This document shows positions 1 through 39,413 of a DNA stretch of 39,413 nt, one piece after another. The position numbers and the translations under genes were made by a program. The notes beneath the pieces were generated by a model. That model worked only from the letters and a program-made list of their open reading frames with translations. It had not been told where the DNA came from and made no database searches. The stretch's first letter is position 1. The number at the start of each line of letters is the position of its first letter. The DNA lies in IMG/VR virus record IMGVR_UViG_3300002461_000236, positions 1-39,413 of that record. One strand, 5' to 3'. Source of the DNA: a virus.

Positions 1-94
1 CACTCCCTACGGAACGGTCGGCTGCTTTTGGCAATCGTCGCAGTCGTGGTGTGCCTCTACCAAAAGAACCCACTTCTGCATTTCTGTGCAGCTC
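1..94. repeat. Terminal direct repeat, left copy (identical to 39320..39413)
   Basis: The first 94 nt (cactccctacgg...ctgtgcagctc) recur exactly as the last 94 nt of the window. Confidence 0.95.
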
Positions 95-176
95 TCGATT
101 CTACGCAGCTTTATGCATACATGCATCAAATTTGAGTAAGCGAGGGTTGCACGGTTACCACGCTCAAGGAGCACCC

Positions 177-941
177 GTGTCTCTTATTTCTTTGGCCTAT
201 GAAGGCCACCCCATCACCATCCGCGATGACGGCTGGTTCAACGCTACCCAGGCCGCGCACCCGTTCAAAAAGGAACCGTTCGACTGGCTCGTGCTGCGCG
301 AAACCATGACCTATGTTGCAGCGCTCGCAAAGCGATCAGGCAATTCCGGCTTTTTGCAGGAGTTCAACAAAATCAAAGACTTGGACGCAAAGTCGCCCAA
401 ATCCAAAAGGTTGCTACTTGCACTCGGTAAGGCCAGCGGGTACATCCGCACCAAGGCCGGGTCGCCGGAAAATGGCGGCGGAACCTGGCTTCACCCCAAG
501 CTGGCCGTGCCGTTTGCTCGCTGGCTTGACGTTGAATTCTCGCTTTGGTGTGACGAACAGATCGACAACATCATCAGGGGGAAACAAGACTGGAGCCGCA
601 TGCGCCACATGTCTGTCGCATCAGCCAAGCTACTGGCAGCCACGGTGAAGGAAAGCCGCGATGCAGACGGGAAGGAAACCGCTGACGTGCACTACATGTG
701 CGAGCACAAGCTGGTCAACTGGCTGCTGACCGGCGAATTCAAGGGACTCAACCGCGACCAGCTTGCCGGGTGGCAGCTTGATTTCTTGGGACACTTTGAC
801 CTGCGGGACAGCATGCTGATGGCACGCGGGGCAACTTACGACAAGCGCAAGGAATTGCTGGCAGTCGAAGCTGCAGCCTGGAAAGCGAAAAACGCTCACC
901 GAATCACTGGGTCCAACGACCCTGACGCCATCGCCGCGTAA
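177..941 (+). CDS. KilA-N domain protein (anti-repressor/ANT-type candidate)
   Basis: The ORF track gives 51..941. I prefer the in-frame GTG at 177, which has AAGGAG (166..171) 5 nt upstream. The motif GGTWLHPKLAVPFARWLDVEFSLWCDEQI is typical of the KilA-N DNA-binding domain. A terminator follows. Confidence 0.75.
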   Translation: MSLISLAYEGHPITIRDDGWFNATQAAHPFKKEPFDWLVLRETMTYVAALAKRSGNSGFLQEFNKIKDLDAKSPKSKRLLLALGKASGYIRTKAGSPENGGGTWLHPKLAVPFARWLDVEFSLWCDEQIDNIIRGKQDWSRMRHMSVASAKLLAATVKESRDADGKETADVHYMCEHKLVNWLLTGEFKGLNRDQLAGWQLDFLGHFDLRDSMLMARGATYDKRKELLAVEAAAWKAKNAHRITGSNDPDAIAA

Positions 942-949
942 TCACCACC

Positions 950-972
950 AGCCACCTCCGGGTGGCTTTTTT
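950..972 (+). terminator. Rho-independent terminator after the KilA-N gene
   Basis: AGCCACC-tccg-GGTGGCT stem-loop followed by TTTTTT. It lies between convergent genes. Confidence 0.8.
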
Positions 973-975
973 GCG

Positions 976-1158
976 TCAGTCAATCCGCGGCGCCGGCCCA
1001 TCGTCCCGCACTGGGTAACACCCGCGCCCCACCCTTTCCTGCAGCTCGCGCGCCTGCTCGCGCTGGGTGCGGCGCCTGCGATCTTCAACCTGTTTTGCCG
1101 TTCGGCGGCTTCGCTGGGCGCCGCCCACGTCTTGGTCGGGGTAGCGCCAGGCGGTCAT
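976..1158 (-). CDS. Small basic hypothetical protein at the end of the lysis cassette
   Basis: 60-aa ORF whose ATG overlaps the Rz stop (ATGA). Third-position GC is high, as in neighbouring genes. No recognisable family. Confidence 0.45.
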   Translation of the reverse strand: MTAWRYPDQDVGGAQRSRRTAKQVEDRRRRTQREQARELQERVGRGCYPVRDDGPAPRID

Positions 1159-1712
1159 TGGGCAGCCCCGGCCTGGCGGCGGTCTTCAATGTCAAGGATC
1201 TGATTCACCTGGCTGGCCAGTTCGTCATACCTCACTTTGCAGGTGGCGATCCAGTCTGCGGTGTCTCGCTCGCTTGCGTATCCACTGGCAGGGGCGTCAG
1301 CTTGAGCGGGGGCAGCGGCTGCGGGCGCACTCGCAGGCTTGCTGGCAGGGGTTCGTAGGCCGAGGCCACCGGTGGCGGCCCCGAGGTTGTTGAGCATGCC
1401 GACAGTGCCAGCATCGAGGCACTGGCGAGTAGCAGACAAGGTAGCGATGCGCGCACGGGCGTCTCCCAGTTGGGTGGATAGGGTTGCCAGCCTGGCGGCG
1501 TGCAGTCCGCTGGCGGCGTCGTTGAACTGGCGCTGCTGCCTGGCGTCGGTGTCGCGCGCCTCACGCTCAATGCGCTCAACCTCGGCGCGCTGCTCGGCTT
1601 CGGCTTTGGTGTTGGCCTGCCAGCGCCACTCTTGCACGCGGTAGGTGCCGACGCTGGCCAGAGCAGCGGCCACCAGGGCGGTGGCGGCGTACTTGTAGAG
1701 GCCGGCGATCAT
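1155..1712 (-). CDS. Rz: i-spanin (Rz-like)
   Basis: Internal start MIAGLYKYAATALVAAALASVG (N-terminal TM) overlaps the endolysin stop (ATGA). The rest is charged, coiled-coil-like and Ala/Arg/Gln-rich. An Rz1-like ORF is embedded in another frame. Confidence 0.8.
   Translation of the reverse strand: MIAGLYKYAATALVAAALASVGTYRVQEWRWQANTKAEAEQRAEVERIEREARDTDARQQRQFNDAASGLHAARLATLSTQLGDARARIATLSATRQCLDAGTVGMLNNLGAATGGLGLRTPASKPASAPAAAAPAQADAPASGYASERDTADWIATCKVRYDELASQVNQILDIEDRRQAGAAQ
1232..1456 (-). CDS. Rz1: o-spanin (Rz1-like lipoprotein) embedded in Rz
   Basis: GTG at 1456 preceded by GGGAGA with a 5-nt spacer. Signal peptide VRASLPCLLLASASMLALSAC carries the lipobox L-S-A-C. The mature part is Pro-rich. 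The ORF lies entirely inside the Rz gene in an alternative frame. Confidence 0.7.
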   Translation of the reverse strand: MRASLPCLLLASASMLALSACSTTSGPPPVASAYEPLPASLRVRPQPLPPLKLTPLPVDTQASETPQTGSPPAK

Positions 1713-2257
1713 TGCAACACCGCCTTTGCAGCCTCGTGCAGCGCCAGGCGATCCGCAAGCCCATTGGTGCCGCCGTTGATGCGTTTCGTGATGGTCAGGA
1801 AATCGCCTGCATCTGCGAATGCGTTCAGCTTGCGGCTGTTCCAGTACCACGCAGCGCTCATGGCTGCAAGGTCTGGGCGCTCCAGCAAGGCGGGCACCGC
1901 CTCCAGGTCTGGCACATCGGGCATCCATGCACGCAGGCCGTCGCGTGTTGCGCAGTAGTTGGCTCGGCCGGTGGTCTGAATCAGGCCACGACCCATGTAG
2001 CGCTTTCCATCGCCCGGCTGGGTGTTGCCCAGATCCGCCCTGCCCTCATACCGCAGTTGCGCGGGCGTTGGGCCCCAGATTTCGCGCACATACGCCAGAC
2101 GGCCAGACTCGTGCCCGATCTGGGCCAGAAAGGCCGCCAGCCGGGCCGGTGTGTTGATTGCGAAGGTTTCGCAGGCCCTGGTGATGTGCGGCAGCCATTC
2201 ATCTGCTCGGGAGGCAGTGCAGCCGGTGGCTGCGCGCAGTTGCTGGGCAGTGAGCAT
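1709..2257 (-). CDS. Endolysin, glycoside hydrolase family 19 (chitinase-like)
   Basis: Motifs AAFLAQIGHESG, YMGRGLIQTTGRANY, AAWYWN and ITKRINGG are characteristic of GH19 phage endolysins. Confidence 0.9.
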   Translation of the reverse strand: MLTAQQLRAATGCTASRADEWLPHITRACETFAINTPARLAAFLAQIGHESGRLAYVREIWGPTPAQLRYEGRADLGNTQPGDGKRYMGRGLIQTTGRANYCATRDGLRAWMPDVPDLEAVPALLERPDLAAMSAAWYWNSRKLNAFADAGDFLTITKRINGGTNGLADRLALHEAAKAVLQ

Positions 2258-2258
2258 T

Positions 2259-2588
2259 TCAGCCCTCCTTTACTCGAGTGCGGACGATGAGCACCGCAAA
2301 CCCCAACGCGATGCAGGTATCTTGCAGCGTGGGCGGGTGCGACGGGATGAGCAGCGGCCACAGGGCGCCTATCGCCTGCAGGTGCAGCACGGGAATCAGC
2401 GGGGCCACGATGGCGCCTGCGCCGCCCAACGCCAGCAGCAGCCAGGCCAGCGCTTTGAGCCATTCGGTAGCGCGCTCGCGCGGCCGCAGTCCACGGCGGC
2501 AGGGGGCGGTGCGCTCCAGTTTGTTGAGGGCTTCGGCCAGCACCAGCACGCCCGCGGCCCAGTGGATGAATTGCAGGGCATCGGTCAT
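2259..2588 (-). CDS. Holin/antiholin-like small membrane protein
   Basis: 109 aa with about three hydrophobic helices. The start overlaps the upstream stop (ATGA). It sits immediately upstream of the endolysin. Confidence 0.65.
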   Translation of the reverse strand: MTDALQFIHWAAGVLVLAEALNKLERTAPCRRGLRPRERATEWLKALAWLLLALGGAGAIVAPLIPVLHLQAIGALWPLLIPSHPPTLQDTCIALGFAVLIVRTRVKEG

Positions 2589-2998
2589 TGCGCGGCCCCC
2601 GGGGTTTGCGCGGTCGCGGGCGTGCCGCTCAGGCGCTTGATGGCAAATAGCAGCACTTGCTGGGCGCCACCGCCCACCGCAAAGGCGCCGCCCAGCAGCA
2701 ATGCCTCGGGCAGCTGGGCCACCAGCATGGCCAGCGGCGTGAGGTAGCCGGCGGTGAGGCTGCTGGCGCAGGCCACAAACATCCGGCGCAGCGTGGTGCG
2801 CAGCAGCTCGCGCCAGGTGTCGGCAGAGCCGGGCACGGCGTTGAGCAGGATGATGGCGACCAGGCTGCCAGCAAACCCGGCGATCAGCAGGTCAGCCCGC
2901 AGGCCGAGGGAGATACCCAGCACGCTGATGGCCGAGCTGGACGCGGCGGCCACGGCCACGGTGGCGGCTGCGGCGCCGGATGAGGTGGGTTCAGGCAT
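2585..2998 (-). CDS. Holin-like multi-TM membrane protein
   Basis: I chose the internal ATG at 2998 (MPEPTSSGAAAA...), which overlaps the upstream stop (TGATG). The long N-terminal extension in the ORF track (to 3169) overlaps the preceding gene. The protein has several hydrophobic segments. Confidence 0.65.
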   Translation of the reverse strand: MPEPTSSGAAAATVAVAAASSSAISVLGISLGLRADLLIAGFAGSLVAIILLNAVPGSADTWRELLRTTLRRMFVACASSLTAGYLTPLAMLVAQLPEALLLGGAFAVGGGAQQVLLFAIKRLSGTPATAQTPGAAQ

Positions 2999-3471
2999 CA
3001 GCACGGCCTTTCGCTCTGCTGCCACTTGCCGGCCGCGATGTTGTCGGGGTAACGACTGGCCAGCAGCGCCGCCAGACCATTGGGGCCAAAACGCCAGGGG
3101 TCGCGCAGCTTGAGGGCAGCGGCCATCGCCTCGCTGCAAAACCAGCCACGCTCGCTGTCGGACAACCAAGGCAGCACAAATCGCACATTGCCCATGAGGT
3201 CGTACGGCGCGCCCTGGTTGAACTCGAACCAGCTTCGCGCGTAGTCTTCGGCCTGCGCGTTGCCGGGCAAGTCGACCATGTCCCAGTGGTCCGAACCGTA
3301 GTCAATCCGCTTGAGCCGCACACCGCCATCGATGTAGCTGGCGCTGCCGCTCATGCCGTCGGCAAACACCAGCTCGCAATGGCTGTACGGCCCGCGGTCG
3401 ATCAGCCGCACCAGACGGCTGTAGATGCCCTGCGCACCCGGGCGCGTCGCTTTGTAGAAGGCGGCGCGCAT
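2998..3471 (-). CDS. Permuted papain-fold (NlpC/P60 superfamily, YiiX-like) putative amidase
   Basis: The His-before-Cys arrangement (GPYSHCELVF ... GWFCSEAMAAAL) resembles permuted papain-like amidases. The gene lies between the fibre genes and the holins. Confidence 0.45.
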   Translation of the reverse strand: MRAAFYKATRPGAQGIYSRLVRLIDRGPYSHCELVFADGMSGSASYIDGGVRLKRIDYGSDHWDMVDLPGNAQAEDYARSWFEFNQGAPYDLMGNVRFVLPWLSDSERGWFCSEAMAAALKLRDPWRFGPNGLAALLASRYPDNIAAGKWQQSERPC

Positions 3472-3474
3472 GGA

Positions 3475-3900
3475 TCAGCCGCCCCGGAAGCGTTCGATCT
3501 CTTGCACGGGTGCGTCAAGAATCTGCAGCGCACGGCCAGCGGCGATCAGGCCAGCGGCCTCCAGCGCCTGCACGCCCGCCCGAAGGTCTGCGCGGTCCAG
3601 ATCGACGAAGGTCGCCCCCTCTTGGTCTTTGAGGTCCGCGCGCAGCGCTGCGGACTGCTGGCGCTGCGCCAGGCTCGCCGCAGGGTTGTCGAGCGCGGCC
3701 ATTTCGAGCGCGACCTTTTCAGCACGCGTGAAGCGGTTGCGGAACCCCAGCTTTGTGATGTGGCGAACGACTACTGCAGTGGGTGCTGATGGCTCTGGAG
3801 CCACACGGTATGCATCAGGCGCAAAGTTCTCGGCCATGAATTCCGGGCTCGCAATGATGGTGTTGACCACCATGCCGCTCTCAATGATTTCGTATTTCAT
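3475..3900 (-). CDS. Hypothetical protein (possible fibre assembly/chaperone, by position only)
   Basis: 141-aa ORF directly downstream of the glycine-rich fibre gene. Good codon bias. No motif recognised. Confidence 0.6.
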   Translation of the reverse strand: MKYEIIESGMVVNTIIASPEFMAENFAPDAYRVAPEPSAPTAVVVRHITKLGFRNRFTRAEKVALEMAALDNPAASLAQRQQSAALRADLKDQEGATFVDLDRADLRAGVQALEAAGLIAAGRALQILDAPVQEIERFRGG

Positions 3901-3909
3901 TTCTCCCCC

Positions 3910-4725
3910 TTATGCCTGCCATTCGATAAAGACGCCGCCAGCGCCGCCGCTGTTTCCCAGCCCACCGCTACCCCCGTTGATCCACCCACCACCGCCACCG
4001 CCTCCGAACAAGCCGCCTGGGCCAGCCTGCCCCGAGTTCTGCCCCCCTCCACCGCCGGCAAAGAACCCCCCGGCAGCGTTGCCACCACCTCCACCGCCCG
4101 CCTCCCCGGCAATAAAGGTCACGCCGCCGCGACCGAGTGGCTGCAAAAGCCGTCCAGCGCCAAAAGGAATGCCGAAGGTAGGAGCAACGGAGGGGAGGCC
4201 AAGCCCATCACTCGAACTAAGCGCGCCGCCACCGTTGGTTCCGATGGATGGGCCGCCAACACCCGCTCCGCCCGTTTGGTTGGGTGTGGCGCTTGAATAC
4301 CCAACGCCATACACCCCAACAGCTCCACCGCCGCTCCCTGCGCTGTTGCCAGATGCCCCACCAGCGGTATTGCGAACGTTGCCGCCACTTGCGGCTCCGC
4401 CCGCTGTTGATGTACCGCCGCCAGCGGTCAAACTGAGTCCGGTCGCTGTCGCCGTCGTCTGCCCCCCAGCCGCACCATTTGATGCGCCCCCAGCACCTAC
4501 AGTGAAGGTCACCACCGTGCCAGCCGTGAGCCGCACCTTGGACTGGGCAAGTCCACCGGCGCCCCCACCGCGTCCGTTGTTCAAACCAGCCGCGCCGCCA
4601 CCAATGGCAGTGATCAGATAGTCGCCAGTTACAGGCGCCGTAAAGCTGCCGGATGCCGAAAAGACTCGCTGCTCCGGGATGCCTCCCCCGGTGCGAGTGC
4701 CAAAGAGTTCGCTTGCTGCTGTCAT
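3910..4725 (-). CDS. Glycine-rich tail fibre-like protein
   Basis: 271 aa dominated by GGxGG/GGGGG runs and ending in GGAGGVFIEWQA. This composition is typical of glycine-rich phage fibre domains. The antisense frame gives the proline-rich shadow ORF 3470..4621. Confidence 0.65.
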   Translation of the reverse strand: MTAASELFGTRTGGGIPEQRVFSASGSFTAPVTGDYLITAIGGGAAGLNNGRGGGAGGLAQSKVRLTAGTVVTFTVGAGGASNGAAGGQTTATATGLSLTAGGGTSTAGGAASGGNVRNTAGGASGNSAGSGGGAVGVYGVGYSSATPNQTGGAGVGGPSIGTNGGGALSSSDGLGLPSVAPTFGIPFGAGRLLQPLGRGGVTFIAGEAGGGGGGNAAGGFFAGGGGGQNSGQAGPGGLFGGGGGGGWINGGSGGLGNSGGAGGVFIEWQA

Positions 4726-5403
4726 TTAGATAAGCCCTCGTGTCGTGTCTTCGTAGTACAAATCCAGGCCAAAACGCTCGACATCGATCTCCAGCGTCCC
4801 GGCTGCCCAGCCGCGCAAAGGTGTGGTGCCAAAGTTCCACACCCCACCTGTGGCGCCAGTCATCCAGCGCGCTCCGTGAAAGTCCCCTTTCAAGAAGCTG
4901 GCGGGGGCAACGAGCGTCACGTTGTTGGCCGCCACGATGTAGCGCACGCCCACCACCGCGTTGACCGTTGCACCAGCCGTGCTGAGCAGCTGGCTGGGCA
5001 CAATGCCGACATCCAGCGCCGCCCAGCTGGCCGAAACGCCCGGCACTGCCGTGGTGACGTTGGCCAGGTTCGCCAGCAGTACCCAGAAGCGGCCCGAGTG
5101 GCGCACGCAGGCGGGCATGGCAAGGGCGCCAGTCAAGTCGCTCCAGTTGCCCTTGAAGTTGGCCGCGCTGGCGGCCACCGATGCGGCCTGGGATGCGGCC
5201 ACCGATGCGCCAGCGGCTGCGGCGGCGTCTTCGCTGGCGCTGAGTGCGTTGGTGTGCGCCGCGTCTGCAATGGCCTTGATGCCAGCAACCGCGCCAGGCA
5301 TGGCCGTGCCCACCGCATAGGCATCTGCATTGAAGGTTGGGCTGCCCAGCGGTGGGTAGGCGGGTACCACTGGCGCCGCGGGAACGGCTACGGGGGTTGT
5401 CAT
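4726..5403 (-). CDS. Tail fibre / receptor-binding candidate
   Basis: Ala/Pro-rich N-terminus followed by FKGNWSDLTG...VRHSGRFWVLL, a motif style common in phage fibre proteins. The gene is abutted by its neighbours. Confidence 0.55.
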   Translation of the reverse strand: MTTPVAVPAAPVVPAYPPLGSPTFNADAYAVGTAMPGAVAGIKAIADAAHTNALSASEDAAAAAGASVAASQAASVAASAANFKGNWSDLTGALAMPACVRHSGRFWVLLANLANVTTAVPGVSASWAALDVGIVPSQLLSTAGATVNAVVGVRYIVAANNVTLVAPASFLKGDFHGARWMTGATGGVWNFGTTPLRGWAAGTLEIDVERFGLDLYYEDTTRGLI

Positions 5404-6356
5404 GTGTTTCCTTTCAGTTGCAGCGCCACTTCGGCCGTGGTCCAGCTGGTGGTGCGGATGGAGCCGGTGACCTTGGCGACGGTGGCCAGGTGGCTGTACT
5501 TGGGCAGGTCGCTCACCTCTACGGCCACGGCCTTGCCCAGAATCTGGTCGAGCAGGGCTTTGGCGGCAGGCGCCTGGTCTGCATCAATGACGCAGCTCAA
5601 ATTGATGTTGGTGGACTTGCGGCCGGGCACATCGACATAGGTGCCGTCTTCGTAGTCCTTGGTGTAGCCGTAGTCTTTGGTGCTGGCCTCCAGGCCGTAC
5701 TGGGCGCCGCCCGTGCCGTTTTGCTGGGGGGCCAGCAGGCGCTTCCAGGTGCCCACGCTGATGAAGCCGATGGCGGCCTCGACGCTGCCCGTGTTGCGCG
5801 ACACGGTGATGGTGATCTCTGTGGACGGGTGCAGCGGCAGGTCTTTGAGCGTGTAGTACGTGCCGCGCTGCAGGTCGCCGAACAGGTATTCGAACTCGCC
5901 AAAAGCCTGCTGCCAAAGCTCCAGCGCCACCGGGGGGATCAGGTCAGCCCCGCCAGCGCCCGCCTTCACGGCAATGCTGATCGCGTCGCCTTCAATGCCG
6001 TAGATGGCCAGGCCAGTGGCAAAGGGCACGTTCAGTACGTAGGTGACCGAGCCCGTGCGCCGCGCCTTCGTGAAAAGGTACTTGTCGAAGGGCGCCATGC
6101 GGTTGGTGGGTGCACCTTCGTTCTTGAGCCAGAAAGGGGCTGCAGCCGTGGTGCCCGGCGTGTAGGTGTTGGCTGGCGCGCCTGTGATGGCCTGCACGCA
6201 TTCGTAGGTGTAGCCATCCCACACGCGCCGCTGGCCCACCGTGAAGGTGCCGCCTGTGGCCCACAGCACCTCGCCCACCGCGGCGTCCACCACGGGGATG
6301 TTGGTGCCAGCGCCGATCATTGCGGCGGTGATGGTCTTGGGTAAAAGGATGTTCAT
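5400..6356 (-). CDS. Distal tail / tail-tip protein (by position)
   Basis: 318 aa. The ATG overlaps the tape-measure stop (ATGA). It is the first gene after the tape measure. No family recognised. Confidence 0.55.
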   Translation of the reverse strand: MNILLPKTITAAMIGAGTNIPVVDAAVGEVLWATGGTFTVGQRRVWDGYTYECVQAITGAPANTYTPGTTAAAPFWLKNEGAPTNRMAPFDKYLFTKARRTGSVTYVLNVPFATGLAIYGIEGDAISIAVKAGAGGADLIPPVALELWQQAFGEFEYLFGDLQRGTYYTLKDLPLHPSTEITITVSRNTGSVEAAIGFISVGTWKRLLAPQQNGTGGAQYGLEASTKDYGYTKDYEDGTYVDVPGRKSTNINLSCVIDADQAPAAKALLDQILGKAVAVEVSDLPKYSHLATVAKVTGSIRTTSWTTAEVALQLKGNT

Positions 6357-9300
6357 GCTGGCACGGGCTGGTTACGCAGGGCGCTGCCGCCTGCGGTGAC
6401 GCTGTCGAACTGGTCGGCCAGCTGGGGCATTGCTGCTGTGTTGCGGGCGGTGTTGGCCATTTCGTCTTTCAGCACCTGCATGTCGGCACGCAGGGCGCGC
6501 AGCTCTGCCACCACATCGGCATTGCCGCCACCCAAAGCGCCAGCCAGCTGCTCCTGGTTCCAGATGCGGGCGGGGCCTGTTGCCTCTACCTCCCAGCCGC
6601 GCTCGCCCACCAAGCGCAATCCCCCGGTGTGCATGCCCCCCGTGGCAAAGCCCGGAACCTTGCCCAGCAGACCGCGCCGGTAGAGATCCAGCTCGGCATC
6701 GGTCATCTGGGATGTGGAGCCGTCTGCGTATGTGCGCAGCCCGGTGTCGCTGATGGTGGTTTTGCCCGGCGATGCTGGCGTGGTGCCAGTAGGTCCCCAT
6801 ACCGCACCGCTCGAACCGCCCGAGCCCTGGGCCTGACTGCCTGGCGCAATTCCACGGCGGTAAAGGTCCAGCTCGCCTGGCGTCATCTGGTAGGTTGACC
6901 CGTCGGCATAGGTGCGCAGCCCGGTTGGGCTGACGGTGTAACCAGCCTGGGGCGACACAGTGCCCGATGCCCCAAACACACCGCCCGATGAACTGCCACC
7001 GCCGCCCCCGGAAATCTTGTCTGGCGCCTTGAGATTGGTCTCAGGGAACATGAGCGCTGTGAGTTCCTTGATCGCCTGGGTAACGGTCAGCGTGGCGTCT
7101 AGGTTGCCATTCGCAATGTCGATCTGCTTGCGCCAATACTCCAGCGTTTCGTCGAGCAGCTTGGTCTGGTCCTTGATGGCGTTGATCTGGCGCTCGGCAT
7201 CGCTGAGCTGCTTGCCCACCAGGCCCTCCAGTTCGGCCAGCTGGCCGGCCAGCACCAGGCGGTCGCGGTCGCGGGCGAACTGGGTGGAGTAGGCGCCCGT
7301 GTCGAACCCACCGCGCGCGGCATCGATGGCCTGGGCGATCTGGTCCGAATCGGGCAGGTAGCCAGTACGGCGCGCCACATCGAGCGCATCGGTGATGAAG
7401 GCGTTGCCCTGCGCCGCGCCCATGGCACGGGTGCTATCCACCTCGTTGTACAGGTCGCGCACGTTGCTGCGCAGCACATCGAACAGGCCCGAGAGGTTGT
7501 CGGCCAGTTCTTGCGCCACCTGCAGCTGGGCGTCGAGCACCTTCTTTTCTTCGGAGATGGCGCGCTCGAGCGCACGGTAAGCCTTGTCGCGAGCATCGGC
7601 CGCCTCGCGGGCCACGCGGGCCGCGATTTCTTCTGCTGACTCATTGAGTTCGGCAAAGGCGCCCGACAGTTCGATCAGCGCGGCTGCCGTCTTGCCGGCG
7701 TCTTTGCCCAGGCCCAGCACTTCGGAGTTGGCATTGATGAGGCCCTCGATGCTGGCCTGCATGTCGCCCGGCTTGAGGTCGCTTGCGGCCACGGCGCTGA
7801 CGCTGGCCAGGAAGGCATTGAGCCGCGCCTGCTCTTTCGGATCTGCATTGGGCTTGTTGCCGATCAGCGCGGGATCGATGCCGTCGAGCAGGCCCACCTT
7901 GCCAAGGTCTGTGATGCTGATGGGTTTACCACCGGAGACCAGGTCTGCGATGCCCTTGCCAGCGGTAGCCACCAGGTTGTCGCGATTCTTGCGCTGCACC
8001 TCTACCTGGTTGAGCTGGTCGGTGATGAGGCCGCGCAGCTCATCACGCGAGCCGGGCGTTTTGATACCCAGCTCGGCAAAGCGCTTGTCGAGGTCGGCCT
8101 TTTGCTTGGCCTTGCGCTCTTCCTCGGTGTAGTAGTTCTGGTAGTAGTCTTTTGTGAGGGCGGCCATGCGCTCGAGCCCGCCGAAGGCGTCGGCCAGGGC
8201 GCTGGCAGCGTCGGCACCCGACAGGCTGGCATCCAGCAGCGTGACGCCCAGGGTGCTGAAAGCATCGTTGACGGTGGAGAGGCTGGTGGCCAGGCGCGTC
8301 AGGGTATCAATCGCCTTTTCGCCTTCGCGGGCGTACTCGCTGGCCACGTAGCGGGTGCTGGTGCGGGTGTCGTCCACCTCGCTGTAGATCGTGCTGCGGT
8401 CTTCGCCCTCGGTACCCACGTTCTCCGACACGATGCGGGTGCCGCGCGTGGTGGTGGTGACAAACTTGCCGATGACCTGCTGGGCCAGCTCGTTGTTGGC
8501 CGTGGCCAGCGCCTCGGAAATCTTGGCGGCGATCTGGTCACCGTTGAGGCCCTCGAAGTTCAAGCCTTTGCCGTCTGCACCGCCCAGCGTGGTGGTGAAG
8601 GCACGCACCGCCGCAGAACCCAGGCCCAGCACGTCGGCCATGTCGCCCACGTTCGTGCGCAGTGCATCGTAGGCGCTTTGGATGGCCTTGGACTGCTTTG
8701 CGGTCTGGTCGGCCAGGTCGCCGTATTCGGCCTCGAGCTTGTCCACGATCATCTGCAGGGTGGAGGCCTGCTGCGTGTTGCCCTGCCCCGAGTCCTTGAG
8801 GGCCTGCAGTTGCTTGCGGCGGGCCTCCAGTTCGGCCACCGGGTTGATGGTGCTGTAGCTGGGGCCACTGAACAGGGTGCCACCCTCGCGCCACTCCTCA
8901 AACGGCGAGAGGTCGCCTTTGCCCAGCGTGCCCATGAGGCCGCTCCCGACCCGGCGCTCGCTGCGGAAGGCGCCCAGGGCGTTGAGCACTACGGCGGCGA
9001 TGGCAGCCGCAGCCGCAGCCGGCATCGCAGCCGATGCCCATGGGCTTGCCGCACCAGCGCCCGCCCCCGCCGTGCCGTACGCGCCATTGGTGGCCAGCAG
9101 GCCATCAATGCCAAGGCCGGTGGCGTTGCCGTACACAGAGCCCAGCACGTTCGCGCCCGACATCGTGCCCGACAGGTACTGGCTGCCCAGGGTGTAGAGC
9201 TGCTTGCCGCCGTTGAACAGGCTGAAAGCGTTGCTGGCGGTGCTGACTGCCGATGCCCCGGCACCGATGGCGCCAACGGCCCCACCTGCAGCGCCACCAC

Positions 9301-11578
9301 CACCGCCGAAGACGCCCAGCAAGCTCGCCACGATCTTCATGACGAAGGGCTGCGCGAACATTTTGTACAGCTGGTCGGCCACGCTGGTCTTGAAGGTGGT
9401 GACCAGGCTCTTGGTGAACGACTTCCAGCCGTCTTTGCCGTTGTTGAGCATGTCGGCAAAGCCCTGCCGAAAAATGCCGTCGTACTGGTCTACCGACTTT
9501 TTCCAGTCGTCCAGGAAAACCTTGCTGGAGACATTGGCCGTGGCGATGGCCGCGGCAGCACGCGCCCGGGCTCGCTCTTCCTCGCGCTGGACTTCATCAA
9601 AGCCAGTGTTGGCATCAATGGCGGCGATCTGCTTTTTCAGATCCAGCTCAATGCGGTACTGCTCAAGAGCCACGGTGCGCGCACGCTCACCCTGCCCCAT
9701 CAGAGACAGTTCCAGCTGCAGGGCGGCATTGCCTTCCTCGATGCCACGGGCGTAGTCTGTGACGGACTGGCGGCCAGCCTCGCGCGCTTTGCTTTCAGAC
9801 ACGTAGGCGGCGTTGAGCTCTTCCTGAATCTCCAGGCGTTCGGCGTCGTAGAAGCGCAGGGCCTCACGGGCCTTTTGCTGTTGCTCCAGCACAGCCAGCT
9901 CGCTGATGGCTGCGTCTGCAGACGCTTTCTGCGCAGCGGTGAGCGTGAGCTTTCCGCTGGCCATCTCCTGGTCGAGCTTGATGCGGATCTTCTGACTTTC
10001 GGCCAGCGCGCCCGTACCGGCAAGCTCTTCGCGCTCTTGAGCGATCTTGGTGTTGATCGATGCGATGAGGTTTTGGTACGCGGATTCCTCGGACTTGAGG
10101 CTGCGGCTTGGGTCAGCCTTTTCCTTCTTGGAATTGGCCTCGGCCAGCTTGCCCACCAGGTCGCGGTATTCGTCAATGGTGATGGCGCCCGATGTGTACT
10201 GGGCGTGCAGCTTGGTCAGGGTGGGCAGGTAGTCCTTGTCCACGCCGTAGAGCTTTTGCCGGATGGCGATCAGTTCCTTTTCGCCAGCGGCCTGCTGGGC
10301 CATGGCTGCGCCCACGGTTTGCGGGTTGACGCCGCCACGGCCGCCCCCGGCACCGGCGCTCGCTGGCTGCATGGCATCCAGTTCTGCGCGCAGCTTGGAA
10401 ATCTGGTCCTTGCGGGCGTCAATGGTCTTGGCAATGTTGTCTGCGCCTGCGATGCGACCACCGGCGACGGCGCGGGCCATTGCAGCCTCAGACCGCTCGT
10501 TTTCGGAGCGCAGGCGTTCAATGGCCTGGCTGATGCCGTCGGCCGTCTTGGACTGGGCACTGACCAGCGCCACACCGCCGCCCACTGCAGCACTCAGTCC
10601 CAGCAAAGCCAGCACAGCCGGATTGGCCAGCAATACAGCACCCAGCGCCGCTACCGCACCGCCGATGAGGCCAATGGACTTGACGATGCCAGCAGCACCC
10701 GCCACCACGGCTGCGCCGGCGAGCGTGCCGCCCAGCACCTTGAACGCGCCTTCGTTGTTGCGAATGACGCCGCCGAGCGTATCCACCGCACCCGCCAGCG
10801 AACTGATGGAGCCTGCCAGGGTGGCCGTGGCGCCGGTGGCTTTGTCGAAGTCGCCCACGGCGCGGGTGGCCGAGTTGGTGAGCTGTGTGAATGCCTGGCC
10901 CACCGTGAGCGTTGCGTCTTTCACCTCGCCCTGCAGCACGGATGACTGGGACTCCAGCGCACGGATCACCTGGTCTGCCGTGATGGCACCCTGCTCGCCC
11001 AATGCGCGCAGCTCGCCACGGGTTACGCCCAGGCCATCGGCCAGCGCCTTGGCCAGCCGCGGGGTTTGCTCCATCACACTGTTGAGCTCTTCACCGCGCA
11101 GCGTGCCACTTGCCAGGCCCTGCCCCAGCTGCTGCAGCGCGGCCTGTGCGGCCTGGGCACCTGTGCCGCTGATGGTGACGGCGTTGCCGATGGCCTCTGT
11201 GACTGACAGCAGACGCTGCTGGCTCACGCCCAGGTCTGCAGCCGCCGTGCTGATGCTGGCAAAGGTCTTTCCCAGCTCAATGAAACCTGTGCGCGAGCGC
11301 TGCGAGATCTCATACAGCTGGTTGTAAGCCACTCCGGCAGCCTGCGCGCTGCCCGTGGCGAGCTTGAGCTGGTTCTGCAGGCCAGTGACCGCGTCGGCCG
11401 CCTGCACAAACTCTTGCACGCTCAGGGCACCTGCGAATGCACCAGCCACCCCGCCCACAGCGCGCGTAAGAGCACCCGCAGCGGTGCCCACGGTATCCAT
11501 GGCCCCGCCCACACGGCGCAGGCCGGTTTCTACTTCGCGCTCGCCGCCGAGCTTGAGCTGGATGCCAATGGGGGTCAT
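6353..11578 (-). CDS. Tail tape measure protein
   Basis: 1741 aa. Ala/Gly/Gln-rich helical repeats and a hydrophobic Gly/Ala central region. It lies immediately downstream of the G/G-T chaperone pair. The C-terminal module TGLRTYADGST.QMT..ELDLYRRG is duplicated. Confidence 0.9.
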   Translation of the reverse strand: MTPIGIQLKLGGEREVETGLRRVGGAMDTVGTAAGALTRAVGGVAGAFAGALSVQEFVQAADAVTGLQNQLKLATGSAQAAGVAYNQLYEISQRSRTGFIELGKTFASISTAAADLGVSQQRLLSVTEAIGNAVTISGTGAQAAQAALQQLGQGLASGTLRGEELNSVMEQTPRLAKALADGLGVTRGELRALGEQGAITADQVIRALESQSSVLQGEVKDATLTVGQAFTQLTNSATRAVGDFDKATGATATLAGSISSLAGAVDTLGGVIRNNEGAFKVLGGTLAGAAVVAGAAGIVKSIGLIGGAVAALGAVLLANPAVLALLGLSAAVGGGVALVSAQSKTADGISQAIERLRSENERSEAAMARAVAGGRIAGADNIAKTIDARKDQISKLRAELDAMQPASAGAGGGRGGVNPQTVGAAMAQQAAGEKELIAIRQKLYGVDKDYLPTLTKLHAQYTSGAITIDEYRDLVGKLAEANSKKEKADPSRSLKSEESAYQNLIASINTKIAQEREELAGTGALAESQKIRIKLDQEMASGKLTLTAAQKASADAAISELAVLEQQQKAREALRFYDAERLEIQEELNAAYVSESKAREAGRQSVTDYARGIEEGNAALQLELSLMGQGERARTVALEQYRIELDLKKQIAAIDANTGFDEVQREEERARARAAAAIATANVSSKVFLDDWKKSVDQYDGIFRQGFADMLNNGKDGWKSFTKSLVTTFKTSVADQLYKMFAQPFVMKIVASLLGVFGGGGGAAGGAVGAIGAGASAVSTASNAFSLFNGGKQLYTLGSQYLSGTMSGANVLGSVYGNATGLGIDGLLATNGAYGTAGAGAGAASPWASAAMPAAAAAAIAAVVLNALGAFRSERRVGSGLMGTLGKGDLSPFEEWREGGTLFSGPSYSTINPVAELEARRKQLQALKDSGQGNTQQASTLQMIVDKLEAEYGDLADQTAKQSKAIQSAYDALRTNVGDMADVLGLGSAAVRAFTTTLGGADGKGLNFEGLNGDQIAAKISEALATANNELAQQVIGKFVTTTTRGTRIVSENVGTEGEDRSTIYSEVDDTRTSTRYVASEYAREGEKAIDTLTRLATSLSTVNDAFSTLGVTLLDASLSGADAASALADAFGGLERMAALTKDYYQNYYTEEERKAKQKADLDKRFAELGIKTPGSRDELRGLITDQLNQVEVQRKNRDNLVATAGKGIADLVSGGKPISITDLGKVGLLDGIDPALIGNKPNADPKEQARLNAFLASVSAVAASDLKPGDMQASIEGLINANSEVLGLGKDAGKTAAALIELSGAFAELNESAEEIAARVAREAADARDKAYRALERAISEEKKVLDAQLQVAQELADNLSGLFDVLRSNVRDLYNEVDSTRAMGAAQGNAFITDALDVARRTGYLPDSDQIAQAIDAARGGFDTGAYSTQFARDRDRLVLAGQLAELEGLVGKQLSDAERQINAIKDQTKLLDETLEYWRKQIDIANGNLDATLTVTQAIKELTALMFPETNLKAPDKISGGGGGSSSGGVFGASGTVSPQAGYTVSPTGLRTYADGSTYQMTPGELDLYRRGIAPGSQAQGSGGSSGAVWGPTGTTPASPGKTTISDTGLRTYADGSTSQMTDAELDLYRRGLLGKVPGFATGGMHTGGLRLVGERGWEVEATGPARIWNQEQLAGALGGGNADVVAELRALRADMQVLKDEMANTARNTAAMPQLADQFDSVTAGGSALRNQPVPA

Positions 11579-11584
11579 GCAGTG

Positions 11585-12330
11585 TTACCGGTTGGTTGGG
11601 GGCGGTGTTTTGGCACGCTGGTCTGCCCAGGCTTCGAGGCAAGCGAACTCACACGCCTGGATGCAGGCGAACAGCTCGCGCCGCGCCTCGCCGGGCTCAA
11701 TGCCCAGTTCGTCGAGATAGGCGCGCACACCCTGGTAGTCGAGCCCTGTCGCGCCAGACATGCCAACGCGCCATTGGGTTTGCAGGTGCTGCCAATGAGC
11801 CCATTCCTCGATGCACTCAGGCCACAGGTAGACAGGCTCACCCTCCGCACCGCCGTCGGCCTGCCCGTCAAACGCACCAGCGGCAGAGAGCTGCGCCAGC
11901 ACCCCGCCCACTGGGCTGGAAGGGTCTGGCGCGTGCTGCGGCTGGCGTGCTGACTGGGCATGGTTGTGCTCGACAACGCGGCGGGCTGCCTGTGCTAGTT
12001 TTTTGCCTTGGCGCCCGCTTCGATCGCGTAGGTGCTGAAGATCACGCCAGGCAGGCCGGGGATCTTGCAGAGCTGGCGGAAGGCGTCTTCACTGAAGGGC
12101 ACAGCCTTGCCGTCTTCGTCTTTCACGCCCGACCAGTCTTCGGCCACGGTCGCAAGAAAGTCCACGATGGGGCGGCCGTCGAGATCGCGCAGCGCGGTGG
12201 AATACTCATCCTGGTCCATGCGGGAGCAGGTGAGCGAAAAATCGAACGCTTCGGCGACGCCGGCTGCGTTGTTGATGGTGCCCTTCACCTTGAAGGAGAC
12301 CTTGTTGCCAATGGTGAGTTTGATTGCCAT
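11585..12330 (-). CDS. Tail assembly chaperone G-T fusion made by -1 programmed frameshift (T part resembles DUF1799)
   Basis: I translated the -1 frame by hand. It is open from inside G (at least 12037) through the ORF 11585..11911, giving ...KKLAQAARRVVEHNHAQSARQPQHAPDPSSPVGGVLAQ... The T part carries the DUF1799-like motif LWPECIEEWAHWQHLQTQWRVGMSGATGLDYQGV. Confidence 0.75.
11995..12330 (-). CDS. Tail assembly chaperone (gpG-like)
   Basis: Start at MAIKLTIGNK (ATG 12330). The gene ends GCA AAA AAC TAG, so a slippery heptamer sits in phase just before the stop. It lies between the tail tube and tape measure genes. Confidence 0.8.
   Translation of the reverse strand: MAIKLTIGNKVSFKVKGTINNAAGVAEAFDFSLTCSRMDQDEYSTALRDLDGRPIVDFLATVAEDWSGVKDEDGKAVPFSEDAFRQLCKIPGLPGVIFSTYAIEAGAKAKN
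11998..12004 (-). promoter_or_regulatory. -1 ribosomal frameshift slippery heptamer A_AAA_AAC
   Basis: The minus strand reads GC[A AAA AAC] TAG in the gpG frame. This fits the X_XXY_YYZ pattern in the correct phase, one codon before the stop. Confidence 0.75.
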
Positions 12331-12485
12331 GGTGTTGCCCGATTGCTTGGGGCCCGATATGAAGGAGTGCGCGGCGTGCCCGCTCGGGCGAAGACAGGAC
12401 CAGCAGGCCGCAAGGCCCACCGTGCCGCGCACAAAAACCGATGCAGCACCACCGGCGCCAGGCCGGCGGTGTGCTGCCTGCGCGA

Positions 12486-13136
12486 TCAGCTCGCGTAGAC
12501 GGTGGGGAGGTTTTGCGCCTCAATGGACACAGGCGTTTGCACCACGCCCTGCGCCTGGCCGTTGGGCACGCCAGCGGCGCCCACGTAGCCCGTCATGACC
12601 ATCTTTGCGCCCGTGCCGAAGCGCAGGCGAATGGCGCGCTTGGCCTTGGCCTTGTAGGCTTTGTTGCATTCCACAAAGCCGGGGTCGGTCATGTCGAAGA
12701 AGTTGGTGAGCGACAGGGTGAGCGGCGCCGCGATGGTGGGCACGTTCTTGCGCACCGAGTCGTGGATGGTGGTCACGTCTGCCTTTTCGTAGTCGCCACC
12801 GCTCACGGTGATGCTCTGCACGCTGTTGAAGCTGGCGCCGAAGGTGACGATGCGGTAGCTGCCGTTGATGTAGGTGTCGAAGCTGGTGGTGTCTTCACCT
12901 TCGAGCTCGAATGTCTTGGCAACGGTGTTGACGTTCGCAATGCGGAACAGGCGGTCATTGATCTGGTACATGCCGGTGGCAGTGAACGAGATGTAGTCGC
13001 CGTTGGCCGGGTTCACGACACCGGTGTAGGTGCACACGCCGGTGGTGGCCTTGGTGACGGCCGTTACCGCGACCGCAGCGGCCAGGGCCGTTTGAACGTC
13101 AATGCCCACGTTGCTCCAGAAGATTGGATCTGCCAT
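12486..13136 (-). CDS. Major tail (tube) protein
   Basis: 216 aa, directly upstream of the chaperone pair. Size, position and composition (beta-rich, Thr/Val/Gly) fit a siphovirus tail tube protein. Confidence 0.75.
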   Translation of the reverse strand: MADPIFWSNVGIDVQTALAAAVAVTAVTKATTGVCTYTGVVNPANGDYISFTATGMYQINDRLFRIANVNTVAKTFELEGEDTTSFDTYINGSYRIVTFGASFNSVQSITVSGGDYEKADVTTIHDSVRKNVPTIAAPLTLSLTNFFDMTDPGFVECNKAYKAKAKRAIRLRFGTGAKMVMTGYVGAAGVPNGQAQGVVQTPVSIEAQNLPTVYAS

Positions 13137-13164
13137 TTGGGTTACCTCTTTTGAAAAATCGGAA

Positions 13165-13608
13165 TCAGAAGAAAGACGCAGCCGCCGTGGCGTGCCGCAC
13201 GTAGAAAGTCACCGTGGCGCAGGCGGTTTGCTCGCCGTCCACGTCGAAGTCCCAGGACACCGCTTGCGGGTCTATGAACCCGACCACGCCGCCCAGGGCT
13301 GGGTCTTGCATAAGCCGCTGCACGGCCGCACCCATGAGTTCATCCACCACCACATCCACCGGGTTGGCTGCGCTGCCACGGGCATAGCAGTCCATTGCCA
13401 CAGCGGTGAGCCACAGCGCCTTCGCCCCCTGCCCGACCGATGCGTCGCGCTCGGCCTGGGCGGGCCGCACCACAATGGCCGTGGCCATCTGCTGCGGAAC
13501 TACCCGGGCGCGGGCGCGGAACACGTTGGGCGACACCGGTGCGGCGGCCTGCAGGGCTGCCTGCATGGCGCCGAGCACCTGGGCGAACTTGGTGGGCACG
13601 CCGCTCAT
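13165..13608 (-). CDS. Neck protein (tail terminator / tail completion-like)
   Basis: 147 aa with an ATGA overlap to the upstream gene. It lies between the head-tail joining gene and the tail tube gene. Confidence 0.6.
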   Translation of the reverse strand: MSGVPTKFAQVLGAMQAALQAAAPVSPNVFRARARVVPQQMATAIVVRPAQAERDASVGQGAKALWLTAVAMDCYARGSAANPVDVVVDELMGAAVQRLMQDPALGGVVGFIDPQAVSWDFDVDGEQTACATVTFYVRHATAAASFF

Positions 13609-13913
13609 GCAACCTCCAGAATCAGGCGGGTGATGCCTGTGCCGTCAGGCTGCGCGTCGGCCACGATGTAGGGCACCCCTGCTACCGTCACCGGAAGACC
13701 CACTACCGCGGGCGGCACGACCGTACTGGCCACAGCCACAGAGGGCTGCGTGCCACCCATGCCCATCGGGCCCACAGAACCAATCACAAAGCCGTCGTCA
13801 AAGATGCCGCCGACCTCAGGGGCGCCGCCGATCACGACAGCAGAATTGGCAAGCCGCGCGAACACCGCATTGGTGACGCGAGACTCCAGGGCGGCGAAGG
13901 GCGCAAGGCTCAT
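13605..13913 (-). CDS. Head-tail joining / adaptor protein
   Basis: 102 aa. The C-terminal pattern GVPYIVADAQPDGTGITRLILE resembles head-tail joining proteins (G.Y.V....PDG.G...L.L). Confidence 0.6.
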   Translation of the reverse strand: MSLAPFAALESRVTNAVFARLANSAVVIGGAPEVGGIFDDGFVIGSVGPMGMGGTQPSVAVASTVVPPAVVGLPVTVAGVPYIVADAQPDGTGITRLILEVA

Positions 13914-13935
13914 GGTGCCGTGGATCTCGCGTGCG

Positions 13936-14280
13936 TCAGACCGCTACAGGCAGGTACTGCCCGAGCTTGATGACCACAGTGGCCGATGGGTTGGCGGCAG
14001 CTGCCACCGCCACACCGACGCACTGCTGCGCCGTGGTGGTCTTGTTGACAACCTTGTTGGTGGCGTCCCAAAAAACGCGGTCACCCACGGCGATGGCCAG
14101 CGCGCTGGTCTTGCCGATGGTGACGACGCCTTCGGTCTGGAACTCGCCAGCCGCGTTGGCAGCCACGTCGTTGCAGGCCACACCGAACAGGCTGGCGCCG
14201 AACAGAAAGCCCACGCCGGAAGCCACGGCCGCCGAAGGGGTGAGGGTGAGGGTCTGGCCCCCTTGCACGAAGTTGCGCAT
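13936..14280 (-). CDS. DUF2190-family head decoration / capsid cement protein
   Basis: 114 aa. The patterns GVACNDVAANAAGEFQTEGVV and GDRVFWD are typical of DUF2190 proteins, which are encoded next to major capsid genes. Confidence 0.7.
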   Translation of the reverse strand: MRNFVQGGQTLTLTPSAAVASGVGFLFGASLFGVACNDVAANAAGEFQTEGVVTIGKTSALAIAVGDRVFWDATNKVVNKTTTAQQCVGVAVAAAANPSATVVIKLGQYLPVAV

Positions 14281-14347
14281 GTCGATTCCTTGAAGTCAGA
14301 TGAGCGTTGGGATGGATGCCAGGGCGCACCGCGCCCCGGCTCCGGCA

Positions 14348-16468
14348 TCAGGCGCCGTTAGCCTTGTAGAGGCCGCGGAAGTCGATGGCCTTGGCAGCGA
14401 AGTCCAGGCGGCACTTGTAGGAAATGCCGTCCGACTCGAAGCCGACTTGCGACTCAATGACCGGGCCCTCGGCGCCGTCCAGGTAGCAGTACTCGACGGT
14501 GTCCACCTGCGAGTTGGCAGCGGCCAGGTACCAGGCGGTGGCGCTGTTGGCATCCAGCACTGGCTCGACCACGGGCGTGAGGGCCGTGCGGCCACCGGCG
14601 CGGAACTCGTTGACCTCAGCCTTGGTGCTGGGCACGTAGTTGCTGCTGGTGAGCTGGTAGGCCGTTTGCTCGAGCGCGGCGGGCACGATGAGGTAGCTCG
14701 GGGCCAGGTTCAGCTCTTCGCTGGCGTAGCCCTTTTGCAGGCGCATGGCGGTGCGGCCACTGGTCAGGCTGGTGAACTGCAGCGCGCTGCCAGCACCCGT
14801 GCCCAGGTTGGCGTGACCGCCTGGCGTGGTGGCTGCAGTCGCGTTGAACAGAGCGCCACCGTCTGCCAGGGGGGCATTGGCCGTGAGCTGGGCATACACC
14901 GTGCGGTTTTCCAGGCGGCGGGCCGCGAAGCCGAAGGCGGTGACCATGCGCTCGAAGGCACGCAGATCGTCGTTCACGATGGCCTGGCGGGTCAGCGACA
15001 CGATGCGGCCATACGTGAGCACAGCGTAGGTTTCGCCGCCGTCGGTCATGGCGCCGTACTTGAACTCGCCAGCCTCATTGGTCTGCAGCAGGTCAGGCGC
15101 GCCGGCCAGCTGCACCACGCTCAGGTTTTTGAAGTCGGGCGCGTTGGGTGCGCGGCGGGCCCACAGGGCGTAGGAGCCTGCGTTTTCTTCGTAGGCGTTG
15201 CGCAGGCGCTTGTTGGCCACGTTGGCAAACAGGCTGGTGAAGTCGCTGGTACCGTGCATGCCACCGGCGCGGAACTCCAGCATGCGGGCTGCCAGGGTCA
15301 TGCGATCGAGGCCACGGGTGTGCTGGCCGTGCGCTTCGAGGAAGTCGCGGCCAATCTCCAGCAGGCTCATGCCGCGGTACTGGCGGCCGTTGTCGTCCAG
15401 CGTGACGCTTGGGGCAATGCGGTGCAGGATGGCCTGCTCGATACCGGCCATGCGGACCTGCATTTCGTCGCGCACGGTTTCGATGCGGCCCACATTGCGG
15501 TGGCCGCCTGCAGCGCTGTCGCGGCGGGCCAGCTCATCGAGCACGGCGCGGCTGGCCTGCTCGACGCTGTTGCCAGCGCGGATCATGCCGGCGGCCAGCG
15601 TGGGCACGCCGTGGCGAGTGCACAGCTCGACAATGTCGGCAGCGCGGGTGGCGTCATCAGCCACAACAACCACAGGCGCAGCTGCTGTAACGGTGGTGGC
15701 AGCGGGCGCTGCGGATTGGGCCGGTGCGGTGGCGCCGCCGGCGACGGTATTCACGTCTGGCATGGAACGATTTCCTTCGAGGGTTGAGGTTGCGGCGGAA
15801 ATGCCCACCGTGGGCGGGATGGATGCGGCAGCGGGAGCAGCTGCGCGCGTGGTGATCTGGCAGGGGTATGCGCGCACGTCGCGGCCTTCGGGGTCGACCA
15901 GGCGGCCGCCTTCGCTGCGCACCTGGCTGTCCATGTCGGCAGGGATGGGCACCAGGCTGACCTCAATGGGAGTCCAGCGGGTGACGCGGTACACCCACAT
16001 GCCGGTGTCTTCAGACGGCGCGATCATTTCGATGGCTTCGCGCACGTAGCCCACGCTGACGTTGCGAATTACGCGGTCTTCGAGGTCTTGCACCACGCCC
16101 TGGACGCTTTCGCGGCGGCTGAGCTGGGCCTGGCAGACGCCCATGCCGTTTTCAATGGTGGGCTGGTCAACTACCCCCACCTGGTCTTCGAGGCGGTAGC
16201 TGGCGTGGCTATCGAGCAGCGGGGCGCCACGCTCAAGCCGCTCAAGGTTGATGGCTTCGGGCGTGACATCCAGCTGCTCGATGAAGTAGCGGCCGTTGGC
16301 CCAGTCATACCGGCGCACAGAGGCACCAGTGGTGAAGACCAGTTCAAACTTGGCAGCGGGTGCCGCGCCTTCTGCGACGCGCTCTGCCCGCGTGAAGTTG
16401 CGGACTTCCATCTGCAGGCCGACCAGCGGCAGGTCGGCGGTTTGCGTGGGGGTTTGCGGTGTAGGCAT
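14348..16468 (-). CDS. Fused prohead protease (HK97/S78-type) - scaffold-like linker - major capsid protein
   Basis: The N-terminal domain has LLDSH, NVSVGY and EVSLVPIPAD (prohead serine protease pattern). A central Ala-rich linker follows. The C-terminal ~400 aa look like an HK97-fold major capsid protein. No separate protease or scaffold gene is present. Confidence 0.85.
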   Translation of the reverse strand: MPTPQTPTQTADLPLVGLQMEVRNFTRAERVAEGAAPAAKFELVFTTGASVRRYDWANGRYFIEQLDVTPEAINLERLERGAPLLDSHASYRLEDQVGVVDQPTIENGMGVCQAQLSRRESVQGVVQDLEDRVIRNVSVGYVREAIEMIAPSEDTGMWVYRVTRWTPIEVSLVPIPADMDSQVRSEGGRLVDPEGRDVRAYPCQITTRAAAPAAASIPPTVGISAATSTLEGNRSMPDVNTVAGGATAPAQSAAPAATTVTAAAPVVVVADDATRAADIVELCTRHGVPTLAAGMIRAGNSVEQASRAVLDELARRDSAAGGHRNVGRIETVRDEMQVRMAGIEQAILHRIAPSVTLDDNGRQYRGMSLLEIGRDFLEAHGQHTRGLDRMTLAARMLEFRAGGMHGTSDFTSLFANVANKRLRNAYEENAGSYALWARRAPNAPDFKNLSVVQLAGAPDLLQTNEAGEFKYGAMTDGGETYAVLTYGRIVSLTRQAIVNDDLRAFERMVTAFGFAARRLENRTVYAQLTANAPLADGGALFNATAATTPGGHANLGTGAGSALQFTSLTSGRTAMRLQKGYASEELNLAPSYLIVPAALEQTAYQLTSSNYVPSTKAEVNEFRAGGRTALTPVVEPVLDANSATAWYLAAANSQVDTVEYCYLDGAEGPVIESQVGFESDGISYKCRLDFAAKAIDFRGLYKANGA

Positions 16469-16488
16469 GAACGCGATGGTCTGCGTTC
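16469..16488 (-). promoter_or_regulatory. Hairpin abutting the capsid-gene start codon
   Basis: GAACGC-N8-GCGTTC inverted repeat immediately 5' of ATG 16468 on the transcribed strand. No Shine-Dalgarno sequence is visible. Confidence 0.4.
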
Positions 16489-16490
16489 GG

Positions 16491-16517
16491 CTGTCTCATT
16501 TTTAGGAAAACTGAGAC
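16491..16517 (-). promoter_or_regulatory. Conserved 27-bp dyad motif, copy 1 (portal/capsid intergenic)
   Basis: CTGTCTCATTTttaGGAAAACTGAGAC is 24/27 identical to 18307..18333. It contains the inverted repeat GTCTCA...TGAGAC. Confidence 0.6.
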
Positions 16518-16537
16518 AACTTTTGCAGACCACGCGG

Positions 16538-18031
16538 TCAGGGCTTTTTCACGGGCTGGCTATTGCTGGCCTCGGCCTGGGCCATGCCCAGCGTGCGGCC
16601 TTTCTGCAGCATCATGATCATGTCGAGCGTGCCGTCTGCCTGCAGCCGATCCATGTCCGACTTGAGCTCTGCAAACACCAGCTCGGGCTTGTAGCCGCGC
16701 TGGCGCAGCTTTTCACTGAAGGTGCTGAGGCCGCCGCTGATTTCGTCCAGGTCGGCCGCTACGTCTTGCACGGGGTTCACGTAGCTCCACTTGGGGGTGG
16801 ACCAGTCCACACCGAAGTCGCGCACCCGCACTTTGCCCGACAGGTAGGCCGCCTCGACAAAGGCGCGCCAGACGGGCTCGCACAGGCGCGGGATCAGCGT
16901 CAGCCACTGCATTTGCTCTGCATTGCGGCGGAACTCCAGCATGCTGACGCGGGCGCTGCTGAAGTTGACCTCGCGCACGTCGCCGGTGAGCATTTCGTAG
17001 GTGACGCCCATGCCTGCAGCCACCAGGTGCAGCTGGTGCTTCATGTACTCAACGTACCCGCCTGCGGGCTTGGGCTCAATCACCTGGAAGTTCATTCCCG
17101 TGGGCACCTGGGTGATACCCCCGCTGGCCAGCGTGCCCAGTTCGCCTGTTGCGCGCACCTTGTCCTGGGCCTCGCTTTCGGTCATGGACATGCTGGTGAC
17201 GTCGCCGCTGGCCAGAACGCTCAGGCGCGTCTCCAGGTTTTTGCGCTGCAGCTCGGCATCCTCGTAGAGCTGAATGTCGCGCACCCGGGCGATCACAGGC
17301 GCCAGGCGCGTGAAGCCCCTGCCCTGCCCCGGCCGCTGCGGGCTGTACAGGTGGATGATGCGGTCGGCCGGCACCGGGTAGCTGCTGGCACGGCCACGGC
17401 GGCCAGGCTGCATTTCGCCTGGGTGCTGGTCCCAAAGCCAGTACTGGGCGAGCTTGCCCAGGGCGTCGTACTCAATGCCGTTGATGATGGTGTTGCCACC
17501 ATTGGTGCCGTTCTTGGAGCTGTCGAGCCAGTCGATTTCAAGCACCTGCAGCTGCAAAGGCACAGGCAGCCCATCCTCATCACGGCGGGCCCGCAGGCGG
17601 ATGAGCACTTCGCCGTCCTGTTCCATGGCGCGGTAGGCCATGGCCTGCAGGCCGTACAGGTCGCTGCGGCCGTCAGCATCGGCCACCTTGCACCAGTCCG
17701 ACCACAGGCGATCGACCGCCGCCGCATCCTTGGCCAGGCTGCGGGGCGTGATACCGGTGCCCACTGTGTTGGACACCAGGCTTTCAAGCCCGCGCGCCAC
17801 GTAGGGCACGTTTTGCACCAGCGCACGCGCACGGGTGCGCAGGATGGTGGCGTCCGACATGTGGTCGGTGTTGGCACTGGCCCCTGCACGGCGCGGGCGC
17901 CAGCCGTCGCGCTGGCTGGCGCCTTCGTAGGCCCTGGCCAGAAGCTCGCGCGAGCGCACGCGGCGCAGGCCAGCGTCGGGGTTGAACAGGCCGACGAATC
18001 GGTCAATAAGGTTGACTGCTGTTTTGGCCAT
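16538..18031 (-). CDS. Portal protein, lambda (gpB) family
   Basis: 497 aa. The N-terminal FNPDAGLRRVRSRELLARAYEGASQRDGWRP and the overall pattern match lambda-family portal proteins. The gene lies between gpW and the capsid gene. Confidence 0.9.
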   Translation of the reverse strand: MAKTAVNLIDRFVGLFNPDAGLRRVRSRELLARAYEGASQRDGWRPRRAGASANTDHMSDATILRTRARALVQNVPYVARGLESLVSNTVGTGITPRSLAKDAAAVDRLWSDWCKVADADGRSDLYGLQAMAYRAMEQDGEVLIRLRARRDEDGLPVPLQLQVLEIDWLDSSKNGTNGGNTIINGIEYDALGKLAQYWLWDQHPGEMQPGRRGRASSYPVPADRIIHLYSPQRPGQGRGFTRLAPVIARVRDIQLYEDAELQRKNLETRLSVLASGDVTSMSMTESEAQDKVRATGELGTLASGGITQVPTGMNFQVIEPKPAGGYVEYMKHQLHLVAAGMGVTYEMLTGDVREVNFSSARVSMLEFRRNAEQMQWLTLIPRLCEPVWRAFVEAAYLSGKVRVRDFGVDWSTPKWSYVNPVQDVAADLDEISGGLSTFSEKLRQRGYKPELVFAELKSDMDRLQADGTLDMIMMLQKGRTLGMAQAEASNSQPVKKP

Positions 18032-18034
18032 GGC

Positions 18035-18256
18035 TCAATCCCCCCGGGCGGTAGTAAAACGCACCTGGAACGAACCGCGCCGCGTGGCTGCAGCTGGTGC
18101 ACCTGCGCCGGCCAGCTCGGCCTGCACGAGGTTGCGGGCCTTGATCAGGTCATCGACGCTGCGGTAAACCACCTTGCGCCCGTTGACCTCGACGGACAGC
18201 TCGCCAGTGGCAATGGCGTTGTTGATGTTTTGCAGGTCGGTTGATGTGAATGACAT
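18035..18256 (-). CDS. Head-tail joining protein gpW-like
   Basis: 73-aa internal ORF MSFTSTDLQNINNAIATGELSVEVNGRKVVYRSVDDLIKARNLV.... The size, motif and position just before the portal gene match lambda gpW. Confidence 0.8.
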   Translation of the reverse strand: MSFTSTDLQNINNAIATGELSVEVNGRKVVYRSVDDLIKARNLVQAELAGAGAPAAATRRGSFQVRFTTARGD

Positions 18257-18306
18257 GGCTTTGCGCTTGTTCGTGCCGTGGTGAGGTGGCCACGGTACCG
18301 GCGCGC

Positions 18307-18333
18307 CTGTCTCATTTCCCGGAAAACTGAGAC
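18307..18333 (-). promoter_or_regulatory. Conserved 27-bp dyad motif, copy 2 (overlaps the 3' end of the Mor-like gene, upstream of gpW)
   Basis: CTGTCTCATTTcccGGAAAACTGAGAC. A second hairpin, CCGTGG-N8-CCACGG (18276..18295), follows before the gpW ATG. Confidence 0.6.
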
Positions 18334-18677
18334 TGTTTCGCCTGCGCGGTACCGGGCTGCTTGAGCACGCGGTACACCGACGCCCGACTGATCTGCAGGC
18401 GCCGGGCCACTTCGGAGGCGTTACGACCGTTGAACAACGCCAGCACCTGGGCAACCATCTCCTGCCGGGCCGTGGCCGGGCGGCTGGCGATGTAGCACTC
18501 TTCCCCCTTGAACTCGGCCCGCACGGCCGCCTTGAGCTGGTGCACACGCTCAGGCGGGTTGGCCGCCATCTGCGGGATCTCGGCCAGGATGTAGTCAAAG
18601 ATGCGATCGACCAGGTCGGGCTCTGCTGCGACAAGCAGGTCAAGTTCGGGCGTGGTCGGGCTGACGGGCTTTTGCAT
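18312..18677 (-). CDS. Mor-family transcriptional activator-like protein
   Basis: The C-terminal GEECYIASRP...VLALFNGRNASEVARRLQISRASVYRVLKQ parallels phage Mu Mor (GGQVYIPRG...WNDFNGRNVSELTTRYGVTFNTVYKAIRR, recalled from memory). Confidence 0.7.
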   Translation of the reverse strand: MQKPVSPTTPELDLLVAAEPDLVDRIFDYILAEIPQMAANPPERVHQLKAAVRAEFKGEECYIASRPATARQEMVAQVLALFNGRNASEVARRLQISRASVYRVLKQPGTAQAKQSQFSGK

Positions 18678-18680
18678 GGG

Positions 18681-20711
18681 TTACCAATCGCGGCTGAATG
18701 CAGAGGGGGTTGCACGCGGGGTGCGGGGTCTAGTCGCAGGCGTAGCGCTTGCCTGCTCTGCCTTGATTGCTATCGCTTGAATAGCAAACAGGTCGTGGTT
18801 GTCGGGCTGCACGGCGGCTTCCAGCTTTTGCCAGCGGGCGTCGTCGTACCGGTGCAGGCCGCTGGCCATTGCGGCGTGCAGTGCGTAGTTGCGGTTGTCC
18901 AGCTGCTCATTGCGCGGGCGGCGCTTGATCCAGCGGTATGCCTCGCGGCCGTTGATCTTGGCCAGCACGCGCTGCTCGGCGGTGAGCTGTTCGTAGAACT
19001 CGCGCGGCAGTTCGTCGCTGAAGTGCACGAAGCCGGGCCCGGGCTTGGTGATGGCCAGCTGGCCCAGCAGCAGATCCTTGGCGGCATCGACACCCACGCG
19101 CCACAGCTTGATGCCATTGGGCACTTTCTTGCCGCGCCAGTTGATGTCTTGCGAGCTGCTGGGGCCCAGGATATTGGTGGCTTCGTTGCCGTCGCCCTTG
19201 ATGGCGCGCAGGTTGGGCAGGATGTGCTGGGCCTTGACCACCCAGCTGTACACGGCCTGCGTCTGGTCGGATGAGTCGATACTGGTGGCGCTGATGCCTA
19301 GGCTGCCGCCGTGCCAGTCTTGCGTGTAGCGGCGCTGCAGGTGGTGGGTGACGGCGTCCCATTCTTCATCAACGGCGGGGTTGCCTTCGATCTGCACCAC
19401 ATCGACCACCCACGATTCCATGCCGCGGCCCCAGGCGTACACGGTGATTTCCCACCGGTTGCGCTGCACGTCCACCCCGGCGGTCAGGTACAGGCCGCCC
19501 TTGGGCACGGTGCACAGCTTGTACGGCTCGGCCCGGGCCTGCAGGGCGTGTTCGTCGGTGCGCTCGCCTGCGAGCTCCCAGGTTTCGCCCAGGGTTTCGT
19601 TGACGAACGTGGTCATTAGGCCGCCGCTGCCAGCCTCCAGATCCGCGGCCGCGTGCTCAAACTCCTCGACGATGTGTGACCAGTCGCGCTGCGGGCTGTA
19701 TGCAGTCCACACATGCAAGCCCAGCGTTCGCGGCGGATTGCATGGCATGCCCCTGCTGTCGCGCCAGATCCGATCGGCCCCGTACCGCTTGCCCGTGCGC
19801 TCGCACACCCACGACCCGCTGAGAGGCACACCGCCCGGCAGGTAGTCGGCCTGGGTGATAGCGCCGTGGCAATGCGGGCAGACATGGTGGACGGTTTCCG
19901 GCTTGCCCGGCGTCCACTTGAAGCCATGGGCGACATGCTTTCCACCCCAGATCAGCGGGTGCTCGACGCCGCAGTGTGGGCAGTCGATGTGAAAGCGCAC
20001 CATCCCCTCGGTTTTGCCGCACGCCTTTTCGACATGGCACAACCCTTTGTTTCGCGGAGTGCTGCCGCCCACAAACTTGGGGTATGGCGCACCCTCAAGA
20101 CGGCCCTTGGCCAAGCCAGCAGGATCGCCTGATTTCTCGATCTGCTGGTCGAAGGCTGACCACTCATCGAGGATGGCCACGGCCACGGTGATACGGCGGT
20201 AGGCCCGGGCCGCCTTGCCGCCCAGCAGGTGCAGCACGCTGTCGCGGAAGGGCTTGAACTTGATGGTTTCCTCGGTCGCCTTGCCCTGCTTGCGCGCCTT
20301 GTTGATGGCAGGCACGCCGGTGAGCGGGTCAAGCAGCGGGTCGATTTCGCTCTTGACGTAGCTGTCGCGGTCGTCGTCGGTGGGCTGCCACAGAGCCTGC
20401 TTGCGGCGGCGGTGGGCGATGTTGTACGCCACGAAGGCGGTGACCATCTTGGTGTAGCCGACCCGCTTGGCCTTCATCACGGCCAGATCCTCGATCCGAT
20501 CGTCGCTCATGAAGTCCAGGATGCCGACCTGAAACGCCCAGGCCTGCCAGGCGCCCTTTTGGTGGCTGCTTTCGCCAGCGAGCTTGAAGTGGTCGCGCGC
20601 CCAGTCGCCCAGGCGCTGAGGCGGCTCGGCCCGCAGGCTGTCCAGCCCAGTGCGCACTGCCGCCTTGATGGCGGCGGCCGTCTCGGCGTGCAGCGTGGGC
20701 ATGGTGGTCAT
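18681..20711 (-). CDS. terL: Terminase large subunit, GpA (lambda) family
   Basis: 676 aa. AVMKAKRVGYTKMV resembles the lambda gpA KSARVGYSK ATPase motif. The zinc-ribbon-like CPHCGVEHPLIW...CPHCHGAI and the overall layout fit GpA-type terminases. Confidence 0.9.
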   Translation of the reverse strand: MTTMPTLHAETAAAIKAAVRTGLDSLRAEPPQRLGDWARDHFKLAGESSHQKGAWQAWAFQVGILDFMSDDRIEDLAVMKAKRVGYTKMVTAFVAYNIAHRRRKQALWQPTDDDRDSYVKSEIDPLLDPLTGVPAINKARKQGKATEETIKFKPFRDSVLHLLGGKAARAYRRITVAVAILDEWSAFDQQIEKSGDPAGLAKGRLEGAPYPKFVGGSTPRNKGLCHVEKACGKTEGMVRFHIDCPHCGVEHPLIWGGKHVAHGFKWTPGKPETVHHVCPHCHGAITQADYLPGGVPLSGSWVCERTGKRYGADRIWRDSRGMPCNPPRTLGLHVWTAYSPQRDWSHIVEEFEHAAADLEAGSGGLMTTFVNETLGETWELAGERTDEHALQARAEPYKLCTVPKGGLYLTAGVDVQRNRWEITVYAWGRGMESWVVDVVQIEGNPAVDEEWDAVTHHLQRRYTQDWHGGSLGISATSIDSSDQTQAVYSWVVKAQHILPNLRAIKGDGNEATNILGPSSSQDINWRGKKVPNGIKLWRVGVDAAKDLLLGQLAITKPGPGFVHFSDELPREFYEQLTAEQRVLAKINGREAYRWIKRRPRNEQLDNRNYALHAAMASGLHRYDDARWQKLEAAVQPDNHDLFAIQAIAIKAEQASATPATRPRTPRATPSAFSRDW

Positions 20712-21253
20712 GCGGGCATGCCCTCGCTGTAGGGCTCATCCTCGGGCGCGTCGTCGGTCAGCATGGCATCGACGCTGTCGGCCACCAGCCGCTCGGTGGC
20801 GCGGATCCATTCGTTGCGGGCCGAAGCGATCACATGCAGCACGGCCGTCTTGGCTTCGTCGGGCAGATCCGGGCAGGCCTTACGCAGCGTGCCCTCCAGC
20901 TGGTCGAAGCGATCGACCACTGCACTGGCGGCTTGGCCCAGCACATCGGCCAGCAGGCCCACGGGCGCGAACTCGCGGCGGGCCACGGCGTTCTTGATGG
21001 CCTGGCCTTCGCGCTGCTCGCGGGCCAGGGCGGCGCGCTCTTGGACCAGGTCGAGGCCGTAGGTTTCGCCCAGCCGCCCGGCAGCCTGGTCGCGCAGGCG
21101 CTCGCAGTAGGCGGCCAGCCAGCTGGCAGCGGTGTCGCCCTTGGCGATAACGCCTTCGCTCACCATCTGCGACACGCGGGCCTCGCTCACACCGACCATC
21201 TGTGCAAACTCAGCCTGCGAAATCACCTGATCCAGCACGGGCACAACCTTCAC
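20708..21253 (-). CDS. terS: Terminase small subunit, Nu1-like (N-terminal HTH)
   Basis: I chose the GTG at 21253 (AAGGGG upstream) rather than the ORF-track start 21367, whose extra residues are Cys/Tyr-rich and low in GC3. ISQAEFAQMVGVSEARVSQMVSEGVI is a Nu1-like HTH. The stop overlaps terL (ATGA). Confidence 0.75.
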   Translation of the reverse strand: MKVVPVLDQVISQAEFAQMVGVSEARVSQMVSEGVIAKGDTAASWLAAYCERLRDQAAGRLGETYGLDLVQERAALAREQREGQAIKNAVARREFAPVGLLADVLGQAASAVVDRFDQLEGTLRKACPDLPDEAKTAVLHVIASARNEWIRATERLVADSVDAMLTDDAPEDEPYSEGMPA

Positions 21254-21439
21254 TTTGCCGCCCCTTTTGCTATCGCATTCGTAGCAATAAAACCATACTG
21301 CATATTCACTTAACCCCCTTAGCAACACCACGCAACAGCCCGACAGGGCGGCACGAATTACCCGCACTGGGGGAAGCCGGGGAGGACCCGAACCGGGGGG
21401 CGGGGGCGTAGGCCAATGCGGCCAGGCATGCAGACTGAT
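21254..21439. other. Candidate cos / packaging-initiation region
   Basis: Non-coding gap directly upstream of the Nu1-like terS, as in lambda. A locally AT-richer tract (about 21262..21320) is flanked by G/C runs (ccggggaggacccgaaccggggggcggggg). No cohesive end can be defined from sequence alone. Confidence 0.25.
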
Positions 21440-22396
21440 TCATGCCGCCCGCCTCAGCTGGTGCCACGGGCCAGGGCCAGCAGCAGCAAACACACGCTCG
21501 CGATACGCGCGGTTGTGAGCGCGCAGTTCGTCATCGGTCCACGAATTGCCTAGGCCGCTTGTGGCGTACAACACCCCAACGCGCTCACCCATGGTCTTCA
21601 CGCCCTCAAGCGATTGCCACCAGTCGGCAGCAAGGGCCGGCAACGGCAGCTGATCGCACCAACGCTCGCCATGCAGCCAGCTGCTGGCCTTTGGCACGTA
21701 CCGCCCGCCTTCTTCGGCCCACCGCTCTGTCGCAGCCCATGCCTGCACCGATGCGATGACCCTTGCCTGCAACGCAGCGTCGGGCTTGATCCGCGCCCAT
21801 TGGCGACGTGCGGCCTTCTCCTCGGTCTTTCGCGGGTACACAGCCCAGAAGGCATCAAACCCGTCATCCCCACCAGCGCATGGCTTTGCGGGCTTGAGGT
21901 GCTTCTGCACATGCTCGCTCGCGCCCCCCGCCTTTGCGGGGGGTTGGGGGGGTATTTCTGACGGTTCTTGACGGTTCTTGGGTATTAGTGTCCGCGTGGC
22001 GGACTGGTTTAGTCCGCGTGGCGGACTGGTTGGGTCCGCGTGGCGGACGGGTTCGCGTGGCGTACCGGTTCGCGTGGCGGACTGGTAAGGGTGGTTATCC
22101 ACAGCGTTTGCTGCGGCTGCTGATTCATTGGCGTCTGCCACGAACTTTGCAGGCTCCACCCAGTACGTGGTCTTGCGACCGTTGGAGCGACTGGCACGCA
22201 CGGCACCCCTCGCTTCCAGCCACGCAATGGCTTCAATGACAGCGGTGCGACCGAAGCACGTACGCTCACACAGGCGCTCGATGGTGGGCCAGCAATAGCC
22301 CTCATCGTTCGCCATGTCGGCAAGGGACACCAGCACGGCTTTGGCTGGCGGCCGCATCTGCAGGGGCCAGCACAGGGACATGATGCGAGTGCTCAT
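21440..22396 (-). CDS. Replication initiator-like protein (N-terminal winged-helix, lambda O analogue)
   Basis: MSLCWPLQMRPPAKAVLVSLADMANDEGYCWPTIERLCERTCFGRTAVIEAIAWLEARGAV is a typical replication-protein HTH/wHTH domain. Iterons lie inside the gene. I chose ATG 22396 (ATGA overlap); GTG 22414 is the alternative. Confidence 0.7.
   Translation of the reverse strand: MSTRIMSLCWPLQMRPPAKAVLVSLADMANDEGYCWPTIERLCERTCFGRTAVIEAIAWLEARGAVRASRSNGRKTTYWVEPAKFVADANESAAAANAVDNHPYQSATRTGTPREPVRHADPTSPPRGLNQSATRTLIPKNRQEPSEIPPQPPAKAGGASEHVQKHLKPAKPCAGGDDGFDAFWAVYPRKTEEKAARRQWARIKPDAALQARVIASVQAWAATERWAEEGGRYVPKASSWLHGERWCDQLPLPALAADWWQSLEGVKTMGERVGVLYATSGLGNSWTDDELRAHNRAYRERVFAAAGPGPWHQLRRAA
21990..22087. 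repeat. Origin iterons (5 copies) inside the initiator gene
   Basis: GTCCGCGTGGCGGACTGGTT occurs at 21990 and 22012, with a variant at 22034 and shorter CGCGTGGCG(G/T)AC(T/C)GGT copies at 22054 and 22071. Each contains the dyad TCCGC-N3-GCGGA. Spacing is 22/22/17/17 bp. Confidence 0.8.
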
Positions 22397-22914
22397 GACA
22401 ACAGGCCAGCCCACACACCCAGGCCAGACACGCGCCCGGTGCCCACGCGCAGCGAGCGCACGTAAGACGGGCTGATGCCTGTGCGGCGGGCAGCTTCGGC
22501 CGATGTAAGGGATGTGTCGCGGGCCAGGTCGATCAGCTCAGGGGCGTGGCGTGCACGGCTGCGGCTTGCTGCCGCACGGTTGGCCAGGGCAATGGGGTGG
22601 CTGTACGCGCCGCGCTGGCTGGCGCGGCGCTGGGCCTCACGGCGGGTCACCTCGCAAAGGCACGCCAGGCACAGGCGGTTGCCACAGGCAGGCACCACGT
22701 ACATGCCAGCGCGCGGTGCGCGGCCGTGCTGAGCCTGGAACACCAGGCGGGGCAGCGATGCACCCACCCATGGCCGGATGGATGCCTGCGGCACGCCGCT
22801 GGTCTGCTTCACGCTGCCCTGCCAGATCAGGCAGCCATCGACGTCGATGCAGCCAGCCAGCACGCGGTCGATGATGCGGGCCGCGTCGTCAATGGATAGA
22901 ACCAGCTCAGACAC
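22393..22914 (-). CDS. Putative DNA-binding protein (Cys-rich N-domain plus C-terminal HTH)
   Basis: GTG 22914 overlaps the upstream stop. DGCLIWQGS ... CGNRLCLACLC form Cys clusters. The C-terminal LTSAEAARRTGISPSYVRSLRVG is a helix-turn-helix. Confidence 0.6.
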   Translation of the reverse strand: MSELVLSIDDAARIIDRVLAGCIDVDGCLIWQGSVKQTSGVPQASIRPWVGASLPRLVFQAQHGRAPRAGMYVVPACGNRLCLACLCEVTRREAQRRASQRGAYSHPIALANRAAASRSRARHAPELIDLARDTSLTSAEAARRTGISPSYVRSLRVGTGRVSGLGVWAGLLS

Positions 22915-23767
22915 CAGCAGCCTCCCGAATCCGAAAGCGCATGCGGCGGGCCAGGTAGTCCTGCGTAGCCGCGCTCTTGCCCAAGCCGTCCAGATCCAGC
23001 CGGGGTTTGTAGACGCCCTTGCGCACAAACATCACCACCGGCTTCACCGTGGCGCCAGTGGAGCCCAGCACAGCCCAAATGCCCGGGGCAAGGTTGCTGG
23101 CGCGCTGGTCGGCCTCACCCTTACGGGTCATGCGCGCACCGCCGCGCGCCTTGCCATAGCTCACGATGTAGCGGCGGCCCAGCTGGGGCCCTGCCACCTT
23201 GGCCAGGCGCGATGCGGCACCGCCGCGGCCCAGGTTGGCGCGGGTCTTGTCCGTCATGTTGGCGCGGTAGCCCTGCTCGCCAAACGCCTGGAAGTAGCTG
23301 ATGAGCTGCACCAGGAACGGGCCGCGCAGGTTGCCGTAGCCATCCTCACTGCCAGGGAACGGCGTGGCCGGGATGGCCAACTGCATGCCATTGGGCAGGA
23401 TGCCCGCACGGCGCAGGGCCACCTCGCTGCGCTTGTCGCGCCGCTGGCCGCCAAATTCCTGCGCTTGCAAGACCTGCTGCGGGTCCACGCCGATTTTGCC
23501 GCCCTTGGTGCCGAACTGGCTGGCATACGTGGGCGCAATCGACACCTCCAGCTTGTCGGCCGTGGCCGGGAACACCTTGGGTGAGCGCACGATGAACGGC
23601 GTGGGCCTGTCAAAGCGCTGCGTAATCTCGCGCTGCATATCGCGGCGCACTTGGAAGCCCGTGTCGTTCAGTGCCTTGGCATAGGCCGCACGCGCCTGGC
23701 CGCCCGAAAGCGCCTCCAGCTGCGCTTTCACGCGCTCAATGCCTTTGATCGTGATGTTCAGTTGCAT
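22907..23767 (-). CDS. Hypothetical protein
   Basis: 286-aa ORF with strong codon bias in the CII-initiator operon. No family recognised. The N-terminus MQLNITIKGIERVKAQLEAL loosely recalls morphogenesis proteins, but this is not supportable. Confidence 0.7.
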   Translation of the reverse strand: MQLNITIKGIERVKAQLEALSGGQARAAYAKALNDTGFQVRRDMQREITQRFDRPTPFIVRSPKVFPATADKLEVSIAPTYASQFGTKGGKIGVDPQQVLQAQEFGGQRRDKRSEVALRRAGILPNGMQLAIPATPFPGSEDGYGNLRGPFLVQLISYFQAFGEQGYRANMTDKTRANLGRGGAASRLAKVAGPQLGRRYIVSYGKARGGARMTRKGEADQRASNLAPGIWAVLGSTGATVKPVVMFVRKGVYKPRLDLDGLGKSAATQDYLARRMRFRIREAAGV

Positions 23768-23769
23768 GC

Positions 23770-24279
23770 TTACCCCTGCGCCCGCACAGGCACCCGGCCT
23801 GCCACGTAGGCATTGCCCGCATTGATGTGGCCCTGCAGCTCCTCCACCAGGTGCTGCACCCGGCTGCGGCCGTTGGGCGTGACGGCACCGTCGTGCCCGG
23901 CCTCCTCTTGCACCGCCTTGGCCAGGTCGCCAAACAGCTGCGCGCCCTTGGCCAGAAACTCGGCCACGCCGCCCACGCTGGCAGGGTTCACGCGCACCAG
24001 CACATACCCCTCGGCAGCGGCCAGCGCCTCGGTACCGGCCATGCAGCCCGTGGCGTGCTGGATCATCTGCAGCTCACTCACTGACAGGTGGTGCGTGTCG
24101 GTGTGCAGGCTCACCTTCTTTTGCAGCGTGCTCGGCGACATACCGATGCGCTTGGCAACACTTTCCAGCCGCCCGTGCAGCATGGTTGCCACCGCAACCA
24201 GTACATCAGGCCGGGTGGACGGCAGGGCCTCATCGTCGCCATAGGCAACAGCGACAGGAATTGAGACAGTTGCCCTCAT
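23770..24279 (-). CDS. Phage 186 CII-like (CP76 family) regulatory protein
   Basis: LESVAKRIGMSPSTLQKKVSLHTDTHHLSVSELQMIQHATG...GYVLVRVN aligns by eye with 186 CII MAKLAERAGMNVQTLRNKLNPEQPHQFTPPELWLLTDLTE...LPCVPVN (from memory). The length, 169 aa, is the same. Confidence 0.6.
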   Translation of the reverse strand: MRATVSIPVAVAYGDDEALPSTRPDVLVAVATMLHGRLESVAKRIGMSPSTLQKKVSLHTDTHHLSVSELQMIQHATGCMAGTEALAAAEGYVLVRVNPASVGGVAEFLAKGAQLFGDLAKAVQEEAGHDGAVTPNGRSRVQHLVEELQGHINAGNAYVAGRVPVRAQG

Positions 24280-24532
24280 GACGAATCAAACCCCCAGCTG
24301 CGCTACGGCAGCACCAGCAACCACCAGCACCGCCGCCCTGGCCGACCGCGTGGCCGCCCTCGAGCTGCTGGTGCAGCAGATGCTGTTTGTGATGGATGCG
24401 CAGGGCACGCTCAGCATTGACGACTTGGGCGCGTGGCTCGACACAGCCGCAGGCCGGATGCGCGCCACAGGCAGCGTGGCGCCGCAGCAGCTGCGGGCGC
24501 TTGAATCGCTCACCGACATGGTGTGCGCATGA
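24278..24532 (+). CDS. Hypothetical protein
   Basis: 84 aa with very high GC3 from about codon 20 onward. Its ATG overlaps the ATG of the divergent CII-like gene (CATG). A terminator follows. Confidence 0.6.
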   Translation: MTNQTPSCATAAPATTSTAALADRVAALELLVQQMLFVMDAQGTLSIDDLGAWLDTAAGRMRATGSVAPQQLRALESLTDMVCA

Positions 24533-24569
24533 CCTGCATAGAAAGCACCCCGCCACGCCACCGCACGAA

Positions 24570-24605
24570 GCTGCGCGCACCTGCCCGCACGCGCAGCGCC
24601 TTTTT
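24570..24605 (+). terminator. Rho-independent terminator
   Basis: GCTGCGCG-12 nt-CGCGCAGC stem followed by gccTTTTT. Confidence 0.55.
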
Positions 24606-24724
24606 GATGGGGTGGAGTAACCCGGCAGCGCGGCTGCTGGCGTGGCAGGGTGGCAAAAAGGGTGCCCGCCCGTCCCTGGCATACGATGGAAGCTGCAACA
24701 CAACCACCACCAAAGAGGGCGAAC

Positions 24725-25087
24725 ATGAACGAAGAAGAGGCGCTGTCAGCGCTGCTGTCAATTGCCGACGAGATGGATGCCGAAGCTCTAGACACGCTGA
24801 TTTCGGCCATGGCCGAGGTGCGAGCCAAGAAGCTACCCGCTGTGGCCAGCACCAGGCCAACAGAGCCGTCAGACATCGACACCCCCGTGACGATGGAGAA
24901 CAGCCCGGCAATGTTCGCAAAGCTGCTCAAGGACGGACGAGTCCGGCTGTGGGCACGCAGCAGCGGCTTTGGCTGGTTGGCTTTCAACCTTCCTATGGAG
25001 GACGCCCGAACCCTGCGCGACTGGTTCATGGCCAATGTGGACGGCATCTCCGACCTCTTCAGCGAGCGCCTCGGCCCAACTCACTAG
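24725..25087 (+). CDS. Hypothetical acidic protein
   Basis: Start MNEEEALSAL with AGAGGG 5 nt upstream. 120 aa. Convergent with the membrane-protein gene 25096..25485. Confidence 0.65.
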   Translation: MNEEEALSALLSIADEMDAEALDTLISAMAEVRAKKLPAVASTRPTEPSDIDTPVTMENSPAMFAKLLKDGRVRLWARSSGFGWLAFNLPMEDARTLRDWFMANVDGISDLFSERLGPTH

Positions 25088-25095
25088 GCGCAACA

Positions 25096-25485
25096 TCAAA
25101 ACGCCTCCTGCGCAGCAATCTGCTTGTCCATGTGCTGACGTTGCGCAGCCGTGCACACGATCGACCACAGGCAAGCAGCCATCAGCCACCAGCAGCCGAA
25201 CCATGCAAGCACGCCAACCTGCAGGAACGCGCTGCACCGGAAAAACACCCGCAGCCACATGGGCGCGCCGCGGTGCAAACGGCTCGGCTTGGCCATGGCC
25301 GCGATGGTGTACACCACCGCGCAAAACCACGTCCACGCCATGAACAGATTGCCCGCCCCCTCACTGCCACCCAGCAGCCAGGCCAGCAGCGCCGCCCAGG
25401 ATGCGGCCAGCAGCGCGAAATTCATGGGCAACTGGTGCCACGCATAGGGATCGACCGGCAAGCGCTCGGGTTCGACATTCGTCAT
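25096..25485 (-). CDS. Hypothetical integral membrane protein (about 4 TM, Trp/Cys-rich)
   Basis: 129 aa with GAGGTGG upstream of the ATG. Hydrophobic segments include FALLAASWAALLAWLLG, FMAWTWFCAVVYTIAAM and VGVLAWFGCWWLMAACLWSIV. Confidence 0.7.
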   Translation of the reverse strand: MTNVEPERLPVDPYAWHQLPMNFALLAASWAALLAWLLGGSEGAGNLFMAWTWFCAVVYTIAAMAKPSRLHRGAPMWLRVFFRCSAFLQVGVLAWFGCWWLMAACLWSIVCTAAQRQHMDKQIAAQEAF

Positions 25486-25536
25486 TCAGACCACCTCTTG
25501 AAGTTCGGGATTGGTTGCACCCACGCTGCACACCAT

Positions 25537-25577
25537 CGCGGCGCCTTGCGGTGTTTGGGGGGCGACCAGCTCGGGCC
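25537..25577. repeat. 41-bp direct repeat copy A (duplicated 3' fragment of the Cro-like gene)
   Basis: 38/41 identical to 25945..25985. On the minus strand it encodes PELVAPQTPQGAA, the same peptide as the C-terminus of the 25918..26199 product. Confidence 0.85.
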
Positions 25578-25645
25578 GGAGGGCGGCGCGGGGCGCCTTT
25601 CTAGAATGGAAGTTCCACCCACCACCCATCGAAAGGGCCCGCACC

Positions 25646-25834
25646 ATGAACGAAGAACTTTTCAAGTCGGCCGTCATCATTGCCGCACCAATGCTTGCTG
25701 CCACTGCGCAAAAGTCACAGACCCCGCTGCACAAGGATGCGATTCAGAAGGCTGTCGTGTATGCGTACGAGCAACTGGAACAGGCTCAGCAGACACTGCG
25801 GGACCGCCCGCTGCCCGACTCGGCGTATCAGTAA
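25646..25834 (+). CDS. Small hypothetical protein (62 aa) inside the repeat-bracketed segment
   Basis: Start MNEELFKSAV with GAAAGGG upstream. It is oriented opposite to both neighbours. GC3 is visibly lower than in core genes. Confidence 0.5.
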   Translation: MNEELFKSAVIIAAPMLAATAQKSQTPLHKDAIQKAVVYAYEQLEQAQQTLRDRPLPDSAYQ

Positions 25835-25917
25835 TCCCCAGCCAGTACAACGGCCCACGACGACGATTGCGCAGCCGCTCAACGGCTGCGGGGACATGCG
25901 CTGTGAGCCTGCGAACG

Positions 25918-26199
25918 CTATGCATGGGCAATCTCCTGCGCCTGCGCGGCGCCCTGTGGGGTTTGGGGGGCGACCAGCTCGGGCCAGATGTCTTGCCAGT
26001 CGTCGGGGCGAATGTCACGGCGGGTGACGGCGCCGGAGGTGAATCGCTCTATGGCTGACGCATGCTCAAGCGGGATCGACTTGTCGCCGCTCGCCATCTT
26101 GGCCACGAAGGACGGGGGCACATGCAGGTGTGCTGCCAACCGCACGCCCCTGCCGCGTTCGGCGGATAGCCAAGTTTTGAGGAGTTCCATGGGCTGCAT
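25918..26199 (-). CDS. Cro/YdaS-like HTH regulator
   Basis: LAAHLHVPPSFVAKMASGDKSIPLEHASAIERFTSGAVTRRDIRPDDW matches the YdaS/Cro-type pattern (IE..T.G.V.R.DLRPD.W). The second ATG (26190) may be the real, leaderless start, because the first ATG overlaps the predicted -10. Confidence 0.75.
   Translation of the reverse strand: MQPMELLKTWLSAERGRGVRLAAHLHVPPSFVAKMASGDKSIPLEHASAIERFTSGAVTRRDIRPDDWQDIWPELVAPQTPQGAAQAQEIAHA
25945..25985. repeat. 41-bp direct repeat copy B (inside the 3' end of the Cro-like gene)
   Basis: See 25537..25577. Confidence 0.85.
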
Positions 26200-26228
26200 T
26201 GTATTCCCCGGCGGGGAACTAATGTCAA
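26198..26228 (-). promoter_or_regulatory. Leftward promoter candidate for the Cro-like gene
   Basis: The minus strand reads TTGACA-ttagTTCCCCGCCGGGGAA-TACAAT. TTGACA is a perfect -35. The -10 is AATACA or TACAAT at 17-19 nt spacing. The operator palindrome fills the spacer. Confidence 0.45.
26204..26218. promoter_or_regulatory. Operator O1a: perfect 15-bp palindrome TTCCCCGGCGGGGAA
   Basis: Perfect dyad in the divergent Cro-like/CI-like intergenic region. The same motif recurs at 28025 and 28050. Confidence 0.7.
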
Positions 26229-26242
26229 GACCCGTCGGGGAA
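26228..26242. promoter_or_regulatory. Operator O1b (half-site conserved): AGACCCGTCGGGGAA
   Basis: The right half, CGGGGAA, is identical to O1a and the left half is degenerate. It overlaps the GGGGAA that serves as the SD for the CI-like gene. Confidence 0.4.
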
Positions 26243-26248
26243 TTTCAA

Positions 26249-26668
26249 ATGCCACGCTTGCACTGTCCAATGCGCGGCATGCAGACAGTTGAAGAAACAC
26301 GCCGCGAACGACTGTTGTTCCTGATTTCGAAAGAAGGCGGCCTCGCCAACCTGCTCGAAAAGCTTGGGCTTGCACGCACTGACAACAGTCGACTTTCACG
26401 GATCGCTAACGCGAATGTCCGGCATGAGCGAGGCGGCCAACCCTATGTGATGGGTAGCCCAATGGCGCGCGAAATTGAGCAAAAATTGCAGCTACCCATC
26501 GGCTGGATGGACACGCCACCCACCGCCGCCGACCTATACAGCGGCAACGTCGCCCTAGGCCGCATGGCAGAACTCATGGCCGCCATGGAGCCAGAGATGC
26601 AATACAAAATCGTGCGGATGGTAGCTGCGCTTAGCGAACCAGCCAATGGCACCCAAGGCGCAGACTGA
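26249..26668 (+). CDS. CI-like repressor, single HTH domain (no S24 peptidase domain)
   Basis: LLEKLGLARTDNSRLSRIANANVRHERGGQPYVMGSPMAREIEQKLQLPIGWMD matches the XRE/CI N-terminal domain pattern ending in GW.D. Only about 139 aa, with no Ser-Lys protease domain. The start is uncertain (ATGs at 26222, 26249, 26270 and 26279). Confidence 0.65.
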   Translation: MPRLHCPMRGMQTVEETRRERLLFLISKEGGLANLLEKLGLARTDNSRLSRIANANVRHERGGQPYVMGSPMAREIEQKLQLPIGWMDTPPTAADLYSGNVALGRMAELMAAMEPEMQYKIVRMVAALSEPANGTQGAD

Positions 26669-26742
26669 TGCACCCACGCAACCAACACGCTACGCTGCCA
26701 ACCAGTCGCAGTACGGCGACCTGACCGGGTAACTGGCGGCGC

Positions 26743-27375
26743 ATGGGCTGGATCATCACGCTTGCCATCTTGGGCGCGCTGGCATACGTTTTACTGCGCC
26801 CAACCCACAAGCCGCCACCCGCGGACGGCTACAGCCCACCCCCCACGCCAGAGCCGCCGGTAACGCTTTTTCGCGACGTACCTGCGCGCGTGCCTGCCGC
26901 GGCGCCGCCAGGGTCACCAATCACCACACAAAAAGCGGCGTGCGGGCTACTGAATGCGCTGCTGGCGTCGCGCAGCGACTGGCTACGCAAATCATCAATG
27001 GCCGACATGCGCATGGAAATGCGCGAGCACGTGGAACATCTGCGCAGCAATATCGAGTTCTTGAAGGACGAGATTGCCAAGCAGGCGGAGTATCGGGAGG
27101 TGATTGCAGACAACCTGGACGATGAAGAACCAACCGGCGAACCAGATGACGAAGCCACAGCCCGCACCCGGCGCCACTTGGGCCACCTGGACCGCGAGAT
27201 GGCCGAGATGAAAGCCCAGCTGGCGGCAGACCAGCTGGCGCTGCGAGAGTTTCGAGCCGACCGCACGGCCTGGGTGCACGCCTATGCGCAGTGCAGCCTG
27301 GACAACGGCCCCAGCCCGAACGCCGCGCGAGAACCCCCCCAACCCCTGAAGGAACGCCATGGCAACCCAACCTAG
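26743..27375 (+). CDS. Membrane-anchored coiled-coil protein (candidate exclusion/abortive-infection factor)
   Basis: N-terminal TM MGWIITLAILGALAYVLL, a Pro-rich linker, then a charged heptad-like region (MRMEMREHVEHLRSNIEFLKDEIAKQAEYREV...). It lies co-directionally downstream of the repressor. Confidence 0.65.
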   Translation: MGWIITLAILGALAYVLLRPTHKPPPADGYSPPPTPEPPVTLFRDVPARVPAAAPPGSPITTQKAACGLLNALLASRSDWLRKSSMADMRMEMREHVEHLRSNIEFLKDEIAKQAEYREVIADNLDDEEPTGEPDDEATARTRRHLGHLDREMAEMKAQLAADQLALREFRADRTAWVHAYAQCSLDNGPSPNAAREPPQPLKERHGNPT

Positions 27376-27410
27376 CGACACTCCCAGCCCTGTTGAGCGG
27401 CGTGACGGCT

Positions 27411-27956
27411 TCAGGCCACAGGACAAACCACAGCCACAACGGCAGCGCAAATAGCCGCTGGCAGCGGCGTGCAGGCCGCCAGTTTGTAGGCCCTGTCTAT
27501 TACCCTGAAGGCCGCCAGCGATGCGGCCCGGTATTCGCTGGTGGCCAGCTCGCAGTTGCGCAGTAAAGACATGCGCAGCGCGGTGGCCACATCTGCATCA
27601 GGCGGCAGCGGCCCGCCTTCAGACTCGCGCACCAAGTCGTCAGCGTACCGCTGCCACGCCGGTAGCGCGCCCAGCACATCGCGCGTGGCCCAGCTACGCA
27701 CGTCAGCCGTGGTGTTAGCGCTCCACGCCACATAGGCCGCCAGCGCAAACCACAGCACCCCCGTGCACATTGCGGCAGCAGCCAGCGCTGGCGAAGACTC
27801 GTAGCGCGCCAAACCCAAGGCCGCCGCACTGGCGCCACCCGCCGTCAGCAGCAACAGCAGCGCATGCCCGCGCTTGCGCGCCTCATCCAGCCCAGCCAGG
27901 CTGAACTGCGCAGCTGCGTGCGCATGCTTCTCGGCCAACTCAATCACATCTTTCAT
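27411..27956 (-). CDS. Membrane protein with a 2-TM hairpin plus C-terminal TM (candidate exclusion/abortive-infection factor)
   Basis: Start MKDVIELAEKH with AGGAGG upstream. It has an N-terminal helix, two adjacent TMs (ALLLLLTAGGASAAALGLA / AAAAMCTGVLWFALAAYVAW), a helical soluble part and a terminal hydrophobic tail. Confidence 0.7.
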   Translation of the reverse strand: MKDVIELAEKHAHAAAQFSLAGLDEARKRGHALLLLLTAGGASAAALGLARYESSPALAAAAMCTGVLWFALAAYVAWSANTTADVRSWATRDVLGALPAWQRYADDLVRESEGGPLPPDADVATALRMSLLRNCELATSEYRAASLAAFRVIDRAYKLAACTPLPAAICAAVVAVVCPVA

Positions 27957-28024
27957 GGGACCTCCTGGGCATCGCCCAGTTTGCACCGGGAACATCTCCG
28001 GCGGATGGCATTATCAACGCAATA

Positions 28025-28039
28025 TTCCCCGGCGGGGAT
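28025..28039. promoter_or_regulatory. Operator O2a: TTCCCCGGCGGGGAT
   Basis: 14/15 identical to O1a. It abuts or overlaps the -35 TTGACA of the rightward early promoter. Confidence 0.65.
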
Positions 28040-28068
28040 TGACAAACAATTCCCCCTCGGGGAATAAT
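28039..28068 (+). promoter_or_regulatory. Rightward early promoter candidate
   Basis: TTGACA (28039..28044), then a 17-19 nt spacer containing operator O2b, then GAATAA/AATAAT/ATAATG. The first early gene starts at 28104 with GGAGGA upstream. Confidence 0.55.
28050..28064. promoter_or_regulatory. Operator O2b: TTCCCCCTCGGGGAA
   Basis: The outer hexamers TTCCCC/GGGGAA are identical to O1a. It lies between the -35 and -10 of the early promoter. Confidence 0.65.
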
Positions 28069-28103
28069 GCCCCCAGACGCCACCACGGCGCACTGGAGGA
28101 ACG

Positions 28104-28496
28104 ATGCAGACCACCGCCCCGGCCGCACAGGCCAGCCACATAGAGCCTCAACCCAGCGGCTTCTTTTTCGTCCCGCGCCCGGCGTGCGTGGCGGACGGCA
28201 AATACGCTGACCAGCGCCGCTTTGGCCCGCCATGTGAATCTCATAGCCCGGGATTCCCCGAAGAGTTTTCCAAAAGAGGGGCCGAGCTGGAGGTGTACCG
28301 AAGCGCGCGGCAAGACATTGCCGAAGTGAACATCAGCATCGGGCTCAGAAGCGCGGCCTGCGTGAAGGTGTTCCTCGACCCCGACGATTTACGCGAGCTG
28401 GCTCAACGGCTGATCGATGCCGCTCATGACATCGAGGCCCACCCAGCGGAAGCCCTCAAGCGAGCTCAGCAGGAACGGCAAGGCGGTGCAGCATGA
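28104..28496 (+). CDS. Hypothetical early protein
   Basis: 130-aa ORF with an SD (GGAGGA). The stop overlaps the next start (ATGA). Confidence 0.7.
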   Translation: MQTTAPAAQASHIEPQPSGFFFVPRPACVADGKYADQRRFGPPCESHSPGFPEEFSKRGAELEVYRSARQDIAEVNISIGLRSAACVKVFLDPDDLRELAQRLIDAAHDIEAHPAEALKRAQQERQGGAA

Positions 28497-28966
28497 ACGT
28501 CACCCAGACCCCCAACGGCAGCTACGTGCTGACCGCAGAGACGGAGACCGACCGCGACCTGCTGGACTGCATCCACATCGATGGCACGCAGGCCATCGCC
28601 CGCATTGCGACACACCGCGCGCCGCAGGGCCCGGGCTACATCACCACCGGCATGACACTGGCGGTGGACCGCAGGCACCCCCAGGCGCTAGAAGCCAAGA
28701 CGGCCCGCCAGCTTCTGAGCAGCTTCCGCGATCTGTGCCGCCTGGGCCTTGCTGAGGCGGCAGAGCACCGGCTTGTTGTCGCCGATACCGCCAATCCACA
28801 GCCGCAAGAACAACTCGCCGCCTGTCTCGTACAGCTCCAACTCATGCTGCAGACCCTCGGTGAAGTGGTCTTGCAGCATCGTGCCGTGCTCCAGGAAGTG
28901 CAAAGCGCCCATGGTGTCTCCAATGCTGAAAAAGCCATTCTGACGCAACCAGGGAGCGCAGCATGA
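28493..28966 (+). CDS. Hypothetical early protein (C-terminal half overlaps an antisense gene)
   Basis: ATGA coupling at both ends. By hand count, GC3 is very high for 28493..~28685 and drops to about 63% for 28686..28966. Confidence 0.6.
   Translation: MNVTQTPNGSYVLTAETETDRDLLDCIHIDGTQAIARIATHRAPQGPGYITTGMTLAVDRRHPQALEAKTARQLLSSFRDLCRLGLAEAAEHRLVVADTANPQPQEQLAACLVQLQLMLQTLGEVVLQHRAVLQEVQSAHGVSNAEKAILTQPGSAA
28688..28912 (-). CDS. Nested antisense small protein (74 aa)
   Basis: ATG 28912 preceded by GGAGA with a 4-5 nt spacer. Hand-counted GC3 is about 82%, with lower first-position GC, which is the profile of genuine genes here. The product MGALHFLEHGTMLQDHFTEGLQHELELYETGGELFLRLWIGGIGDNKPVLCRLSKAQAAQIAEAAQKLAGRLGF has ordinary protein composition. 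Confidence 0.55.
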   Translation of the reverse strand: MGALHFLEHGTMLQDHFTEGLQHELELYETGGELFLRLWIGGIGDNKPVLCRLSKAQAAQIAEAAQKLAGRLGF

Positions 28967-29133
28967 CCACCCCCACCCTGCACCCCTACCGCGTCCGCTG
29001 CGCCGGCCTCGAATACGTAGCCATGGCCCCCAGCGCCTGCGCCGCCATCGCTGACGCCATCACCCTGCACGGCGTGGCTGGTGCCACCGCTGCACCCCTG
29101 CGCCTGCGCAGCCAGAAAGGCGGCCAGGCATGA
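28963..29133 (+). CDS. Small hypothetical protein (56 aa; below the ORF-track cutoff)
   Basis: ATG 28963 with AGGGAG 6 nt upstream, very high GC3 and ATGA overlaps on both sides. The product is MTTPTLHPYRVRCAGLEYVAMAPSACAAIADAITLHGVAGATAAPLRLRSQKGGQA. Confidence 0.65.
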   Translation: MTTPTLHPYRVRCAGLEYVAMAPSACAAIADAITLHGVAGATAAPLRLRSQKGGQA

Positions 29134-29492
29134 CCCCCAACCGCCTGCACAAACCCACGCCACTGCCCCGCGCGGCAGAGACACAGGCCGCCTGGACCAC
29201 CGGCTGGTGGCAGGGCAGCACCACCGGCTTCGTGCTGGGCCTGGCTGCCGCCGTACTGCTGGGGTGGCACCACCGAGCGCCGCACCCGCGTGCGCACCCA
29301 GGGCCCCGCCTGCACCGCCGACCTGTGCCAGCAAGCGTGCGAGCTGCCCGGCGCCGATGCCGACCCGCTGCGCGAAGAGCCATCTACCGCCTTCGAGCTG
29401 GTGACCATGTGGCTGGTCATCGCCGCGCTCGCCTGCGGGGTCGTTCTGGCAATCAGAGCTTGCGCAAGCGCCTGATTCGCTTGCCTCTGTAG
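29130..29492 (+). CDS. Hypothetical membrane protein; the frame is credible only to about 29275
   Basis: The N-terminal ~50 aa (TM GFVLGLAAAVLLGW) have high GC3. The remainder is Arg-rich with low GC3, while the +1 frame becomes coding-like. Confidence 0.4.
   Translation: MTPNRLHKPTPLPRAAETQAAWTTGWWQGSTTGFVLGLAAAVLLGWHHRAPHPRAHPGPRLHRRPVPASVRAARRRCRPAARRAIYRLRAGDHVAGHRRARLRGRSGNQSLRKRLIRLPL
29290..29475 (+). CDS. Hypothetical protein with C-terminal TM (or the frameshifted continuation of the 29130 gene)
   Basis: GC3 is very high in this frame. The product ...CTADLCQQACELPGADADPLREEPSTAFELVTMWLVIAALACGVVLAIRA looks genuine. There is a GTG start but no visible SD. Confidence 0.5.
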   Translation: MRTQGPACTADLCQQACELPGADADPLREEPSTAFELVTMWLVIAALACGVVLAIRACASA

Positions 29493-29534
29493 CTATCAAT
29501 TTTGATTCCCCCAACCACTCCATAGGAGAGAACC

Positions 29535-29723
29535 ATGCCCGAAAAGAACTTTGCATTCGACCTCAATCAACCCGTGACCGTCACGATCAGCAACGAGTCT
29601 GGAACGGTCATCGGCCGCGCTGAGTACACCAACAGCTCCAACACCTACTACGTGCGCTACCTCGCCAAGGATGGCCGCGCAACGCACGACTGGTTCCCCG
29701 AAGACGCGCTGCAGGCCAGCTGA
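29535..29723 (+). CDS. Small hypothetical protein
   Basis: 62 aa with GGAGAG upstream. An AT-richer intergenic spacer precedes it. Confidence 0.7.
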   Translation: MPEKNFAFDLNQPVTVTISNESGTVIGRAEYTNSSNTYYVRYLAKDGRATHDWFPEDALQAS

Positions 29724-29748
29724 CACAGGCAGGCGACGGGAGCACCCC

Positions 29749-30123
29749 ATGCTGAAAACCACCGGTACCGCATACCTGGGCAAAACCCGCCCGAAGGCCG
29801 ACACAGAGCGCGACGGCGCGTTTCGCCTGGAGCTGGTGCTGGTCGACAACATGGGGCGCAACCCCGTCACCGGCCGCGAAGAAAAAGAGGGCTACCGCGT
29901 GCGCTGGAGCGGCCCCGACGCCGCCACGTTTTGGGCCACCTACCGCGACCAGCTCACCCCCGGCGCACCGCTGCACGTGGAGCTGGAGCGCCTGAAGGTG
30001 CACCCCGGCCCGCAGACCTACCCGCCCCAGCCCGAGCTGCGCGGCCGCGTGGTGCGCATGCAGCTGCTGCCCCGCCGCACTGGCGCCAGCACCACCCCCA
30101 CCACCGAGGCCGCTGCCGCATGA
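29749..30123 (+). CDS. Hypothetical protein
   Basis: Start MLKTTGTAYLGK with GGGAG upstream. 124 aa. The long N-terminal extension in the ORF track overlaps the previous gene. Confidence 0.65.
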   Translation: MLKTTGTAYLGKTRPKADTERDGAFRLELVLVDNMGRNPVTGREEKEGYRVRWSGPDAATFWATYRDQLTPGAPLHVELERLKVHPGPQTYPPQPELRGRVVRMQLLPRRTGASTTPTTEAAAA

Positions 30124-30557
30124 GCCGCGATCTCACCGTTTTCAACAGCCGCCTGGGTCACATGATCGTCAGCAAAACCACCATCGAAAAGCGCGCCACC
30201 GAGGCCGCGCAGCAAGGCAAGAGCCTGAACGACTCTTGCCCCTATCCCTTCTCCAGCGAGGCCGGGGTTCACTTCAAGGCCGTGTACCTGCTGGCGCTGC
30301 CCAAGGGCCAGGAGCAGGGCGAAGGGCGAAGGGGGTGCAGCGCGAGCACCTCACCGACCACCCTTGCAGATGCGCTGCCCGCAGAGTGTGCGCGCGTGCG
30401 CCAAATCTTGGGCTTCTACCGCGAAATTGGCCCAGCTGGCGCAATCGGCGCTGCATTCATTGAGCAAGACCTGCGCGCTGCTGATCAAGCCATGGCGTCT
30501 GGCGACGTTATTGCAATGCTGAGAGCGCTCCAGGCACTGCAAGGGATCAAAGGATGA
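30120..30557 (+). CDS. Hypothetical protein
   Basis: Start MSRDLTVFNS, with ATGA overlap to the upstream stop. 145 aa. Confidence 0.65.
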   Translation: MSRDLTVFNSRLGHMIVSKTTIEKRATEAAQQGKSLNDSCPYPFSSEAGVHFKAVYLLALPKGQEQGEGRRGCSASTSPTTLADALPAECARVRQILGFYREIGPAGAIGAAFIEQDLRAADQAMASGDVIAMLRALQALQGIKG

Positions 30558-31216
30558 CCACCTCGCCCTGGATCATCACCGCAGACGGCACCGACCAGCC
30601 CATTGCCGGCTGCCAGCTGCTGGTCACCCAGCGCGTGCCGCGCATCGAAGTCATTGCCCACAGCCTGGCGCAGATCAACCGCTTCACCGGCCACGCCACG
30701 CGCCCCTACAGCGTGGCAGAGCACAGCCTGCTAGTGGCAGACATCCTGGCCGCCCGCGGGTACGACCACCACGCCCAGCGCGCCGGCCTGCTGCACGACG
30801 CGCACGAATGCCTGAGCGGCGACGTAGCTACGCCCACCAAACAGGCCATCGGCGTAGCGTGGATGGCGTTTGAAAACCCCCTCGCGCTGCTCATCCGCAA
30901 GCACTTCGGACTGATCACCCCCGCCACCGCATACCGCGACGCCATCAAGCTGGCTGACCTGACCGCCCTGGCCACCGAGCGCCGCGACCTGACGCTGTAC
31001 CGCTGCGGCATCAACGCGCCATGGCCCGTCATCGACATGCCCGGCGGCGAAGTCGAGCCCATGGAAGCCGTGGACCTCAACAGCGCGCCACGCGCATCAA
31101 TGACATGGCGCCACCACCGCGACGCCTTCATCGCCCGCTTCTACAAGCTCGACGCCCTGTGCAGCCTGGGCGCCGCGACCGCAACCCCCATCACACAAGC
31201 AGCACCTACACCATGA
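30554..31216 (+). CDS. HD-domain phosphohydrolase (YfbR-like 5'-nucleotidase type)
   Basis: IAHSLAQINRFTGH...YSVAEHSLLVA...LLHDAHECLSGDVATPTK shows the H...HD...D metal-binding signature of HD-superfamily nucleotidases. Confidence 0.8.
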   Translation: MTTSPWIITADGTDQPIAGCQLLVTQRVPRIEVIAHSLAQINRFTGHATRPYSVAEHSLLVADILAARGYDHHAQRAGLLHDAHECLSGDVATPTKQAIGVAWMAFENPLALLIRKHFGLITPATAYRDAIKLADLTALATERRDLTLYRCGINAPWPVIDMPGGEVEPMEAVDLNSAPRASMTWRHHRDAFIARFYKLDALCSLGAATATPITQAAPTP

Positions 31217-31572
31217 GCGCACCACTCAAAAACCCACCCCTCAAGCTCCAACGCGGCGCCCCCGAGCCACTGCGCAAGGCCGGCCTGCACGCCATCGGCA
31301 CCACCAAGACATCGGTCACCGGCAAAGTGATCATCAGCCCTGTGGCCAACGCCGAAGAGCTTGCCGCCCGCCGCCTGTCCGAGCGCCTGGAGCTGGCCAG
31401 CAGCGCCATGCCCATCCGCAACAGCGCCGTGACCACGGGCGGCGCGTACACCCGCCCCGAGCTGCAGCGCAACGCGGGCATCCCAGCGGGCCGCTTCGCC
31501 GCCTTCGCCCTGCCCAGCCGCGTGGGCAGCCGGTTGCATCACCCTGATGGGCGGGTGGAGGTGGTGGCGTGA
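31213..31572 (+). CDS. Hypothetical protein
   Basis: Start MSAPLKNPPLK, with ATGA overlap on both sides. 119 aa. Confidence 0.6.
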   Translation: MSAPLKNPPLKLQRGAPEPLRKAGLHAIGTTKTSVTGKVIISPVANAEELAARRLSERLELASSAMPIRNSAVTTGGAYTRPELQRNAGIPAGRFAAFALPSRVGSRLHHPDGRVEVVA

Positions 31573-32555
31573 GCGAGAACACCAAAATCGAGTGGTGCGA
31601 CCACACCTTCAACCCGTGGGAGGGTTGCCAGAAGGTCGGCCCCGGCTGCGACCACTGCTATGCCGAAACGCGCAACGCGCGCTTTGCTGGTGGCACCGCC
31701 ATCAATTGGGGGCCAGGCGCACCACGCCGCCGCACCAGCGCCGCCAACTGGCAACTGCCAAAGCGATGGAATGCCCAGGCCGACGCCTTCATGGCCCAAC
31801 ATGGCCGACGCCAGCGCGTTTTTTGCGCATCCCTGGCTGATGTGTTCGACAACGCGGTACCGGTGCAGTGGCGGCGCGATTTGTTCGATCTAATCGAGGC
31901 GACGCCAAACCTTGACTGGCTTCTGCTGACAAAGCGCATCGGAAACGCTAGCAGCCTTTACGCCGAGGCCTACCTTGATTCCGCGCGCCCCTGGCCTGAA
32001 AACGTGTGGCTGGGCGCCACCATAGTGAACCAGACCGAGGCCGACCGCGACATACCAAGGCTCCTGGCCGTGCCTGCGCGCGTGCGGTTCCTGAGCATGG
32101 AGCCGCTGCTGGGGCCGGTGCAACTCGACACCATCTACAACACTGACTTTGGCGAATGCCAGCCATACCTACACCCGCTCATCGGCCGGGTGAGCGATGG
32201 GCACGGCGACAGCTGCAGCGCCCCGTCAATTGACTGGGTGATCGTCGGCGGCGAGAGCGGCCCCGGCGCGCGCCCCATGCACCCCGACTGGGCCCGCAGC
32301 CTGCGCGACCACTGCGAGGCGGCTGGTGTGGCGTTTCTGTTCAAGCAATGGGGCGAGTGGGTAGACGCTGACAGCGGCCCAAAGGACGACGCAGCATACG
32401 AAGGCAAACCCGATTGCTGGGCACACATCGAAGGCGGGCACCACGATGGCGCCATGGGGGTGGACTTCTTTAACACCTACCCCATGTACCGCGTCGGCAA
32501 GAAAGCCGCAGGCCGCCTACTGGATGGCCGCACTTGGGATGGGCTTCCAGCATGA
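31569..32555 (+). CDS. Phage Gp37/Gp68 family protein (DUF5131, three-Cys motif)
   Basis: IEWCDHTFNPWEGCQKVGPGCDHCYAE at the N-terminus, then VRFLSMEPLLGP, and WVIVGGESGPGARPMHPDWARSLRDHCEAAGVAFLFKQWGEW at the C-terminus. These are hallmark blocks of this family. Confidence 0.85.
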   Translation: MSENTKIEWCDHTFNPWEGCQKVGPGCDHCYAETRNARFAGGTAINWGPGAPRRRTSAANWQLPKRWNAQADAFMAQHGRRQRVFCASLADVFDNAVPVQWRRDLFDLIEATPNLDWLLLTKRIGNASSLYAEAYLDSARPWPENVWLGATIVNQTEADRDIPRLLAVPARVRFLSMEPLLGPVQLDTIYNTDFGECQPYLHPLIGRVSDGHGDSCSAPSIDWVIVGGESGPGARPMHPDWARSLRDHCEAAGVAFLFKQWGEWVDADSGPKDDAAYEGKPDCWAHIEGGHHDGAMGVDFFNTYPMYRVGKKAAGRLLDGRTWDGLPA

Positions 32556-33124
32556 CCACCAAGCGCCGCAAACCCCGCGCCCACCAGCCCATCACGTACT
32601 ACACCCTGATGGACGAGCTGCTGGCCAGCGCCACCCAGCCCATGCCCCAGCGCAACCGCACCCACCAGCTGCGCCGCATGGCCGACGCGCTGCACGAGCT
32701 GATGCACGCGCCCCAGCCCAGCACCAACGCCTGGCGCGTGGTGAGCGACGCCGTCAACCTGCTCGAAACCCTGGTGCAGCACGGCGAAGCGCCCATCAAA
32801 GACGCTACCGGCAACATCATCGCCAGCCACTGGCGCGACTGCGACGGCGACGCGGTGGAGGTGCGCGACAGCAGCGGCCTACTGGCTGACGCCATTGATG
32901 CCATGACGAAGGCGGGCAACCGATACAACACGGGCCACCCCCTGCGCCTGGATGGCCCCGGCATCCACGCCGTGCGCGCCGCATTCGACGACTACCAGGC
33001 AGCGCTCGACACCCTGCCCCACCGCACGATGGTGCGCTGCCACCGCGCCACCGAAATTCGCGTCAAGGCCATCTATGGCCGCGTCAACAACCTGCCCGAC
33101 GGCGTGCATGTGATGGCGATCTGA
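32552..33124 (+). CDS. Hypothetical protein
   Basis: Start MTTKRRKPRAHQ, with ATGA overlap to the DUF5131 gene. 190 aa. Confidence 0.65.
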   Translation: MTTKRRKPRAHQPITYYTLMDELLASATQPMPQRNRTHQLRRMADALHELMHAPQPSTNAWRVVSDAVNLLETLVQHGEAPIKDATGNIIASHWRDCDGDAVEVRDSSGLLADAIDAMTKAGNRYNTGHPLRLDGPGIHAVRAAFDDYQAALDTLPHRTMVRCHRATEIRVKAIYGRVNNLPDGVHVMAI

Positions 33125-33134
33125 GGAACCCGGC

Positions 33135-33500
33135 ATGGACTACTACACCCACCCCGGCCAGCGCACCGACGAAGCCAAGGCCACACGCACCCAGCGCGCA
33201 GCATGGCGCAAGGCCCCAGCCGACCCACTGGCCGAACGCCAGCGCCTGGCCAAGTTCTGGGCCAAGTGCAACGAAACCAACAAGGCATACGGCCTGGTGC
33301 ACGTCTGGAGCTTCTACCGTGGCCAATTCAAGCGCCACCTGCTGCCCGCCACCCAGGCGCACGTCCACGCCCGCGCCGCCGAGCGCAAGCGCGCCTACCA
33401 GGAAGAACTACGCGAAGAGTGCCGCAAGTGGTCTGAAAAAAAGGCCCGCGAAAAAACGCTCGCCAAAGCCCCACCGATGCCGCTGTTCGCTGACGCCTAA
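33135..33500 (+). CDS. Hypothetical basic protein
   Basis: 121 aa with GAGGAA upstream. Confidence 0.65.
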   Translation: MDYYTHPGQRTDEAKATRTQRAAWRKAPADPLAERQRLAKFWAKCNETNKAYGLVHVWSFYRGQFKRHLLPATQAHVHARAAERKRAYQEELREECRKWSEKKAREKTLAKAPPMPLFADA

Positions 33501-33558
33501 CCACGCCATCGACTACCAATCGCCAACCACCAACCACCAACCACGAAGGCAATCAACC

Positions 33559-34194
33559 ATGCACATCGAATCCCTCACCATCAATCTGCTGCAGCCAAAT
33601 GCCCCGCAGACCAGCCAGATCGGCCTGGAGCAAGTTCTGCAAGCACTGCAAAACATTGCGAATGGCGGCATCGCATTGCACACCGCGACCGACTCAGCAG
33701 CGCCAGCGCCAGAGGTAGCCAACCACACACCACCCGCACCCGGCCAACCATGGCCCGGCCAGGGCGGCATCTACATCTGCACCCTGCCCGCCCAGTTTGG
33801 CCTGCCAGCGCGCCACCTGGTGGTGGGCGCCAACGAGGCCGAAGACCTGACCTGGGGCCCATACGGCGAAGAGGCTGAAGGCGCCACCAGCCAGACCGAT
33901 GGCCGCGCCAACACCGCCGCCTTGACCGCCAGCGGCAAAGGCCATCCCGCAGCTGTCTGGGCCAGCCAGTACACCGAAGACGGCCACACCGACTACTACC
34001 TACCCAGCCGCATCGAGCTGCTGATGTGCTACTTGCACGCACCCCAGGTGTTCAAGACATCGGGCTGGTACTGGAGCAGCTCGCAGTACTCGCGCAGCCA
34101 CGCCTGGTGCCAGGCCTTCGAGTACGGCTTCAGCCTCGCCCACTACAGGGGCAGCGAGTTCCGCGCTCGCCCCGTCCGCAGCATTCAACTTTAG
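33559..34194 (+). CDS. DUF1566 (Lcl C-terminal, C-type-lectin-fold) domain protein, paralog 1
   Basis: TDGRANTAAL...GHTDYYLPSRIELLMCY...GWYWSSSQYSRSHAWCQAFEYG...EFRARPVRSIQL matches the DUF1566 pattern (DG..NT, DW.LPS..EL, YWSS, VR.VR). Confidence 0.8.
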   Translation: MHIESLTINLLQPNAPQTSQIGLEQVLQALQNIANGGIALHTATDSAAPAPEVANHTPPAPGQPWPGQGGIYICTLPAQFGLPARHLVVGANEAEDLTWGPYGEEAEGATSQTDGRANTAALTASGKGHPAAVWASQYTEDGHTDYYLPSRIELLMCYLHAPQVFKTSGWYWSSSQYSRSHAWCQAFEYGFSLAHYRGSEFRARPVRSIQL

Positions 34195-34228
34195 CCCCTC
34201 ACCCCTTCGCCACTTTCACCCACCCACC

Positions 34229-34247
34229 ACCGGCGCGCGGCGCCGGT
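34229..34247 (+). promoter_or_regulatory. GC-rich hairpin downstream of DUF1566 paralog 1
   Basis: ACCGGCGC-gcg-GCGCCGGT, followed by ccgacgcaaaTTTTT. The same architecture occurs after paralog 2. Confidence 0.6.
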
Positions 34248-34277
34248 CCGACGCAAATTTTTGAAAGGCAACACCCC

Positions 34278-34778
34278 ATGCGCACCATCACCCTCCCCCT
34301 GTTCGGCGCCCTTCTTGCAACGCAAGGCGGCCACTTTGGCGCAATCCTGCGCGGCGCAGCAGCCGACGGCAGCGAAGACTTCGCCCTGATCGTGGCCGAG
34401 CAGTCGGCCGAGATCGAAGACGCCACCTGGTCCGACGAATACAAGATCATCGATGGCGCGGACAGCAAGACAGACGGCCCAGCCAACACCGCCGCCATGG
34501 CCGCCGCAGGCCTGCAGCTGGCCCAGCGCATCAAGGCCCTGGACCTGGGCGGCCATACCGACTGGTACCTGCCCGCCGCCGCCGAGCTGCGCGCCCTGTC
34601 GGCCACCGTGCCCGAGCTGTTCAACCAGCACGACTACTACTGGAGCAGCTCGCAGTACTCGCGCAGCTACGCCTGGTGCCAGGCCTTCGAGTACGGCGAC
34701 AGCAACGACGGCCTCAAGGACAACGAGTTCCGCGCTCGCCCCGTCCGCAGAGTTCAACTTCACACCTTGAACACTTAA
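34278..34778 (+). CDS. DUF1566 domain protein, paralog 2
   Basis: TDGPANTAAM...GHTDWYLPAAAELRAL...YYWSSSQYSRSYAWCQAFEYG...EFRARPVRRVQL. Confidence 0.8.
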   Translation: MRTITLPLFGALLATQGGHFGAILRGAAADGSEDFALIVAEQSAEIEDATWSDEYKIIDGADSKTDGPANTAAMAAAGLQLAQRIKALDLGGHTDWYLPAAAELRALSATVPELFNQHDYYWSSSQYSRSYAWCQAFEYGDSNDGLKDNEFRARPVRRVQLHTLNT

Positions 34779-34796
34779 ACCCTCCCCAGCAACACC

Positions 34797-34813
34797 ACGG
34801 CGCGTAGCGCCGT
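34797..34813 (+). promoter_or_regulatory. GC-rich hairpin downstream of DUF1566 paralog 2
   Basis: ACGGCGC-gta-GCGCCGT, followed by ccgcgcgaTTTTTT. Confidence 0.6.
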
Positions 34814-34853
34814 CCGCGCGATTTTTTGGCCCACCAGACCCAGCTTTGCACCC

Positions 34854-35231
34854 ATGTCTCTCGCCACCGACCTCGAAATCCACAAACAAGGCACCGCCCT
34901 ACTGGACCTGTGCGCCGACGTGCAGGCCCGCATCCCCCGCGCGTTCCGCGCGTCCATGGGGTACCGCATTTCGGATGAGTGTGTCGAGATACTGGTGCTG
35001 ATCGGCCGCGCCAACGCCGCCCGCCGCCGCACCCTGGCCAGTGCCCTGCAGCGCATCGAGCACTTGCCAGCAGCCGAGGTCTTCAGCGCAGGCAACAGCT
35101 ACCTGGGCCTGGTGCGCCAGGCCAGCCACAGCCACAAGGAGCGGGCGGCAGTGTGCCGCGCGCTGCTCAAGCGCGGGCACGCGGTTGAAGGGATGAATTT
35201 GAGCAAAGCATTCAGGAGGAATGAGGCATGA
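34854..35231 (+). CDS. Four-helix-bundle protein resembling the DGR accessory variability determinant (Avd)
   Basis: ARIPRAFRASMGYRISDECVEILVLIGRANAA parallels Bordetella phage BPP-1 bAvd SIPRKHGVAREMFLKCLLGQVELFIVAGKSN (from memory), and the FPK..R....Q..RA..SI..NIAEG pattern of 23S-IVS four-helix-bundle proteins. Confidence 0.5.
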   Translation: MSLATDLEIHKQGTALLDLCADVQARIPRAFRASMGYRISDECVEILVLIGRANAARRRTLASALQRIEHLPAAEVFSAGNSYLGLVRQASHSHKERAAVCRALLKRGHAVEGMNLSKAFRRNEA

Positions 35232-35620
35232 CCGACACCACCAAAGACCACACCCGCGTCACCCCCCAGGGCCAGGCCATGGGCAAAAACGCCACCCGGC
35301 TGGCTGCCCTGGGCCTGCAGCGCCTGCAAGCCGCAGGTCTTGCAGACGTACAGGCACCCATGCTGCGCACCGAAATGTGCAAAACCTGCGCCTGCCAGCC
35401 CAACACCGTGCCCAACGGCTGCCTGCAAACGCAACTGGACTTTTTGAAGGCTGCGACAGAGGGCCTGCCGTTCCGCTGCCACGCGCCCAAAGACGGCCGC
35501 ATCTGCGCAGGCTGGGCGAGAGTCCGCGCCGAACTGGTGGCCAACCCACTGCCGCCCGAGGCATTGAAGCTGATCGACAAGTGGGACTACACAGCACCGG
35601 ATGAGGAGCAACAGACATGA
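35228..35620 (+). CDS. Hypothetical Cys-rich protein
   Basis: 130 aa with MCKTCACQPNTVPNGC...PFRCHAPKDGRICAGW. ATGA overlap upstream. Confidence 0.65.
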   Translation: MTDTTKDHTRVTPQGQAMGKNATRLAALGLQRLQAAGLADVQAPMLRTEMCKTCACQPNTVPNGCLQTQLDFLKAATEGLPFRCHAPKDGRICAGWARVRAELVANPLPPEALKLIDKWDYTAPDEEQQT

Positions 35621-36357
35621 CAGACAAGCAACCCGACCGCGCAGAGCGGGAAGCGTTTGAGCAAGCCATGAACACCGCCCGGTTCTTCCCCCGCCAGATA
35701 GATTTCAGGAAGACCGCTTCGCCGAGCGGCAAGCGCGACGTGCTCGTCAACTCGCTTCTGGAATCTTGCTGGATCGGCTGGCAGGCCCGCGCAGCCCTTG
35801 CAGCACCCCAGCCCGGATATGTGCTGGTGCCAGTTGAGCCGACGCACGACATGCTGCGCGCTCTTTCTGGCGAATGGCACCCAAGCAGACATCAGCCGGA
35901 ACGCTATGCTGCCATGCTCGCAGCAGCCCGCAAGGCACCCCAGCAGGAAGCGCCAGCGGTGCCAGACGACCCGATGGATTGGAAGCTTCCATGCGATGTG
36001 ACTGTCGGGCACGGCACCATTGGCAAGGGCGTGCCACTGCGCACCTTGGTGACGCGCATGAAGGTGCTGTATGAAATGGCGACAGGCAAAAACGCCGACG
36101 AAGTTGCCAACAGGACACCGGAGCAGAGGGCCGCGCTGTTCGACGCATTCCGTGCGCAGCAGGCAGCACCCCAGCCCGAGGCTGCGGCGATGACGCGAGA
36201 GCAAGCACACGCCTTGCGCCAAGGCCACGAGATCGCTGCAGCCGATGCCTACTTTGAGGCACGCCCACAGATCGACAGCAACGACCGCCGCAAAGTCTTT
36301 GAGGCCGGGTTCCAGCGCGGCTGGGACGCAGCTTTGTCTGCACAAGGAGGTGTGTGA
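35617..36357 (+). CDS. Hypothetical protein
   Basis: 246 aa with ATGA overlaps on both sides. Confidence 0.65.
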   Translation: MTDKQPDRAEREAFEQAMNTARFFPRQIDFRKTASPSGKRDVLVNSLLESCWIGWQARAALAAPQPGYVLVPVEPTHDMLRALSGEWHPSRHQPERYAAMLAAARKAPQQEAPAVPDDPMDWKLPCDVTVGHGTIGKGVPLRTLVTRMKVLYEMATGKNADEVANRTPEQRAALFDAFRAQQAAPQPEAAAMTREQAHALRQGHEIAAADAYFEARPQIDSNDRRKVFEAGFQRGWDAALSAQGGV

Positions 36358-36632
36358 TGGCCCGCACCGTCATGCGCATCATGGGCGCCACTCTGCTGAG
36401 CGAGATCCCATGGAACATGATCGCGCCGCACGAGGCCCAGGCGCAATCCAATCATGGGCCGTCGTTGGAGCGTCTGGCACAGCGGGGAGGGCTGGGCGCC
36501 AGCGAAGCCATCGACATCATCGAGGGCCGCCGCTGGGGCTCTGCCAAACCGTGCATCGAGAACGAGCACTACCTCATCAATCTGGTGCGCTCGTGGCGCG
36601 CAACCATGACAGCAAAAGGAAACAAGCCATGA
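36354..36632 (+). CDS. Hypothetical protein
   Basis: 92 aa. The block IPWNMIAPHEAQAQSNHGPSLERLAQRGGLGASEAIDII looks like a conserved phage protein of unknown function. Confidence 0.65.
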   Translation: MMARTVMRIMGATLLSEIPWNMIAPHEAQAQSNHGPSLERLAQRGGLGASEAIDIIEGRRWGSAKPCIENEHYLINLVRSWRATMTAKGNKP

Positions 36633-36871
36633 TCGGCGACCTGCAACACACCCCCATCCAAGGCATCGTGATCAGCGCCGTGGGCCACGAAGGGCTGAGC
36701 GTGCTGGTCAACGGCAAGCCAGCGCGCCTGGCCATCATCGACGACAACGGCCAGGTGCTGGCCGCCGGCAGCGACGTGGCCAAAGAGGCCGAGGCCGTAT
36801 CGGTCAACAGCTACCGCAACTTTCTCAAGGGCCAGGGCTTTCTGCGCGTGCTCAGCAAACCACTCACCTAG
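36629..36871 (+). CDS. Hypothetical protein, last gene of the early operon
   Basis: Start MIGDLQHTPIQG (ATGA overlap). 80 aa. A strong terminator follows. Confidence 0.65.
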   Translation: MIGDLQHTPIQGIVISAVGHEGLSVLVNGKPARLAIIDDNGQVLAAGSDVAKEAEAVSVNSYRNFLKGQGFLRVLSKPLT

Positions 36872-36891
36872 CCACGCCGCCACCCCGAGCC

Positions 36892-36919
36892 AGCCCGCCC
36901 CGCGCGGGCTTTTTCTTTT
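36892..36919 (+). terminator. Rho-independent terminator of the early operon
   Basis: AGCCCGC-cccgc-GCGGGCT followed by TTTTCTTTT. Confidence 0.85.
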
Positions 36920-36960
36920 GTGCCCGTAGAATCGCGCCCGCACCACACGCTGGTGCACCG

Positions 36961-37017
36961 CTAGGGGTGTCCTGCGCCGGCGACGGCAAAGGGCTGAGAT
37001 CACACCCTTCGAACCTG
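36961..37017 (+). promoter_or_regulatory. TPP (THI-box) riboswitch-like element, 5' portion only
   Basis: CTAGGGGTGTCC...GGGCTGAGAtcACACCCTTCGAACCTG. GGGTGT (36965..36970) pairs with ACACCC (37002..37007) as P2. A P3-like stem CCT/AGG encloses GCCG-GCGA-CGGC (GNRA loop). The conserved CUGAGA and ACCC-UU-GAACCUG blocks are present. The pyrophosphate-sensing 3' half (GCG-AGGGA) is absent. Confidence 0.4.
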
Positions 37018-37019
37018 TT

Positions 37020-37044
37020 GCCTGCATAGTTTTACTTTGCAGGC
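37020..37044. other. 25-bp near-perfect palindrome (attP-core candidate for the serine integrase)
   Basis: GCCTGCAtAGT-TTT-ACTtTGCAGGC: 10/11 matching arms around a T-rich centre. It lies 65 bp upstream of the integrase gene and starts exactly where the riboswitch-like similarity stops. Confidence 0.35.
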
Positions 37045-37078
37045 TTGAGATCAGCCCCAAGCTACTCTAAGTAAACTA

Positions 37079-37103
37079 CCCTCTCGCCACCATATCGAGA
37101 GGG
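37079..37103 (+). promoter_or_regulatory. Hairpin sequestering the integrase Shine-Dalgarno sequence
   Basis: CCCTCTCG-9 nt-CGAGAGGG. The 3' arm contains the GAGAGGG SD, located 5 nt before ATG 37109. Confidence 0.55.
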
Positions 37104-37108
37104 ATCGC

Positions 37109-38731
37109 ATGCGCGAACGGGTTTACAGCTACCTGCGGTTTTCTGACGCCAAGCAGGCAGAGGGGTACAGCACCGAACGCCAGACCGCCTACGCCGAGGC
37201 GTGGGCCAAACAGCACGGCCTGCAGCTGGATGCTGAGCTGAGCATGCGGGACGAAGGGCTGTCGGCCTACCACCAGACGCACGTAAAACGGGGCGCGCTG
37301 GGTGTGTTTCTGGCGGCCGTTGAGGCTGGCCATGTGCCCACCGGGTCGGTGCTGGTGGTCGAAGGGCTGGACCGGCTGTCCCGCGCCGAGCCCATCCAGG
37401 CGCAGGCGCAGCTGGCATCCATCATCAACGCGGGCATTACCGTAGTGACGGCCAGCGACAACAAGGAATACAGCCGGGAGCGCCTGAAGGCCAACCCGAT
37501 GGACCTGGTGTACAGCCTGCTGGTGATGATCCGCGCCCACGAAGAAAGCGACACCAAGAGCAAGCGCGTGCGCGATGCCATCCGGCGACAGTGCCTGGGC
37601 TGGCAGTCGGGCGCCTTCCGCGGCCTGGTGCGCTACGGGCAGGCCCCGAGCTGGCTACAGGTCGTGGACGGCCGGTGGCAGCACATACCCGAGCGGGTGG
37701 CGGCACTGCGCGCGGCCGTGGCCATGTTCCTGCGGGGCCTGGGGTCTGGCGCCATCGCCAAGCGCCTGCATGAAGACGGCCTGACCATCAGCGGCAAGGT
37801 GCCGTCATCCGGCCACCTGGTGCGGCTGCTGCCCCACCCTGCGCTGGTGGGCGACAAGCACGTTGCGCTGGACGGCGAAACCTACGTGCTGGCCGACTAC
37901 TACCCGCCCGTCATCAGCCGGGACGAACAGGCCCAGGTGCTGCAGGCCATCGGCCAGCGCGGCCGGCGGCGGGTAAAGGGCGACATACCCTCACTGATCA
38001 CCGGCATGGGCATTACGGTGTGTGGCTACTGCGGGGCGCCCATGAAGGCGCAGACCATGGCCAACAAGCGCAAGGTGGACGGCACCATTCTGGACTGCAA
38101 CCGGCGCCTGCAGTGCACCCGGGTGAACCACGGCCAGCGCTGCAGCGTGGCGGGGTCTTGTTCGGTGGTGCCGATTGAGCGCGCCATCATGGGCTACTGC
38201 TCAGACCTGGTGAACCTGCAGGCCCTGAGCCGCGGCGACCGCACCGCCGCCCCACGGGCTGAGCTGGCCGCAGCGCATGCCCGCCTGCTGGAGATCGAAA
38301 CGCAGCTCACACGCCTGACAGATGCCCTGCTGCAGGCCGACGCGGGCCGGGCCCCCGCCACCTTCCTGAAACGCGCCCGCGAGCTGGAGGCCGAGCGCGA
38401 CACCTGGCAGGGCCGCGCCGCCACCGCCGAGCGGGCCCTGGTGGATTCAGCGCGCGCCGACATCGACGGCGTGGAACAGGTATGGCAGTCGCTGGCCAAG
38501 GGCGTGCTGGCGCTGGACATGGACGCCCGGTTGCAGGCCCGGCAGCTGATCGCCGACACCTTTGAGCGCATTGCCGTGTACCACAAGGGCGCCCGGGGCG
38601 ACAACCCGCGCGGCGTGCTCGACGTGCTGCTGGTGGCCAAGGGCGGCCACAGCCGCATGCTCAGCGTGGACGCGGCGGGGGCGTGGCTGGCAGGTGAGGT
38701 GATGGCGGACGAAGCGCAAGCCGAGCGGTAG
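37109..38731 (+). CDS. int: Large serine recombinase (integrase)
   Basis: The N-terminal resolvase domain (VYSYLRFSDAKQ...) carries the catalytic Ser in RFSD and LVVEGLDRLSR. A recombinase domain follows. The Cys cluster CGYCGAPM...CNRRLQC is a zinc ribbon. The C-terminus is coiled-coil. 540 aa. Confidence 0.9.
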   Translation: MRERVYSYLRFSDAKQAEGYSTERQTAYAEAWAKQHGLQLDAELSMRDEGLSAYHQTHVKRGALGVFLAAVEAGHVPTGSVLVVEGLDRLSRAEPIQAQAQLASIINAGITVVTASDNKEYSRERLKANPMDLVYSLLVMIRAHEESDTKSKRVRDAIRRQCLGWQSGAFRGLVRYGQAPSWLQVVDGRWQHIPERVAALRAAVAMFLRGLGSGAIAKRLHEDGLTISGKVPSSGHLVRLLPHPALVGDKHVALDGETYVLADYYPPVISRDEQAQVLQAIGQRGRRRVKGDIPSLITGMGITVCGYCGAPMKAQTMANKRKVDGTILDCNRRLQCTRVNHGQRCSVAGSCSVVPIERAIMGYCSDLVNLQALSRGDRTAAPRAELAAAHARLLEIETQLTRLTDALLQADAGRAPATFLKRARELEAERDTWQGRAATAERALVDSARADIDGVEQVWQSLAKGVLALDMDARLQARQLIADTFERIAVYHKGARGDNPRGVLDVLLVAKGGHSRMLSVDAAGAWLAGEVMADEAQAER

Positions 38732-38747
38732 GCGGCCCTCGGTGGTA

Positions 38748-38763
38748 CTGTATATTTATGCAG
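38748..38763. promoter_or_regulatory. LexA (SOS) box candidate 1
   Basis: taCTGTATATTTATGCAGtg fits CTGT-N8-ACAG with one mismatch and an AT-rich core. It lies 20 nt upstream of ATG 38784. Confidence 0.6.
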
Positions 38764-38783
38764 TGCTTTTACACGTTTTCAGG

Positions 38784-39152
38784 ATGCGCCACGACGGCCA
38801 GCGCCGAGCGGGCTCGGACCCTGCCCTGCGCAGGAGCGTGCGCGGGTGGCTGGAGTTCGTCCGATCCGATGGCGAAGGATCGCCCAGTTGGGAGGCGCAC
38901 CTGCGCAGTGAGCGCGGTGGTCACGACATCATCCCGCCCATCTATTACGCACACCTCCGGCGAGCTGATGGCGTGATGCACCTTGTGGGCCGTGAGGAAA
39001 TCGGGCGACCGAACCCCAAGGCCAAGGTGCGGCTGGTGGCTCAGTCCTGGCTGTGCGCTCAGGACCCGGCCGACGCACTGCCTCTGCTGCGGCGAGTGGT
39101 GATTGATTCGGTGACGGGGTTTTCGCCAGAGGATGACGACTTCCCAGAGTGA
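38784..39152 (+). CDS. Hypothetical protein downstream of a LexA box (candidate SOS-induced anti-repressor/induction factor)
   Basis: 122 aa from ATG 38784. The upstream part of the ORF-track ORF has low GC3 and contains the LexA box. There is no clear SD and no family was recognised. Confidence 0.55.
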   Translation: MRHDGQRRAGSDPALRRSVRGWLEFVRSDGEGSPSWEAHLRSERGGHDIIPPIYYAHLRRADGVMHLVGREEIGRPNPKAKVRLVAQSWLCAQDPADALPLLRRVVIDSVTGFSPEDDDFPE

Positions 39153-39168
39153 GCGCAAAACCGAAACA

Positions 39169-39184
39169 CTGTCTATCCAAACAG
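39169..39184. promoter_or_regulatory. LexA (SOS) box candidate 2
   Basis: CTGTctatccaaACAG has both conserved tetramers but a GC-richer core. It sits in the loop of the inverted repeat AAACCGAAA...TTTCGGTTT (39158..39196). Confidence 0.4.
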
Positions 39185-39312
39185 GCATTTCGGTTTCGGG
39201 CGGTACACTACCTGCCCGGCCGAGCAATTATTTCAACTTGGCTTGTGTTTCCGATATCATCCGCCGCAATCCCTGATGCATAGCCAGCATCCGGATTGCA
39301 CAGACAAAAGAA

Positions 39313-39348
39313 AGCCAACCACTCCCTACGGAACGGTCGGCTGCTTTT
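39313..39348 (+). terminator. Possible terminator spanning the repeat junction
   Basis: AGCCAACC-14 nt-GGTCGGCT (one mismatch) followed by gcTTTTgg. The 3' part is also present at 1..29. Confidence 0.35.
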
Positions 39349-39413
39349 GGCAATCGTCGCAGTCGTGGTGTGCCTCTACCAAAAGAACCCACTTCTGCAT
39401 TTCTGTGCAGCTC
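39320..39413. repeat. Terminal direct repeat, right copy (identical to 1..94)
   Basis: Exact 94-nt match to the start of the window. Confidence 0.95.

Follow-up and report, generated by a model that had tools for sequence, protein, structure and literature searches.

We find that positions 33559-35231 of a 39,413-nucleotide stretch of viral DNA (IMG/VR virus record IMGVR_UViG_3300002461_000236, positions 1 to 39,413; "the window" below is this whole stretch) very probably hold the relic of a diversity-generating retroelement (DGR), of a family in which the Rfam RT-15 RNA lies just upstream of the template repeat (TR). The window is the complete genome, of ~39.3 kb, of a temperate siphovirus from an activated-carbon metagenome, complete because a 94-nt terminal repeat is present and the window wraps in contig L014; the host is probably Acidovorax. 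An earlier note on this DNA had left a choice between a decayed DGR, a DGR supplied in trans with its reverse transcriptase (RT) and TR, and an RT-independent exchange of cassettes. The first of these is borne out by relatives that hold the same targets together with an intact avd, RT-15 RNA, TR and RT, and to which the window aligns around a gap.

Target genes, variable repeats and hairpins

Both target genes lie on the plus strand and are intact ORFs: gene 1 (33559..34194) encodes 211 aa with a C-terminal DUF1566/Lcl_C domain and gene 2 (34278..34778) encodes 166 aa, also of the DUF1566/Lcl_C type. The profile search that the earlier note had proposed for the two paralogs matched both to Pfam Lcl_C/DUF1566 (PF07603), gene 2 with 51.4 bits (E 1.6e-13) and gene 1 with 30.8 bits, which is under the 34.9-bit gathering cut-off, and both to phrog_4245 (E 5e-30 for gene 1 and 4.7e-28 for gene 2). 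The two proteins are 45% identical to each other; gene 1 shares 41% identity with the first target of the DGR of Pseudomonas phage Cruim01 and gene 2 shares 33% with the second, and at the nucleotide level gene 1 is 87-89% identical to target 1 of the related loci L004 and L040. PDB sequence searches with gene 2 and with the following gene 3 (34854..35231) returned no significant match.

The tandem DUF1566 genes, the shared 3' blocks and the 27-nt variable segment described in the earlier note are all present. The window contains exactly two copies of the 26-nt block, and also two of a 30-nt stretch from within the 60-nt block, where shuffled sequences are expected to give 0 copies, and a repeat search returned 34069-34207 versus 34638-34776 as the longest direct repeat of the window. 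Within it lie two 101-nt variable repeats on the plus strand, VR1 (34081..34181) at the 3' end of gene 1, whose cognate TR is gone, and VR2 (34650..34750) at the 3' end of gene 2. They differ at 13 positions, 12 of them within the 27-nt segment and the remaining one, CAC/TAC, at 34099/34668. As the PF07603 matches stop at residues 207 of 211 (gene 1) and 157 of 166 (gene 2) and overlap the VRs, the profile alignments place the VRs in the C-terminal DUF1566/C-type-lectin-like domain of both targets.

Considering that the window's own ancestral TR has been deleted, the VRs were compared with the TRs of L010 and L040, relatives whose flanking DNA is 87-93% identical. VR1 aligned to these TRs without gaps, and 12 of 12 mismatches fell at TR adenines (26 A in the 101-nt TR; hypergeometric P = 8e-9). 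For VR2 the count was 8 of 9 (P = 6e-5), the exception being index 58, which is non-A in the closest TRs and A in the TRs of L001, L002 and L005-L007. The differences between VR1 and VR2 likewise fall at TR-A positions in 12 of 13 cases (P = 9e-8), and the variable codons read NNC where the TR reads AAC, with the third position remaining C. In seven intact relatives, used as positive controls, VR and TR differed at 9-15 A positions and at 0-2 non-A positions. The earlier caveat that there was no clean signature of adenine mutagenesis is thus overturned: the signature seemed to be lacking because one VR had been compared with the other VR and not with a TR. The same note had proposed to align related genomes over the variable segments, and in this alignment the variation was restricted to the VR, at TR adenines. 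Over their final 26 nt, both VRs match the 3' ends of the L010, L011 and L040 TRs exactly. Index 79 (34160 and 34729, TTC/TGC) is polymorphic and is a non-adenine in every TR seen.

The GC-rich hairpins reported after each target gene fold as described earlier. Hairpin 1 (34229..34247, plus strand; ACCGGCGC-gcg-GCGCCGGT) has an 8-bp stem and a 3-nt loop and lies 47 nt 3' of VR1, while hairpin 2 (34797..34813, plus strand; ACGGCGC-gta-GCGCCGT) has a 7-bp stem and a 3-nt loop, lies 46 nt 3' of VR2 and gave a folding z of -3.3 over a 90-nt stretch. The stem sequence of hairpin 1 recurs 34-47 nt after nearly every VR of L003, L004, L005, L007, L012, L013 and L037, and hairpins with the same stem are absent after the TRs of these loci. 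An element identical to hairpin 2 follows VR2 of L004 and L012 and one VR of L037. A terminator scan called neither hairpin, since the T-runs begin 7-13 nt past the stems; a pure terminator reading is weakened by those relatives in which VR hairpins stand without any T-run. The hairpin at 34229..34247 is therefore best described as a candidate target-recognition hairpin of the DGR and/or a terminator stem.

An avd-RT chimera at a deletion junction

Gene 3, an ORF of 125 aa (34854..35231), is by its similarities an in-frame chimera of Avd residues 1-57 and the last ~68 residues of an RT. The avd 5' remnant (34854..35025, plus strand) comprises codons 1-57 and forms the first half of the ORF. 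It is identical to the start of the 156-aa L004 Avd at 57 of 57 aa and 169 of 171 nt, and is 41% identical to the Cruim01 Avd. The RT 3' remnant (35026..35231, plus strand), in frame with it, comprises the last ~68 codons and the stop, which shares the ATGA at 35228..35231 with the start codon of the following gene. It matches L004 at 194 of 207 nt and 67 of 69 positions (68 codons and stop); the C-terminal 68 residues of gene 3 are 97% identical to an RT tail, and identity to the Cruim01 RT C-terminus is 38%. The junction itself (35020..35025, plus strand) is a 6-nt microhomology, CCCGCC, found both in avd and in the RT 3' region of intact relatives.

The profile searches agree with this composition. 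The phrog_3206 profile ("Avd protein of DGR") covers residues 1-60 only (E 4.8e-8; profile positions 10-69 of 154), so that the search for Avd-family similarity proposed by the earlier note succeeded for the N-terminal half alone. No match at all was obtained with Pfam, neither to bAvd (PF22296) nor to RVT_1; intact Avd homologues measure 119-163 aa and carry PF22296. The description of gene 3 as an Avd-type four-helix-bundle protein holds for its N-terminal residues and fails for an intact bundle, and a divergent full-length Avd is ruled out by the RT-tail match. In the same way, the statement that no RT exists in any frame is right for the catalytic domain and wrong for the last ~68 codons, which survive inside gene 3. 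In tblastn, the 385-aa L004 RT matched the window only with residues 315-385 (35016..35228, 94% identity, E 4e-37), and the L004 and Cruim01 RTs found nothing else in the complete genome with an E below 0.2. The chimera itself is presumably devoid of DGR function.

What has been lost can be read from at least 13 related loci arranged as target-target-avd-RT-15 RNA-TR, with an RT also present wherever the locus extends far enough. The TR/RT pairs that the earlier note had suggested looking for in related genomes were thus found in number, including in a cultured Acidovorax prophage. In Cruim01 (PP179333.1) the order is target, target, avd, RT-15 RNA (188 bits), TR, RT; the RT-15 RNA directly abuts the TR in all of L003-L007 and L010-L013; and both the Acidovorax sp. 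ACV01 prophage (L037, JACUZT010000009.1) and L040 hold Lcl_C, Lcl_C, bAvd and RVT_1 genes and a TR. The window aligns to relatives on both flanks of a 1.8-2.4 kb gap, positions 33529-35031 corresponding to L004 1695-3200 and positions 35017-35248 to L004 4996-5227, and the collinear alignments to L003, L004, L037 and L040 all break at window positions 35017-35031. The window lacks the second half of avd, the RT-15 RNA, the TR and all of the RT up to residue ~316. When a TR was sought in the window, the repeat block at up to 3 mismatches and the 26-nt anchor pattern with up to 6 substitutions each gave only two copies, and the RT-15 RNA, which precedes the TR of every relative, was absent. The exact 26-nt VR block had no match in IMG/VR, and relatives were then reached through protein searches; the degenerate 26-nt pattern gave no host-borne matching TR in the GTDB representative genomes. 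Two single-copy actinobacterial matches to this pattern (Tsukamurella, Micromonospora) were set aside as chance matches, having no blastn similarity to the locus.

These data point to the following history. The ancestral phage would have carried target 1 (VR1), target 2 (VR2), avd, RT-15 RNA, TR and RT in this order. The RT would have copied the TR RNA with misincorporation opposite adenines, and the cDNA would repeatedly have overwritten the two DUF1566/C-type-lectin-like genes over their final ~100 nt; such TR-templated overwriting would account for paralogues that are near-identical in the invariant parts of the blocks and scrambled at the template AAC codons. One event of illegitimate recombination would then have joined two CCCGCC sites, at avd codons 56-57 and ~68 codons before the RT stop, deleting 1.8-2.4 kb and leaving the in-frame 125-aa avd'::'RT ORF. 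The present phage would be unable to diversify its target genes by itself, and its VRs would be frozen alleles in intact ORFs. Since nearly all differences between the remnants and the relatives are at synonymous sites, we infer a recent deletion. The in-frame outcome may have been favoured by the translational coupling between the RT stop and the gene that follows.

Of the components of a functional DGR, the catalytic RT, the TR and an intact Avd are lacking in the window, and the A-restricted mismatches (against the TRs of relatives) and the C-terminal DUF1566 target are present. The cis elements of a recipient are also in place, namely a GC-rich 3' end that the VRs have in common with the TR and a GC hairpin after the VR but not after the TR, the homing role of the latter being putative.

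Variable-repeat alleles and alternative explanations

With these recipient elements intact (the 26-nt 3' ends of the VRs equal the TR ends of relatives, and the hairpins are clade-specific), a co-infecting or co-resident intact relative might supply Avd, TR RNA and RT in trans, so that the VRs would still be diversified. A precedent exists in BPP-1, where a donor plasmid with avd-TR-brt drives homing into phage targets (PMC3240598). We consider this reading unlikely. Contigs that match the window at 99.7% identity or more do show a concentration of variants in the VRs (L014, L015, L016, L018, L019 and L024). L015 bears the same fusion ORF and has 8 of its 10 differences from the window in VR1, 7 of these where the TR has an adenine; L014, L016, L018 and L019 have a VR2 change at 34729, which is the sole substitution relative to the window in L014, L018 and L019, so that L019 differs from the window over 12.4 kb by one SNP, in VR2; and L024 has one change in VR1. 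However, the window and ten contigs, 11 sequences in all from eight runs of two projects, have one VR1 allele in common, and VR2 has two alleles only among the window and its near-identical contigs. Alleles so widely common are unlike those of an actively diversified VR, and the sharing of the VR1 allele is consistent with inactivity. The changed sites of L015 are interleaved with kept non-template bases (indices 63, 70 and 73), which counts against a single 3'-to-5' homing tract, since such a tract does not predict this pattern. Nor is index 79 an adenine in the TRs. The observed VR variation could also arise if mosaic relatives recombined or if strains were mixed in the k=31 contigs, and recombination does take place, as the module boundaries at 32490 and 36031 indicate. 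Moreover, no co-occurring intact relative was found in the same samples, and exact searches with the two flanking proteins (130 and 121 aa) revealed no intact sibling of at least 99% identity. P0002 and P0009, considered as intact siblings, belong to other lineages and other samples.

The deletion is real, as the same junction recurs in assemblies that are independent of each other and come from two projects. Contigs of SRR2905840/41 (in both Logan and ENA assemblies) and of SRR28154524/25 encode the exact 125-aa fusion, L020 (SRR28154522) likewise spans the junction, and all contigs that reach the junction in the exact look-ups of the flanking proteins carry the deletion. That the missing avd-TR-RT segment would be an assembly artefact, a collapse across repeats in a phage that really has an intact DGR, could be suspected because DGR loci hold three or four near-identical repeats of ~100 nt and because several Logan contigs break in or near VR2. 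Such an artefact is nevertheless highly improbable: the junction lies outside the VR/TR repeats, inside avd and RT, at a 6-nt microhomology far shorter than any assembly k-mer, and it is identical in Logan k=31, ENA k127 and NCBI/JGI contigs from at least five runs of the two projects. A minority intact allele may still coexist with it in these samples.

A swap or import of the 27-nt segment between paralogues by gene conversion from silent cassettes, without any RT, is favoured only by the general look of conserved blocks around a hypervariable segment, and we regard it as hardly credible: the flanking blocks have no further copy in the complete genome, hence no donor cassettes, the variable positions are the template adenines of homologous intact DGRs with third codon positions staying C, and the avd and RT remnants directly downstream reveal the origin of the variation.

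Known DGRs and recurrence of avd-RT fusions

Read as a decayed DGR, the locus is consistent with the textbook and leaves the understanding of DGRs unchanged. Intact RT-15-type DGRs are found in Cruim01, Pseudomonas phage SC_8_H2H8_2017 (MT121966.1), the ACV01 prophage and IMG/VR UViGs 3300012816_000017 and 3300019776_000520. The window shares with them two (sometimes three) tandem small DUF1566 targets, homologous 101-nt VRs, the GC-rich 3' block and downstream hairpin, the homologous avd N-terminus and RT C-terminus, and a location in the early/accessory region near the integrase; it differs in having the 125-aa avd'::'RT fusion ORF in place of the avd 3' half, RT-15 RNA, TR and most of the RT.

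With the prototype BPP-1 (mtd-avd-TR-brt) the window has in common the order target(VR)-avd-TR-RT in its presumed ancestral form, A-specific VR/TR mismatches at AAC codons, and a GC-rich VR end followed by a GC-rich hairpin, an element which passages of PMC5758913 and PMC3240598 describe as required for target recognition in BPP-1. The targets, in contrast, are two small DUF1566 proteins of a non-structural region, whereas that of BPP-1 is a tail-fibre protein; the hairpins here mostly have 3-nt loops and lie 34-47 nt from the VR, against 4-nt GRNA loops and 4-34 bp in the BPP-1-like set; the family of the window has a structured RNA (RT-15) 5' of the TR; and in the window RT and TR are gone. 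DGR targets of the DUF1566/CLec2 type form "category d", exemplified by Legionella pneumophila LdtA (Wu et al. 2018, PMC5758913). As in this category, the VR overlaps a DUF1566-type C-terminal domain by sequence match; unlike it, the targets here are small phage proteins of 166-211 aa whose sequences show no lipobox. A literature search for RT-15 together with DGRs found nothing, and one for DGRs that are defective or lack an RT turned up no more than general treatments of inactive DGRs.

The window and its intact relatives make a clean natural "before and after" pair with breakpoints known within 6 nt, a case of DGR loss with the targets intact. RT-centred DGR finders will overlook such loci and leave their VR-bearing genes annotated as ordinary paralogues. 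The RT-less lineage, which two projects recovered, offers a natural control by which change due to a DGR can be told from the ordinary evolution of target genes, and could also serve to test trans rewriting of orphan VRs.

DGR loss may be frequent in this clade, as suggested by independent fusions with different junctions, and a frequent loss bears on recent theory of keeping versus discarding hypermutation (bioRxiv 10.64898/2026.02.18.706561). We hold it doubtful that recurrent in-frame avd'::'RT deletions lock in a successful pair of VR alleles that intact kin in the same cell can still rewrite in trans; if true, RT-less phages would be free-riders on the DGRs of their kin, and such events would have left the VR-confined differences of the otherwise identical contigs L015, L019 and L024. 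Fusions of avd and RT are also found in at least three further lineages, and these are independent deletions, since the junctions differ and the lineages are ~50% identical. Such avd'::'RT relics, with an Avd N-terminus in frame with an RT C-terminal tail, are P0003, P0004, P0005, P0006, P0010 and P0049. In context, the P0003, P0004 and P0006 loci had neither a TR nor an RT-15 RNA. The fusions of P0003 and P0006 come directly after two target genes, and that of P0004 comes after one target gene, cut by the contig end. Across the other relics, the Avd residues kept extend to between ~32 and ~93, and the RT remnant starts at residue ~269 to ~340.

Target genes, gene 3 and the deletion

We read the locus as very probably a relic, the remains of a diversity-generating retroelement (DGR). 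Three open reading frames described in an earlier note were recovered on the + strand at 33559..34194 (gene 1, 211 aa), 34278..34778 (gene 2, 166 aa) and 34854..35231 (gene 3, 125 aa), together with the two duplicated 3′ blocks and the hairpins, which fold as proposed. The assignment of both paralogues to DUF1566 was borne out by profile searches: gene 2 matches Pfam Lcl_C/DUF1566 with 51.4 bits, gene 1, with 30.8 bits, just misses the gathering score of 34.9, and both match phrog_4245 at about 1e-28 to 1e-30. Their proteins are 45% identical. Exactly two copies of the 26-nt block are present in the window, and likewise exactly two of the first 30 nt of the 60-nt block, where chance predicts none; the longest direct repeat of the window is 34069-34207/34638-34776.

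Gene 3 had been proposed to encode a protein like Avd (accessory variability determinant). This holds for residues 1-60, the only part covered by the PHROG profile 'Avd protein of DGR'; the rest is the C-terminus of a reverse transcriptase (RT), and a Pfam search of gene 3 gave no match. Unexpectedly, blastn against GenBank phages aligned window 35089..35180 with the 3′ end of the annotated RT gene of Pseudomonas phage Cruim01. Gene 3 residues 1-71 share 41% identity with the Cruim01 Avd (E 3e-20), and residues 30-122 share 38% identity with the final ~100 residues of its RT (E 3e-17). Locus L004 (IMG/VR UViG 3300012816_000017) is a much closer relative: the first 57 residues of its 156-aa Avd are identical to those of gene 3, and the final 69 residues of its 385-aa RT are 97% identical to the remainder. 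By these alignments, gene 3 is a chimera of an Avd N-terminus and an RT C-terminus.

Window 33529-35031 is collinear with L004 1695-3200 (87% identity) and window 35017-35248 matches L004 4996-5227 (92% identity), the 1.8 kb of L004 between both stretches being missing from the window. The breakpoints are identical against the related locus L003, the Acidovorax sp. ACV01 prophage (L037) and the close intact relative L040; relative to L040 the missing stretch is ~2.4 kb, because of an extra gene between its template repeat (TR) and RT. A small DUF3606 gene lies on the opposite strand between TR and RT in two intact relatives, L037 (5819-6019, −) and L040 (5198-5398, −), and in L040 falls inside the ~2.4 kb absent from the window. 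Since the window reads ...GCCAACGCCG-CCCGCC-GCCGCACCCTGG... and CCCGCC is common to both parental sites, the deletion joint is at 35020..35025. The deletion removed the avd 3′ half, the RT-15 RNA (an Rfam structured RNA 5′ of the TR), the TR and RT residues 1-~316. A search of the whole genome found neither an RT-15 match nor a third repeat copy nor further RT-like sequence; the earlier statement that no RT exists in any frame is thus correct except for the RT tail surviving in gene 3.

That an assembly artefact created the junction is very unlikely, because a 6-nt microhomology is too short to mislead an assembler. Logan and ENA assemblies of SRR2905840 and SRR2905841 contain the exact 125-aa fusion, as do contigs of SRR28154524 and SRR28154525, and the junction is also crossed by L020, a contig from SRR28154522. 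The deletion is genuine and has spread.

Variable repeats, hairpins and intact relatives

The adenine signature was measured by comparing each 101-nt variable repeat (VR1, 34081..34181; VR2, 34650..34750) with a TR. In 7 intact relatives, with 2-3 VRs and one TR each, 9-15 VR-TR mismatches fall at adenines and 0-2 at other bases, one VR with a 3-nt indel being left unscored. The template used for the window was the 101-nt TR that L010 and L040, close relatives independent of each other, have in common. VR1 differs from it at 12 positions, all at TR adenines (26 A in 101 nt; P = 8e-9), and VR2 at 9, of which 8 are at TR adenines (P = 6e-5); between VR1 and VR2, 12 of 13 differences fall at TR adenines (P = 9e-8). 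The exception, index 58 of the block, is A in the TRs of five other relatives (L001, L002, L005-L007). The earlier view that there is no clean A-mutagenesis signature arose from comparing VR1 with VR2, and does not stand against the relatives' TR. The TR codons AAC AGC AAC GCC AAC AAC AAG GAC AAC correspond to TTC AGC CTC GCC CAC TAC AGG GGC AGC in VR1 and GAC AGC AAC GAC GGC CTC AAG GAC AAC in VR2, the classic change of AAC to NNC. The flanking blocks, near-identical in paralogues otherwise 45% identical, would have been kept so by repeated overwriting from a single template. Three target genes per TR are seen in L005 (VRs ending at 2236, 2788 and 3343) and likewise in L037 (1-582); the L005 VR ending at 3343 has a 3-nt insertion relative to its own TR.

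Nearly every VR in the clade is followed, at a distance of 34-47 nt, by a GC hairpin whose stem is ACCGGCGC/GCGCCGGT or one base shorter; this hairpin was not found downstream of the clade's TRs. Several relatives have no T-run behind it. The T-runs of the window begin 7-13 nt beyond the stems, so that a terminator scan called neither hairpin. Homing in BPP-1 requires a VR-specific hairpin/cruciform (PMC3240598), and the VR-specific placement here fits such a role, for which these hairpins are candidates; they differ from BPP-1 in that most loops are of 3 nt and the distance from the VR is greater.

A matching TR and RT, sought in related genomes, are both carried by Cruim01, in the order two DUF1566 genes, 118-aa Avd, RT-15 RNA, TR and RT. 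RT-15 (RF03018, typed by Rfam merely as 'sRNA') was located in L001 (2744-2936), L002 (2741-2932), L003 (1790-2020), L004 (3476-3685), L005 (3783-3970), L006 (1030-1218), L007 (2285-2473) and L010 (540-749), and is also present in L011-L013. Its 5′ end lies inside the avd 3′ end. Because its 3′ end reaches 2-3 nt into the TR block at 8/8 loci with compared coordinates, RT-15 looks to be the structured 5′ portion of these relatives' DGR template RNA. No paper was found by a literature text search combining RT-15 with DGR.

The proposal of a decayed DGR was therefore upheld: catalytic RT, TR and intact Avd are all absent, while the orthologous targets, the VRs with adenine-specific differences to the relatives' TRs, the candidate recipient cis elements and the collinear flanks around a defined deletion match intact relatives. 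At present the locus does not work like any system, being only the remains of a DGR. PMC5758913 recognises DUF1566-type proteins as one category of DGR targets, and DGR loss or inactivity is discussed in the literature; the locus is thus a well-resolved relic of an already known kind. Two features go slightly beyond an ordinary pseudogene: fusions recur, and on an RT-less background there is variation confined to the VRs.

Recurrent fusions and variation without an RT

Searching proteins with the fusion as query gave six additional Avd-N::RT-C chimeras, whose junctions differ (P0003, P0004, P0005, P0006, P0010, P0049), a DNA methyltransferase-N::RT-tail chimera (P0052) and many ORFs consisting of the RT tail only. 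As the fusion query biases this list towards in-frame cases, we claim recurrence and not in-frame excess. P0006, from three JGI samples, stands in the order Lcl_C - Lcl_C - fusion - integrase; P0003 is preceded by two target genes with VR-like ends, and P0004 by one, cut off at the contig end. Neither RT-15 nor a TR was found at these three loci. Independent in-frame fusions in other lineages (loci L032-L036) point to repeated loss of DGRs through deletion in the clade. In-frame survivors might be favoured through translational coupling, since the RT stop overlaps the start codon of the next gene in the window (ATGA at 35228-35231), L004 and L036.

In an Acidovorax genome (GCA_031843925.1; L039 4001-4429), a 142-aa ORF annotated 'MULTISPECIES hypothetical protein [unclassified Acidovorax]' is the RT C-terminal tail alone. 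Considering that a truncated integrase and a pyocin-activator gene adjoin it, this ORF is a DGR fragment in a decayed prophage of cultured strains.

One and the same VR1 allele occurs in the window and in ten contigs, which represent eight runs and two projects, and VR2 has two alleles; the VRs are frozen, though not perfectly. Contig L015 carries the fusion and, outside VR1, matches the window over 3.5 kb except at two sites on a module boundary; within VR1 it has eight changes, 7/8 at TR-adenine positions. Between L019 and the window there is one differing base in 12.4 kb, 34729 in VR2, whose VR1 counterpart, 34160, is among the changes of L015. In L024, VR1 has a single change, at 34138.

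A search for an intact sibling of the window backbone found none. This variation has three candidate explanations. One is recombination with intact siblings that were not sampled; the module boundaries at 32490 and 36031 demonstrate that recombination takes place. Another is strain mixing in k=31 contigs. The third, diversification in trans after the deletion, is improbable.

The SRR281545xx contigs (L015, L017, L020, L021, L026) are 99.7-100% identical to window ~32490-36031 and sharply divergent outside, and the relic module appears to be exchanged among mosaic phage genomes by recombination. In different samples (L015, L014, L016, L018, L019) both VRs are polymorphic at index 79 (34160 in VR1, 34729 in VR2; TTC to TGC, Phe to Cys), where every TR seen has T; possibly the lost TR had A, an unseen template donated a short conversion tract, or selection acted in parallel.

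Genome and host

The window is a complete, circularly assembled genome of ~39.3 kb, because positions 1-94 recur perfectly as a direct repeat at 39320-39413 and an independent contig, L014, continues from its end into its start; L019 also crosses the ends. It encodes a terminase, portal, capsid-protease fusion, tape measure, replication initiator and serine integrase, and the phage is a temperate siphovirus. Identical proteins are recorded under NCBI WGS LNFM01 and 'activated carbon metagenome' assemblies. The nearest cultured relative of the locus is the ACV01 prophage, a similarity from which we infer an Acidovorax host.

Five tandem copies with 17-22 nt spacing, each with the palindromic core GTCCGCGTGGCGGAC, lie at 21990-22094 within the lambda-O-like replication initiator gene (ORF 21440..22414, −) and look like origin iterons. 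A 16-nt insertion, TCAAATGAACCAGCCC, present at 29268/29269 in L014 and L024 (same project) and absent from the window, creates a TGA/ATG gene junction; two window ORFs may be fused there, or a frameshift may be present.

Follow-up and report, generated by a model that had tools for sequence, protein, structure and literature searches.

Why a viral genome should carry the 5' part of a TPP aptamer, cut short in front of a serine integrase gene, is the question raised by the DNA analyzed here, a window of 39,413 nucleotides that comprises the whole of IMG/VR virus record IMGVR_UViG_3300002461_000236. We conclude that the region from ~36927 to 37103 is very probably a composite integration module: it would hold the attP with which the phage enters a host TPP riboswitch, together with a phage-supplied promoter and aptamer 5' part that would rebuild this riboswitch after integration. 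The account is built on the architecture of the site, the junctions seen in relatives, the native target and fold predictions; that exactly the window phage uses the mapped site we infer.

An incomplete TPP aptamer in the integrase leader

The window is a circular assembly, in which positions 1-94 are identical to 39320-39413, and thus it presents the attP form of the site, not attL or attR. The integrase gene (37109..38731, plus strand) encodes a large serine recombinase of 540 aa with Pfam Resolvase (PF00239) and Recombinase (PF07508) domains, which adjoins the candidate attP as is expected for this class of enzyme. At E <= 1e-30 it has 1357 homologues, those with a name being from Burkholderiales (Variovorax, Polaromonas, Piscinibacter, Ideonella); the phage is temperate on our reading, and its host is likely a Comamonadaceae or related Burkholderiales bacterium. 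An identical integrase (100% identity) is encoded on eight contigs, all of them in the free phage form and with no junction among them, and a lysogen of exactly the window phage was not found in this set. A megablast search of GenBank phages with 36000-39413 gave no match, nor did a DNA pattern search of viral contigs for the exact THI core of the window; tblastn of the window proteins against 120 genome loci returned one weak match and nothing else.

The leader of the integrase gene is set off from the last phage gene (36629-36871) by an intrinsic terminator on the plus strand (36892..36919), already named in the first-pass annotation of this DNA, whose stem at 36892-36910 is followed by a T run. 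The terminator insulates the leader against transcription from upstream. Weak Rfam matches in its vicinity (ctRNA, CRISPR-DR28, Trp-leader) were rejected as merely the terminator hairpin. A -10-like promoter hexamer, TAGAAT, stands on the same strand at 36927..36932 in a placement conserved among phage-type copies: such a hexamer lies 15-70 nt 5' of the THI box in 34 of 37 copies, where shuffled sequences lead one to expect ~2.3, and its median distance from the THI box is 37-38 nt, compared with 36 nt in native host sites. No good -35 element for TAGAAT was found in the leader. The order of terminator, -10 element and THI box recurs in L009, L029, L030, L058 and L198. We infer that TAGAAT is an active promoter, which would drive the integrase gene as long as the phage is free and, once it has integrated, the transporter gene of the host. 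It is followed on the plus strand by a 5' leader hairpin, GCACCA/TGGTGC (36940..36956), which is present in the predicted fold; comparable hairpins were seen by eye in native sites (L039, L045) and in other phage copies, and that of the window would be a copy of the one found between promoter and aptamer in native host riboswitches.

At the other end of the leader, just outside attP, the hairpin CCCTCTCG/CGAGAGGG (37079..37103, plus strand) encloses the Shine-Dalgarno (SD) sequence of the integrase in the predicted fold. The earlier observation that the SD is buried holds, 37079-37086 pairing with 37096-37103 through 8 perfect pairs at -17.6 kcal/mol (z = -2.8). Hairpins that are analogous in position and different in sequence occur in L029, L030, L009 and L034, and the Variovorax lysogen L011 is without one.

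Between these elements lies the 5' part of the TPP aptamer (36960..37017, plus strand), consisting of the P1 5' strand, P2, P3 with a GCGA loop, the CUGAGA junction, the P2 3' strand, UUCGAA and the P4 5' strand CCUG. The motifs first recognized by eye are all there, with GCTAGGGGTG starting at 36960, the GCGA loop of P3, GGCTGAGA, and ACACCCTTCGAACCTG ending at 37017, and so is the abrupt end of canonical THI similarity at this last position, beyond which the Rfam alignment pairs just CCUG with the CAGG of a palindrome. The pyrimidine-sensor half (P2, P3, the CUGAGA junction and ACCCUUxGAACCUG), homologous to positions 11-65 of the Rfam TPP model (RF00059), is present in the window and in all 34 phage-type copies. 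The pyrophosphate-sensor half (P4/P5, J5/4 GCG and AGGGAA) and the closing P1 are absent from the window, where the core and then the P' arm GCCCCAAGCTACTC follow. Since it has no P5', J5/4, P4', GGGAA or P1', the window copy is no riboswitch on its own.

The covariance scan that had been proposed as a check gave a match of RF00059 to 36963-37043 with 20.6 bits (E = 0.077 in a 351-nt search; model positions 11-86). The gathering score of the model is 54.3 bits, which the element does not reach, and the whole window is without any gathering-level Rfam match. Because 20.6 bits is far under 54.3, the covariance score alone is indecisive, and it is homology through relatives that establishes the element as real: it is found in the same place in phages with integrases 68-95% identical, each with a P3 of different sequence that is nonetheless paired. 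On this comparison, the stretch 36960-37017 is identified as a true homologue of the 5' two-thirds of the TPP aptamer.

The probable attachment site, its host target and the junctions

The attP of the serine integrase is placed at ~37026..37079 (unstranded) from its dyad, its half-sites and the junctions of relatives, with a P arm at 37026-37051, a central CA at 37052-37053 and a P' arm at 37054-37079. An imperfect inverted repeat of ~50 bp surrounds this non-palindromic central dinucleotide, and half-site motifs, nCCTC proximally and AAGTAAA(A)C distally, are found on both arms in six attP sites. The best dyad center in the leader falls at 37052/53 (CA), with a score equaled by 16 of 300 shuffles; dyad symmetry by itself is weak evidence. 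The core GAGATCA (37047..37053, unstranded), common to attP and to CA-type attB in native sites, represents the P5 5' strand and the loop bases UCA of the riboswitch. The core shared by attP and attB measures 7-9 bp only, and the crossover is placed only within the shared heptamer, CA being chosen through the dyad center and polymorphisms in AA-type sites.

The target of this attP can be read from native, uninterrupted sites. More than 95 of 120 Burkholderiales loci read GAACCTG, 3 nt, then GAG(G/A)T(A/C)ATCCTCGCGCAGGGAAG, and the CA-type sites among Curvibacter, Acidovorax, Comamonas, Ottowia, Azohydromonas and Aquabacterium read GAACCTGATTGAGATCATCCTCGCGCAGGGAAG. Three sampled native sites score 56.5-59.2 bits for TPP, over the gathering score of 54.3. 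P1 appears to be of ~3 bp only (GCU/AGC), as it also is in native sites. The first-pass annotation had pointed to a thiC/thi-operon leader as the target, and thiC proved wrong; the genes behind the target riboswitch encode a TonB-dependent receptor or a CytX-like HMP permease (thiamine/HMP uptake). Judged by these matches, the native attB is a genuine TPP riboswitch and its P4/P5 hairpin the probable recombination site. Long downstream TPP matches in L161 and L177, considered as a second insert-bearing riboswitch, turned out to be ordinary thiC-type riboswitches with a long P3a stem.

Hybrid attL and attR sites are displayed by relatives of the window phage in lysogens, in one whole 46.8 kb prophage and in 15 metagenome contigs. 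The lysogens include Variovorax sp. EBFNA2 (CP138496.1). In three Variovorax/Piscinibacter chromosomes the prophage opens with the gene of the integrase homologue, directly downstream of host cys/fdx/fpr; throughout the lysogens the integrase is always the first prophage gene past attL, and its leader there joins the host THI 5' half to the P' arm with no insert. Sites of the attL type were found in L011, L012, L014, L017, L019 and L034, and attR in L016, L023, L027, L169, L173 and others. The order at attR is phage-type promoter, 5' half, hairpin insert, core, host 3' half and then the TonB-dependent receptor or CytX-like gene; in L169, P2-type phage genes lie upstream. Both junctions stand on one contig 46.8 kb apart, with end genes 64% and 67% identical to the integrase and the last gene of the window.

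The position of the switch is given by 14 attR contigs from metagenomes, which align to the window from 36927/36991 to 37056 at 77-95% identity and then turn to TCCTCGCGCAGGGAAG, the host 3' half. In these window-like contigs the host 3' half begins straight after GAGATCA (37047-37053), and beyond the P side they have nothing in common with the window. A strict DNA pattern, which required the complete P arm of the window type before the host 3' half, had no match, and it was a relaxed pattern that yielded the attR contigs. The reciprocal junction is provided by the attL of L034 (integrase 74% identical), in which the host 5' half and GAGATCA are followed by the P' arm. Sites that break at the center of attP are thus seen in relatives; no such break was observed for the identical phage. 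Taken together, these alignments indicate that the serine integrases of the relatives recombine inside the P5 loop of the TPP riboswitch. The prophages at these riboswitch sites belong to several lineages, and what they have in common is mainly the integrase module. One reading in the first-pass annotation, an attP in the leader and a phage that integrates into a host thiamine-riboswitch leader while carrying a replacement 5' half, is upheld by the junctions of relatives in its outline and fails in its choice of core, in naming thiC and in the place of crossover: host identity had been expected to end at ~37018-37032, and the crossover falls in the P5 loop, about 35 nt further downstream.

From this architecture we propose that the integrase recombines attP (~37026-37079, central CA) with the P4/P5 hairpin of the host riboswitch as attB, which reads CCTG-ATT-GAGAT-CA-TCCTC-GCG-CAGG and whose RNA stem would itself provide the dyad symmetry for the enzyme. 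The predicted junctions of the window attP with a CA-type attB, such as that of Curvibacter microcysteis or an Acidovorax, would be TTGAGATCA followed by TCCTCGCG, and ATTGAGATCA followed by GCCCCAAGC. Integration would cut the aptamer in the P5 loop and leave the transporter gene severed from its host promoter and from the 5' two-thirds of the aptamer. The compensation would lie just 5' of attP, where the phage carries the terminator, the -10 element, the 5' leader hairpin and P1(5')-P2-P3-J3/2-P2'-P4(5'); at attR these parts would meet the host P5 loop, P5', GCG, P4', GGGAAG and the expression platform, and the sole foreign piece in the rebuilt aptamer would be the P arm of the integrase site. 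The left arm of the palindrome would be an added complementary segment that closes the P arm into a hairpin, so that a three-way junction takes the place of the internal loop between P4 and P5. As long as the phage is free, this phage promoter and the incomplete aptamer would form the leader of the integrase gene; in the lysogen, the integrase would come to lie at attL behind the promoter and 5' half of the host, with the SD hairpin presumably holding translation low.

The proposed rebuilt riboswitch and other readings of the element

Compared with the native riboswitch, the window carries a 29-nt insert (37018..37046, plus strand), which holds the palindrome at 37020-37044 and, in the predicted fold, presents the distal P-arm motif AGTTTTACTT in its loop. 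The palindrome is of 25 bp, as first described, with arms at 37020-37030 and 37034-37044 that are complementary at 10 of 11 positions. Fold prediction makes the insert RNA a self-contained hairpin at the P4/P5 junction, and both real attR RNAs and the in-silico attR of the window, when folded without constraints, form P2, P3, P4 and P5 in addition to the insert hairpin. All 33 distinct inserts of the family are hairpins, with a mean folding z of -4.3, while P' arm controls average +0.5; this pattern is sensible solely if the attR transcript must fold. In these predictions the inserts look selected for RNA structure. The insert stem of L030 bears a compensatory change (GCCTGT/ACAGGC) and its loop motif GTTTTACTT is fixed, and a changing stem around a fixed loop motif is typical of an RNA stem that encloses a protein-binding motif. 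The palindrome would thus wrap the distal P-arm motif in an RNA hairpin, with the predicted result that the rebuilt riboswitch still folds.

The reconstituted attR aptamers carry hairpin inserts of 26-78 nt at J4/5, which lie outside the RF00059 family model, and these chimeras score 30-44 bits for TPP, under the threshold of 54.3; the native attB sites are full members of the family (56-59 bits). The extra helix at J4/5 adjoins the pyrophosphate pocket and could impair the sensing of the ligand; we suppose that the chimeric attR riboswitch may still sense TPP. The supposition that all insert-bearing chromosomal sites lie beside an intact prophage was rejected, as several have host genes or remnants of 0.6-6 kb upstream. 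The many insert-bearing sites without an intact prophage imply that the chimera persists, which is not proof that it works. We favor by a small measure the full proposition that in Burkholderiales a widespread phage family with serine integrases takes a riboswitch hairpin for its attB, assembles a working, TPP-responsive aptamer from phage 5' and host 3' parts, and conceals the arm bound by the integrase in an additional helix where the ligand pocket has its junction.

The best surviving alternative is that the 5' half is a functionless passenger, acquired through aberrant excision or gene conversion from attL, and that the transporter gene is simply disrupted by integration or loses its regulation. 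The element plainly stems from a host, the 5' halves at attL and attR form direct repeats that could recombine, and in L096 the host and phage copies are alike, with 48 of 54 positions identical. Against this, the element is found in every attP and attR examined, including those of phages with integrases just ~57-68% identical; its ligand-contacting motifs are invariant, and the 34 distinct phage-type P3 sequences all pair. When host and phage copies are compared within one genome, their motifs are the same and their P3 stems differ strongly in three of four cases (identities of 13/22, 14/28 and 13/24, with 17/20 in L096), and this speaks against a recent gene conversion. The -10 element and the 5' hairpin are conserved at native spacing, and the inserts are always hairpins where the P' arms are not, as a transcript that must fold at attR would require. 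We regard the passenger as unlikely. A captured host fragment had also been suggested in the first-pass annotation; the suggestion is right for evolutionary origin only, since the fragment and its structure are kept throughout a large family of phages. The phage 5' half looks to be under selection, in keeping with its proposed part in rebuilding the riboswitch.

Still less probable is the suggestion, made in outline in the first-pass annotation, that the leader is a variant or degenerate riboswitch for TPP, HMP or a related ligand, controlling integrase translation through the SD hairpin. Its attraction lies in the intact pyrimidine-sensor half with an SD-sequestering hairpin downstream, and in the AA-type phages, whose P' arm resembles the riboswitch 3' half and whose attL leaders reach 37-47 bits for TPP. 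However, the window has neither the pyrophosphate-sensor half nor the GGGAA motif nor the P1 3' strand, and the sequence in their place is conserved as inverted integrase half-sites, not as RNA pairs. P4/P5 is not formed in the attP-context fold, and the SD hairpin lies outside the element, varies among relatives, is absent in several and has no alternative pairing with the aptamer. We regard a ligand-sensing leader as unsupported and very unlikely.

A role of the palindrome at 37020-37044 as the core of attP, or as an operator for a protein, deserves scarcely any credence: it is the strongest local dyad and starts directly where the THI-box similarity stops, but the attR contigs retain the full palindrome and 9 further window-identical bases before the switch to host, attL sites lack it wholly, its stem changes compensatorily among close relatives (L030) around the constant GTTTTACTT, and its center is an odd-length TTT. 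With attP only the distal part of the P arm is overlapped by it.

Relation to known attachment sites

Tyrosine-integrase phages and islands are known to restore their targets, which include tRNA and tmRNA 3' ends and the 3' end of icd, restored by e14 and phage 21. The window phage resembles them in that the element carries a duplicate of the displaced target part, here the promoter and the aptamer 5' part (36927-37017). The two differ in that the enzyme here is a serine integrase, and its attP and attB have no long stretch of identity that takes in the duplicate. The duplicate is a 5' part with its promoter and not a 3' end, and it lies outside the crossover region, with the 29-nt P arm between. 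What is targeted is an aptamer that regulates in cis, and restoration yields a chimera bearing one more helix instead of a faithful copy.

The att sites of large serine recombinases are known from phiC31, Bxb1, A118, TP901-1 and SPbeta. To our knowledge, the insertion sites of the characterized enzymes lie in protein-coding genes or in intergenic DNA, and the target is usually inactivated (comK, groEL1, spsM), and we know of no earlier view in which serine integrases do other than merely disrupt their targets. The present site is like those of the phiC31/Bxb1 type: an integrase with Resolvase and Recombinase domains adjoins attP, which is an imperfect dyad of ~50 bp with a non-palindromic central dinucleotide, attB is shorter and has its motifs nearer the center, and the identity between attP and attB is very short. 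Unlike them, its attB would be a riboswitch RNA hairpin, the damage would be compensated by the phage, and within the P arm there is a palindrome for which recombination has no need.

Phage attachment sites also occur in non-coding RNA genes, namely tRNA, tmRNA, csRNA and ffs 4.5S RNA (PMC12540744); the list of known targets in this 2025 paper, within which the review of target-gene restoration by Williams (2002) is cited, holds no riboswitches, and its cases have long identical cores, e.g. 27 nt for phiEf11. As in such sites, a structured RNA here forms attB and its own stem gives the symmetry. No published precedent was found for the splitting and rebuilding of a riboswitch by a phage.

If our interpretation is true, a natural riboswitch that is split and reassembled and a serine integrase that restores its target would each be the first of their kind; the integrase and a host vitamin-uptake gene would exchange promoters, and prophage-free attR scars might block re-integration. 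The site as interpreted here has two further consequences. They are a new class of attachment site, which would be a metabolite-sensing riboswitch whose RNA stem-loop doubles as the symmetric DNA site of a serine integrase, and a new form of damage limitation, in which the phage brings a promoter and most of the aptamer and shapes its P arm into a harmless RNA hairpin. The junctions would amount to a natural tolerance experiment, in which the TPP aptamer appears to accept helices of 26-78 nt at the P4/P5 junction. Such tolerance would be useful for riboswitch engineering and for covariance models, which now miss the chimeras (30-44 bits vs 54.3). Odd insert-bearing TPP riboswitches in bacterial genomes could be explained as prophage junctions or scars, the att-site signature could assign hosts to uncultured phages, and the attP/attB pairs would be available for genome engineering in Comamonadaceae.

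A smaller feature of the leader is the direct repeat of TGAGATCA recorded in the first-pass annotation, which is real and lies at 36995-37002 and 37046-37053, the second copy having been placed off by one at 37047. A function for this repeat was considered and rejected: it is not kept in the close relative L029, and its first copy is present in the native host riboswitch L106. Copy one is the universal CUGAGA motif with a linker variant and copy two the att core, and the repeat looks coincidental.

The integrase leader and its counterparts in relatives

The leader of the window integrase (37109-38731, with Resolvase and Recombinase domains) contains the 5' half of a TPP riboswitch, as the first-pass annotation had recognised: GCTAGGGGTG from 36960, a P3 stem with a GCGA loop, GGCTGAGA, and ACACCCTTCGAACCTG to 37017. 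This is followed by an insert, a stretch that is extra relative to the native riboswitch, holding the reported palindrome (11-nt arms at 37020-37030 and 37034-37044, complementary at 10 of 11 positions). A direct repeat of TGAGATCA is present in two copies, the first at 36995 as described and the second at 37046, not 37047. The upstream terminator lies at 36892-36910, as annotated, and a -10-like hexamer, TAGAAT (36927-36932), with a hairpin 3' of it (36940-36956), precedes the riboswitch half. The Rfam scan of the window yielded nothing that reaches gathering thresholds; a permissive scan of 36850-37200 does return the TPP model RF00059, at 20.6 bits (E = 0.077) over model positions 11-86, short of the gathering score of 54.3. 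The resemblance is real yet sub-threshold; borderline by covariance score, it is settled by the comparative data.

The same arrangement is found in the closest relatives, loci L029 (95%) and L030 (86%); the palindrome stem of L030 is GCCTGT/ACAGGC against GCCTGCA/TGCAGGC in the window, with the loop motif GTTTTACTT unchanged. In the viral contig L009 (integrase 68% identical) a terminator precedes the THI 5' half, whose P3 is different but paired, and a 64-nt insert with a different palindrome, CGAGGTAAGCCTCACGCCCGCCAAGTAAACT and a different SD hairpin follow. The integrase SD of the window is buried as claimed (37079-37086 with 37096-37103; perfect 8 bp, -17.6 kcal/mol, z = -2.8). This hairpin recurs with differing sequence in L029, L030, L009 and the lysogen L034 and is absent from the Variovorax lysogens; being variable or absent among relatives, it is an accessory feature outside the att module.

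Positions 1-94 of the window recur identically at 39320-39413; from this terminal direct repeat of 94 nt the assembly is taken as circular, and it displays the phage site, attP. The complete phage genome, a 39.3 kb unit from an activated-carbon metagenome, includes a KilA-N gene (51-941) and a minus-strand tape-measure gene (1741 aa). An identical integrase is found on eight contigs, every one the same free phage, with no lysogen among them, and GenBank phages include no close relative. Integrase homologues number 1357 at E <= 1e-30, the named ones in Variovorax, Polaromonas, Piscinibacter and Ideonella.

Lysogens and the native target

The prophages of Variovorax sp. EBFNA2, Variovorax sp. 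AB1 and Piscinibacter gummiphilus have the integrase homologue as their first gene, and the genes directly upstream belong to the host (a cys cluster, ferredoxin, Fpr and others). Just before the ATG of the integrase homologue lies a host-type THI 5' half without insert, running into TGAGGTAAGCCTCACGC...AAGTAAACT, the P' arm as in L009; against the TPP model, these attL leaders reach 28-47 bits (positions 1-105). Scanning viral contigs with the THI core gave three classes of site: attP (5' half, insert, core, P' arm, integrase), attL (host-type 5' half, no insert, P' arm, integrase) and attR (5' half, insert, then CGAGGTAATCCTCGCGCAGGGAAGC). The last sequence is the canonical TPP 3' half (P5 loop, P5', GCG, P4', GGGAAG), and the downstream gene encodes a TonB-dependent receptor (L023) or a CytX-like HMP permease (L024). 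Against the TPP model the attR elements reach 31-44 bits and carry a large insertion in the P5 region.

Both junctions occur on the IMG/VR contig UViG_2823715266_000002, on the same strand and 46.8 kb apart. Its attL (48.2 kb) consists of a host TAAAAT promoter, host 5' half, GAGGTAA, P' arm and integrase, and its attR (1.4 kb) of the last phage gene, a terminator, TTACAAT, the phage 5' half, a 26-nt hairpin insert, GAGGTAA, the host 3' half and a CytX-type gene. The integrase and last gene are 64% and 67% identical to those of the window (last gene 36629-36871), and the module is thus syntenic with the window. At the attR of L169 a P2-type replication protein, dNMP kinase and methyltransferase lie upstream and a TonB-dependent receptor downstream.

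The native site was sought by scanning genomes, one per species, for the host 3' half, which gave at least 120 loci, nearly all Burkholderiales; the counts are samples. Among the matches listed, GAACCTG + 3 nt + GAGGTAATCCTCGCGCAGGGAAG occurs at 86 loci, GAGATCATCC (CA type, matching the window core; carriers include Curvibacter microcysteis, Azohydromonas lata, Acidovorax, Comamonas, Ottowia and Aquabacterium commune) at about nine and GAGGTCATCC at three. Native sites score 56.5-59.2 bits, exceeding the Rfam TPP threshold, and the genes 3' of them are mostly TonB-dependent receptors (~44) and CytX-like permeases (~24) among the matches listed. The target is therefore a thiamine/HMP uptake riboswitch and not a thiC leader. 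The P4/P5 hairpin itself constitutes the attB dyad, CCTG-ATT-GAGGT-AA-TCCTC-GCG-CAGG. The AA-type P' arm (GCCTCACGCACGGAAAG) is similar to the riboswitch 3' half (TCCTCGCGCAGGGAAGC), so the attL leader before the integrase reaches 37-47 bits as a TPP riboswitch (L011:9897-10002, L012:9901-10002, L017:9723-9826); the window P' arm has no such likeness. At two unrelated loci (L023:1888-2094, L036:4453-4674) a tandem pair of identical tRNA genes (68 bits each) occurs closely 3' of the riboswitch-controlled TonB-dependent receptor gene.

Position of the crossover

A metagenome scan with AGGCNN + GAGATCATCCTCGCG recovered 15 real attR sites, exemplified by L173 (...CTGAGATCACACCCTTCGAACCTGTTGCCCGCATCGTTTTACTTTGCAGGCTTGAGATCA|TCCTCGCGCAGGGAAGC). 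Fourteen of them align to the window by BLAST, starting at 36927-36992 with 76-95% identity, and all stop at 37056, an end made up of GAGATCA (37047-37053), a G/T mismatch and a chance CC. The reciprocal junction in L034 (integrase 74% identical) runs from host promoter and host 5' half through ...CCTGATTGAGATCA|GCCTCAAGCC... to the integrase. In AA-type sites, exchange at the last two heptamer bases is indicated both by polymorphisms at attR (GAGTTAAT) and by the left junctions of two small elements, L096 and L052, where ...TGAGGTAA| gives way to unrelated DNA. Independently of the junctions, the best dyad centre within 36900-37140 falls at 37052/37053, a result of modest significance alone (16 of 300 shuffles score equally); the reverse complement of the P arm, ATCTCAAGCCTGCAAAGTAAAACTAT, aligns with the P' arm, GCCCCAAGCTACTCTAAGTAAACTAC, and proximal nCCTC and distal AAGTAAA(A)C are present on both arms and shared across six attP sites. 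Together, junctions, dyad centre and half-site motifs place attP at about 37026-37079 with a central CA at 37052-37053, the crossover being resolved by these comparisons to the 7-bp core.

The chimeric riboswitch and its persistence

Unconstrained folds recover P2, P3, P4 and P5 in the native RNA of L036, in the real attR RNAs of L173, L161 and L169, and in an in-silico window attR (36960-37053 + TCCTCGCGCAGGGAAGC); in the attR RNAs the insert folds on its own into a hairpin where P4 meets P5. In its attP context the leader folds without P4/P5. All 33 distinct inserts (26-78 nt) place nearly their whole length in one or two hairpins, with a mean z of -4.3 (94% below -2), compared with an average of +0.5 for P' arms, which never enter the aptamer of the host transcript. 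We know of no need for an internal palindrome in serine-integrase half-sites, and as the inserts are all hairpins, the predicted folding points to selection on the attR RNA.

The 5' half is likewise conserved. In the host-3'-half scans, which impose no selection on the 5' side, the THI 5' motifs are intact in 16 of 17 insert-bearing genome loci among the matches listed and in all 12 metagenome loci examined; the 34 distinct P3 sequences are all paired. Of the 37 phage-type copies, 34 are preceded by a -10-like hexamer, where chance would give about 2.3; its median distance is 37-38 nt (36 nt at native sites). Host and phage copies in one genome share the invariant motifs but differ in P3 (identity 13/22, 17/20, 14/28 and 13/24) and in the J3/2 linker (AAGT vs TCAAA), so that recent gene conversion does not account for the conservation.

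We propose that the window phage integrates at a CA-type riboswitch, that TAGAAT is a putative promoter serving the integrase in the free phage and the host transporter gene after integration, and that the chimeric aptamer would stay TPP-responsive; at attL, where the host promoter precedes the integrase gene, the SD hairpin may limit its translation. That the leader instead senses a ligand for the integrase is unlikely, since the second half of the sensor and P1 are missing and the replacement sequence is conserved as protein-binding half-sites. A functionless captured host fragment is also unlikely in view of the paired P3 variants, hairpin inserts, 5' motifs and -10 element. The palindrome as att core is excluded by the attR and attL junctions, which place the crossover in GAGATCA.

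The logic is similar to that of tyrosine-integrase elements, which restore the 3' ends of tRNA genes or icd. This case differs in that a serine integrase acts, that the duplicated portion is the 5' part with a promoter and lies outside a short core, and that recombination yields a chimera containing an extra helix. Our full-text literature search returned no report of phage integration into a riboswitch; according to a 2025 paper, which adds ffs as new, the known ncRNA attB targets are tRNA/tmRNA and csRNA (PMC12540744).

Hairpin-insert riboswitches make up about 13% of the sampled Burkholderiales loci among the matches listed (L035, L047, L050, L058, L069, L081, L087, L101, L116, L125, L140, L145, L152 and L154). 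In the scars examined (L058, L069, L087, L140) the genes upstream look like host genes, an assignment made at several sites by eye on the translated sequence; L101 has a weak phage-gene match upstream. These scars demonstrate that chromosomes retain the chimeric riboswitch, and because attR is not attB they might block re-integration.

Mobile elements of a second kind are present at the same riboswitch position (L031:4657-5000; also L032, L033, L144 and L199): an ORF with the C-terminus ...AFPQT* or ...AFPPES* continues into (A)ACCTGATTGAGATCA, replacing the entire THI 5' half without restoring it. L031 has inovirus-like genes (Phage_CRI) upstream and a serine-integrase phage directly after this element; the viral contig L199 joins it to the host 3' half. 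Small segments (L096, 1.4 kb; L052, 0.64 kb; L191, 0.65 kb; L188, L161 and L156, ~6 kb) have on one side a host-type 5' half that stops precisely at ...GAGGTAA| or ...GAGATCA| and on the other a normal attR. They contain no integrase and no recognisable P' arm, and could be prophage remnants of integrase-mediated deletion or integrase-less satellites using the same site.

Directly past the window integrase stop, a LexA-box-like TACTGTATATTTATGCAGT (CTG-N10-CAG, 38746-38764) lies ahead of a 136-aa ORF (38742-39152), and in the lysogens L012, L013 and L034 genes for SRAP, Peptidase_S24 and a Y-family polymerase (UmuDC-like) adjoin the integrase; from these, the integrase-adjacent gene may be under SOS control.
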